Below are positions 1-64,000 of a stretch of DNA of 64,000 bases, piece after piece. The DNA is from Bugula neritina. Taxonomy: Eukaryota > Animalia > Bryozoa. The first letter of the stretch is position 1, and each line of letters begins with the position of its first letter. The DNA lies in assembly GCA_964035545.1 (NCBI GenBank), contig OZ037765.1, positions 16,802,995 through 16,866,994 of the forward strand, given 5' to 3'. The position numbers were made by a program, and so were the translations under genes. The notes beneath the pieces were generated by a model. That model had not been told where the DNA came from, searched no databases, and was given only the letters and a program-made list of their open reading frames with translations.

Positions 1-3000
1 TTTCTGGATATGAGTAATTTCTTATCTGCTACACAACAACCAAGCAAAAAGAAACCAATTATGATGAAAACTGAATAGACACACCATGCTAGAATATTAA
101 CCAAAGAATATTCTTTGAAAATCACTCAATTGAAGTTATTCTCTGCCATTGTGAGTGAGCACATAAATATAAATTTAGCCAGATTAACACAACATCTAAA
201 ATAGTAGGTGGTTAATGAAAACTCGATGAATATGGAAACAAAAAGTTTAGCTCCTAAAGTGCCCACAAGTCAACATAATGCAAATAGGAGATAGGCATAA
301 GCCAGCAATTCACCTTGAATTGTCTCAGATCCCATATTTTAATCAGACCATCATCTCCGCCACTAACTATAAATGGTTCATTAGCATTCCAACTAATAAC
401 GTTAATGTCTCTATTATGAGCTTCCTCGCACGTAAGCATACATGCTTTTGATGGGGTTGCCCTTGTGTCCCATATTCTTATACTTTTGTCCACAGAACAA
501 GATGCAAACACCTAGCAACATATAAATAGCCGTACACTCACAGATAAAGTCCAAAACATATTTTTCGTTATTACCTACAATATAGGCTGACTAATTACAA
601 TCTAAAGTTTACATTTATAAAATTGTATATAATCTCAGATGAAGGCAAGTGTACTTACAGTTGGTTCATTTGGTGACCACTGAATGTCCTCCACAGACGC
701 TGTGTGGCCTGTATAAGGTCGCTGATCAACACTCCAACTAGACGAGTCTTGTGGCTTCCACAGGTGTATATTCTTATTACAATCACCAGTCAGTAGCTGA
801 CCTATAATGAGACAACTTCCCTAATAATCACAGCGAGCAACAGAAAGAAAAGGGGGGGGGGGGTCTGAAAGTAAAAGATAAAAAAATTATTTTTAACATT
901 ATCTTTGACTACAGGTAAAATTTAAAATCATGGTGTGCAAGTTTAGGGTATAAAGTGGTTGCTTGAAGAGTTAAGGATGAACAATGAATAACATTTACCT
1001 GAAACTAACGGGCACCAGTCCATAGCAAAACCCTCCACTCCATGCCCGCTGAATGAAAATAATGGCTGTATGCTTTGTGTTTTACTAGTTTTATGATATT
1101 CAGCTAGAGCTTTGGGATCATTCACAACATCCAATGGTGTTGACAAGTCCCACACATACACGACTCCTCGTTCACACCAACTCGCTGCAACCGTCTTTCC
1201 ACCAATTTGACAAGCCTACCACATGCACATTTGAGACCATCAATATCAACAAGTTTAGGGTTGACACTAGTAAATCTCTTAACTCAAATAAAAAAGGGCT
1301 AGATACCTAAAGAACTACCAATACACACTTGTGCCCACACCTATACAAAAATAGCACAAACTCTGGGCGAGATCATCATGGTGTAATGAGTATGAGAACT
1401 GGGAAGTAATAAATTCCGCTTAGCATGAACATAGCACTGCTCTCAGAAGTCAAATAAATAAATATTTAATTCGCAACTTTAATACTTACAACTTTTTATT
1501 TATTAAATACTGCAATATTGAAAAACTGAAACTATAACATATCTCCACTACGTAACCCTGCAATATTGCATGTATAGAGAAACGTTGCAGATTTTATATA
1601 AAAACTGCACTACCTGTATATGAAAGCTTGTGATACTTCCAATAATGTAATCAAAACTTTGATTGGAGAGCATAACATACACCAAGTTAACTCAATCATG
1701 ATTGGATGGTACTAATAATGTGAAGGGAAATTTGGCTAGCATTATTATTCATTAGTTGCCATAATTTATGTTAAAATTTTTCTACATGTGGGTTATTGGA
1801 GAAGATTAATACAAGGCACCCTACCCTAATTCTGTTTACTGCTCCTAGAGGATGCTTAATTGGTGCAGCAGACAAGACTGGTAATTGAGAGTTGTCTTCT
1901 TCATTGTCACTTTCATCATCACTTCCTCCACTCTCCTCATTTGACTTCTCCTTGAACCTACGAACATGTAAAAATACAACTTATAGAAATCAAATTAAAT
2001 TGTGTCAGCTATTATGAGCAGCTATGATGGTAGTAACTGCAAATATAGCAGACAATTATTTAACCTGCTACATTTATAGAATGCAGATAAAATAAAAAGG
2101 GAACAAGCATATTCAACAATATAGACAATATAGATAACTTTATCGCTTTAGTTATATTTTGTGTCATATTTGACCAACATTAATATATGCAAGACCTACT
2201 GTGTGTCACTCAACACAGAAATTAATTTAATTTTGCAGGTAAAAATTTAGGTTGTCCCACATCACAATTGTTCACTCTACTCCCTAATACAACTGCAATC
2301 AAACCTGTGCATGTTGGATAACTTCATGACTATAACACTGTTAGTGTGACTTCGCTCAGCCTGAGTACCACAAACAAGATAGCTGGTCATAGGATACGAC
2401 TCTCTGCCTACCCCTAGTGGGTCTTCCAACACATCAAAGCTTAAGCAAGGAGCACCTTTAATAAAAGGACAAAACACAGTTTTTATCACAGGCTATCAAA
2501 CAACTCCAAATAACTAACTCATAGATTTTCTAGGGGGGAATAGGAAGAAAAATATAATGAAAAATTAATATAGTCTGAGTGAAACTTGCATATTGACTAA
2601 AATTATATTTTTTGGAACAAATCATTAACAAAAGATATGTACCGAATCATGCCCTACTTTGATTCAATTACATTGTATTAATTACCAACACAGAATACTT
2701 CTTTCTCAGAGTGTACGTACTATACTACCTGTGTGTGCTTTGTGTAACATTATATAGGCAGACTCATCTACGACCAGTTTGCTAGGTCGACAATCATCTT
2801 CCTCATCAACTTTTGATCCTGGCAAATAGACCCTAGAAGATCCGCTATCACCGATCATGCCCTAAAATTTGCATGCCCAATCTTGAAGTTCACGTGACAA
2901 CTACTATATGCTCATAAAAGCTAGCAAGAAAATAGCCCTAATAAAGTATTTTCCTACCTCTTCTTCTTGATTGCTAATGTCTTGGACTATTTCATCACTG

Positions 3001-3065
3001 TCACTTTCTTCACAGCCGATATCCATATCCTCTTCACTGCTGGTCCTATCATCATACTCATCCAT
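1..3065 (-). CDS. GRWD1: Glutamate-rich WD repeat protein 1 (Rrb1/GRWD1), 5' part; gene continues beyond left edge
   Basis: Phase-consistent GT-AG exons 3065-2958, 2861-2729, 2455-2305, 1957-1825, 1215-999, 801-659, 511-314, 28-<1. Acidic N-terminus, then VYLPG...[72 protein letters not shown]...[16 protein letters not shown], all typical of GRWD1. Confidence 0.93.
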
Positions 3066-4364
3066 TGTAGTAGAACCTACAAGTTCCTGTAGAGTGTAAT
3101 TCAATCTGATGAATTAGGAGAGCATGGAACATGAATTGGAAATGACTACTAAGTAAAACCATTATACTATGCCGACATATTTTTTAGTCTGGTATAACAG
3201 AAAATAAACTACAGATGCGTGCAGGGCTACCGCTGTCTCAACAATGAACTCTAGAACAGCAAATTTGAAACTACTATTTATTGCAAATTTTAATGTTCGC
3301 GGGCTTTGCTCATTTATAAAAACAGAATAAAATTACAAAATATTTCCATGTACCAGTAGAATAACAAAAATTTTAAAGCACTCACTAAACTTTTTGATAT
3401 TTTTAATGTTTAAATATAGTATTTAGACATAATTTTCAATAATTGACTAATATAAACCTTGCACGTTAATCAAATGACACCTATGTCTGAAATATAAAAC
3501 AGGTGACAAAATAATTTGCAAGACAATGGTTTTAACAATGTAAACAGTGTGTTTCTTGAAAGTGTTTTATAACTCATGCTGGGAATTAGACTTGATGGTT
3601 TTAATGTGGTATAGGAGCAATTTTGACAAATATAATACAAATACAATGGGGAACATGTTAATCTTACTAGAGCTAATACTAATAAGCTGAAAGCCTTATT
3701 ACTACTAAGCCACAATTATTAGCTGTGTCAGTTGTAGCATTTACTTGGCCTAAATGTGATACCTACACTGACACTAGACATGACTCTGACTAATAGTAAT
3801 AACTATAGACATGGGATAATCATAGTGATAGTGATAGACTTATACTTGAAGTAAATCTATAAAATTAAATGTAATCATCCTAATTAGTATATTTAATCAG
3901 TATATACAAATTGAATTATAATAATATTATATTATATTATTAAATTTGCAATGATTTTTTAAATATATTTATAATTTTATTATAATTATTATTATTATTA
4001 TATAAATATTAAATATAATTAAAATTTATAAACAGTAAACATTTACAGTGTTTATAAAATTAAATATAACAAAAAATAAAAGCATTAGCCATGAAATTTA
4101 ATTATTATGATTATATTATCATTATGATTATGAATATCAATATGATTATCATTAAGTTTAACTCGACTGTGAAATAATAATAAACATTATGACTATCAAA
4201 ATCATAATGATAAAAACTAAACTTAAACTTAAAGTTCGGTTAAAGTTAAACGATAATCATAAACCTGATACTATCAGTGATAGTCATAGTCATAGTGATT
4301 AAAAGGCACAGTGACACTGACTGAGTCAGAGTGTGACACTGACAGTCTCAGTGCTAGAAATCAC

Positions 4365-4620
4365 CAAATCCGGGTCATAAATTTGAAAAATAACTCCTGA
4401 CAACGATAATACACTTCTTCGTCATAATTAGTACTTAAATAAAGATGACAGAACTGGAGTCAGCGTGATAAACATCAACATGAACACGGCGTAACCATTA
4501 GGCCTTGCAGTTGCTCATGACTCATGAGGCAGTGTGCTCAAGCATTGAATTGAACGGAAGTTCGTTACAACGATCAGTGAGTTAGTCGCTGTTATTGTAT
4601 TTAGGGCGCTCCGATCGTAA
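4365..4620. promoter_or_regulatory. Probable GRWD1 promoter / non-coding first exon (CpG-enriched patch)
   Basis: Local CpG cluster in an otherwise CpG-poor region, ETS-like ACGGAAGT (~4554), AP-1 TGACTCA (~4518), possible minus-strand donor TTG|GTGATT near 4364. The coding exon has an acceptor at 3087, so an upstream exon is expected. Confidence 0.4.
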
Positions 4621-5240
4621 TACTACAGTATATATTATTATTAGGTATTATATTATTATGAAACTTTTTTATGTGTCGCAGCTTTAGCTGTTGTAGTATC
4701 TTACTAGACTGGAATGAAAAATACTTTTCTCAAATGAAATCTGCTTCTAGCAGAGCTGTTCTGTTTGAGTGCAGTAGTGAAAAAGTTTAGTAGCCCAAGC
4801 TATGTGTATGAACTTTGATTAAAAAATTCTCAAAGAACATAACTCTGTTTGCCAGAATGTTCTATATCAAACATGACAGTTGCTGCAAGGGTGGAGGCTT
4901 AGCCAATTATTTGTATGGAAAAACAGTTTGTAATTATGCTGTTTGACCATCCATTTTAGAAATTACTGTTATGCAGAAAGTTTTGGTTAAAACTATCAGC
5001 AGCTCAGAATTGAGAAGTTTAGGCTTTAGAATTTTATGTGCAAGTATGGAATTTGTAAATTTTAGGAATGCGATTGTGCATTATTACAGTTACCCTGAGC
5101 CTCCCAATTCTTAGGTAAAAGTGCTAGATTGTTAAGTTTTAATGGCTAATAAAATGTCTTAATGCTCAAGTTGGGATATATTGTAGTGGCTGTGGGAAGT
5201 ATACCCCTCAGTACCCCCTGCCTGAATAACTGTATTATAT

Positions 5241-5539
5241 TATGAGGCACAAAGTTCCAAGGGACTACAAATCCATAGCGATGCCGCAACTCCATACGTC
5301 AATACCGCCAGAATCCTATACTATTCAATCAGGACCAGCCTCTTGGACATAAGTAGCGCCTTCCAGCGCCTAGCCTCAGTGAGAGGATAACTGTCGACTA
5401 ACTAAGTTACTAGTGTAACTATTCTTAAGTTGTACTCTTTTTGCTATGTTCTATATGACTCTGTTTGTATATAATTAGAATATCAATACAGTTCCTTCTT
5501 TGAAACGTCAACTATTTTGGTTCTTCACATAACCTCATA
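5241..5539. mobile_element. Possible solo LTR or small terminal-inverted-repeat element remnant
   Basis: ~300 bp GC-richer block bounded by inverted termini TATGAGG...CCTCATA, with AATACA near the 3' end; no TSD seen. Confidence 0.25.
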
Positions 5540-6499
5540 GTGGACATGCAGTAATTATTGATGCATCCAATAACAACCCCCTTCGTTGTGCATAAAACTA
5601 CAACAATATTATGATGTTTTTAACTTTTTTTGCAAAAAATAAGTTGTGGGTCCTTAATTAGAACACTAGAATGCTATATTTATTTATTTTTGTGCTGTAA
5701 CCATAATTAGTTGCAAAAATGTTATATGTTTTACACAAAACAAGTTTGCAGAGCCTACGCTCAAGATTGATCCTATATTTTGGATTGATGGCACAGAAGA
5801 ATAGAAAGCCTTAACATCAGATGAGACAACTAGTTATGTAGGTACATAAACTATTAATGCAACAGTAGGTTTTGACAAGTGATTTTATGATTACTGCAAG
5901 TGGAGATGCATTGTTTTTAATTTATAAATATATGTTGAAACGATGATTGGTAGAATGAATTACCACATATATTATGTTTTATTATAGTCCATATTAGAAA
6001 ATAAGAATTACTTCATTTGCATGAAATCTTTTTTTTTTATTTTGTACAATTATACTAAGATTTATTTCAAAGCAACTGATTTTTCTGTATACAATAAAAC
6101 AAGCTTGAGAAAATAGTTTTAATTCATCACTTATCATAAAAAAAACATATTTCTCAGCAGAAATGAACTTTTTAGCAAGATATTTTAAAAAGACTTTTAA
6201 AAAAAAGTACATATGCTAATTAGTTACCCAAATCAACTGAAATTACAGTTGTGTAGAAGTAAATTTCACTCTCATTCTGATTTTGCTCTGCACAAGATGT
6301 GTATAGGCTATACACAAACTCCAAGTTAGGGCACTTGAGAAATGTTGTTTTCTTATCACCATGTTACATAAACGCTCGACTCATAGTTTTTAATGGTTTG
6401 AGGCTTTGAGCACATGTGCCAAAACCGGTTAGACTAAGTTTTAACGCTAAGGTTAAGCGACATGAAGTTAGAATGATCTCAAATAGACGAAGTTGCAGT

Positions 6500-6700
6500 T
6501 CAATCACCCGTGAGTAGAAAAGCGAGCGCTACACGATTGGCTGACTGGAGCAGCACATTGATGTCTCTCATCGTCCCAATTGGCCAAATAAAATATAGGT
6601 CACTAAAGAGAGACAAGCCGCAAGTAGTGTTGTGTTGCTGTCATAAGACCATGATGATGAAGTGACTGCACGACATAAGGTGTGCTGCCTTAATCTTAGG
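6500..6700 (+). promoter_or_regulatory. Probable promoter and non-coding first exon of the + strand ZAD/piggyBac-finger gene
   Basis: CpG-containing patch with CCAAT boxes (GATTGG ~6535, CCAATTGGCCAA ~6576) followed by a donor-like junction (AG GTAATA, ~6700). Confidence 0.45.
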
Positions 6701-9235
6701 TAATACTTCATTTTATAGTTAATGCTATACTAATACTATCTGTAAGTCAAAGTAAAAGTGAAGGCAAATGTTGAGTTTCTTCAGTTGATTGCTCATTACT
6801 GATACCAAGTTCAGTAACTATAACTATAAGTATAAGTATTAGTAGAACTAAACTGATAACTTATCACTATCACTATCACTATGACTATGAGTATGACTAT
6901 CAGTTATCAATTACATTAGTCTTAGTGATAAGTCTAACTGTAAGTGTAACTCTCACACTAACACTCACTGTGGTGTGTAAGTCAAAGTGTAACAGAGTAA
7001 TACTAATACTTATACTCAGTAATACTAATAGTAATAGACATAAGACAATAGTACTAGTAGTACAGTAACTGAGTAAGTGTAACTCAATCTGTAAGTGCAA
7101 CAGTGATACTGATAATCATAATACACTTACGCTTACAGCTAATGCTATTGTTAATCATTAATGTTAATGTTTATGTTAGTCATATTGTTATAACTTGTGG
7201 TTATACTTATACTAATACTTATACTTATACTTATAGTCATACTACTACTAGTACTAGTTTATTACTACTACTAGTACTAGTACTAGTAATATTAATCTAA
7301 TATTGGGCCTTAATTTTTTTTATTTAACATGAAATAAATTTAGTAACTAAATATAATGTTAAATTTAATAAATATAATCATAATCATAATGTTAATCAAT
7401 CATAAAGTGGTAATGATAATGTCAATGTGCCAATGATTTTTATTATAATCATTATGATTATTATTATGATTAAATGCTACAGATTATAATAATAAATCGA
7501 AGTAATATTTTATTTATTATTATAGTGTTTTGCTTTTGGTTTTACTATTAGTATTATTAATAATATTAGTTAATAGTAATATAAGTATACTCATTATCAT
7601 TACTATTAATAATATTAGTATAACATTAATGATTAACTAGTAGTGGTACTGCCACTGGTAGTGGTATAATTAATTGTAATACTAATAATAATACTATGAA
7701 TAACTATGATTAACCAAGTATAACTTAAAATTAGTATTACTATTATGGTCATATTTAAAGTGATATTTAGTTTTATAATTATTGGTATAGCTATAAAATT
7801 TATAATTGTAATTAAATTATAGGCTAAGGCTAATTATATGGTTCATCATTATGATTATCATAATAATGCCTTAGTTATTAGACAAAGACAACACAGGCAC
7901 TATCAGTATCAGTGAGTGTAACTGTCAGTATCACTATGACTGTGAATATGTGTAAACAACACTCACACTGACTGATGGTAACACTAACAGCGATAGTAAT
8001 GCTAACAATATGAGTATTACTTTACTAGCAATAGTATTAGTTATTGTGGCTTATAATGATGGTATTACTATTAGTATTAGGTCATGTTGTAGCAATTAAA
8101 TTTAGCACAGCAAGCTCAAGTATAACTGTAAAATTCCTATTCAATTATTGGCAGTCGTATTTCAAGTCAATAAATCACTATAAGTAAATTTTGCTGACAG
8201 GAATATTTTGTTACAATGATAGTGGTGGTGATGATAATAATTATAGAAATGCTATTTTATTTTAAATAAGAATATAAACATTTTTATTGTTATTGAATAA
8301 TGATTAAATTATAGATCTTTCTAGTTATAGTTGATATTAGTCACATTTACAGTGCTTACCTATTACCTATTAATATGATTATAGTTCATTGTAATATATG
8401 AAATCAAAATTTGAAGCTGCAATAGTTAAATTTAAAGTTTAGATTTTAGTGTTTTTAATAATGTTCACTTGTTATTTTTCAACTTTGAAATCACCAAATA
8501 TAATTATTTCTTAGTGATAGTACCACTTATTTATAAAACCTTATAATACTCAAACATACTTATTATCATTATGATGAAGATGGCAATTGCTTGTTAGTCT
8601 ATTCAATAAGTTTAATGGCTCGTGAGTATTACAATATCATCAACATAAGTATGAACATAAAATGCAAATAATATTATCATTGATAAATTGAATTGTCATG
8701 ATGTTAACTGTTGATTACTACAATAATGATTATAATTATCACAGAAAAATTCGACTCAGTCATATCAGCTACATTTAAAATCGGTTATGATTAATAATTT
8801 CTGAAAGTTGGTATAATTACAACTCTAATAGTTAGTTTTGACCATCATTGAAATGTACATTTAGGTAGTTTTATATTATTTAAAATGAAAATTATCAGCT
8901 ATTCCAGTAGTTGGAGTACAATAATATGGATGTTTTAAATTATTGATAACACTAATATTCAGTATGCCCAAGTGTTTAGAATCTTTATCTGTCGTAGCCT
9001 TCATTTTTCTGCTGCCAAATCAAAATATTTTCTCATTCCTCACAGTTTTTCCTGCTGTTTACAAAGCTGTGCACTTTCAAACAAATGTTATATATTCTAA
9101 ATTTTAATGTTTGGTTGATGACTCTATCTGCTCACTAGATTCTCCATAAAGCTTAATATAGCTTATAAAAAACAAATTATTAGTATTGTTTTTAATGCTG
9201 TAGCCCAGATAAGTGCTGCTGTAACTTTAGTCAAA

Positions 9236-9367
9236 CGGGTTTCTGTGTTTCGTACACTAACTACTGTACACAAAATGAATAATGAATCCACTCCAAACCC
9301 AAATAATAAATAAATATCGAAAATATGTATATTGATGTGTATCTGAAAAAGTGGGTACGAAATGACC
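9236..9367. mobile_element. Degenerate MITE-like element (same family as 44810-45186)
   Basis: Inverted motifs TTTCGTACAC ... GTACGAAATGACC plus internal similarity (ACACAAAATgAATAATgAATC) to the copy at 44.8-45.2 kb. Confidence 0.4.
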
Positions 9368-12300
9368 TTCACCCAATCAAAAGTACCATAGGAATGGCAA
9401 GTAACAAGAGATCAACTGCCTAAAATATTCATCTTTTTATTTGAATTTCTCCAAACTGCTTTTCATTGCTTGCTATTACTGTTTTGCATTCTTTCATATT
9501 TCATTCCAAAAGTGTTTTGGTGCTGTCTGAGATCTTTATTAACTTACAAGTGTGGGGGCCATCCCATATGGCTTACAATAATCTTCCCGGGTGTGTGTCC
9601 AAGTTAACTATTCACCACCATTGGCTGTATTTCTATCTGTGCATGTTCTCTTTTTGTAGTCTAACAAGCTGTATTATTCAACCGTACACACCCTCAATCG
9701 TAGCCATTTCACGCTGCATTTTTTTCTGCTAACATTACAGTGCTGTACGCATTTTATTTTTGGTAGAATGCACCATTTATTGTTATAATTTTTGTAATTG
9801 CTGTTATTGGCACAATTTTACTCAATAGGAATAAAAACAAAAAACAAAGCAAATTCATTTAAAAAAATTATTGTCATTGGGTTGGTTACCAAAAAGCTTA
9901 TGACTGAATTTCAATTACATAATTCTAGAAGGAAAACGGTAATTTCATAGCAAAGCAGAGCTGCTAAATAAATCATTGATATAAAAAGTACACATTACCA
10001 AAAGTGTTTTACTACATCACGATTTTTCCAATTCTGGTTTGGAAAACTTTTGGAACTTTAAATTGACATTTGCTATTATGTACCATTGCAATATCTTCTG
10101 CAACATCATTTTTGCTAGTAAATTGCTTATTGTTCCTAGGTTTAATAAATATCATTATAAGCTGCATACTATAAAATTAACAGCATCTTTCATAATTCAG
10201 ATTTATAGTTACCATTCGTTTGTGATAATTTTGCAAATAAAGAACTTTTGTATAAAACCTTATTTTTAGCTTAATTTGAAACAGTTGCTTATCATTAACC
10301 CAGAGCTTTCAATTGCATCTGTTCACACAAGGGAGTTAATTATTAATTACTTCAACTGAACTAATGGTATTATTTAACTTGAAGTAAGAATTTTAATGGT
10401 TTACAGGAAAATAGAGTGTCTGATAAATTATTAAATCCTGAACATCAAGTGTTATATTTCAACACTCAATTTGCTAAACAGTAATGAGTTATAACTTGGC
10501 AGTCGTAAATTGAAATTCAATAGTCTATTCGTCCTGTTATTAGAATAAATTGATATTTTTTCCCAAAATGTTTGCCAAAAAAAAGAATTATGACAAAATT
10601 ATATTGTGGTTTTTCCTACTACGCAAAAACATTAAGAAAGTAAAATGGCTGGTTGTAACTTTGCACACCTTCAACTTCATTGAAAGTAATATAATCTATG
10701 CCCATAAAATACATTATTTACAAATTTCCCTTATAAAAATTCACTATATTTTAACAAACTCAAGAATCTTGCAAAGTTGGGATAAACTATTTTTAGTTAG
10801 TTTTATTTGGAGTTGAAGCAGCGGGATAATTTTGTTTATTTGAAACATGTTAGTCAAAACTGTCAAAATTAAAATTGGTGAAGAAACTTTCACCAGTCAA
10901 CTGCACATTGCAACCAAATTTCCCAACGGTAACTTTCCCTTGAAAGCAGATAATTATGCCAACTGATAATGTAAGCAGCTTCTCAGAGTGGCTCAGATCA
11001 TTTGATAAAAACTGAGTGAATACCTCACAGCAGTTTATTGTTAACAGTTTTTACCTTGAATGTCAACAAAAAATTCGAGTTCAGAGCCAAGTCCATTTTA
11101 TTGGATTTTTTTTTCTCTACGTTAGTTAATATGATATACTACAAAATATACTACAAGCTATAACAATTATGATGTAAATATGTTATTCTCTATAGCTGTT
11201 TAGATTATTCAACATACTCACTCTAAATGAAACAACTAATCTTGAAATATTTTGTTATGTATATGTATGTTTTATTATATATCTGCCGAAGCAATTATTG
11301 TAAGCTGTAGTTCCTTTTGCCAAAGATATTTTAAATTTTTAAGCTTCAAATAGTTAAACTAATAATATTTTCTAATTTTTTTGATATATTTATTAAAGTT
11401 TTACAATTCCACTACATGAACAGGACAAAGCGGAGATGGGTGAGAAAGATTGAAGTTGTACAATTGAAGTCTTTGCAGCTTCAAAGTTAATAACGTCTTA
11501 GACATGTAACAAGTTTTGCGTTAAAATATTGGAATCCATACAGTGGAACATGAAATTATTAGTTAGTTGAAGGATTGCTGGGCTAACTTGAATATTTCTG
11601 CTTGAATAATGTACTTATGTATTATACTTTATGCTCTGTTTTACAATTTATGATGACAGAGTTTATTCTTTGTATAGAAAATGAAAAGAAAAGTTACCAC
11701 CAGCTGAGGTCTGTCTCCATCTCTTTGAATAATTGTATTAGACAAAGGAAAAGTAACACAAGCAATCAAGTCTGAAGTCTTCCCCTATATGGAAATTTAG
11801 AAAGTTGAAATGGCCTGGTAAGTTGGATTACCTTTTAGAAGCTAAATATGCATGCTTGTAATATTCTTATAACCTGGTAGCATTTTTATTTCAAACAAAA
11901 TGTTATTATGTACTCTGTTGTGTAATATTAAGTATTATATTGCTCAAATTAACAAATTTCAATTGTAAAACAAATTTGAAATATTTGAATTGTGCGACAT
12001 TAGTTTTTTAATTCTTTCAGTTTATAAAAGTTCATTCAGCCAGACAACTGAAAACTTTAAATTATACCGCAAATTTGAAAACATGGTCTATGCTTGACAG
12101 GATTGCATTTGTATGCATCTAAAATTTATCTGATCATTTGGTGTAAAAATTTCTATAGCTAATAAAAGCTTCCTCCCTCTTAAATGACTGCAGTTGGAAC
12201 TTTTAATTATACATAATTTAAAGCTTAAACTGAGCCCAGTGTGAGAATAGAAAACAGGCTGGAGTTTTATGTAAAGAGATCATTGAAACCTTATTTTTCC

Positions 12301-13384
12301 CACATTTTAAACCACGTGATAGAGGGTAAGATAAATCTTAATAAACTTGAACCCTAATGAATATTAAATAGTTTCATGTTATTTACCAATACCAGTTGTA
12401 GGATGTTACACCAAATATTAGTTGCAATATTGTCCAATTGTTGCCAATGTATGGAGCTGTAGCAATGAACACTTGAGTGTAAAAGTGCTCCTGCAGATTT
12501 TATGAACAAAGTATCCCCCATTCTTTTGCCAGAAAGCTCAACAACCAGGAACTTATCTCCACTTGATATAAGCTTACAAACTGTAAAATGCATCTGTCTT
12601 CCTTTTGCTTCCTTATGTTGTCCTTATGTTTTTTCACAACCACTACAGTTGGAAATTAGAACGTGCAAATATGTCTCCCAAGATACAGTTAATGTTTTGT
12701 GTTCTGTAAAATTAATTATCTGATTGGGTTATGCATATCCAGCTGGAAACCAATTCTAAGTTAGCAAGGACATGCAATTCCATGTTGTGTTGTATCCATA
12801 ACTTGTAACTGAGCACAGCTGCTTTCATTGATGAGAATTTTTCGAATTGTTGAAAATGCATCAAGTTCGGACCAAAATTGGATTTAAGTTTCTAGAAAAA
12901 GTCTTGAGGAAGCATTTAGGATGGTAACAGTTGTTAACCATGTTGTTGTTCTGATTGAAGCAAACCCAAGCTGTTGGGATGAGGAAATCATTTTGTAATT
13001 TGATGATGATGTTGTGGGGCATTAGACCATGACCAGGCTGTAAATATAGATAGAGCTGAAGATTAATCACACCATAGTCATGTTATTTGGTATACTACTA
13101 TTCATTTTCCTCTGGTTATGATGACTCTACCATACTGAGTGTTAAGATGATAAGCTCTAGCAGCCTGTCACATTCTATGGATAATGATCGACTTGAGAGC
13201 AACGACTTGTACTAGTAGTTTATCACAGGGTTGTAATTGCACCAACACCGCTTCTGTGAATACTCTTAACACCATGAATATGGATCATGACTGGTATTAC
13301 AAATGGTTATTATTCTCTCACCTTCAGACTAGAGACTGGCAGCATCAACTTCTTTCGAACTCTGTGAGATCTGCATCAAACGAG

Positions 13385-16300
13385 ATGACATTAGTTACTG
13401 CTGTCGAGTATACCTGCTGCCTCTGCAAACGTGGTGGTCAGACAGTCAAACATTCACCTAGCACCGTCACCAGACTGTTAGGAGTTCTAAATCTCAGTAC
13501 ACTTCCGTCTGCGTTATCAAAGTCAGAGCTAGACGAAAGAATAGGTCTGTGTGATAGTTGTGAGAAGCAGCTGAAGAAGGTGGAGGAAGCAGATACCGTG
13601 AGAGAGAAATTAAAGGAATCACTCAAGAATAATCTTGAGCATCTTTCAACACCTGTTACTGGTAAATTTTAATAAGATTTTATAAACTGTTGAAAAGCGT
13701 AAATTAAAAGAAATGGTTTTATATGTTTTAGAAGTTAAATATTCGTAAAACAGTGCTCAAACAGTTTGTAAAATCAGTCATATTTGTGTTGCTCTAAAGC
13801 AGCTGTCATCCAAATTTCCACTGGCTGGTGCTGTGTGTATTGGCCAACACCTTGTCTATGTGCTCTGCTGTCACCTGTTGTAGCTGACCAGCTTCCTAAC
13901 ACTACATTAATAATTGAACTTGTAAGAACTAAATTATTCCAAATTATACAGTGAGTGCAATCCTAATTACTATCTTTAGTTGCAGTACATTTAGCTAGCA
14001 ATGGGGTTATTATGTTACTAGTCAACCAAAGCTAGTCATTATGCAGCCTTAATATTTGCTGTCATTTGAATCGGCCTTTGACAGCTAAACGTAATTTATC
14101 AGTTCAATTCAATTCAATGGCCTAGCATTGTTGTTATACTCATGGCTGTTTATAAGCTGTGCTTTGTGCTGAGCTCATCAATTGAAAAAGGATTTTGAAC
14201 TGTCACATTGACCTATATAGCAATAGCACGGTTTTCCATCATAATTATTATGCTGCTTGTGTCGTAAACAACTAAGGCACGTTATTTGCGCCATCTTTAG
14301 CCAAGTGGAAATCATGGAATACTGGGATTTTGATTCCTTCTTTTCAGATAAGTACTCTTCGGATATGAGTTTACCTCTGCTAGGTGGCACCCCTGTGCCG
14401 GGCAGCTTTCCTTTCCAGCATACTATGCACAAAGCTAATGAAATCACTCCTAGTCTTCAACATTCCATGAAACGTAAAATCTCTAACATAGCCAACTTGT
14501 CGACTGACACCAGTGGTTCCTGTAAAAAGTTGCGTAAGGCTCAACTGGAAGAATCATATGAAGCAAGAGATGGTCACACTTACGCTGATTCCTCAGATGA
14601 GGAAAATGCTTTGAAGGTAAGGTTTTATTTGAAATATGTGAATATATACCATTACTGTGAATATATACCATTACTGTGAGTTTATATATTGGCTGCCATT
14701 AGCATGGGGGAGAAGGTGCTTGCAGGTCAAAGCAGCAGTCATTGGTTTAAACTGCCAGTCAATCATTAGAACCTTATGCTAAACTACAACATATCTTTTC
14801 AAATATATATACGATATATGTTTATGTGTCATGGTTTTGAAAATGGGAAACTGGTTTTGTATATGATGTCTAATGGTAAATAATTTAACCACCGTTGCAA
14901 AGTTTCTAACGTCTACATTGCATGCTCAATTTAATTTTATGTCGACTGGTTTTGCCTTAAATTCAATGGAGGTATAGAGATTTCAGAATTTGCCTAATTG
15001 TAGTTTTTTTAAACTCTGCACTTTCAATCAAATCGTTTAATCAGGAGATATAAGTCAAATATAGGTAATAGACGCACCTTTTAGTATATTTTGATTAAAT
15101 TGGGATGGTATATCTACCAAAAATAAGGGCGAATTGATCTTTTGAATTTATTTCTGTCTGCTTATTGAATTGTTTAACTTTTTTGTCACTAAAACTATAC
15201 TTTTTCATATAATACTTGTCATTTTGTATATAGAAATAGTTCTCTGCCTGTTTTTGGTTCATAAAACTACCACATATGTATACTTTTTTATTAGCTCCAG
15301 TTTCTAATTTTTATGCAACTCCTTTTTATTAAGGTGAAGATGTCTTGAAATAGTTTTTGTTCCTAAAAGAATGAATATTTTCAAAATCTATTGCCTAATC
15401 TTGTTTGACATTCCCATTAGTAATTAACTGTGTGTTTGTAAATTCTTCTAGATCAGTGGAACGTCCCCACACAGCAGTCTAAGTGACTACACTCCACCAC
15501 CATCCATCTCTCCTCGACCCAACTCAGGTCACATCACACTTGCCCCCACAGAGTCTGTACAACAGGTAGGTTATGAGCAGCTCTTTCTTGAATTATGCAT
15601 TTGCTACAGATTTACTTACATCTTATCTGAATGGTTTCCAGCATGAGTATATTGTTTGAGTGGAATCAGTGCTGTGCTCTGTTGACTGCAGCAATTGTTA
15701 GTGGGCTGCTTCTCAACATTCTGGTACGTGTGAGAGGCTGACACTTATGATTCTTATTGAGAGTGTGGTAAGACTGGTGTTGGTGCCAAAGCTCAGCTGG
15801 GTGTCTCTATTGGAGCAGCTGGATTACGGTGCACTGGTATGAGTTGCAGTGTTGTAGTTGGTAGCCACTGATTGGCTGGGCATGGTAACTGTTGACCTGA
15901 TGAGTTGGCACTAGCTGATAAATTTGTTTGGCAGCTGAGTGATGGCCTGGCAGTGACAGTGAGAGCCTAGCAGCTACTCTAGTAGTGTGTAGTTTGCCTT
16001 CCATCTGTTATTCTGCTGGCAATTTGTTGATCACAGTTTGGTCACACATGATTGATGTCATTGCATCAATAAGTGCGAAAATAGATTAAAAGGAAGATGA
16101 GGCAGTATGACCAACATTGTTGACATATTTTGATGGTGAATTTCTGATTGCCATTACATTATTTTTGATGAGGAAACATTGAGGTTTAGCTTGTTAGAAT
16201 TATAATTAACTATTTTATAGCAGGGTTGGAGCTTGATCACCTACTTGCAGGGTCTTCATAAATCTTCAACTTTAAGGTGCATGTCATGAAGACCTAGTTC

Positions 16301-19300
16301 TACTTTGGGAGGATAACTCTTTATTATTGTAACTAGGGGTTTTAACCTTGTACTTGTATTTAGGTACTGACAGAATTGCCTTGTGGAAGAAACAGGCGTA
16401 AGCAGGCAAGGCCAGTTAAGGCTGAGGTGTTGCCAAACCAGAAGTTCTTCGCTCAATGTTCACCGCCCATGTCAATGCGGACTCCCTCCCCTGCAGTGCC
16501 CTCAGAGAGAGACAGCCCGTCAGCTGGTAATCCTAGTCGGGGCTCTACACCGAAGCTGCTGGCCTCTGTCTCTCCTCTCTCACTAGCATGTCAACTACCC
16601 CAGCCTCCCACACCCCTTCCTTCTGTGTCATCAGCCTGTGCAGCTGTGACCAGTTCAGCTGCTGCATTATCTGGCAAAGTTACACCATCTTGTGATAGTG
16701 TGAGTTCACTGAGTGCTACTCCTATCTCTAATACTCTTCCACTAGCCAGCTCCCTGCCCTTGTCATATCCCTCATTCTACTCCAACAGCATACAAAACAA
16801 CCTCATTCTCCTCCACTCTCAGCCCTCCATGCAAACACCTGCCGCTGCCTCAGCCATGTTGTTTGCCCAAACACTTCTCAATTCTGTCTCCAAAACACCA
16901 GCTATGCTGCCCATCAACGGCAGCAGTATGTTCAGACAGAATAACCAAGCTGCAACTAGCCGGTCACTGCCCTTCACCAAATCAAATTCTGAATCAAAAG
17001 CTGAGCAGTCTGTTTCCAAATCTCTGTTACCGGCAAAGAAAGAGCCTAAAGTTTCACCAATTAACTATTCAACACATTCTGTGAGTATCCATACGACATA
17101 GTTTATGTGGTAATTTATGCTTGTTTAATTTTCTGAAATGTCTTTGTCCACCAGGAACAGGGTTTGTAGACAGCATTTATACACGTGTACTAGCTTAGAT
17201 ATTTACAGGAGTAAAAATTTTTACTAGTGCTGCTATTTCACAACTGGCCATACTAACTAGAAGTCATTTGTGAACAAAAAGCCACTGACAAGATTAATCC
17301 TTTAGTTTCAACTCAGAGTACCTCTTTGTTGTTTTATTGAAGTTTAGATTAAGGCACTCATCTATTATAACTCCCCCCCCCCCACCCTCTACTAAATGAA
17401 AGCAGACTATTTGATTGCTAGCATTTAGTACACTCTGGCCATTTTAACTGTTTCTTATAGTTTCTTCTGTACAATTATAGAATTCTGCAATGGCTCTCTC
17501 CTCCCACAACTCTGGGCTGCTAGCTAAGACCATAGAGACGCACACTCTGGTGAAGACAGATAAAAGGAGGTATTGTAAGGTCTGCGCAGCTTCCAGCCGT
17601 AAAGCCAACAATGGCCGGCCTCCACAGTCTAGGTAATGACACTGCATGCACTGGTTGTACATGGCTGTGTTTAGTGTGAAGTGGCTTATAAATTAACAAG
17701 ACCTTGCACTACTATTTACCCCAAATAAAATATGCATTCAATCTCTTCTCTACTTGAATTACCTTACACTAGAGTTTTACTTACTTTGATGGAAAAATAG
17801 CCCCATTTGTTTGTGAGCTGATAACTCCACACAAAGTTTTTGTCTATTCAACTTGCTTTTAGATATTATGCTGGTTATGCAAGTGTAGTTTTTCTTACTA
17901 TTTGTACATGTTGGCAAGAATGAAGCCCTGCTTTTACTTACCTACTTTTTTGCTTTTACTTTGTTTTATATAATGCTTCTGCATTAGATATGAGTGAGGT
18001 ATTTATTGTTTGTGCAGGTTTTTGTGTCTGGTGTGTGACTTGCCCATGTGTAGAAGTTGTATAGAAGAACACAGGTTCATGGTTATGTAAGTATATCTGC
18101 TTTTCCTTCCTTTAACCCCAACTACATTACTATAGCATCAAATAATTATAGCCATGTTGTTAATATATACCAACTGTTGGCATCACAACTTGGGACATGT
18201 TGAAGTGAGAAATATTTTAGTCATTTTAAAAGTCAAAGAATACAAGACATTCTAGAACTTCTATCAGGGATATTTTAACTCTGAAAATAGGTCAAAATTT
18301 AACAACAGTTTCTCTAATGAATATTTGCTAGAACTGTATTTTTAAAACAACTTGGTTGAAGCTTCAAATATGTTTACAGCATTATTAATTGCCCGCCGCT
18401 AACTACCAACGTTACACACATTTTCTCACCTTTTAAATATATAAAAACTAACCGTTTGCTGTGAAACACATAGTAGATTTTTACTATCCTAGCTGCTAAA
18501 CTAAGTTCCAGTTTACAATGTATTGCAGCAAGTTTAATAATTCTACATTACTCCTGGTGTGTGTCTTCCAGGTAAATTCAATGTTGTCCAATCTCTATTG
18601 TATTGTATGCAGATGTTTTTATTTCTCCTTATCATTATATTTGTGTGTGAATGTATATAACTTGTCCAAATTTAATCTGTAGTTTTAAGGCTATTTATTA
18701 TTTTGGGAGTTGATTTTGAGTACCAATGAATATTTTTGTTCAAAGTTATGTTGTAAATGCTGAGCATTAATTTGATTTTTGAGCTACTTTTTAACTAGAC
18801 TTCTATGATTAGTATCGTCAGTAGAAAGTATTGTTCAGGCTTTAAGAATGTTCTTTGTTGTATGTGATTTCACTTGCTACAGCTGACAGTGCTATGGTCA
18901 GAGCCAATGCATTACATTGATAACTACATTGTTCTATTTTCAGTTTTCTACACTTACACCTCATAGTGACTACTATCATGTGTAAGTGTTGAAACTAAAA
19001 GTAGACATGTCTTACCACATAGCACTTTATCTGTTACACCACCATTTGTGAACCTAAAAGACCTATTGGTTCTGAGAGGTTTTACCAGTGACCTAGTGCT
19101 TGAGTGATATAAATTTCCTTCCTGAATACATAGTGCAGATCTTGTCTGAATTTATCTCTCTATCTTAAATATCAAACTTTTACATCTGTGATGAGAACAT
19201 CAGCCTAAACCTTACCACTCTGTTTATGACTTTAGGCCAAAATTCCAATTTATAGTTTGATGGCATGTACTTTTTGCATAACTTTGCAGTATCAAGAGCT

Positions 19301-21854
19301 GTTTGATGTATTTTTCTCTCCTATATAATATAATATATGATTGTCTGGTTTCTATGTTGTACTGAACCCAGTCAACTAAACAACTAACTGCTTTTGATTT
19401 GTACAAATTTTGGTAAATTCTGAAATCATGCCTGAAATACAGGGAACAGATGTTGGAGAGAGCAATGAGCTATGACTAAAAGTAGTAGTTACACAGCATT
19501 GTTGAGGAGGAAATCGTAGCTCATGTAGGCTATTTTAGTGATTAACCACCCTGACATTAAACTTTTGAAATCTCTTAGCCTATTGGTAGGTGTGTTGAAA
19601 GCCAAGTAACTGAACTGTGTAATAAATGCTCACGGGCTCATGTTAATAAACTAGCAACTTCTTGAAACTCTATTCATAGGTCTATTAAAACAATTTTTTT
19701 TACAAAATTTGAGGAAGTTTCCCCAACCTGCCTCTAAGTCCTACCATTGTTGAGACTACTATTAACCACACACCTCCTTCTCTCTTATTCCTGTCTATTG
19801 ATTCTGCAGTTTAATCAAGTCATCATCACCTCTTCATGAACTCTTCATATGAATCATGATTGATTTTCCAAAACAGGAAGTCAAATAGTTGTCATCAACT
19901 TACAATTATTGCAATAATTATTCAGTTACTTTCTTGTACCATTTATCACATAGTTTTGTAATGCATGGGTTCACTGCCAGCATTAATAGTAATTTTTGTG
20001 TGAGAGTAGCTGTCTGGACATAACTCGGGTAGTTTTATGATGGGCCAGCTCTGGGTTTTGTCCCACTAAGTTAAACAGCTACTCTGGCATATCTACAGCC
20101 TTCCCCCCCCCCCAACAGGGGTGACCTGAGGGTAGTAAAATAGATAGTTGGCAAAGTTTCAGTTCTAAAGAAATTTAATCTAGATTATGTAATACCTATT
20201 TCAACTATATTTTTAAAAGAAATATATAGAAACTCAATTACAAGTTCTGATTTTAGCTGACTAGCTGCTGTAGGTTCCTGTAAGATATCTGCCAGGTCTA
20301 ACTAAGCTCTCCTAACTGCTGCCATCCGTGTATTCTTCAACTCGATAATTATGCATGGCTAGAATTCTACCAGCTCATTTTATCTGCTAAATATCTTTCA
20401 GGTTGGAATCGGATGAGAATAAGTCAGATGTCAAACCATCAGCATCAGCTAAACTCTTGCAGGCTGTTAAAATGAAAGATAAAGCCAGGAGTTCAACAAC
20501 TAACAAAACTACCAGCTCCAATAAAACAAGCAGCAGTAATCTATCAGCTCCCCCTTCCAACAGCTCATTGATATACGGATCAGCAGCTAGGGCAACCCCT
20601 CCACCTCTTCCCGCTACTCTCCCAGCTTTTCATCAGTCGTCACTCCCTGGCAGCAAAGAGTATGCTGATTCGTTAAACCTACCTCAACCTTCACCTCCGA
20701 GTGTCTCTAGCAACCAGCATCTGTCTGGTAACATGCGTCTCTCCAGCTACAAACCCATAGCTCCGGCTCCACCAAGACCTCCCAGCTCCACTGGTCACAC
20801 CAGCAACTTAGAAAGTAAAGAAAAACACAATGAATGCAGGAGCACAGATGATGTTACATCAGATGAGGTTCATTCAACTAATGGTATTGAAACCAATAGA
20901 GTGCCTACACCTAGCTATGCCTTTCACAAAAATGTTGATCAAACCAACATTACACCAGAAGTAAGTTGGCCTGCTTATAAACTGCAGGCATTTCTCAAAA
21001 TACATTTGTATGCTGGCACTTGAAAAGATAGGCTAGTGTGGTCTTGCTATGCTCAGTTGATGCAAATACAAATTCTAATAGCTTGATTGTATTTCAAACT
21101 GAAGTGAGCTCAACATTCTAAATTGATGAAATGTTTATGAACCCCCTCCCCCTCAACATTATTAGTAGTTGCCGTTTTTAGCAGCTAACTACATTTTATG
21201 AGAATGCCCAGATAAAGTAACAGCAATGTACTGGCTGATTCAGCACTAATACTCTTTCAAGTAAATCAACTTTAATTGAATTTTTGTCTGTTTGTTAATC
21301 TTAATTAATTAGAATATGACAATTGTTGGTAGCCATAGGCGATTGCAACACTCTGCTATTTGCGGCACCCTAATGGTAATACATTTGGAATGCTGTTATT
21401 ATATTATATTATCTGGCTGATGACCTGTGCACCCACTGGTGCTACTAGCTTTTTTGCATGGCTTGTTTACCATGAAGTGGTTGAGTGGTACCACTGCCAG
21501 ACTGGTACTAGTACTGCTTCTACTAATGCTTGATGTAATTTTACTACAGCTGCTACTGTCACCACGCTAACTACTACTATTAGTAATAAATGTATAGTTT
21601 TATTATGGAATTGTGAAGATGTGTGTATGCATTGCATTTAATTTTACTAGATTGCTAGCAAAACAGTGGCAATGCTTCTATCAGTGGAAGAAGATATTTC
21701 TACACCTTCACAGCAAAAGACAAACCAGCAACAGTCAACCTGTTCTTCCAAGTCAGACATTCCATTTACCAGTCGCTCCAATGGCTCTGATAGAATTCCA
21801 TATGACATTCCATATGCTATTGCTTCTCACTCGGAATCAGCAGAAGCCATTTGA
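13385..21854 (+). CDS. Uncharacterised ~786-aa putative transcription factor: ZAD-like N-terminal C4 domain, RRKQxxP motif, Ser/Pro-rich regions, piggyBac-transposase-like C-terminal Cys-rich finger
   Basis: Eight GT-AG exons join in phase without stops: 13385-13661, 14348-14616, 15452-15565, 16364-17080, 17481-17632, 18018-18086, 20402-20960, 21651-21854 (2361 nt incl. stop). The acceptor at 13327 lies upstream of the ATG and the frame is open there, so an N-terminal extension is possible. Confidence 0.8.
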
Positions 21855-23986
21855 TTTTTATACAAACATTTCATTACACTGCAATATTCTTACCTTTTAT
21901 TAAAATCTCTAGATGAACTGCAATTAACGTTTACAGAATTATGTTGCGGTGCTCATTTTCATTTGTATATAGAAAGATATATGGCTAGTGCAATTTTGAT
22001 TCTTTACATGCTCAATCTCTAGCAATTACATTTAATTTTTTCATATTATCAAGTTATTCCATTATTTCAAATTAGACACACTGCTCAAGGGCAGGAAATT
22101 GCTCCACACAGCATGATGACTATAATAGCCAGTGGCTATAAGGATGTGATGGTACTTATTGATGTAGTGCCGCGACATCAACTAAGTTTAGCTTACTATT
22201 ATTAGTATTATATCTCTTCTTTGATAAGGTTTCAGTGGTGCATAGAGAGTGATATTAACCAATTAATCCTAAAGCATTAAATTGTGAGAATATATAAAAT
22301 GTGCAATATCATATGCAATAAATATCCTTTTTAAAGATGCAATATTTCTTACATAAATGTATTTTAGTACATATTACAATACATTTGTAGTTTTACTGCT
22401 TATATCATTCCATGTTAATACTTTCAGATTATAATAAAGTATAAAACTAAAACAATGCTTGGATTGCTTATGTTTGTGCAGCAAGAATCAACACCAGCTG
22501 ACTCTCCTCTTTATCCTCCCTGCCTCAATATTTTCTTTTTTTATAGTATGTTAGTATTACCCCAGACCTTCATGCTCAGAAATATATCTTGTTCAACTTC
22601 ATTTTGCAAATAATAATCAAGCTGTCTTTTGCATGTGTTCATCCAAGGAAGTGTACAACTAGCATGTGGGGGGAGGGGGTTAAATGGTTTCTTGCCATTT
22701 AGGAGAAGTAGTGAATTAAGATAGCCCAAGTTCTTTAATTGTTCTATTAAGTTTTGTTTTGGGGTGCAGGTTGAAGTTCTTGTGAGAACATAGTTTCTTG
22801 TGTTATATTTCTAATTTAGAACATAGGCTTTTCTAACTCTCTCCATTACTTCACTTACCTCCGTTCTCGGACCTTATATGACTATAGCGATATTATATTG
22901 GTAATAATTCTACAATCTTGTTGTAACCAATAATGAATTGAAGATGTAAATGTTTGACTTAGGATCAAGTCTAATTGAGGGAAGGAGTCCCAGCATAATG
23001 CTTCAAGAAATAATATTCCCAGCAGGGCTTTTAAGTAAGTTCTTACTGGTTGTTTGAACAGTAAATACATGGACAGATATAAAATCAAATGATCTTAAAT
23101 GAAGCTAGGGGTATTGGAAAGTTATAACAGCCTCTCTATGTTGTTAAATCTTAATTTGTGACCTGGTTGGTAACTTTGAGAAAATAACCTTCTTGATCAA
23201 CAAAGATTTTTTAGCAGAGCATAAAATTTTGATAGAAAGCTGTGTAACGTAAATAGTTTAAGGGCCCAGAAATTTTCAGATATTGAACTAAAAGGTCTCA
23301 AATTATACTAATTACACAAATTATCGTAATTGTAAGAAGTTAATAGTAAGTATAGTTTTCAGATTAAGAAAATTTTTATGCCATCTTGGAAAGTTTCTAT
23401 ATATTTGTACAATTAAAATAATGTACTTTTTATTTTACTTAGCACAATACCACTACTAATTTTGAAACTAGTAAAGTCTTGTTCTTATAGAAGTTGGTTC
23501 AATCAAAATACCATCAGCCAATTGTGATCACCACTCTTTTCTCTTCCATATGCTAATTTCCTATAAGACAACTTATGTTTTACAGTATAGAAGGAAATAA
23601 AATGCAGCGTGACTCAAAAGCATTATATGCATTGTATATTTTGATAAATATAAGAACATGCTTCCAAATATATATAATAATAAAATAGGAACAAAGTAAA
23701 ACATATTATTGTCTTAATTCAGGAGCTTTGCTTTATCAATATGTATATGCCTTGTCTAAATTGGTATCAGCCGCAGTATGTAAATCCTTTAGTAAAGCTG
23801 ATACAGCCTATAACTTGTTTGTTTGTTTGTTTGGTTTATTTCATCAAAGGTATTTAATAACACAAGGACATTAGAAAATGCCAAGGAGGCGATGATGAGG
23901 CCCATTGCGCTATAGCCTAGCTAGTCATGCGCGGGCCAACACGAGCTGACAGCGACTCTATCCAGAAAAATACAAAAAAAATACAA

Positions 23987-26857
23987 CTATTCTAACAGAT
24001 AAAGCCTCAACTTCCTCCCAAATTCATTAGGGTTGCTAATTGACCGTAAAGGGATTGGCAGTTCATTCCATAGTGCCACCTCCTGATAACAGTTTCTTCT
24101 GTGACCTGCTGCTGTTTGAGAGTGAGGAAGGGGGAGATTTATGAATGATTGACGTGTATTGATAGAGTGAGTGGGAAAAAAATTGTCAGAGTAGAAAAAA
24201 GAATGAGCTTTCTTTAACACTTTAAAACGGTAAATCTGGTATATTGAGAGAACTTTATGCTTAGTAAATAGAGGCGCTGATGGATGGTCAAACGGTTTTT
24301 TGTTCATGATACGCATTACCTTTTTTTGAAAAATAAAAATCTTGTTTAGATGGGTATTAGCTGCATTTCCCCAGGCCTCTGCACAATAATTTAACTTGGA
24401 ATTGATGAAAGAATTATATATCAAAAGTAAAATTTTTTGAGGGAGATATTCAGAACATCGGTATATTAATCCACTAAGTGGTCGTAATTTTGTAAGTAGG
24501 TTTGAGATGTGCAAGCTCCAATTTAAATTTTTATCTATTTGTACACCTAGAAAAGTTATGCTGTTAGAGTAATTTATAGGTCTTTTATTTAATAATATAC
24601 AGTTTTCTAGAATTTGAAAAGGATTTTGGTAGTTTTTTAAAACAATATAGTTGCATTTTTCATAGTTTATAGTGAGTTTGTTTTTATTGCACCAAATTGA
24701 CAGAGAGTTTAGATCTTGATTTATAGCTTCCAAATGGGAGTTCAAATCTTTTGATTCAAAAAATAAATTAGTGTCGTCGGCATAGAAAATGGGATTAAAA
24801 AGTTTAAATTGTTGAGCAAGATCGTTTATATATATCAAAAATAAGGTAGGGCCCAAGACAGATCCCTGGGGAACCCCACAGGTCACTGATCGTGAACTTG
24901 ATAAGGTTGCATTTACTAGTGTGGAATGACTTCGGTTTGATAGGTAGTTAGCAACCCATGACACTGTGGATTCACTAAAACCAAGTTTTCTCATTTTTGC
25001 AAGTAAAATATTGTGATTTATAGTGTCAAAAGCCTTACTAAAATCTATAAAAATTCCGAGAACGCAATTTCCATTGTTAAAAGCTTCGAGCGTATTATTT
25101 TTAAATTTAACAACAGCATCTGCAGTACTTAAATTTTTTCGAAAGCCATATTGATTCTTAGAAATCAAATTTTTAGATTCTAAAAAGTTTAAAATTTGAT
25201 TGTTAACAATTTTTTCAAGTATTTTACTAAAAATGGGGAGGATTGAAATAGGGCGGTAGTTTTCACATCTGTCATGAGAACCTTTTTTGTAGAATGGTAA
25301 TATTTTAGCAGTTTTAATTTGCGCTGGAACAATTTTTTCTTCTATGCTTTTGTTAAATAAATAGGCAAGTGGTGTAGATAGTGAAATTTTGCAAAATTTG
25401 ATAAGTTTAGTCGGGATATTGTCTAAACCTATAGCTTTCTTGGAATCTAGTTTTTCAATGATCTCAATTATTTGAGATTCATCAGTTTTTTTTAAATGAA
25501 ATTCTTCTTTAGTAATATTTGTCAGCATTGAGTAGGTATCGGAGTTCGAATTTGTAAAATTTGAAGCTAGTTTTTGGGCTATTGTTGAAAAATACAGATT
25601 GAAATTGTTAGCTATATCCATATTGCTATCTAGCATGGTTTCAGAGTCCTCAACCGAATACAGTTTTGATGAAAAGCATCTTTTGTTTAGTTTGGCTTTC
25701 CCTGTTTGTTCATTTATAAGTACCCAAAGCTGCGAACTGTTACAATTGCTAATAAAAGCTTTAAAATAATCATATTTAGCGGTTCTCAGATCAGCATTCA
25801 AATTATTTCTAAAAGCATTATATCTTTTTAAAATCTTTTTATTCAGGGGTGCTTTTTTCACTCGTTTGTGAAGTGCATATTTCTTTTTGATTTGAGTTAA
25901 AAGATGTTCAGTAATCCATGGTTTTTGTGCAAACTTTTTAGAAGGCCTATTGTTTTCAATAGTCTGTGAACAACTTTCAATGAGAAATTTTAGTCTAGTA
26001 ATAAATATATCATAGTTTACTTCACAATTTTGTGAGTCATCAAAGAGCTTCAACCAGCAAAATGAGTTTATCTTGGAAACTAGTTTGGAATAATTAATAG
26101 TTCTATACATATCATCTGAGACAATATTAGTTCTATTTGAACAATTCAGTTGAAACGTCACAAAAGTGGGTAGGTGGTCACTCAAATCTGACTCAATGGT
26201 TCCAGATTTACCGTTTATGCAAGAGAAGTTTAGAAGGATATGATCTAAACAGCTAGCTCGTGACGATGAGATTCTAGTTGGGAGAGTGATAGCATTGTAA
26301 AAGGCATAGGTAGAAATAGTGGTGGAATAAGTGTCACTTACATTCATGTCAAGGGTATCTATATTGATGTCACCTACTACAATATGGGGAGAAGAATCAT
26401 GGGAAATATAAGCCTCCAGGTCACTAAGAAACGCATCAGTGGAGGAAGCACCGGGCTGCCTGTATATAATTGTGAGTCTGAAATGGGAAGACTTTGAGGC
26501 CTGACTGTGTAGAACAAGTGAGAGGACGTCTGCTCCAGACAGCGAAACAGCCTTCGTGTCGGCCCCCAGGCCACACCGCACATAGGCCCCAACACCACCT
26601 CCTCTACCCAGTCTCTGACTACCTACAAAATCATAACCTTCAAGTTTAAAAAATTGAATTTCATCATCATTTAGCCAAGTTTCAGTTAAACAAATTACAT
26701 CAAAGGGGTTAGAAAAAGTGTTCAAAAAATATTCAAAATGTGAAAATTTATTTCTAATGCTTTGAATATTAAAGTTAAGAAGAGAGAAAGTTGAATTATT
26801 TACTTCTAGTTTGTTAAAAGAAAAGATGTCGTATGCTGTGCAGTTAATTTCATGCAT
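23987..26857 (-). CDS. LINE ORF2: APE endonuclease + reverse transcriptase (956 aa, uninterrupted)
   Basis: EN motifs NIQS, LTETWL, GDINID, CLDHI, SDH; RT motifs NYRPISIL, QYGFR, DFSKAFDTINH, GVPQGSVLGP, YADD, FLGV. Confidence 0.96.
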   Translation of the reverse strand: MHEINCTAYDIFSFNKLEVNNSTFSLLNFNIQSIRNKFSHFEYFLNTFSNPFDVICLTETWLNDDEIQFFKLEGYDFVGSQRLGRGGGVGAYVRCGLGADTKAVSLSGADVLSLVLHSQASKSSHFRLTIIYRQPGASSTDAFLSDLEAYISHDSSPHIVVGDINIDTLDMNVSDTYSTTISTYAFYNAITLPTRISSSRASCLDHILLNFSCINGKSGTIESDLSDHLPTFVTFQLNCSNRTNIVSDDMYRTINYSKLVSKINSFCWLKLFDDSQNCEVNYDIFITRLKFLIESCSQTIENNRPSKKFAQKPWITEHLLTQIKKKYALHKRVKKAPLNKKILKRYNAFRNNLNADLRTAKYDYFKAFISNCNSSQLWVLINEQTGKAKLNKRCFSSKLYSVEDSETMLDSNMDIANNFNLYFSTIAQKLASNFTNSNSDTYSMLTNITKEEFHLKKTDESQIIEIIEKLDSKKAIGLDNIPTKLIKFCKISLSTPLAYLFNKSIEEKIVPAQIKTAKILPFYKKGSHDRCENYRPISILPIFSKILEKIVNNQILNFLESKNLISKNQYGFRKNLSTADAVVKFKNNTLEAFNNGNCVLGIFIDFSKAFDTINHNILLAKMRKLGFSESTVSWVANYLSNRSHSTLVNATLSSSRSVTCGVPQGSVLGPTLFLIYINDLAQQFKLFNPIFYADDTNLFFESKDLNSHLEAINQDLNSLSIWCNKNKLTINYEKCNYIVLKNYQNPFQILENCILLNKRPINYSNSITFLGVQIDKNLNWSLHISNLLTKLRPLSGLIYRCSEYLPQKILLLIYNSFINSKLNYCAEAWGNAANTHLNKIFIFQKKVMRIMNKKPFDHPSAPLFTKHKVLSIYQIYRFKVLKKAHSFFYSDNFFPTHSINTRQSFINLPLPHSQTAAGHRRNCYQEVALWNELPIPLRSISNPNEFGRKLRLYLLE

Positions 26858-26907
26858 TTTGCAAAAGATAACTTAGCAGTTTAAGTTAAATACAACAGTG
26901 AGGTACA

Positions 26908-27330
26908 CTAAACACATTTCAGGTTCTCGAGATCATTTACATCATTTATTTGGATAGCCTCCGAGTCAGGTGTTCTGCGCAAGTAAATTCGTTGGGCAAA
27001 TGTCCAAACATACTTATAGTTGTTTGATTTTTTGAAGTTTCTGGTTTTCCAAAAAAGGTCCCTTTGCTTACTACTGAGAACCTCGTTAATAAATATTTTG
27101 GAATCTGTTTGAAAACCTAATTGTTTTGTTGACATAATACTTTTACGATAAGTGTGGAAGAATGTATCTCTTTTATTGGTGTGAACAAACTTAACCACGA
27201 TGCGCTTGGTTTGTCGAATTCTATAGATTTTATCAATGTCTTGTGTAGTTGATATTGAGGTCATTTTTAGATTTTTGATGATTCTATCAAAACCAGTCAT
27301 TAGGTCTTCATCTTTGTTGTATTCAACTTT
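26908..27330 (-). CDS. LINE ORF1 C-terminal part (FP25K/L1-ORF1-like C-terminal domain), 5' truncated
   Basis: IVVKF...RD.F...KIFINEVLS..QRDLF..TR..KK...YKYVW pattern typical of CR1-group ORF1; frame extends upstream (VEYNKDEDL) to ~27330, then similarity is lost. Confidence 0.75.
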   Translation of the reverse strand, partial: KVEYNKDEDLMTGFDRIIKNLKMTSISTTQDIDKIYRIRQTKRIVVKFVHTNKRDTFFHTYRKSIMSTKQLGFQTDSKIFINEVLSSKQRDLFWKTRNFKKSNNYKYVWTFAQRIYLRRTPDSEAIQINDVNDLENLKCV

Positions 27331-29867
27331 GTCAGCATCTGACTACCATTTCATTTACATAAACATATCTATGCATTTATGAGAGTTTTCCTTTTTAGTG
27401 TAATATAATTAAATAATTACTCCTGCAAAAAATATGGTTGAATTCAACCTCAATTTGTAATAGAAGCCATTTCCACAAAGTTTTAATAGCACTTGTCCTT
27501 TTACATTATCAGATTGAAGATGGTATTTTTTCAGTAATTAAACTGCTTTTAGAAGATACACAGCAAAATATAATTTTAGTTTTCTGGCTGGAATGTAAAT
27601 TGGATTTGGCTAATAAAATTATATAAAAAGAAAATATAGTTTGCTCTTTTTGATCGACTTAAAAGAACTTGGTGAAATATTTTTCAATGTTCTGAATCAA
27701 CACTAAAATAAGTAAATACAGCAACTATAACTGTCAAAGTGCAAGCTTTTAAATATATGAATTTGGCATGTTTCTTTTTTTTCAATTTTAGAGACTACAT
27801 AAACTTGTAATGTTAGTGCCTCTTTTTTAAATTAAGAATACAGCATAAGTTTAAGTTGGCACTTATCAATTGGCATCAATAATATAACAGTGGCTTTTTG
27901 CAACTACCAATACCCAATGCTTATATTCTAATCACTCATGTTGTGTGCTATATATCAACTTTTATGAGATAAAACAGATTAAAGATATAGTTCCTATTAC
28001 AATACATTGTCTTTAAAGAAGTAATATATAAAATGTATTTAAATGTGACTTTGCTTTCACTATTTCAAGTTGCAAAACTAATTTTGCTATAAGCATAAAG
28101 TAAAAACAAAAATTAGTCCTAACCATTGTTTAGTATATGCTCTTCCACTTGTGTTAGAAAACATCAAACCCATTTCTCAGCTAATTTTTCCTATATATTC
28201 TATCCACCTCGATTATTTCATACTGACTATGCTATGTGCATTGGCCACCGTGTGTTTTTAAGTAATAGGCCAATTTCTTATTACTAACATACAAGTATCT
28301 GCACTCTGCAGAATATCTGCCAGGTTAAATCTGAAGGTCATGTGGTAATACAGCAAAACTCTAGCCCAACCTGTAGAAATAGAAAACTGATTAAGCCACT
28401 ATAAGGCACGAACAAAGAAAAGACGTGATTATCTCCAACTTTTGGGTGTTGTTCTACTACATTTAAGACTAGTAGCTGCCTTAAATGTACCAATTATGTT
28501 AATTAATGGTGAATGCATTGGAAAGGAAACTAAAACCCACCACCTCCTACAGGCGAAAAATGGCTACATGTTTTCAGTTCAGCAGTAAATTATTTCTGGT
28601 TATTTAAAACGCTATTTAGGTTAGCTATTGCAAGGTGAATAAATGCTACAAAATCTGTTTCAACAGACAATTAAATAATCATAGGCGGAGATGCATGTAG
28701 AGAATGTAAAGATACTAATCCTACTTGAAGCTAATCATTCATCTTCTATTTGTTATACCAAGGAGTTGATTTTACCATATTTTATATTGACAGCCTCCTG
28801 TATATAGCCTCCTGTGAGCCTCAGCTACAATATATGGCCGTCATACGTAGATGGTCAGCTAGCTGGTATAACGCTAGACATATTGGTTAAACCCAACTTA
28901 GCAAACTAAGCTTTCCAGATTCAAAAAAAGTTTTGGGAATTCCTCCAACAACTTGTGAATTTTATAACAAAATAAATATATGATTTAAATCACAAAATTG
29001 AATTAGCTCTTTTTAAAATCATAGGCTTACCTATCAAATGGCAGACACATCAGTTGTAAGGAAACTTTTGCTGCTGGTGAAGTTTTCCATACTAATTATG
29101 TTTCTAAAACTTTATTTCTGTAGTATGTAATGTCTGTATTGAAAAGTTCCTATTTTATTTTCTTGAAGCTAGTCAGGGTGCTTATTATGCTTACGGATTT
29201 ACATTAATAAATTCACAACCAGTTTCACCCTTATTAAAAAAATTATTGGTTGTAACTTCTCACGGCAAGATACACCTTTGCCAACCACTGGCAAGTTTGC
29301 CATCAGAGTAATGACTATATGGAACAATATTATGCTGCCATCAAAAAGTTGAGGCTAAAATATTTTATTTCTGTTTAAAAATGGGTTTGGAAATAACAGC
29401 CAATTGAGTTGAAACTTGCAACAAGAGAATTATAATGTCTAGAATATAATTATAGAGAATATCAACTTCACAACTTGGGATCTAATTTTAAATTAAATAT
29501 GGTTATATTTCAGGTATGCAATAAAATATTGAGAGAAAAGTAAAACGGTATGATGGCATGGTATAATTGTTATATAGATATTTCTATTATCTTATCGCAG
29601 TTCAGAAAAGTTGTTGAGCTCAACAAGTTAGTGTTTATTACCATTGTTAGAGTATATCAATAAAATAAGTATAACAGCAAAAGCTGAAACACTATTAGTG
29701 CTGTTCATAAAATGCTATTAGAGCCATACTCTTCTAGACCAGCACCGGTTGCATTAACAGCAACTCCAATATCTTGTAACTATTTGGAAGACACGGAATT
29801 TCAAGGCAAATTCTTTCAATAAATTACAATAGTGTTCAAAATTTCTCAGCTAATCATATACAATGTG

Positions 29868-37717
<7,850 letters not shown>

Positions 37718-38278
37718 TAACGCACCTGGAAATGCACACACTAATCATTAAAGATATATGTAACTAAAGTTGTATGAAGTTATTTTCTCATTCTATATAA
37801 CGTACACGGATTGATTATAGGAAACACTTTTTTAAGTAGTTCTTTAAAATAAGTAATTAGCATTTAGCAGTTTTTCTTTTTTCATGCATTATATTTCTTT
37901 TAACTTATTGTATATATTAAGTATTACAGTTTTTGGTTTAATGGTTCCATAAATCTAAAAATTCACATGTCTTGGATATAATTTTTAAAACATATAAATA
38001 TTTGCAGGTGATGAAGAACTTGTAATAAGTAAGGGTTTAGAAAGATTTTTAAATTATTTCCTGTTCAACAGTTGAAAATGCTGCATCAATACAATCTTTA
38101 AAACCTAGCTTTATATATTGTATTTATTTTCTATTAATGCTCACTGATGTTTTAGATTAATTTTACTGAGTGAAAAAAGGGGTGCAATACTAACACCCCC
38201 ATGCTCCTAAATAACCCATGTCTTGTGTAACTAGTAAATAGAACAGCCATAAAAACTAAAATGCTGAGCAGTTCATAA

Positions 38279-38380
38279 AACTGAAAAATTCAGAATATAC
38301 TTTCCTGAAAGAGTTAAAAAAGCACATCAAGGTTTTCTTAGGGCCGTCTATTAGGAATGTATATTCTGAATTTTTCAGTT
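38279..38380. repeat. 28-bp inverted repeat (27/28 match) with ~46-nt spacer
   Basis: AACTGAAAAATTCAGAATATACTTTCCT (38279-38306) vs AGGAATGTATATTCTGAATTTTTCAGTT (38353-38380). Confidence 0.85.
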
Positions 38381-40820
38381 GTCTGTAGTAATTTGTGTTT
38401 CAGAGGCTTTTAGCATTAGTCAAGTAGTCAAATTCTTCATTCTTTACACTTTATAGCCACTTGTTTTAGGTTTTTAAACATCGAAAAAGTGTTTTTCATA
38501 AAAACTCTTAGCAAATGTAAAAAATTTTGCAGTAACAATAAGAAGCAAAAAATGACCAATAGAAATACTTCTGCAGTGTGAAAAGAAAATAACGTTTTAA
38601 TGAAATAAATTTGTAATTCAAAAATCAACTATTTAAAACTGTAAAAAAAGTTTTAAATTCAGTCTATGTTATTTACTTGCTATGTGTACTAAGATATTAG
38701 TAAAACAGTAAACATAAACAAAAATTCTAACAACCCAATTCCACTGGATTTTATTATCTTTCATTCCAACACCTAGCTACTAGCAAAAAGTGGTCTTTAC
38801 TTTTATTATCCAGATAAGTAATGATTGAATTTTTCAACAGTAATAATAATACTTTATACTAACCAGAGCTTCAATCAATAGTTTGTAGGTCATAATAATT
38901 TAGTACTACATTGTCAATCTTGTTCAACAGTGTATAGGTTATTTTAAAAGCAACAATGCAAAGAATGTTCAATAATGATTTTGAAACAATAGAGCAGCTT
39001 TTAGTGTATCTTTTGTAAGTAGTAGAAGCCAAACCCTAAAACCAATACTGAAATAATATAATATACTGAAGATATAAAGAAAAAAAAATTAGCAAATGTT
39101 ATATTTAGTTATATTCCCAAAAAACCTTTGGAATATGCAAACAATGCAAGAGCTGTGGGCACTATAAGTGGTCACGTTACTATTACATGACAGCATAAGA
39201 TAGTCTGACTAATGTCACAGCTATAGGTACATATCAGTTCACAGTTTTACATTATGGTAGCTTTTAACTAATAAACAAACAATTAAACAGCATTAATAGT
39301 GCATTGCATTTAAGATCATTTTCTATTGCCTTACACATGTACCAATTATCTTAATAATTCACACTATAATTCCCACAATTCCCTATAATTTCAACAATGT
39401 AAGTGTCTTTAGTCTAATCTGTTAATTCCCTTGCAGAAAGAAAAAGTATTTATCAATTTTTTTTTAAAAATAATCTTTTCATAAAAATTACTGTCGGTTA
39501 ATGTCAAACTGAGAAAATCAGTGACAAAGAAAAAATTTTGAGCATAAAGATCAAAATAATAAATGAATACACAGAAAATATAAGAATCAGCATTTTGAAT
39601 TTGTTTGTAAACAAATACCCTGTTAGTTATGAATGACAAAAATGCGTTGACTCCACAATGACAATAGTCAACACAGTAAACTTGAATTCTCTACTAAAAT
39701 TTATTTTTCTACATAATCAAACAATCTGTGCAAGCAAACCTCTCACAAATCGCATTGTTTAGTTGAGTATAGCGAATGCACTCTTTAGTCATGGCTTTTA
39801 GTATAGTGTCTACTGTTATCTAGCTTGCTACTATATGTTGCATGGTGCAACTTTAGCAAAACTGGGGTTTTCAAAAAATAGTGGTATCATGAAATACCAG
39901 AAAAAAACCTAGTTTATAGAATATATTTTTAGGCTAGATGTAAGTTCGACTCTTGCCAAGGTACAAATCTAGCAGAGAAATACATTTTAATGACATTTTA
40001 CTGTATTTAACAACTCATTAAAATTTATTCAGCATCTAATGTAGTAAAAAAACATAAAATAACCAGTCAACTTAAATTTTTCTACTTTCTCTATGGATAC
40101 AAAATCTACAATGTATTAGGTTTGGTAAAGGTGTGTAAAAGTAGTAAAGGTGTTGGATGAATGGATGGATAGTCACAGTGACTATTGAAAATCATAAAAC
40201 ATTATTTTTCTTTCAGAAAACTCAGTTATATTCTACTTTGACTAACCTGTATTTGGCCACAACTACACAGATGAATATCACTGGTTACTAAGCCAGCAAT
40301 TAGGGGTTTGCAACCATACTACTTAAAAACTCAGCTTGAAGACACCGGTTTGTTGCTACTGTCACCAATTCTTAGGCCACACAGGTCTGTAGCTACAGAT
40401 AAAAAATAATAAGCTGAGATAATGTCTGTATAATATACACTTTACCTCACTGACTGCATGCTATTATCAAATTATCCAAAGATAAATAAACCATACAGAT
40501 AACAATAAGTCAGTCTCCAAAAATTACTGATTGTAAAATTTCCTGGAGTTTGTTTGTTGGAAATGAGCTGTTCTATCTATTTGGCAGGGTTATTCAAGCA
40601 CCAAAAGATGGCTGAAGAATGTAAAAAACAAACTTACAAAGAAAACTTGTTTCTATAGCATACAGCAGGAGTTCCTAAATATAATTTTATCATTAACAAA
40701 TATGCTGACTTAAATTCTTATTATTTAGCTTAATATTAAAGATATGTAATGTTTCTAGTTCTTTATAGTTGCAGCACTGCAGTAACTAAAAGATTTCACC
40801 AGCACAAACATTCAACTTAC

Positions 40821-40899
40821 ATTTCCTTAGGAAAAAAAAGCTTTTGATTTAGGCAACACAATGCTTCAACTCGATGGCACCAATCAACAATACTTTTAC
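40821..40899 (-). other. Candidate 5' UTR exon of the Src gene
   Basis: Minus-strand acceptor CTTCTGTTTTTACAG and donor AAAT|GTAAGT. Confidence 0.4.
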
Positions 40900-42989
40900 C
40901 TGTAAAAACAGAAGTAAAATGAATGATATTCAACAAATTAATTTGAATATATAAGTTAGCAATTGAGGTTTTAAAATGTTCCTCAATTATTACTTGTAAA
41001 ATATGGTGAAAAAATTCAAGAAGTATCTATAAAAGGTGTTGGCTCAAGCTACCAAACAAAGTCAATAAATGGGACTGATGTATGCAGGGCTAGCAGGAAG
41101 TTGAGCAAGTTAATTAATAGCAGAATGAATTGCCCCACCTAATCTATTCCCATTGTAAAGTTCTGTGATTTGCACGTAAATTAGTATTATTTATATTGTA
41201 AATAGCACTATACACAAATATTATAAAGTAAGTTTAGGGTTTGTAAAAAATTAAACTGGAACATAGTGAGATAGGAAATCATCATCATGAAAGGTTGACA
41301 CTTTCAATCATTTTAATCTGAAAAGATATATTAGGCGAAACTAAATGAAGAATTTAACTGAATTTTGAATCAAGCAAAGCTTAATATTCAGACAGAAAGC
41401 AGGTGACAAACTTAAAAAACATGTGAATTATAAATTATTACTGGGTACTCTTTAAAAGAACTTGTATGTGGTATAGATGTAAATTGCATATTCCCTGGCT
41501 TATTCTATTGTAATAAAGTGAGCCATCGTTTTATCATGTTGTTGCATGTACTTGGTCCCAAAGGGAGACAAAGTTCTACTGACACACCTTGAGAATAAAT
41601 TGTATATCTACACTGAAGAGGCAGCCATATTACATGATGAGATCAACAAATCATGACACTTGATATTGTGTCTGCAATACACTTATTACTTTAATGTAAA
41701 AAAATAAGAAAAATATTCATACAATAAATTTACATCAAGACCTAACAGGCAAGACCTCAAAAAAAGAACCACTCTTTCAATCGTTACGCAATAGGGTGTG
41801 AACAACTGGAATTATGCTGTATTTACAATTTGAAATATCTAAATAAACAATAGCATATAGTAGTTGCTCAAGAAAAAAAACAAACATATTTTTAAAAACA
41901 ACTTCAAAGCTACAGAAGTAGTTAAAAAAAATTTACATAATGATAAACATATTATTATCATTATAATTACAATTAAATTCAATGAATTATGATTATCAAT
42001 ATCATAATTATTATTGTTATGGTTATTATATCAGTATGAACCTGTATTAGTATACTTATAGTATAATAATACCAATAGCAATACTGCTAGCAACTAGTGA
42101 ATATCAAAATGAATATGATAATCATAAATTAATGATAAATAATAATCATAATCATAATGGTTACCTTGGCATTCTGTTTTATGGTGATTAATGATGACAA
42201 TCATTGTGATTATCATTAGACAATAAAAACATTATCATTATGATAAAGTGATGATGATATATAGAGTATCAGTATGACTACGAGTATTACTGTTGAAAGT
42301 GTTATACTAATTTTAGTTAGTAGCTGTAAGTAATATAAATAGTAATGCTAATTGTAATAGTAAAAGTAACACTTAGCTTTATGATAATTTCAAATTGGTT
42401 ATCAGATAAATTTTGGCATTAAAATTGATGTTAATGAAATTAAATGTAATAATATAATTGATAATAATATTATTATAATCAAAATTATAATAATTAGCAT
42501 GACGACAATTTGAATTTTTGAAAATTAAATTACAGTATATTGTAAGTATAATTATTTATTGTTAATTTTTTAATCACTTAGTTAAAGTTAATGCTTAAAC
42601 TTAAAGTTAATCATAACCTTAATTTAAATCATAATATTAATCGAGAAATTAAAAAGGTAATTCACTAATTAGCTTATAATTATTCTAATCATAATGACAA
42701 CCATCAACCTCATGATATTGATAATCATAAAATTAAATTGATAATCAGATTTATAATCAATAATCATAATGATAATGATGATACATTTTGATTTAAATTT
42801 TACAATTTAATTTTAAAGTGATTTGAAACTCAAGCTTTTTAAGAAATGATTGGAATTTAGTATCTACTATTCACTCATTTAGGATAAGTAACACTATAGC
42901 TTATCAGCTTATTTATTAAATAGTAGCATATACATATTATATATATTTATTATTGGTATAAGTATTCACTACTGAGTACTGAGTTAGAG

Positions 42990-43443
42990 TGCTCTTCAAG
43001 TTTCAATCGGGAAGTCTTTTAAAATGTCTAGTCACAAATAAAGTTAAAAGTTTTTCAAATAGACTTCTAGGAAGTTTTTACCGGTGCAATAGTTAAACTC
43101 GGACTATAAAGAGCTCTTTTGATCAGCAGACATTGGTTATGTGCGTTTTAGTGTTGAACCAATGATTTTCAGATCATTAGGACAATCTAAAACTAACATT
43201 GTACAGCAAAACACAACTCCATACAACTTCATGCAGTAATTGACAACAGAATTATGCAAACCCTTTGATATCTAGAGTTTAAAGCTATACAAATCATGAA
43301 GTTTGTCTTCGATTATTTTTGTAATCAATGGTAAAAGGGGAAATTCCCTTACCCCCCTCTTCATGATCGCAACATTGTGATAGCTGAACCCGTAGCTTGT
43401 CTTAGAGATAGATGGTTTTGGTAAAACCAAGTCCAAAACTTTT
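42990..43443. promoter_or_regulatory. Probable bidirectional promoter Src(-)/NF-kB(+) with a kB site; NF-kB non-coding first exon ends ~43443
   Basis: CpG-containing complex sequence between two low-complexity islands; GGGAAATTCCC at 43338-43348; donor TTT|GTGAGT at 43444. Confidence 0.55.
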
Positions 43444-44809
43444 GTGAGTTTGTTATAAATACATATATCTATAACTATATGATAATTCTTTATATATATA
43501 ATATATATATGTATATATATTTGATTTATATTTAAAGTATTATAGTACCTTAAATACTAATACTAATAGTAATACTAATAGTCATTGTTATTTTGTAGTT
43601 TTAAAAATTACATCCTCATCCTGTAATTTATTTTTATTTTTTTTATAAATACATTATCATTATGATTATGATTATGCATGTACTTGTAGTTGTACTTGTG
43701 TCCTGTAGCAGTTTAATACTTGTAGTTGCAGATTTTACACCTAGTCCCATGGCTATGAGTATGGGTATAACTATAAGTATAACTATAAGGCTAAGCCTGT
43801 AACGTTACTATAACTATTACTATTAGTATTACTGTAAGTGTAAGTATAACATTAACTTTAAGTTTAACTCTATAAGTATAACTATAAGTATAACTATAAG
43901 TTGTAAGATTAGCCTTAGCCTTAGGTATAACTCATTAACTGAATCTTTTTAAGTTTATATTCTTATTTATACTTATACTTATAGTTATTCATAATGATAA
44001 TGTTATGCATACAATTATATTAGATTTAGTTTAAGTTATATTTGAATTAAAATGATTAATAGCTTCGTTTCAACTAATAATAACTTATTAATGCTATTTA
44101 GTATTTATTATCATTAGGATTATCGCTCTGATAGTAATTATTGTTGTTGCACTTATTTATTTATTATAAATATAAATTTAACTATAAATAATGCTATAAC
44201 TATAAATATAATTATTACTCAAACTGAAGCTGTTGTAAAGCCACTAATTAAGCTTAGTCACCCTTGTATTTATAGTTATTATAATTATAATTTATAAATT
44301 ATTTTAAATTCAATTTTCGTTTGGTTATACTCATACCGATACTACTAGTACTAGTGCTACAATTGGTATTACAATAAAAATATCAATATTAAGTTAAATA
44401 CAACTAAGAAACTATCACATATCAGAATCAGTATGAGTGTCACTATTACTACGTTATTCATATTGTCTAATCAGTAATAACTAAGAGTAAGTGTAAATCT
44501 TCAACTAAGATTTAGGCTAGTTTAGAGTATCAATATGAATATCATTTTCATAGACTGGATAAAATTACATTGTTGACAATACTAATACTAATAATTATAA
44601 TTATCGTTTTGATTTATATTGCTAAATTATAAGATTAAATGTAAATTTATTATTATAATCATAGGTACTACATTTTATTTTTATGTATTTTGAATTTCGT
44701 TTACAATTCAAGATAAATATGTTTGTAGTCAACTAAAGGTAGTATTTACTAATTTTGAAACAATGAAATTATCAACTTCAATATGATTTTTGGGTTACTG
44801 TTGTTTTGT

Positions 44810-45186
44810 ACACCGGTCGCTTTGTATACAAAGTGGTCGTTTCGTACACAAACTGCTGTCCATTTCAAACACAAAATAAATAATAAATCATTGCTGAAAT
44901 AATATTGGATATTAATGTCTTTGTTTTCATTGCTGAAACAAAAGAATATATTCACCAACTATGTGCTGCCATCTACTGATAACAATATCTAAACCAAAAG
45001 AACCGTTCTCTCCCCCCCCCCCTCCTAACATCTACATATCACAAAAATAAATGAGCATGCAGCAAAATGATATGTGCAAGTTACTTGTGAGCAGTACTGT
45101 ATGACTCGTACATCAAATAATGAATAAATCTAAAAAAATATGTATTTTAGTTAATTTATATTGATGTGTACGAAATGACCTGCACT
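44810..45186. mobile_element. MITE-like element with inverted repeats
   Basis: GGTCGTTTCGTACAC (44835-44849) vs GTGTACGAAATGACC (45166-45180), 14/15 inverted match; related copy at 9.2-9.4 kb. Confidence 0.5.
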
Positions 45187-46272
45187 TGATTATACAAGGT
45201 CTACAGTATGAGTATGGTAAATCTATCAATTAGATAAAAATTAAATTAAGATTAAGTTATTTAAACACTAATATCAACATGGGAAAAGTAAAATTGCAAT
45301 AATTGAATACTAAATAAGTAATATAAATATATATTTAATAGTTGGATATGTATATATGATTAATGTTATGAAAAGAAGTAAATTTAAACATGTATATGAA
45401 TAAAGCTATGTAGTAATATGCTTAAAGTTGCTTAAAATCTCAATCCCTGTAAAAGGGTTTTTTAAGCAGGCTGAGAACTGCGCTTTTCACCATGTTGAAA
45501 AATTTTTAAAAAACTTCTGCATCACCAATGGCCCTGTGGAGATTCAAACTCATGACCTAGCACACGCATATTGGGCTGCACTCTAAATACTCATATATAG
45601 GCCGAAATTTCCTTTTATAAATAATATATTATTGTTTATGTAGTTAATTTACAAGAAATAGTTTGATTAGGAGAATGTTGAACAACAGCTTCATCATTTT
45701 TTATCCTATATTTTCTATGTTAGTACTGATGCATGGAGTTGACAATAACGCAATTTTTCGTACATTAGTTTTGAAAATTAAATGCTCATTGTATTGTTAC
45801 GTAAGTAAATTTAAATGATAGTTTCAAGTCATTTTAGTGATAATTAGTGCATCTCAAGTTTTTTGATTATACAAAAAAGCACTAGGTAAGCAGAAGGCTA
45901 TTAGATTCAGTGGTCAGTTGTTTCTTAAGCTCAATAATTATCATTTTGCAAATAAACATTTGTAAGTTGTAACCTCCTACTTCTTGAAAGTCATGCTGAT
46001 ATTTATATTGAGCTTTCTATAAAGCAGTTGTATGAAGAAATAACATGCCCCCACAAAGTAAGGAAGTATAGGGAGAACATATCACATGTCTAATTAGTAG
46101 TTTGACACAAGTCTATTTAAGTCAAATTTCTCAACAATATCTAAAACTCAAGCTCAGCTGATAAAGGATGAAATAATCGTTTATACTAAGGCCTCCATTA
46201 GTTACTCTATCTTGTATTTTGTATCAATATTGTATTTAAGGCAGGATTCAAAGTACATTTTGGAACTGTAAA

Positions 46273-49200
46273 ATGGCGAGTAGTAACTTTGATTTGACAT
46301 GGTCCTCACAATTACTTGATGACCGTTTGAGCTATGTGGTAAGTTTTTTGTCAACTTTTTATGTAAACGTTCATATATATATATATATATCTTCAGACCG
46401 GTTCAGGGTGTACGTTCAAACAATTTCATTTTATAATTTTGGGCAAACATGTTTTGAATTGGTTTGAGATTTCTAATAACTTACTATTGCCAGCTTTCAA
46501 GACCGAAGTATTTTTAAATCAATAGTAATTATTGCTAACTTTTATTGCATTTTTACCATATAACTGTATTTGTATCTTATAAGCCTCCTCCTCTCTCTCT
46601 CCCTCCCTTCCTCTCACTCTCACTCTCTCTCTCCCTCCCCCTCCCCCTCTCTCTCTCTCCCTCCCTTCCTCTCACTCTCACTCTCCCTCCCCCTCCCCCT
46701 CTCTCTCTCTCCCTCCCTTCCTCTCACTCTCACTCTCTCTCTCCCTCCCCCTCCCCCTCTCTCTCTCTCCCTCCCTTCCTCTCACTCTCTCTCTCCCTCC
46801 CCCTCCCTCTCTCTTCCCTCCATCCTCACTTCCCCTCTTTCTCTCTCTCACTCTCTCGGTTATGAACTGATGACTCGAGGATATTATTCATTTACATGGT
46901 CATTTTATACCTTATAGGGATCCTGGCCAGTTAAGGTTTTCTCAATTCAGTAAGGCTGTCAGATTACTAGTCATATCTAACAAGAAACCATAATAGTCCT
47001 AATCATCGTAATTACTGTCCATATTTTATGTAATTTAAGCAACTGATGGTGAGGTTGTTAGTGTTGCTACTCCATAACAGAGTAGTAATACCAACAACTA
47101 TAGGTGAAAGGAATAAAAAAAACTGAAAGGTATATCATTATTATGCATATCCTGTACTATTGATTAATTTGAGCGGCAGCTCAGTTTAGAATAATGCCAT
47201 TGTTCACTTGGACGAAAAAACAACAAAACAAGAGATACATTAGTTTCTGTGAATAAAATATGTTGGAGTGTTCTGGAAACTTTGCTTGGTTAAACTTGAA
47301 CCGTTGATTAATAACCTAGACACACTTATTCAAATAGCTTAGCTAGCAAAAGTTAGCAAATAAAATGTTAGTAGATGCCCCATTAGCAGCAATATTAAAT
47401 TTTCAAATAAATTTTATGCTGAAATTTAATTAGGTAAAACTTGGCAGTAACAAATACTGTCTTTTTTCTCTAATCGGTTTGGAAAAAGCCAATAATTATC
47501 CAGGGTATTTGAAATGATGAATGCATAATTGACTCTCGTTGTTTTTACTTTTAGCCCAGTGAAACACCAGTTTCTCAAGGGTATGGTGCGGATCCATTTC
47601 CACAGACATCCTACTACCCCAGTCCTGATAACTCTGCTAACTCGCACTCACCACACCTACCCTCTGTCCAGTATCCCACCTACACAAGCATTGCGCAGGC
47701 ACTGCCCAACTTGAGCTCTAATATAGTGCATGAGGTTTGTTTCTCTTAGCTAACTAAACTTTATCTTTTTTTCTTGACTGCCTTTGAGTTTTTCAACTGA
47801 AGCTATAAACAAGTAGTGCCTAGATATGGTTGGTTATGCTTTACTAGAGATTTTTCATGATGGAGATATACTTGGTGTCTATTACTACTATTCATTTCTT
47901 TAACCTTATTGACGAGGTGTTGTGTACTTTAGGTGCTGACAGGTGACATAAACAACTCTTTAGAGAGAATGTCTTTGGAACAGCAGAATTCTATTCTGGA
48001 ACCAAGCTCATTGTATGCCAGTAGTATGAACGGTCTAGGTGGACTCAATGGCATTGATGGTATTAATGGCATTGATGGTCTTAATGGCATCGATGGTCTC
48101 CATGGTATTGATGGTATCAATGGTATTGGTGGCATCAATGGAATCAATGGTCTCAATGGTAGTGTTGGAAGTGGTGCAAGTAGTGGGAGCAATGAAGAGG
48201 AAAGTTATGCAGGCTCTCCTTATTCTAACGTGACTGGTTAGTATCTGCGTGACTGATTAATATATGCCTTATAGATATATTCTTCCTTTTAACGCAATAT
48301 TGTGCAAGATAAATGAAGCTCTTTTTACTTAGACAAATAATGCTACAGCAAGTAGCAACTGTATGGAACATGAGACAAAATAATCAAGCTCTGCTAAGGT
48401 GCCACTCAAATGAAGAGGCTTGTAATGCATATGGTGAGGTAGCAGTGAATAGACCTTGTCTGTTACAGTGGAATGCACTAGAAAGCATATATCCTATAAT
48501 CAATACAGTGCCAGTGCGTGAATAGTTCAGCCATTGCATAATTGATTCAGGGGAAGTTGCATTAATGAAGGGATTTCCCCTCCATAGTTGGCTCTGTTAT
48601 GCTGTATAAAGGCACACAAGTGCACCCATCTTTTGTACATGTTCAACAGTGGAACATAGTATTCATGAACATGATGGAATATTTTGATATTTAATGTGAA
48701 TGCCAAACAAGTGAAGCTTAAGCGTAGGGCCACACCTGGCATATTTTCGCAGGCGAAAATTCGCACAAGTAGCAAAAGGTGTCTACTGTACAAGTTGAGA
48801 ATGCTGAATGACAAGTGCGAATATTTTCTGTCGTCGTTACCTAATTGGATGGTAGTTATTTTCTATTAATTTAGTGCTACATTCCACTAAATTGTGTTTT
48901 ATTGAAATCGAGTGAGATTTAAAAATGAAAATTTTATTTATCTCGCACATGTAGCCATAGAAGCAAGGGGAGCAGTAAAGTTAGACCCAAATATTAAAGT
49001 ATTAGCTAGTAGTTTTTTGCTTTCACTGACAAAACGTAGTGTGTGATAGGTCACTCCCACAGTGTATTTTCTCAAATTCGAATTCGCACAATAACTGTAA
49101 CTATATGTAATTCACTAAAGCCTTACCTATTGGGATATGTAAATGTATTAAACTTTATCTTATCAAATCATAATAAAAAGGCATCATAAATTTGCATTTA

Positions 49201-52200
49201 CATAAAGAAAAGCTATCATGTTTTATAAGCTTCGAGATATGGAGATATGCTACCTGATCGTTCATTTCTGTATGACATGTTCCATACTTTTGGTGTATAC
49301 AGTTTGCTCTTAAATTTTAAACTTTTGAGAAACTGGCTGTGAAAGTGAATGTGAACTCTACCATAACATATGTGTATGTGTGAGTAAGTGTGTATGTGTG
49401 AGTAAGTGTGTATGTGTGAGTAAGTGTATATATGTGAGTAAGTGTGTATATGTGAGTAAGTGTGTATATGTGTGAGTAAGTGTGTATATGTGAGTAAGTG
49501 TGTATATGTGAGTAAGTGTATATGTGTGAGTAAGTGTGTATATGTGAGTAAATATGTATGTGTGAGTAAGTGTATATGTGTGAGTAAATGTGTATGTGTG
49601 AGTAAAAGTGTATGTGTTAGTAAAAGTGTATGTGTTAGTAAGTGTGTATATGTGAGTAAGTGTATATATGTGAGTAAGTGTGTATGTGAGTAAGTGTGTA
49701 TGTGAGCAACTGTATATGGGACTGTGCTTACAGGAGTGTATCGAGCTATTCAACCCGAACAGACACCACATCACATTGAGATTCTAGAACAACCCATGGA
49801 GTTTGGCTACAGGTTCCGCTATGAGGTGGAAGGTAAAGCACATGGTGGCTTGCAGGGTCAGAGTTCTAAAACCGCCACTGGGTCAAGAAGGGGGGCTAAA
49901 ATTTATCCGGAGATTAAGGTGAGTTGGTGCCTAGATATTACTTAGTAAATTTAATTTAGACAGTATCGAAACATTCAGGGTGATTTTCAGAACATATTAT
50001 GCCTTTAAATTCCATAAAAGTTGTCTTCGTTTATTTTACAGTTTCAATTCACCTGTTCATGACTCTATCTTCGTGCTAGAAACGTTATAGAGCTAATACT
50101 GATTATTGCTAACTCTCATAACATGTTATTCTTAGCTTCTGCAATGCACATATCATTCACTAAGATAGTTTAAAAGTTTTAAACACAGGCTATACATACT
50201 GCTAGCTGAGAACAACTAATAAAGTTACCCTGGTACAGATATCAAGATCCTAAGTTACTGTCGATTGAAAGATCTAAAATCAGATAAAACTACCTAGTTT
50301 CAACGTAATTTATGACATCATATATGTAAAAGCTATAATTTATAGTTTGTGAAACAATATTCATTGGTTTCTCATGTATCTATCTCAGGTTGAGGCAGCC
50401 ATTTCAGTTACGTTCAGATGTACAAATGTTAGGCAATTCTAACATCAAATTGTAGTTAATCATTTTAGCAACAGTTTTTCTACTATAACAGCTTCAAGGG
50501 ACTTCCTACTGCTGAATCTACACACCCTGAATAATGTATTGCTCTCTTGTTAGTGAATTGTGTTATACTACCCTGCAGTCATGTTAGATGACCTTATGGA
50601 TTCTCACGAATAGAAATGGTTCACTGTATTCTTGTTGTGTCTCAGGTGTGTAATGTGCCGGGTTCCGTCAGGCAGCTAGATATTGAGGCACGGCTGGTTT
50701 CTGCTAGGGAAGACTTTTATCCTCACCCTAATAAATGCTCTGGCAAGTTTTGTAATCAGAATGGCGTTTACCGAAGAACCTTAAAGCGATCAGAAAGTAC
50801 TGATTTCAACCTTACGTATGTTGCTACATCCATTCAAATGTTTTAGAGTGGTATTTTATGATTGCTTGCAAAATTTAAAAGAATTAATTTTTAAAAATTT
50901 GCTTCAATTGTTAGAGAGGTATGCTGTTTACAACTAAACACAGGATATAAGTTTTTTTTACTGCAATGTTCTACCATTAATCAATTAAAAATGTTTTCAA
51001 TATAGCATGTGTGCTCATAGGTTTGGGAATTTGACCATTCTTCAAATAAAGAAACAGGATCAGAAGGGATCCCTTCTTGGACAACTTCAGGACATAAATA
51101 GTAAATATATACATAAAATGAAGGATTAATCTAAATTTACCAATCTATAAAAAATGCACTATTTATTTTCTGCATGACCTTTTAAGTGTTCTATGAAAAA
51201 ATTATTTGTATGATATATGAATGGTTTACAATTTCTTGACTGTGCATTCAATACCTTTATTAGTAAATAGCAATATTTGATTAACAAGTTTGTGTCTACT
51301 TTTACTTACAACTTTATTAATACAGCATTACAATTTTCATAACTTTAAGACTAAATCTTTCGATAACATATTTTTTCTAGAAAATGTTTCCCTCAAACCC
51401 CGCATGACTCCAGATGAGATTGAGAAGAAGTGTGATGAGTTAACGAAAGTGAAGCACAATGGAGTTGTCAGAATTAGATTTCAAGCCTCATACTTTGATG
51501 AAATGACTCAGCAGTGGAATATAGCTGTTGCACACACTACGCCTGTGCATGATCAAAGTATGTACATGCTGTTCTACCTCTCACTACAATATGTATATAG
51601 TATGTGTAGTATAGTATGTATAGTATAGTATGTATAGTGCAGTATGTATAGTATAATATGTATATAGTGCAGTATGTATAGTATAGTATGTGTAGTATAG
51701 TATGTATAGTGCAGTATGTGTAGTATAGTATGTGTATAATACAGTATGTATAGTATAATATGTATATAGTATGTATAGTATAATATGTATATCGTATGTA
51801 TAGTATAATATGTATATAGTATAGTATGTATAGTATAATATGTATATAGTATGTATAGTATAATATGTATATAGTATGTATAGTATAATATGTATATAGT
51901 ATGTATAGTATAATATGTATATAGTATGTATAGTATAATATGTATATAGTATGTATAGTATAATATGTATATAATATGTATAGTATAATATGTATATAGT
52001 ATGTATAGTATAATATGTATATAGTATGTGTAGTATAATATGTATATAATATGTATAGTATAATATGTATATAGTATGTATAGTATAATATGTATATAGT
52101 ATGTATAGTATAATATGTATATAGTATGTATAGTATAATATGTATATAGTATGTATAGTATAATATGTATATAGTATGTATAGTATAATATGTATATAGT

Positions 52201-55200
52201 ATGTATAGTATAATATGTATATAATATGTATAGTATAATATGTATATAGTATGTATAGTATAATATGTATATAGTATGTATAGTATAATATGTATATAGT
52301 ATGTATAGTATAATATGTATATAGTATGTATAGTATAATATGTATATAGTATGTATAGTATAATATGTATATAGTATGTATAGTATAATATGTATATAGT
52401 ATTTATAGTATAATATGTATATATTATTTATAGTATAGTATGTATAGTACAGTATGTATAGTATAATATGTATATATTATAGTATATATGGCATAGGGTA
52501 TATAAGCAACACAATAACGATGGTGCTGTTAGCATGTGTCCGGTTGTAGAACAAACAAGTGCTGCCGAACTTCGCATATGCAGAGTGTCGTCTGCTGCAG
52601 CACCAGTCACTGGAGGCACTCAGGAAATCTTTCTTCTCTGTGAGAAAGTTACAAAGGGTGAGCTAACCTTCCTCATACTAGTAATAGAATATAATACTAC
52701 AGTGGTTATGTAGACTGTACACCTACTGTTCCACCATAATATAAATAGCTTGATTTGTTGATAATAAAGATAAAATGTTTGTAGATGATATAAAGGTGAA
52801 ATTCAAGCATGGTGAATGGGAAGCAGATGGTAAATTTCAAGGAGCAGATGTTCATTTTCAGGTTGGTTTCGTGATTGTGTTCTAGGTTATTCCTTTCACC
52901 TACACTCTGTTCTCTATAGTATTACTTAGTAATTTATCTTTTGACATAATGATAAAAGTCTTTTTTGTGTGTAGTTCGCTATCGTGCTCATAGCACCTCC
53001 CTACAAAGATCTGCATATTCAGAAGGAAGTAACTGTAGATCTCAAGCTCTTCAGGCCGTCTACAGGCACCTATAGCAAGCCCCTCCCTTTCACCTACTAC
53101 CCTACTCCATCAGGTAATGCTTGCTCTACTTGCCCCACCTAGTAACTTGCTGTACTTGTGTGCTGCTTATCTGGTGTGTAGTATATAGTGTGTGCTATTT
53201 TCATCATTGATGGATATGAAAATAACACTCACAGAAAAGTATCATTAATATAATAGTGTGTTTACAGTTTGCCTTATGTGTAGATAACTCTGAATTATAA
53301 AGCATTCATGTCGGTGATAACCAAATAATGCGCTTTCACCTGTAAGTTATAAATTAGAATAAATTAGAATTAGATCCTGTAAGTTGTAATGATGGTAGGA
53401 TAAAATTTTCACATGAATATTGCATAAATAAAATTATGATTCATGGAAATTATTTGTGAAATATAAACTGGCGCAAGCCACTCTCTCACATGTGTATATT
53501 TCTGATGCTACAGTGGATGAGGGGCCAAGGAAGAGAAAACGAACTGATGGATATGGTCCTTCAGATTTACCTGGTTACCCGCCTTATCCGCCATTCGGAG
53601 GGCCCCCTTTCAGCGATGGACCTTCAAGTAAGTGTTAATATATACATTGCTCTAGTATGCATGGTGTGTTTTTGGTCAGTAGGTTGTTTTGTATTTGATG
53701 TTATGAGCAGAGGCCTCATAAAATCTCCTGGAAAAGTTGTTGCCTTGTTGAATGGAGTTTCATGTTTACTGCTATAACTTAAACTGAGCAAGCAACCTGT
53801 CAAACCATTGTACCAGAATCTGTTGATAAACTATCATTAAAGGCCAGCAGGATAGACTAACAATAATATATTTGCTTGAGTTTGTCATCAGTTTATGTTC
53901 ACAGTTACAATAAGCCATAATTGTGACATAATGATATAAGGCTTAACCCAGAAAGCTAAATTTTAGAAGTTTTTTAACCAGGAAAATCAGACATGCTTAA
54001 TGTGCAGGCGGGTAGAAAGCTGAATATATCTTATGTACTCTTCAATGTTAAAATGGCTTCTCAACTGGGTTGAGCATGATTATGATATTGTGGTGGTAGA
54101 CTAAAAGTTTGTGACTATATTTATGTGTAGTAGAACTTATATGTTCAGACCAGGGTTGGGGTCAATTGCATATGAATGTAATTAATTACAATTTCAATTA
54201 CATGAGAATTTGTCAATTATAATTACAATTACAGTTGAAATAAATGTAATTAATTACAATTACAATTACACACAATGTAATTAATTACAATTACAATTAC
54301 TTTTGTTTTCACAAGAGACAAATAGAAGTTATATAATCCCACTTCTGGGATCCAACTATCTGGGGCAATTTTGACAACTGAAACCTTCTTTGTTCTCAAC
54401 AGTAACGAATACCGTGATAAATACGACATTAAATTAATTTGAACTTTTTTTAAGAGTAGGCAAGGCAGGAAACATATGAATTTTACAAAATTTAAAAATT
54501 TGAAGTAATTATGTAATTATACAGTAATTGTAAAATTCAATTACATTAGCAATGTAATTAATTACAATTACATTTTTATATATCAATTACAAATTACATT
54601 CAATTACTCGAAAAAATGTAATTAATTACAACCAATTACAATTATCCCAACTCTAGTTCAGACCTGGTTATTATCTTTATGGTGTACTTTAAAGTAGGAT
54701 AGAAATTGCCAACCTCAATGAAATTATTATTCTGTAAAAGCACTACATTTTTGCTTATCATTATGGATGTTATTACAACTGGGAGTATGTCTTTTAGATG
54801 GTGGTGGTGGTGGTGGCCAGGGTGAACATGGAGGCTCTTCATACAGCCCATATGGAGGGTATCAGTACTCTAGGACTGTCCCTGGTATGTTTTATACTTA
54901 ATTTCTAGAAAGTTTCTTGGTAGTATATAGATACTCTATTGCTAGTATATAGACAGTCTATTGCTAGTATATAGATAGTCTATTGGTGGTATATAGATAG
55001 TCTACTGGTAGTATATAGACAGTCTATTGCTAGTATATAGACGGTCTATTGCTAGTATATAGATAGTCTATTGATGGTATAGAGATAGTCTATTGATGGT
55101 ATATAGACACTCTATTGTTAGTATATAGACAGTCTATTGGTAGTATATAGATAGTCTATTGATGGTATATAGACACTCTATTGTTAGTATATAGACAGTC

Positions 55201-57037
55201 TATTGGTAGTATATAGATAGTCTATTGATGGTATATAGACGGTCTATTGCTAGTATATAGATAGTCTATTGATGGTATATAGATAGTCTACTGGTAGTAT
55301 ATAGACAGTCTATTGCTAGTATATAGACGGTCTATTGCTAGTATATAGATAGTCTATTGATGGTATATAGACACTCTATTGTTAGTATATAGACAGTCTA
55401 TTGGTAGTATATAGATAGTCTATTGATGGTATATAGACAGCCTATTGGTAATATATATAATTGACTTTCCCTCTATCAAGTTGTCATGACAGTCTGTGAA
55501 AACCTTTATAGAAAATCAATGAGTTGTTTATTATATCCTATAGTTTGCTCAGCTCCAGGTCAGAAAGTGAACACTAACTCTCTAGGCACACTTTGCCATA
55601 ACGTCAACGGTACCGGCAAATGGCAGCCATTTTTTGAAAAGGCCGAGCTGACCGTAAAGTTGCGTTTATACCTCTGCTGAAAAAAGTACCGAGTTTAAAT
55701 TAATAATGCTTGTCCGGGTACCCCTTTATAGTCAAACTGAAACTCGTTGAAATCATATTGATGTGGTTGCTCACTTTCTGAAATTGAAATTTGACTCGCA
55801 TAATAGCTATTTGATGCCCTTTGTAAACGTCGTGAATTAGTGAAGCGAACAGCATAAAAGCGATAATTGAGAAGGCGTAGGCTATATAATTATAACCGTA
55901 TAAGTATGTTGTCTAATCGCCAAAGTAATAACTAAATAACGATGTTTACAAGGAGTTATTACTTCTAATCTAAAATTTGCCGATTAAGTTTTCACAGTAC
56001 AAAAATTTTTACGAGTGGCTTTTACAATGCAATGCAACTTGGTGAAATTTCAACCCGGCCAAATTGAAATTCTGACCGAAAATCGTGAAGGTATAAAGGC
56101 AACTTCAGACATTACGGTAGGCCGAGGTTCAAATACTGCTTGATTCAAAAAGTAACATCAGGCTCCTATTTCACAAGGAGACATCTACGTCAACTCGTTG
56201 GATATAAATGTCTAGTGAAGTATCATAGACGTTATCCAATAGCGGGCTTTGAGAAATTCAGCTTGGACGCCAAACTGGCCAACATTTGACAGTACCGTCA
56301 ACGTTACGGCAAAGTGTGAATCCGGTCTAATATTTTTACTAAAAAGAAACCCATGTCACTTGCATCTGTTTACTGTGGCAGCGTCCATGTTACAAGAAAA
56401 AACTTTTTTTGCATTTGCATTTAAGTTCAGAGTGTTTGTAGTTATTTAGTTGTGCTGCAGAGTCTGAATAATTTGTGGTGAATCTATTGAAATAAACCAG
56501 TCAAACTTTAATGGCAAGATGTTGCAAAATCACACATACTTTTGAAATAGATCTTTTGATATAGCAGCACTCACTTGAATTGCTTGGACTCGGTGAAGTG
56601 TGCCTTATCCTAATGACAAATTACCGAAGTTTTACTTAGAACTTAGTTATGCTCAACCTTCCTGGTCTGCTTTATTTCCGCAGTTAGAATGAAATTTATA
56701 GCCTTCGGTGTTTGTACTACTGCAACTTCTGAAATATTTTGTTAATATTTTAAAATTCCATGAGTTTCTTATAAAACAAGCTTGCTTGAGTATACAACAT
56801 TCAAACAGTCTGTAGATGACAGCTTAGTATATATGAATATTTTAATACTATATAAGTAAATAAATGAAGTGCGCCAGGGATTCCTTAATGTCTTCTTTGC
56901 TTGTGTCCAAGTTGATGTAGTTCGCATTTAGGCTGCATTTGCTTTGCTCTTGTCTCCATAAATTCTTCTTTGAGCTCAATTTTCACTCTTAATTTCTTCC
57001 TCCAGTCCAAGGTTGTCGCTTCATCACCATTTCCTCT

Positions 57038-57072
<35 letters not shown>

Positions 57073-57139
57073 GTACTACTACTAGTAGTAGTAGTAGTAC
57101 TACTACTACTGCTGCTACTACTACTACTACTACTACTAG

Positions 57140-57189
<50 letters not shown>

Positions 57190-57190
57190 G

Positions 57191-57252
<62 letters not shown>

Positions 57253-57253
57253 G

Positions 57254-57306
<53 letters not shown>

Positions 57307-57694
57307 GTACTGCTACTACTACTACTACTACTACTGCTACTGCTGCTGCTGCTGCTACTGCTACTACTACTACTACTACCGCTACTACCGCTACTACCAC
57401 TGCTACCGCTGCTGCCGCTGCTGCTGCTGCTACTGCTACTGCTACTACTACTGCTACCGCTACCACTACCACTACTACTACTGCTAGTGCTACTACTACT
57501 ACTACTACTACTACTACTGCTACTACTACTGCTACTACTACTGCTACCGCTACCACTACCACTGCTACTGCTACTGCTACTGCTACTACTACTGCTACTG
57601 CTACCGCTACCACTACTACTACTACTACTACTACTGCTAGTGCTACTAATACTACTACTACTGCTACTAGTGCTACTAGTTCTGCTACTACTGT

Positions 57695-57734
<40 letters not shown>

Positions 57735-57855
57735 GCTACTGCTAGTGCTACTAATACTACTACTACTGCTACTAGTGCTACTAGTTCTGCTACTACTGCT
57801 ACTACTGCTACTACCACTGCTACTACTACTACTGCTACTACTACTACTGCTACTA

Positions 57856-57917
<62 letters not shown>

Positions 57918-58038
57918 GCTAGTGCTACTAATACTACTACTACTGCTACTAGTGCTACTAGTTCTGCTACTACTGCTACTACTACTGCTACTACCACTGC
58001 TACTACTACTACTGCTACTACTACTACTACTGCTACTA

Positions 58039-58076
<38 letters not shown>

Positions 58077-58278
58077 GCTACTACTACTGCTACTACTACT
58101 ACTACTGCTACTACTACTACTACTGCTACTAGTGCTACTAGTTCTACTACTACTACTACAGCTACTGCTAGTGCTACTACTGCTACTACCACTGCTACTA
58201 CTACTACTACTGCTACTACTACCACTGCTACTACTACTACTGCTACTACTACTACTACTGCTACTACTACTGCTACTG

Positions 58279-58332
<54 letters not shown>

Positions 58333-61300
58333 GTACTACTACCACCACTACTACTACTACTGGTGAGTCTAAATAACTGACACCAGTTTTTGAAAGACGA
58401 TTTCAATAGTCTTGTTTTTCACATTTGATATTGAGGGGGCAGTGATACTCGTATATCTGCTTGATCAGTTTTAAAATAAATGTGAACAAGTTTGCTATGG
58501 CTATCTTACATTTCATAAACAAGGGGATTTTCTGTTTGATTCTTTATCCTCTTATGTTATCACGCAGCATTTCTTTCCTGACCAGTAACTATGCATGATT
58601 TGCAATCCATACAAATATGTTTATCTAAGCTCGTGCTTGGCAATAATTAAAGGAGGTGGGATGATATGGCAGTTGAGGGGATTCCCCACATGCTACTAAA
58701 ATCCCCTTATTTGAACTTGTTCTATTTAGCCTATCAACTAATCAAACGCTCGCTAGAACTTGCCTAGGCAACGTATTCATTTAGTGTGGACAGTTTTGTT
58801 GAACCTTTAAAAATCTCCTCAATCACAGTCATGTCTGCTGCAGGTAATTTACATTTACTTTAAAGTAAAGCTAGCTTTCATTTTGCTATTGAATTTTATG
58901 TGTCCAGATATTTTCAGTTTGGCTTGAGTCGTGTTGATTTTCAGTGAGTTTTGTCTGCTTTTTCTCATTTAAAGTATTGAAGTCAGTTAAGATACTAGTT
59001 TTTCAACATGATGATTTTAAACTACTGAAACTTTAGTTAAAATATATTTTTAGCAGCTTTTTACAGTAACTATTCCCATTAAGTTATTCCATTAATCAAT
59101 TAAATAATTATTCACGGTTTAGTTGTAATAATGAAATAAACTCAAATAATGTTTCACAGTTGAACATTGCCAATTGGTCATCTATAGAATTAGATATATG
59201 GTTGGTTTTTGGTTGCTTCTCAAAATTATGAAAATGGGGTAGCAACTTGATTTCTATTTTTCAAAAACCTGTGCCTTGTGTTTTTATGTTCATCTTAATA
59301 ACAATGATTAAAGCTGCATTAGCTTCAGCCAACTACAAGATGTTTTTCAACAGGTTGTTTTGTGTGACATTAAGTAACCCAAATAAATGTTTTAGCTTCA
59401 ATATTAAGGTTTGGGTAATGAAATTTCACAGTTTAAAAAAGTAAAATGCAATTAAAACATGTGGCAGTTCGGCCTTAATTTTTGTTATAATTAATTAGTT
59501 TTTTATTTTGATTCTAGCTGTAAGTAATAAGCTAAATTATACCAAATGATAAGGAAACTTCTTTTGATTGCATCTAGTATTTATAAACTCAGTGGCCATT
59601 GATAATCAAACCTCCGAATGCTCGTGTGAGTGAAGTTTACTCTACAATGAGCTACTAACGTCTAATTTTCAAAATTCCCAATAAATTTATCATCACAATG
59701 ACTTTTTCTCACATAAATTCTGCCCTAACTATTTATGTATACCCGAAATGATAGGCATCTATTTTTATCCCTGCCTAAAACTAGCATATGTATCCCATCA
59801 CATGCAAAGGCATCTGGGTTTGACAGAGCTCTTGTAATAGTAGCTATATTAGCATACTCAAGTCTCCAACATCGAAAGGCAGTATTGGAGTTGAGGAATA
59901 GTTAGATAATTTTTGCGTAGGTTGGCCATGTAGTTGATCAAAATATTAGCAATTTGGTTTTTTTAATTTAAGTTTTTTGAAGTCTAATTCATCTCATTAC
60001 ATACCTTTTTTCTGCTCAGAAACTTGAACCTAAGCAAACAGTTTACCCATAGGAAGGTTTACTATAAGTATTCTGAAAATGTTATGCTTTGGGTAGGGTC
60101 GGTGAAATTAGTTTATTCCAACGTAACCAATAAATATTTCTGCAACAATTGTTACTATAATATCTTAGTTAGTGGTAATACTCTGTAGATATATAACTAT
60201 AACGTTATAAATGTTGTTACAGTTGCACACGGTCAGTCCTCCCAACCTGAACCTATGGATGAAGATAAACCTATCAATTTGACGAAATCAAAAGACAGCC
60301 ATGTGCCAGCTACAGTTGAAACAATAGATGAAGTGGAATCAGATCACGCCCCCATTAATCTCATCAAGAGTGAGGTTGCTGATCCCGAGTCTACATCAGC
60401 TGTGGAGACTGCTAAGACATCAGAAGTGAAAAAAGAGCCTGCAGTAGAAGAGCCTGCAGTGGAAGAGCCTGCAGTGGAAGAGCCTGGAGCTAAGAGCGAG
60501 GAAGAAGATTTGGAGACAGATCACATGCCTGAACCCCGGCTAAGAAAAGATTTAAGCGTGAAAACTGCCGATCTCCTGCCGACCAAGACGGTTTGTATAT
60601 CTCTAACTAAACTCGTTTAGTTAACTTTGTGCACGTGTCAACAGCTGTGAGTTTAAGGGACAAGTTCTGATGTTGTGAAACTTCATTTTAGGTCAGAGGG
60701 GGTGAGCGCAAGAAACCAAGCAACGTAAAGTCACGGGATATGAATGTGGTAAATACAATAGAAGGGGAGTTAGAGAGTGAAAAATCTAAAGGTAAGTTGT
60801 TACAGAATCTTATCTCCTGATGGGACAATATATTTAGATCAGGCATTTTCCTCTTCCCTATCAACAGTTGCGTTACACCAAGCACTTTACTAATTGGGGA
60901 AAGGGGGATTTTCCAAAACCCGTAATGATTTTCATATCCATCATAACAAGCCTATGCCTATTATTCCATCAAGTGTTGTACATTAACCTCACATCAATCA
61001 ATTGTATTGTAATTACAATGCATGATTACAATTTTGTCCTTAATTTTTCATTAGTCTAAATTTGTTGCATTGTTTAAAGTACATGTAAAAACATCTAGGA
61101 TACAATGTGTTGTTTATAGTGATTTTTCTCTGCAGGCTTCCAGTGGTATAAAATATTTGCACTCAACAATCTTTCAATTATGAACACTGTTGGAATAATA
61201 GTGCATCAAGTTCAAGTTTTGCCGGTATTAGACGCAGCTGGTGTATGTTTTGCTGTAGCTTTCTTTCTTTTAATCAAAAAGTGTTGTATAATTTGGTGAT

Positions 61301-64000
61301 TCAGGTCCTAAATTGTGAAATACTTGAATAAATATTTAGCAGCCATAATTGAGCAACAGTAAAGTTCTACTTACTGCTTTGCTTGTAAACTTACCATTCA
61401 ACAAAAATAGCAGCTTTCTCATTAGAGTAAGAACTCTAAAATATGTAACTGTCATGACTTTCCATGGACTGATCAGTCCCAACACTAGCAGCCCATAACA
61501 TTGGAAAGGTCAGAGTTTAAACTCACTGTCTACTTGGTCATTCATATGTCAATCAATTTATGGATAAAAGCTGGTGGTAAATCAGGGCTAAGTGAACATA
61601 GCCAAGGTTCTTAACATCTGGTCATCACATAAGGGGGGAGGGTAACTACACAGGTTCAAACCAATTGAGTCATAAAACTATTTTCAGCTGCAGTAATGCT
61701 GGCTGGGATCAATTATTAGAAAGTTGGTTTTACCGTTTTTGTTGCCATGTAAAGGGCGGATGTCTACCATCAGCCATATATGCATATCTACATGAATAGT
61801 GCACTGTGTTGTAGTCCAGGGTCTGCAGTACCACGTATCTCTGTGTGAAGACATGGTTATTGATGCTGTAATGAACTACGCATCCACCGGCAATGCTCTC
61901 TATTTTGTATCCCAGTTCCGTCATTTCCTCACAGTGAAAGATGAATTCGGAGACAAGTGAGTGTTGGAACAACTAGCTCCCTGTGTTGTGGTTGTCCAGT
62001 TATAACTCCTAGAATATAGTCGTGGGTTGAGGTGTGTTGTATACATAAACTTTCTGGTGAATGAGGTTAGATTGAGAGCCTACGTATATTTTTAGCTCAA
62101 TACACATGGCTGTTATCAACGGACAACACCGGGCTTTAAAAGACATGTTGACTATGTGTGCTGCCACCAAAGCATTCTCAGTTATAAACCATCTGAATGA
62201 CAGACACGAGGTGAGGGTTTTATCTGTTTAAGCTTTTATAATTTAAGAGAAACAACTCTAGAAAGTTGTGTCCACGTTAATAGTATGTAGCTTTCCAGCT
62301 ATTGTAATCAACTAATACTCAAGGCATATTATTTATAAGGAAAATTTTTGAACAGTATATCAGTGCGAGTATATCATAACTGTTGAATGAGGTGAGGTGA
62401 TGACCATCAGGAAAAGTTCTAATGATAGTGGCTCCTGTATCTCTAGCTGTTAGTCTGGTTTATCGTAGAAATTTTACTTCATATAATATTGTCAAGGGTT
62501 TGTCTAGTAAAATCGTTTTATTCTGCAGACGCCTCTGCATTTAGCTGTAATGCTCGGTGACACTGAAATGGTGAAGGTTTTGCTGAGTCACAATGCAGAC
62601 CCATCAGTTAAAGACTATTCAGGCAATAACTGCTTTCACACAGCTGCCAAGAAAGGCAATTACAAAGTGACAGACCTCTTGTGTCGGTGGCTGAAATCAT
62701 CATCTCATGGCAGTTCAGCTGTTAACGATTTCAACTATGAAGGTATGTTACTAAGTAATTGATAATTGATTCTTAGAATTTATTGTTATTATATGAACTG
62801 CTTTCTCTATTGATTGTGGTTTTGAATTGTTGAATCATGAAAATTTAAAAACATAAGCTGAGTATACTAGTTGTCTTAATTCCTTGCTTCAAAAGTTTTT
62901 TTGAAGACTATAAGTAAAGCTCTTGATAATTATATCTAAAAGTTGGTTATTTTTAGGGTAGGTGAAGTGTTCCTAATAGTAAAATTATCCTTCTCCCTTT
63001 TAGGAACACTGGCTAGAACTTAAAATAACCTGAACAGTTTTTGGTGGTTGACCTGTTACAATAAATGTAGTATATAATATACCTGGTTTATAGGTTACAC
63101 ATCTCTTCACAAAGCTGTCTTTGGTGACAGTGTTGACTGCATTCGGGCACTGGTTAGTGTGGGGGCGGATGTGAACATGCCTGACAGAACTACTGGCAGG
63201 ACAGCACTGCACCATTCTGTACTCAGGTGTAACATCCACACCACTGCTGAGCTCGTTCTTCATGTAAGTCTGTTGCTCTGTAGATAGTACGTGTGGAGTA
63301 TTGGCTCTTTTCTCGAGCTCAATGTACTGTGGTATACGCACTCACCTTTCATTGTTCACAAATTCAACTTCAACTAGCAACCTGTATGTACAATGATGCT
63401 GATATAATGACTAAATATAGGTTTTACTTTTGATGTATTTCAAAAGCTGACGCAGTTTCTAAATACTTTTGGTTTGTTGTTACAGCCCTGCATAGATGTG
63501 GACCCTCAAGCATATGATGGTAACACTCCACTTCACCTCGCTGTATCTATTGGCAAACCTGATTTGTGTCGCATTCTTATTAAATCGGGAGCCAACCCAC
63601 TTTTGGAAAACCGAGATTTTTCAGATGAAGAAGTTGTTGGGAAGAATGCTTATGATCTGTGTGGTACAGATGATGTTGTAAGTCAGCTTGCCTTGCTTGT
63701 CTTCATATACATACCTCTAACCAAATATATTCAATTATTTTCCCTTTATTTTTTGAGGTGCCAAATAATAACCTTGAATGATTATCTTCTATTTATAGTT
63801 GCTGTCTACAATAAAATCAGCTTCGGATAAAGACAGTAGATCACTGCTTCTAGTTGGCTCAATTGACAGCCTTCCCAAAAACACAACTAAACAGCTGTCA
63901 ACGCTGTTGGATGATAGCCAAGATTGGAAGCGCCTTGCTGAAAACTTTGGGTTATCTTCACTTGTCGATTTCATGGAGAGAAGTGGCACCCCAACCCTGT
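46273..64000 (+). CDS. NFKB1: NF-kB p105/p100/Relish-class precursor (RHD-IPT-NLS-GRR-linker-7 ANK-death domain); continues beyond right edge
   Basis: Phase-consistent exons 46273-46338, 47555-47734, 47933-48236, 49734-49918, 50646-50815, 51021-51100, 51381-51557, 52550-52657, 52785-52861, 52975-53113, 53514-53627, 54798-54884, 60223-60590, 60692-60791, 61815-61956, 62096-62210, 62529-62742, 63094-63263, 63486-63677, 63799->64000 (~1063 codons). Motifs: ILEQP..GYRFRYEVEG..HGGL.G, FGNLTIL, LRICRVS, EIFLLCEKV.KDDIKVKF, FAIV..PPY, NLS RKRKR, GGGGGG, NYASTG...RHFLTVKDEFGD, TPLHLAV ankyrins, death domain DWKRLAENFGL. The symbol denotes the subfamily; one-to-one orthology was not tested. Confidence 0.95.
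46585..46857. repeat. Polypyrimidine/polypurine (CT-rich) tandem repeat in NF-kB intron
   Basis: Almost pure C/T tract with a recurring ~50-56 bp unit (CTCTCCCTCCCTTCCTCTCACTCTCAC...CCCTCCCCCTCCCCC). Confidence 0.9.
48570..48579. promoter_or_regulatory. kB consensus site in NF-kB intron
   Basis: GGGATTTCCC matches GGGRNWYYCC. Confidence 0.4.
49370..49706. repeat. ~18-bp minisatellite (GTGAGTAAGTGTGTATRT)n
   Basis: About 18 degenerate copies, ending ~27 nt before the acceptor at 49733. Confidence 0.92.
51590..52485. repeat. 25-bp AT-rich minisatellite (TAGTATAATATGTATATAGTATGTA)n
   Basis: Near-perfect tandem array filling most of the intron between the RHD and IPT exons. Confidence 0.95.
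54151..54655. mobile_element. Non-autonomous hAT-superfamily MITE
   Basis: Perfect 8-bp TSD GTTCAGAC (54143-54150, 54656-54663); imperfect TIRs CAGGGTTGGGGTCAATTG / CAATTATCCCAACTCTA; subterminal AATTAC and GTAATTAATTAC repeats. Confidence 0.85.
54919..55450. repeat. 22-bp palindrome-containing minisatellite (GCTAGTATATAGACAGTCTATT)n
   Basis: About 24 head-to-tail copies with no spacers, each with an ATAGAC-A-GTCTAT-type internal palindrome. Confidence 0.92.
55584..56328. mobile_element. Non-autonomous TIR DNA transposon (possibly PIF/Harbinger-type)
   Basis: ~43-bp imperfect inverted repeats: CACACTTTGCCATAACGTCAACGGTACCGGCAAATG (from 55587) vs CATTTGACAGTACCGTCAACGTTACGGCAAAGTGTG (to 56318); CpG-rich interior; left end appears partly deleted. 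Confidence 0.65.
57039..58362. repeat. ~1.3-kb (ACT)n/(GCT)n trinucleotide expansion in NF-kB intron
   Basis: Pure triplet array with higher-order duplicated blocks (GCTAGTGCTACTAATACT...AGTTCT). It explains the four long homopolymeric ORFs in the ORF track. Confidence 0.95.
58523..58843 (+). promoter_or_regulatory. Intronic kB-site cluster and candidate alternative first exon (ATG TCT GCT GCA G|GTAATT)
   Basis: GGGGATTTTC 58523-58532, GGGGATTCCCC 58677-58687, reverse GGGGATTTT 58698-58706, X-box-like CTTGCCTAGGCAAC 58759-58772, ATG at 58831, donor at 58844 in phase 1 matching the acceptor at 60222. Confidence 0.55.
60903..60914. promoter_or_regulatory. kB consensus site in the intron preceding the first ankyrin exon
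   Basis: GGGGGATTTTCC. Confidence 0.45.

Follow-up and report, generated by a model that had tools for sequence, protein, structure and literature searches.

ZADs are dimerisation modules that serve arrays of C2H2 zinc fingers and are found almost only in arthropods. They have been reported mainly from insects, with a few examples in crustaceans and a single vertebrate gene. A ZAD has four zinc-binding cysteines, in two C-x2-C pairs about 40-50 residues apart, and folds as a treble-clef zinc knuckle with a long helix at its C-terminal end. For the transposase PiggyMac (Pgm) and for PGBD2-4, a finger with the ligand order upstream His, CxxC, CxxC, C and CxxxH has been reported (PMC8086355), and NuRD consensus motifs are known as RRKQxxP and, at internal positions, as RK(x)xxPxK/R (PMC11602157). 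The gene described here lies in a window of 64,000 nucleotides of the genome of the bryozoan Bugula neritina (contig OZ037765.1). Its combination of a predicted ZAD-fold module, a NuRD-type motif and a piggyBac-type finger is a new and seemingly bryozoan-restricted architecture.

Gene model and N-terminal zinc module

Rebuilding the gene by hand gave eight exons on the plus strand with GT-AG borders, polypyrimidine tracts and compatible phases. The exons and the elements within and between them are as follows.

13184..13661, plus strand: coding part of exon 1, with the likely ATG at 13184; ends in phase 1
13280..13321, plus strand: conserved motif MDxDWYYRWLLFSH at residues 33-46 (numbering from ATG 13184; alignment A1); predicted helix
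13397..13648, plus strand: predicted ZAD-fold zinc module (AF2 model) with invariant Cys 78, 81, 123 and 126 and a long C-terminal helix
14348..14616, plus strand: exon 2, with conserved KANE(I/V)TP..HS(I/M)KRK(I/L)S, a second basic cluster and acidic SDEEN
15452..15565, plus strand: exon 2b, 38 codons, phase 0/0, with the motif SPHSS..YTPPP and AG/GT borders
16024..16061, no strand assigned: intronic element, non-coding and conserved, located about 300 nt before exon 3, with the core TTTGGTCAC..TGATTGATGTCAT
16364..17080, plus strand: exon 3, with the NuRD-type motif at its start, followed by about 220 S/P-rich residues
16394..16420, plus strand: RRKQARPVK, in agreement with RRKQxxP as well as with the internal form RKxxxPxK
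17481..17632, plus strand: exon 4, which from 17541 encodes the first half of the finger (a His, then 10 residues, CxxC and a basic loop); phase 2 at its end
18018..18086, plus strand: exon 5, with the remaining half of the finger (CxxC-x4-C-x2-C-x3-H), which extends to 18072
20402..20960, plus strand: exon 6, with conserved islands SASAKLLQAVKMK, PPSNSSLIYGS and MR(L/I)P.YK.IAP amid low-complexity sequence
21651..21854, plus strand: last coding exon (IASKTVAML..), with the stop codon TGA at 21852-21854

An earlier note on this DNA had proposed a single spliced ORF of eight exons and 786 codons, and this was borne out by the exon borders, the phases and the exon order in other species. All features named in that note were located in the sequence, among them the basic stretch KRK...KKLRK in exon 2, whose clusters resemble a bipartite NLS, and the long S/P-rich regions that follow RNRRKQARPVK in exon 3. 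Two details of the model were changed. The end of exon 4 was corrected from 17634 to 17632, and the start was moved. Counted from the ATG at 13385 there are 787 codons including the stop, equivalent to the 786 residues given before; the ORF opens further upstream, at ATG 13184, which adds 201 nt and 67 residues. These residues, beginning with MID and continuing into MDxDWYYRWLLFSH, are conserved among relatives, and the ORF-level relatives P0002-P0011 start with MID or MIE and have the upstream part in common. In-frame stops precede ATG 13184, and the donor of exon 1 is GT. Because the upstream stretch is kept in the relatives, we prefer ATG 13184, which is probably the initiator of a product of likely 853 amino acids. 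Helix 34-48 of the N-terminal motif was modelled at a pLDDT of about 57-61. Exon 2b corresponds to the eighth exon of the earlier model and forms a tblastx block conserved in L005, L011 and L012. Past the stop codon, an ATTAAA is present at 21899.

All eight exons were found to be collinear in at least six other marine species (L005, L011/L017, L012, L016, L018 and L021/L023). On this comparative evidence the eight-exon model is far beyond chance. The proposed examination of orthologues and of synteny with GRWD1 yielded orthologues in at least six species and, in one relative (L012), the retained order GRWD1, the gene, Src kinase. The gene is single-copy in B. neritina and apparently restricted to bryozoans. 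The public protein sets searched yielded neither a named protein nor a full-length annotated one, in agreement with the earlier statement that this is not a recognised named gene. A word search with exon 1 gave no match, only proteins of 51-161 amino acids being in range. When seven exon pieces were scanned singly against Pfam (each exon served as a query of its own, exon 2 in a single scan at E<=1), no C2H2 finger and no other domain above threshold was detected, as expected from the claim that a C2H2 array is absent. The corrected model with its earlier start should be useful to annotation, the full-length protein appearing to be unannotated in the sets searched.

The element at 16024-16061 has counterparts at the matching place of the intron in L005, L017 and L021 and contains stops and no conserved ATG. 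It was considered as an alternative first exon, which would place RRKQ near the N-terminus, and was rejected because the ATG is unconserved and stops are carried. An Rfam search of 12500-22500 did not reveal an RNA family.

Exon 1 encodes the sequence C-x2-C-x41-C-x2-C followed by a long helix, as described before, and the four cysteines are invariant across 9-10 orthologues. With the first AF2 model of exon 1, all six matches with Z>=5 among 48,161 PDB chains were ZADs, the best being 6fp5 (Z 7.7, rmsd 2.6 over 74 residues) and the others M1BP, Serendipity-d, Grauzone, ZNF276 and Pita; the next match had a Z of 4.2. A second AF2 model of the module (pLDDT 81) had ZAD-C2H2 and THAP-ZAD proteins as structural neighbours in the ESM Atlas (TM 0.60-0.69), and in Foldseek four of the seven top rows were ZADs, with weak E-values of 0.6-2. 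At the sequence level, Pfam zf-AD (PF07776) matched neither exon 1 nor any of nine orthologues and was not detected across the whole genome at E<=1, a search of the PDB by sequence with an exon 1 profile gave nothing significant, and the ESM Atlas feature search with exon 1 returned weak leads only, with zf-AD at rank 9. The module is therefore described as ZAD-like at the level of the predicted fold and not by sequence match: the suggested structural comparison, in which the predicted exon 1 model superposes on solved ZADs, favours the earlier assignment in two structure libraries, whereas a Pfam zf-AD match was not obtained.

The Cys/His finger and the piggyBac question

The protein has a single, internal Cys/His finger, as had been stated, which is divided between exons 4 and 5 and followed by about 250 further residues. 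Its ligands are arranged as H-x10-CxxC-x18-CxxC-x4-C-x2-C-x3-H, and all eight are invariant in seven species; the position of the intron within the finger recurs in at least six other species. The recommended dN/dS analysis was carried out on the finger exons, the counts of both being summed, and gave pN values of 0.10-0.18 and pS values of 0.75-1.0 (synonymous sites are saturated) at an amino-acid identity of 64-91%. The finger is under strong purifying selection. By residue count its net charge is about +6, and the loop RKANNGRPPQSR is invariant.

The order of the ligands is that of the variant CRD of Pgm and PGBD2-4. The first half of the finger, encoded by exon 4, scored 13.2 bits against an HMM of bryozoan PGBD C-termini, a value reached by 3 of 1000 shuffles in which Cys and His were fixed. 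The score of the second half was reached by 466 of 1000 ligand-fixed shuffles, i.e., this half holds nothing PGBD-specific beyond its cysteines. In hhalign the two halves matched bryozoan PGBD C-termini collinearly (P 2.7e-4 and 0.011), and BLASTP detected a piggyBac-like ORF of the same genome at an E-value of 0.006. As similarity beyond the ligands is significant in the first half only, descent of the finger from piggyBac, and with it a host-transposase fusion, is plausible and unproven. Of the piggyBac-like finger claimed in the earlier note, the ligand order and the likeness of the first half to PGBD C-termini were confirmed; the second half and the search for a DDE remnant did not contribute support. 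The further suggestion that the protein might target piggyBac ends is unsupported, only two piggyBac-like ORFs having been detected in the 216 Mb of the genome. When the C-terminus of the genome's PGBD ORF was used in a word search, only its own near-identical cluster (97% identity) was recovered.

The architecture could also stand with a finger that evolved independently or is B-box-like and serves protein-protein contacts, which would mean that no host-transposase fusion took place. We regard this as possible, if somewhat improbable. It would be in line with the score of 19.6 bits that exon 5 obtained for the Pfam B-box (PF00643), a value below the cut-off of 24.1, and with the absence of any match to Pfam zf-Tnp_2 (PF13842) when the exon 4 and exon 5 pieces were scanned separately. 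The likeness of exon 5 to PGBD C-termini within the range of ligand-preserving shuffles points in the same direction, as does tblastn with ten PGBD proteins, which found no remnant of a DDE_Tnp_1_7 core in the window and missed the finger itself. An ESM Atlas feature search with exon 4 gave nothing useful. On the other hand, no species has a His or Cys after the last His of the finger, so the ligands that would complete a B-box are missing, and the upstream His and closing CxxxH follow the Pgm/PGBD variant order. An origin outside the transposases is also opposed by the 18-residue first loop, which resembles PGBD loops (alignment A2), and by the stretch DKRRxCxVCA, for which p was about 0.003 against PGBD profiles.

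The NuRD-type motif and a proposed function

The motif RNRRKQARPVK that had been noted at the start of exon 3 is present in each of the seven species as an invariant RRKQARP[AVS]K, whereas the remainder of the exon is only about 27-33% identical. RRKQARPxK satisfies both published forms of the NuRD (RBBP4) motif, and genes of the RBBP4 type (CAF1C_H4-bd) are present in the genome. These data support RRKQARPxK as a constrained NuRD-type motif and a putative RBBP4 docking site. Its position is internal, at about residue 288 of the 853-residue model, whereas the RRKQxxP class is set at extreme N-termini, an observation that speaks against the explanation proposed below.

Alternatively, RRKQARPxK might be a mere NLS or basic patch that does not recruit NuRD, in a protein that is no repressor. 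The internal motif adjoins other basic residues, NuRD binding is putative, and exon 2 of most orthologues contains a further RRKQ that lacks the proline. An NLS would, however, tolerate exchanges between K and R, and seven species, at saturated divergence, have all nine positions invariant, including the Q, the P and the last K, which matter for contact with RBBP4. We therefore consider this alternative rather unlikely.

The explanation that we tentatively favour, at slightly less than an even chance, is that the gene encodes a dimeric, NuRD-recruiting nuclear regulator of about 853 residues with a PiggyMac/PGBD-derived finger, single-copy and apparently restricted to bryozoans. The ZAD-fold module would make the protein a homodimer, like other ZADs, the KRK-type basic clusters would direct it to the nucleus, the internal RRKQARPxK would dock on the RBBP4 subunit of NuRD, and the basic finger would anchor the dimer on DNA or chromatin, so that the protein would work as a dimer targeted to specific sites, either a repressor or an architectural factor. 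The most likely source of the finger would be the C-terminal CRD of a piggyBac-like transposase belonging to the PiggyMac/PGBD type; its capture would predate the divergence of these species, the intron would have split it then or later, and the transposase core would since have been lost. As far as function can be judged from sequence, the product is probably a dimeric NuRD-recruiting chromatin factor. The more specific scenario, in which a piggyBac CRD of about 50 residues was exapted alone before the divergence, came to share a protein with a divergent ZAD and an internal NuRD motif, and has stayed nearly the same since, is doubtful.

If this scenario is correct, the gene would be the first factor with a ZAD plus a transposase finger and a minimal host-transposase fusion. 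Its product would be a dimeric repressor specific to the phylum, with a transposase finger taking the place of the usual C2H2 array of ZADs. A deeply conserved lophotrochozoan gene that combines a ZAD fold with a different finger, possibly transposase-derived, would imply that the ZAD module arose earlier and is more versatile than one would conclude from its expansion in insects. Should the finger be transposase-derived, the gene would represent a compact host-transposase fusion outside vertebrates and ciliates, with a small zinc finger as sole survivor. The invariant RRKQARPxK provides a link to NuRD that can be tested directly, in a phylum for which functional data on chromatin are almost absent.

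A finger that reads histone tails or chromatin marks and not DNA sequence would make the protein a chromatin adaptor. This is suggested by the Pgm-type order of ligands, as the Pgm CRD bound the H3 N-terminus weakly and failed to bind DNA in vitro, the latter a point against the favoured explanation, and the Tpb2 CRD binds methylated H3 (PMC8086355). The Pgm CRD is acidic (pI 5.48), however, whereas the finger studied here is strongly basic with its invariant loop, and in this it is closer to the DNA-binding T. ni class of CRDs (PMC5861402), which makes a histone reader unlikely. A distribution of the exons over two or more transcripts, with no chimeric protein, is highly improbable: although no annotated full-length protein turned up in the libraries searched, the eight exons have fitting phases and consensus splice sites, there is no in-frame start/stop structure that would permit independent genes, and at least six other species share the exon order and the place of the intron within the finger.

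Comparison with known systems

Like the ZAD-C2H2 proteins (Grauzone, CG2712, M1BP and Pita of Drosophila and vertebrate ZNF276), the protein has an N-terminal C-x2-C...C-x2-C followed by a long helix, and its predicted fold superposes on solved ZADs. It differs from them in lacking a zf-AD sequence match, in the conserved 67-residue extension that precedes the module, in having a single finger of the cross-brace type in the middle of the protein instead of a C2H2 array, and in its host phylum, Bryozoa.

The finger shares its ligand order with the variant CRD of PiggyMac and PGBD2-4, and its first half resembles bryozoan PGBD C-termini. Unlike that CRD, it is not located C-terminal to a transposase core, its second half has no family-specific likeness, and it is basic, whereas the PiggyMac CRD is acidic. 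In the case of the NuRD motifs, the sequence found here meets both the N-terminal form RRKQxxP (FOG-1, SALL, BCL11A, ZNF827) and the internal form RKxxxPxK (ZNF512B, PHF6); the complete N-terminal-type sequence is nevertheless internal.

Mammalian PGBD1, which combines SCAN, KRAB and a piggyBac-derived body, likewise joins a dimerisation and repression module typical of zinc-finger factors to piggyBac sequence, putative in the present case, under purifying selection (PMC9538788). PGBD1 retains most of the transposase body, whereas in the B. neritina gene a finger of about 50 residues would alone survive, split by an intron and without a DDE core, and piggyBac ancestry is only moderately supported.

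Gene model, start and conservation

The assembly carrying the window comprises 216.0 Mb. The window itself is animal DNA, rich in AT, and its genes are spliced. The gene model was rebuilt by reading the sequence and then checked by script, with the exons kept separate:

13184/13385-13661, plus strand, exon 1 (coding part)
14348-14616, plus strand, exon 2
15452-15565, plus strand, exon 2b
16364-17080, plus strand, exon 3
17481-17632, plus strand, exon 4
18018-18086, plus strand, exon 5
20402-20960, plus strand, exon 6
21651-21854, plus strand, last exon

All introns of the gene show GT...AG borders and a pyrimidine tract, and the exon phases are compatible. From the ATG at 13385 there are 787 codons including the stop, which matches the 786 aa in eight exons of the earlier note. 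All features described there were found again (C-x2-C-x41-C-x2-C plus helix, KRK...KKLRK, RNRRKQARPVK, S/P-rich stretches, and a single Cys/His finger), and the reported absence of a C2H2 array agreed with a Pfam scan of seven single exon pieces, none of which contained a domain above threshold. When exon 1 was searched against 1.84 billion representatives by HMMER, nine true relatives emerged, all short ORF-level calls on genomic contigs. They open with MID or MIE and have in common the motif MDxDWYYRWLLFSH, located upstream of ATG 13385. As the window's ORF begins with ATG 13184, just downstream of in-frame stops, and the relatives share the upstream motif, a product of 853 aa starting at ATG 13184 appears likelier. 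Located ahead of the predicted ZAD-fold module, MDxDWYYRWLLFSH (13280-13321) shows almost no variation among the relatives, is predicted to be helical, and matched no family.

Orthologous loci were found via the contigs of exon 1 relatives and by scanning metagenome contigs for the pattern of the exon 4 alignment. At least six additional loci at species level (L005, L011/L017, L012, L016, L018, and L021/L023) were obtained, all on marine metagenome or Logan contigs and, because of synteny, presumed to be bryozoan. The exon order was the same, on one strand, in every contig long enough to show it, both finger halves were matched in every locus, and the intron within the finger had an identical phase-2 position in L005 and L012, where the DNA was read. 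Exon 1 and exon 4 are each single-copy in the B. neritina genome. The window contains a GRWD1-like WD40 gene upstream (250-2800, minus strand) and a Src-type tyrosine kinase gene downstream (about 29800-35500, minus strand). Synteny with GRWD1, proposed earlier as a check, was present in L012, where both neighbors flank the gene in the same order and strand with 78-92% amino acid identity per exon, showing that the microsynteny is conserved. Judged from sequence, the gene is real and conserved, and it is without a name.

Further conserved islands were the following:

exon 2: KANE(I/V)TP..HS.KRK.S and SDEEN
exon 2b: SPHSS..YTPPP
exon 6: SASAKLLQAVKMK, PPSNSSLIYGS, and MR.P.YK.IAP

A non-coding element of ~38 nt (16024-16061, TTTGGTCAC...TGATTGATGTCAT) lies ~300 nt upstream of exon 3 and occurs at the same intron position in L005 (3200-3224), L017 (2844-2879), and L021 (4150-4186). 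It is among very few intronic stretches that are conserved at this divergence, at which synonymous sites are saturated. Its core, TGATTGAT, resembles a Pbx/Hox-type site, and the element may thus act in splicing or as an intronic enhancer.

N-terminal module and RRKQ motif

The N-terminus had been described as ZAD-like. This holds for the predicted fold but not for the sequence: Pfam zf-AD matched neither any orthologue nor anything else in the B. neritina genome, a PDB sequence search with exon 1 gave no match, and sequence-based membership in the ZAD family was not found. ZAD sequences diverge to <18% identity (PMC7913770). Exon 1 (159 aa) was first modeled with AlphaFold2 from nine sequences, its zinc module reaching pLDDT 75-86, and the model was searched against 48,161 PDB cluster representatives. 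Only six matches reached Z≥5, all of them ZAD structures, namely CG2712 (Z 7.7, rmsd 2.6 over 74 residues), M1BP, Serendipity-d, Grauzone, rabbit ZNF276, and Pita; below these, the best match had Z 4.2. With a second model (92-residue module, pLDDT 81), ZADs made up four of the seven top Foldseek rows (ranks 1, 3, 4, and 7) at weak E-values of 0.6-2.4, and the ESM Atlas neighbors were arthropod ZAD-C2H2 and THAP-ZAD proteins (TM 0.60-0.69). We conclude from these models that the N-terminal module has a ZAD fold.

The motif previously read as NuRD-type, R-R-K-Q-A-R-P-[AVS]-K, is invariant in seven of seven species, whereas the remainder of exon 3 is only ~27-33% identical. It satisfies both the N-terminal form RRKQxxP and the internal form RKxxxPxK, the latter defined on ZNF512B and PHF6 (PMC11602157). 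The B. neritina genome contains RBBP4-type genes, and the motif is predicted to bind NuRD. In most orthologues, a second RRKQ without the proline, RRKQLK[TS]H, is present in exon 2 (e.g., L012 4974-5180, L021 3037-3231, and L018 187-390), at the site of KKLRK in Bugula, and makes up the latter half of the bipartite-NLS-like stretch.

The Cys/His finger and its possible piggyBac descent

The finger ligands, H-x10-CxxC-x18-CxxC-x4-C-x2-C-x3-H, are all invariant. A dN/dS check, also proposed earlier, showed pN values of 0.10-0.18 and pS values of 0.75-1.0 (synonymous sites saturated) for the finger exons, which are 64-91% identical between species; thus, no other part of the protein is as constrained as the finger. 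Its ligand order is like that of the variant cysteine-rich domain (CRD; upstream His, CxxC, CxxC, C, CxxxH) of PiggyMac, ciliate PGBDs, some piggyBac-like transposases, and human PGBD2-4 (PMC8086355). Exon 4 aligned at E 0.006 with the C-terminus of a piggyBac-like ORF of B. neritina (G000:C4:13240274-13241914). In hhalign comparisons with an alignment of eight PGBD C-termini, most of them taken from bryozoan-like sources, among them Watersipora subatra, both finger halves aligned collinearly (P 2.7e-4 for the first, 0.011 for the second). When sequences were shuffled with Cys and His fixed, the score of the first half (DKRRxCxVCA) was reached by 3 of 1,000 shuffles and that of the second half by 466 of 1,000, placing similarity beyond the ligands in the first half only. 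The second half gave a weak B-box match in Pfam (19.6 bits, below cut-off) and, as an exon piece, none to zf-Tnp_2; no DDE remnant was present in the window. The reading of the finger as piggyBac-like therefore stands for ligand order and first half, but not for the second half, and piggyBac descent is plausible, with a roughly even chance.

The piggyBac-like ORF on C4 is uninterrupted, single-copy, and 547-595 aa long, with DDE_Tnp_1_7 at 2.9e-64 and a weak zf-Tnp_2 (20.6 bits). Its relatives, 39-44% identical, include proteins of W. subatra annotated as PGBD4-like, and this ORF could be a domesticated PGBD in its own right. A second locus (C1:22849880) contains stops. Since these were the only two piggyBac-like ORFs detected in the genome, the suggested targeting of piggyBac ends found no support.

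The finger is strongly basic, whereas the PiggyMac CRD is acidic and did not bind DNA (PMC8086355). DNA binding is the likelier role of the finger; binding of histone tails instead is the less probable alternative.

Comparison with known systems

Protein searches found no named or annotated full-length protein of this architecture, in line with the earlier view that it is not a named gene. The gene is a new combination of known modules. We infer that the product would be dimeric, would recruit NuRD, and would be anchored on DNA or chromatin. The nearest concept is a host-transposase fusion such as PGBD1, which combines SCAN, KRAB, and a piggyBac body (PMC9538788). In contrast to PGBD1 with its piggyBac body, the small finger alone would survive of the transposase, the partner module has a ZAD fold, and repression would proceed via the NuRD motif rather than KRAB.

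Follow-up and report, generated by a model that had tools for sequence, protein, structure and literature searches.

Genes of the p105 type unite an activator, NF-kB, and its inhibitor in one polypeptide, and the origin of free IkB is an open question in the evolution of innate immunity. NF-kB also induces IkB-alpha/cactus, which amounts to negative feedback, and kB sites autoregulate NFKB1 and NFKB2. In 1992, Inoue et al. are said to have described IkB-gamma of mouse nfkb1 as the 70-kDa product of a separate mRNA that holds the C-terminal half of p105. Shin et al., in PNAS in 2002, reportedly found that Relish of the mosquito Aedes aegypti gives full-length, Rel-only and ankyrin-only (IkB-type) forms. 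PMC4742911, citing Shin et al. 2002, lists three alternatively spliced isoforms from one inducible Relish gene in Aedes aegypti, and PMC4666095 cites Moorthy & Ghosh 2003 for the name IkB-gamma.

The window, by which we mean the whole stretch of 64,000 nucleotides of Bugula neritina DNA that was analysed, is home to the single p105/p100-type NF-kB gene of this bryozoan. Its order is RHD, NLS, glycine-rich region (GRR), ankyrin repeats and death domain. Given that splicing joins the ankyrin half to an extra exon near three kB motifs, this gene very probably also makes a stand-alone, presumably inhibitory protein, like mouse nfkb1 does with IkB-gamma. The extra exon is an alternative 5' exon that gives an IkB-gamma-like mRNA. 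An internal promoter is its most likely source, with a predicted position for the start site.

As in the mouse, the second mRNA lacks the Rel exons and keeps to the p105 frame, with the linker, all ankyrins and the death domain, and its alternative 5' end is located in the intron that follows the glycine-rich region. In contrast to the mouse case, the bryozoan 5' exon brings its own ATG and four codons, and p50-type kB motifs adjoin it. We know of no equivalent kB cluster for the start of IkB-gamma. The host is also a bryozoan and not a vertebrate, and for this host function and start site are predictions.

Aedes Relish is likewise a single invertebrate gene of the Relish/p105 class with an ankyrin-only form, and it is immune-inducible. 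The mosquito is an arthropod, whereas Bugula is of lophotrochozoan grade, and in Bugula it is the ankyrin-only junction alone that is seen. A Rel-only form of the Bugula gene is conceivable, and read-through past the donor at 54884 meets a stop after 5 codons. The likeness to IkB-alpha/cactus is that kB motifs adjoin the start of an inhibitor transcript, such that the activator would induce its own inhibitor. Here, however, activator and putative inhibitor would come from a single gene with a common set of ankyrin exons.

Gene layout, alternative exon and RNA

For the Pfam and similarity searches, exons were queried one by one. The Rel DNA-binding domain (Pfam RHD_DNA_bind, PF00554, E 8e-10) and the dimerisation domain (RHD_dimer, PF16179, E 1e-9) are on separate exons upstream of the big intron. 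The best solved relatives of the Rel domain are p50/p105 first and p52/p100 second. Its recognition loop RFRYEVEGKAHGG, aligned to RFRYVCEGPSHGG of p50, keeps the Arg, Arg, Glu and His positions. Judged by sequence, this loop is of the p50/p52 type with His (RxRYxxEGxxH), as opposed to the Ala found in the Rel/Dorsal class. The NLS, PRKRKR, is in the exon ORF 53456-53638, and glycine-rich GGGGGGQGEHGG is found in the GRR exon, the end of which is kept in the sister species, plus a 3-nt in-frame insertion there.

Downstream of the big intron, the Ank families of Pfam match the exons in 62529-63677; in all, six exons divide the ankyrin domain among them. The exons from 60692 onward, which are based on spliced joints in RNA contigs, frame continuity and Pfam matches, account for at least 6 ankyrin repeats and for the beginning of a death domain that runs on past the window in L002. 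For Death, Pfam gives two weak, sub-threshold half-matches on consecutive exons (E 0.025 and 0.052, profile positions 2-37 and 59-85). The features are collected in Table 1.

Table 1. Location of the features discussed in the text, in positions of the window; a slash marks a splice site
Feature	Position	Strand	Remarks
GRR exon	54798..54884	+	last exon of the Rel-homology half; ends ...CCCTG/GTATGT, phase-1 donor
(ACT)n tract	57039..58361	.	1.3 kb, 6-bp-periodic (TRF); within the large intron, shortly before the motif cluster
kB-type motif 1, GGGGATTTTC	58523..58532	+	identical in L003 and L004
kB motif 2, GGGGATTCCCC	58677..58687	.	MHC class I kB sequence; two GGGGA half-sites
kB-type motif 3, GGGGATTTTA	58697..58706	-	forward strand TAAAATCCCC; identical in L003 and L004
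TTCATTTAG	58776..58784	+	initiator-like TCATTT (A at 58779) or 3' splice-site-like (exon start 58785); fully conserved
Alternative 5' exon	58774..58843	+	RNA contig; 5' end at or after 58774; ATG at 58831; donor G/GTAATT after 58843
Intron of the alternative transcript	58844..60222	+	GT...AG
First shared exon	60223..60590	+	acidic linker, PAVEE repeats; both upstream exons join in equal phase
Later exons	60692..64000	+	60692-60791, 61815-61956, 62096-62210, 62529-62742, 63094-63263, 63486-63677, 63799 onward

The intron between the two halves of the gene is 5.3 kb long, and the alternative 5' exon within it measures at most about 70 nt. Its coding part, ATG TCT GCT GCA G/GTAATT (58831-58843), supplies ATG plus four codons. 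There is no further ATG within 58700-58830, and an in-frame TAG is found at 58765. Both the GRR exon and this mini-exon end with a phase-1 G, and each yields GTT (Val) at exon 60223. In an exon-by-exon translation, the frame from the ATG is open through 60223-60590 and all ankyrin exons to 63799 onward. The product predicted from this ATG is the C-terminal half of p105, without the Rel domain.

This agrees with a preliminary description of the locus, which had the phase-1 donor at 58843 joining exon 60223 in frame, leading into ankyrins and a death domain without an RHD. The TTCATTT that it noted ahead of the mini-exon is indeed at 58776-58782.

Two sets of RNA contigs, X1 and X2, were taken from a public 2016 run and placed on 58400-64000. 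They represent a single sample, taken from a sister species and not from the animal that supplied the window; their alleles equal those of L003, a contig of the sister species, at 28/28 sites. Since the X1 and X2 contigs skip seven GT..AG introns of the NF-kB gene, they are derived from RNA. The junction between 58843 and 60223, which the preliminary description had set as the key test of its proposal, is present in these contigs. Coverage by the X1 contig concerned is confined to the bin 58774-58960. It follows the window up to 58843 and then reads TTGCACACAGTCA in place of the genomic GTAATT. In the sister species, exon 60223 opens with this TTGCACACAGTCA (13/13).

In X1 and X2 alike, the shared-exon contigs have 60222 as their first position, with the common G only. 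Such a break requires an upstream partner that ends in a non-A base plus G, and the GRR exon ends in ...CTG. The break fits two upstream partners, one in ...CAG and one in ...CTG, and for this reason the full-length and short mRNAs probably coexist. The phases of the GRR exon and exon 60223 also match; the RNA placement began at 58400, which is downstream of 54884.

On the 5' side of the mini-exon contig, no loose end toward any upstream exon is listed, where the 7 partly placed contigs account for the 7 listed loose ends. This missing 5' overhang is weak evidence, because the 3' overhang is 13 nt where some 30 nt (~30) are expected, and contig ends are possibly truncated. The contig begins at or after 58774, and contigs by nature cannot map transcript starts. 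RNA contig coverage of 58400-58773 is zero.

The kB motif cluster

The preliminary description spoke of three kB-type sites within 190 bp. Three GGGGATT-type motifs are found where it put them, occupying 58523-58706 (184 bp), about 70-310 bp upstream of the alternative 5' exon. It also called GGGGATTCCCC a perfect palindrome. As an inverted repeat this stands, with GGGGA and TCCCC around a central T; strict self-complementarity does not, as the reverse complement is GGGGAATCCCC.

The further claim that GGGGATTCCCC is the classic MHC class I p50 site is borne out: the 11-bp sequence is identical to the MHC class I (H-2K) kB site, the MHC-kB site that is preferred by p50 and bound tightest by the p52 homodimer (10.1101/2022.05.03.490500). 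The p52 residues that match the Arg, Arg, Glu and His of the loop contact the G run (10.1101/2022.05.03.490500). What differs for the mammalian H-2K site is that the p52 homodimer binds GGGGATTCCCC tightly there but is not activation-competent (10.1101/2022.05.03.490500), which counts against the first-exon reading discussed below.

GGGGATT occurs 6 times in the 64 kb, 3 of these in the cluster. Not one of 300 Markov simulations produced a triplet within 200 bp, and the number expected under a Poisson model is 1e-4 to 1e-3 per window. Across the 216-Mb genome, convergent pairs of the form GGGGATT-N(1-30)-AATCCCC number 5, versus 2 for a control, and motifs 2 and 3 form one of these. The genome has no second copy of the stretch that holds the cluster.

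That the motifs have clustered by chance and play no regulatory role is therefore very improbable, since the paired arrangement is this scarce, the triplet never arose in simulation, and none of the 31 motif bases has changed in the sister species, the introns of which differ by 8-15%. In favour of chance it can be said that GGGGATTCCCC is common in the genome, with 219 copies versus 6 for a control. But 13 of 20 sampled copies belong to one repeat family of ~425 bp with inverted ends, which does not include the cluster site. A repeat copy was also considered as the origin of the cluster, and rejected: the flanks of the repeat differ from those of the cluster site.

Each of the three motifs is retained in the sister species, and so are the ATG and the donor. 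Between the motifs there are indels of 15 and 10 nt. The core of motif 2 is kept and is lengthened to GGGGGGATTCCCCC, and L003 carries an exact copy of the mini-exon stretch ATGTCTGCTGCAGGTAA at 3801-3817. Conservation carries little power here, because the two species are close, with 85-92% identity in introns.

One earlier suggestion falls on this comparison. An AG at 58827-8 had been put forward as the acceptor of a 15-nt cassette microexon or of trans-splicing. In the sister species, from which the RNA comes, this AG is missing; the sequence there is CACACCCATG and reads ACC, so for that species the suggestion is rejected.

Explanations for the 5' end

At a probability of roughly 55%, we take the exon that ends at 58843 to be a first exon, made from an internal kB-flanked promoter, with an IkB-gamma-like mRNA as the result and negative feedback as its presumed effect. 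The second 5' exon in the 5.3-kb intron would supply ATG and four codons and splice to exon 60223. The resulting mRNA would carry the entire C-terminal half and no DNA-binding domain, making it the counterpart of mouse IkB-gamma. The three candidate kB sites, placed about 70-250 bp upstream in this model, have a GGGGA half-site, of the type that p50/p52 Rel domains read, which is also the type of this gene's own Rel domain. Active NF-kB might in this way lead its own locus to produce more free ankyrin inhibitor. The NF-kB-inducible part builds on the motifs and on the Rel domain's p50-type recognition loop; NF-kB binding, inducibility and inhibitor function are predicted properties.

The same IkB-only mRNA might instead receive its 5' end by spliced-leader trans-splicing, at 58785 (TTCATTTAG/TG) or at 58794, which we regard as unlikely. 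The primary start would then be at another internal promoter, which would precede the (ACT)n tract at about 56.9 kb, or even at the main promoter, and the kB cluster would end up in the discarded outron, where it could at most be a downstream enhancer. The acceptor-like sequence is conserved, and a contig start at or after 58774 suits an exon start at 58785. Also, TTCATTTAG/TG resembles real acceptors such as CTTCATTTTAG/G at 60692, and the 1.3-kb tract is just upstream, with a 96%-conserved stretch (56860-57040, from an alignment) ahead of it, which would allow a true promoter at around 56.9 kb; the resemblance and the tract both count against a first exon. Trans-splicing would, on the other hand, be expected to leave ~20 leader letters as a 5' overhang on the contig, and none is listed. 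The missing RNA coverage in 58400-58773 argues against it as well. A TATA-like TATATAAG at ~56850 was dropped as a promoter element, as it is not conserved (the sister species reads TATGTAAG).

The acceptor-like sequences would equally serve an internal cassette exon, 58785-58843 or 58794-58843, between the GRR exon and 60223. This we find less probable again. In the frame check, translation ends eight codons into such an exon, after VWTVLLNL, and with this frame shift the isoform would be a p50-like Rel-only protein or a target of nonsense-mediated decay, and no inhibitor. Rel-only short isoforms of the Relish type are known in insects and shrimp (PMC4742911). Yet up to 30 letters of the GRR exon would be expected as a 5' overhang, of which none is listed; the ATG and its four codons are exactly conserved with no ATG upstream, which fits a start codon; and for a 15-nt in-frame version the AG is absent in the species that supplied the RNA.

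Lower still we rate the possibility that the cluster is an intronic enhancer for the main promoter, in an autoregulation like that of NFKB1/NFKB2, with the mini-exon transcript as a minor by-product. The strict kB consensus GGGRNWYYCC is enriched over the locus, with 12 matches versus 0.91 expected; among them are one at 43338, close to the upstream promoter region, one at 48570, within the 5' portion of the gene, and one at 60905. A by-product does not sit well with an exon whose donor is conserved and whose conserved ATG is in the right phase. Nor is the depth of the mini-exon contig trivial, with a bin value of 337 versus 3065 for the shared-exon contig, depth being a poor measure. An enhancer role is in any case compatible with an internal promoter and does not exclude it.

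Some further observations count against the first-exon reading. The RNA is from a sister species and from one sample, the purine at -3 ahead of the ATG at 58831 is not conserved, and the protein libraries yielded no transcript-derived protein of the NF-kB gene, be it full-length or short.

Wider setting

An ankyrin-only internal transcript is known from mouse and mosquito, and a bryozoan case would suggest a trick that is either old or easily re-invented. The candidate feedback module is compact: about 330 bp of promoter and a 13-nt coding exon. Tentatively, and with considerable doubt, the bryozoan p105 gene could be seen as a living link between NF-kB and IkB fused in one gene and the two as separate genes, in which a conserved intragenic promoter on the gene's own p50-type homodimer sites sets the ratio of activator to inhibitor by pathway activity. 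If true, this would show how stand-alone IkB genes could arise from p105-type genes, or merge into them.

It may also matter for an animal whose symbiont makes bryostatin, which in mammals activates PKC and NF-kB. To our knowledge, bryozoans are a phylum with almost no immune-gene work. The literature that was searched offered nothing directly usable on Bugula NF-kB, on the IkB-gamma promoter or on the mosquito IkB-type isoform.

A word-based protein search with the linker exon and one ankyrin exon returned the same sister species only, and an exhaustive search of representative proteins gave only P0001 and low-complexity matches. When metagenome contigs were scanned for the exact pattern of the 5' exon, there was no match, in a collection from which near-identical records are possibly omitted. 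The genome does contain a second Rel gene (on C9), the loop of which reads RFRYECEGRFAGS.

The NF-kB gene and its mini-exon

The p105/p100-type NF-kB gene occupies 49.7-64 kb of the window and runs on past its end. All sequence features listed in the preliminary description were found where it had placed them.

Features of the NF-kB gene and of its large intron; slashes mark splice boundaries
Feature	Position	Remarks
Rel homology DNA-binding and dimerisation domains	exons between 49.7 and 53.1 kb	domain search, run on single exons
NLS PRKRKR	after Rel domains, before glycine-rich exon	
Glycine-rich exon	54798-54884	ends CCCTG/GT
Large intron	3' of glycine-rich exon	5,338 nt
Motif 1, GGGGATTTTC	58523	
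Motif 2, GGGGATTCCCC	58677	inverted repeat about central T
Motif 3, GGGGATTTTA	58697-58706	minus strand
TTCATTT	58776	
ATG TCT GCT GCA G/GTAATT	58831-58843	mini-exon
Linker exon	60223-60590	directly after 5,338-nt intron
Ankyrin repeats	3' of linker exon	six more exons
Death domain	3' of ankyrin part	divided between two exons

The mini-exon, an alternative 5' exon inside the large intron, had been proposed to join in frame to the linker exon. Exon-by-exon translation confirms this: the frame of the ATG at 58831 is open through every exon to the death domain. A TAG lies in the same frame at 58765, and a search of 58700-58830 gave no further ATG. Given how the glycine-rich exon ends, both candidate upstream exons pass a single G to exon 60223, which completes a GTT codon.

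The tested features of an IkB-gamma-type transcript are present: its 5' exon lies 3' of the Rel exons and is joined to the first C-terminal exon, and its reading frame is that of p105 but includes no Rel domain. The arrangement would work like that of mouse IkB-gamma, where an ankyrin-half mRNA comes from a p105-type gene, and like that of the IkB-type transcript from the Relish gene of Aedes aegypti. The Bugula product may act as an inhibitor. Bugula is a further case of this arrangement, in another phylum; a literature search found no NF-kB work in bryozoans. Three isoforms from a single inducible Relish gene are described in PMC4742911.

Read-through of the donor after the glycine-rich exon (54885-54901) adds GMFYT and then a stop, in sequence that is kept in the sister species. 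An mRNA retaining that intron, or polyadenylated in it, would encode a ready-made p50-like protein. The linker exon also holds a 15-nt repeat encoding PAVEE (60433-60509), where a 30-nt in-frame expansion distinguishes the window from the sister-species contig L003. This coding microsatellite evolves fast.

RNA from a sister species

A search with the linker-exon peptide returned one protein cluster (P0001). JGI metagenome contigs L003 and L004 and the Logan contig L005 carry its coding sequence. L003 is collinear with 53413-63727 of the window, with an intron identity of roughly 85-88%. Only three public sequencing runs match the stretch: X3, probably the run from which the DNA came, and X1 and X2, two RNA-Seq runs from 2016 that share a sample and are labelled 'symbiont metagenome'. 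The variant letters of X1 equal those of L003 at 28/28 positions, so the RNA derives from this relative, which, judging by PMC4183541, presumably belongs to the B. neritina sibling-species complex as a further member.

Contigs of X1 and X2 were compared over 58400-64000 (5,601 letters), next to the 1.3-kb repeat. Exons are all that they cover, with seven GT..AG introns missing, and they are therefore RNA-derived. One X1 contig is confined to the bin 58774-58960. It stops matching at 58843, where the genome has GTAATT, and goes on as TTGCACACAGTCA. Exon 60223 starts with TTGCACACGGTCA in the window and with TTGCACACAGTCA in the relative; the predicted 58843-60223 junction is thus present in RNA. 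The preceding bin, 58587-58773, has no depth in X1 or X2 contigs. X1 has seven partly aligned contigs and seven single loose ends. Since these account for each other, no loose end was reported that could be a 5' overhang of the mini-exon contig.

In both runs, contigs of the shared exon start at 60222, having only a G in common with the upstream sequence. Both the mini-exon and the unspliced intron have CAG as their last bases, so a break after a lone G needs a partner whose final G follows a base other than A. In both species the glycine-rich exon has such an end, CTG, which indirectly suggests that full-length mRNAs coexist with short ones. In the protein libraries searched, no transcript-derived protein of the NF-kB gene was found.

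Low-depth RNA contigs also lie in two introns, at 61205-61578 (depth 21-31) and 63324-63496 (59-96), versus about 1,900-3,500 on adjacent exons. They may represent intron retention or unannotated exons.

The 5' end of the short transcript

The sequence TTCATTTAG/TG fits an initiator (TCATTT) and a 3' splice site equally well, and it is similar to the gene's real acceptor CTTCATTTTAG/G at 60692. Read as a cassette exon that begins at 58785 or 58794 and follows the glycine-rich exon, the mini-exon would yield a Rel-only isoform; a frame check agrees, with the frame stopping after VWTVLLNL. The missing 5' overhang on the X1 contig argues weakly against this. It argues just as weakly against trans-splicing, in which an internal promoter near 56.9 kb could place the motif cluster within an outron, which a spliced leader would replace. 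That promoter position may be indicated by an (ACT)n tract at 57039-58361, directly upstream, and by a 96%-conserved block (56860-57040) before the tract. The overhang is only weak evidence because the contig's 3' overhang is also under the expected length, and contigs cannot show ends. Another alternative, that an AG at 58827-8 borders a cassette microexon of 15 nt or serves as an acceptor for trans-splicing, fails for the relative that supplied the RNA: it has ACC in place of this AG, so neither can account for the RNA.

The (ACT)n tract is 1.3 kb long and 6-bp-periodic, and measures about 780 bp in the sister species. No coding signal was found in the 180-bp, 96%-identity block ahead of it. 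Together, block and tract (56860-58361) may be the sign of a further transcript start, in either the sense or the antisense direction.

The kB motifs and their candidate binding proteins

GGGGATT has six copies in the window, 3/6 of them in the cluster. A triplet within 200 bp was absent from all 300 Markov simulations; under a Poisson model, 1e-4 to 1e-3 are expected per window. L003 has all three GGGGATT motifs, spaced nearly as in the window. There, ATGTCTGCTGCAGGTAA is exact, motif 2 is lengthened to GGGGGGATTCCCCC, and indels of 15 and 10 nt are located between the motifs. The 31 motif bases are unchanged in the relative, with a chance probability of about 0.01-0.04 at 86-90% identity; as intron identity is high overall (0.8-0.95 per 60 nt), this argues only modestly for constraint on the motifs.

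The recognition loop RFRYEVEGKAHGG of the Rel domain aligns with RFRYVCEGPSHGG of p50, and among solved structures p50 matches it best, followed by p52. In p52, the corresponding Arg52, Arg54 and His62, together with Lys221, contact four consecutive Gs, while Glu58 positions those residues and also makes a base-specific contact (10.1101/2022.05.03.490500). The same work identifies GGGGATTCCCC as the MHC-kB site, preferred by p50 and bound most tightly by p52. The p52 homodimer fails to activate from it in mammalian cells (10.1101/2022.05.03.490500), so binding alone would be no proof of induction.

The genome has one second Rel gene, of Rel/Dorsal type, on piece C9 of the assembly (G000:C9:4685740-4688386, L026). 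In its loop, RFRYECEGRFAGS, Ala replaces His. Its protein would be the likely heterodimer partner.

The strict kB consensus GGGRNWYYCC has 12 matches in the window versus 0.91 expected, and 0/100 shuffles reached 12. These include 24868, 35773, 43338, 48570 and 60905. The sites at 43338, near the upstream Src/NF-kB promoter region, and at 48570, in the 5' part of the NF-kB gene, are palindromic; the one at 60905 is not preserved as GGGGATT in the sister species.

Genome-wide, GGGGATTCCCC has 219 copies, versus 6 for a reversed control, and motifs 2 and 3 occur as a convergent pair only 5 times in 216 Mb. Motif 2 was considered as a repeat-family copy and rejected: its flanks differ from the repeat in question, and the stretch is single-copy in the genome. 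That repeat, of about 425 bp with inverted ends of about 30 bp (MITE-like), carries a perfect GGGGATTCCCC and was found at 13/20 sampled sites of the 219. Copies were examined over 611 bp each around GGGGATTCCCC (for example L007, L009, L012-L015, L017-L020, L022, L023 and L025). Transposition of a mobile element may have carried p50-type kB motifs across the genome.
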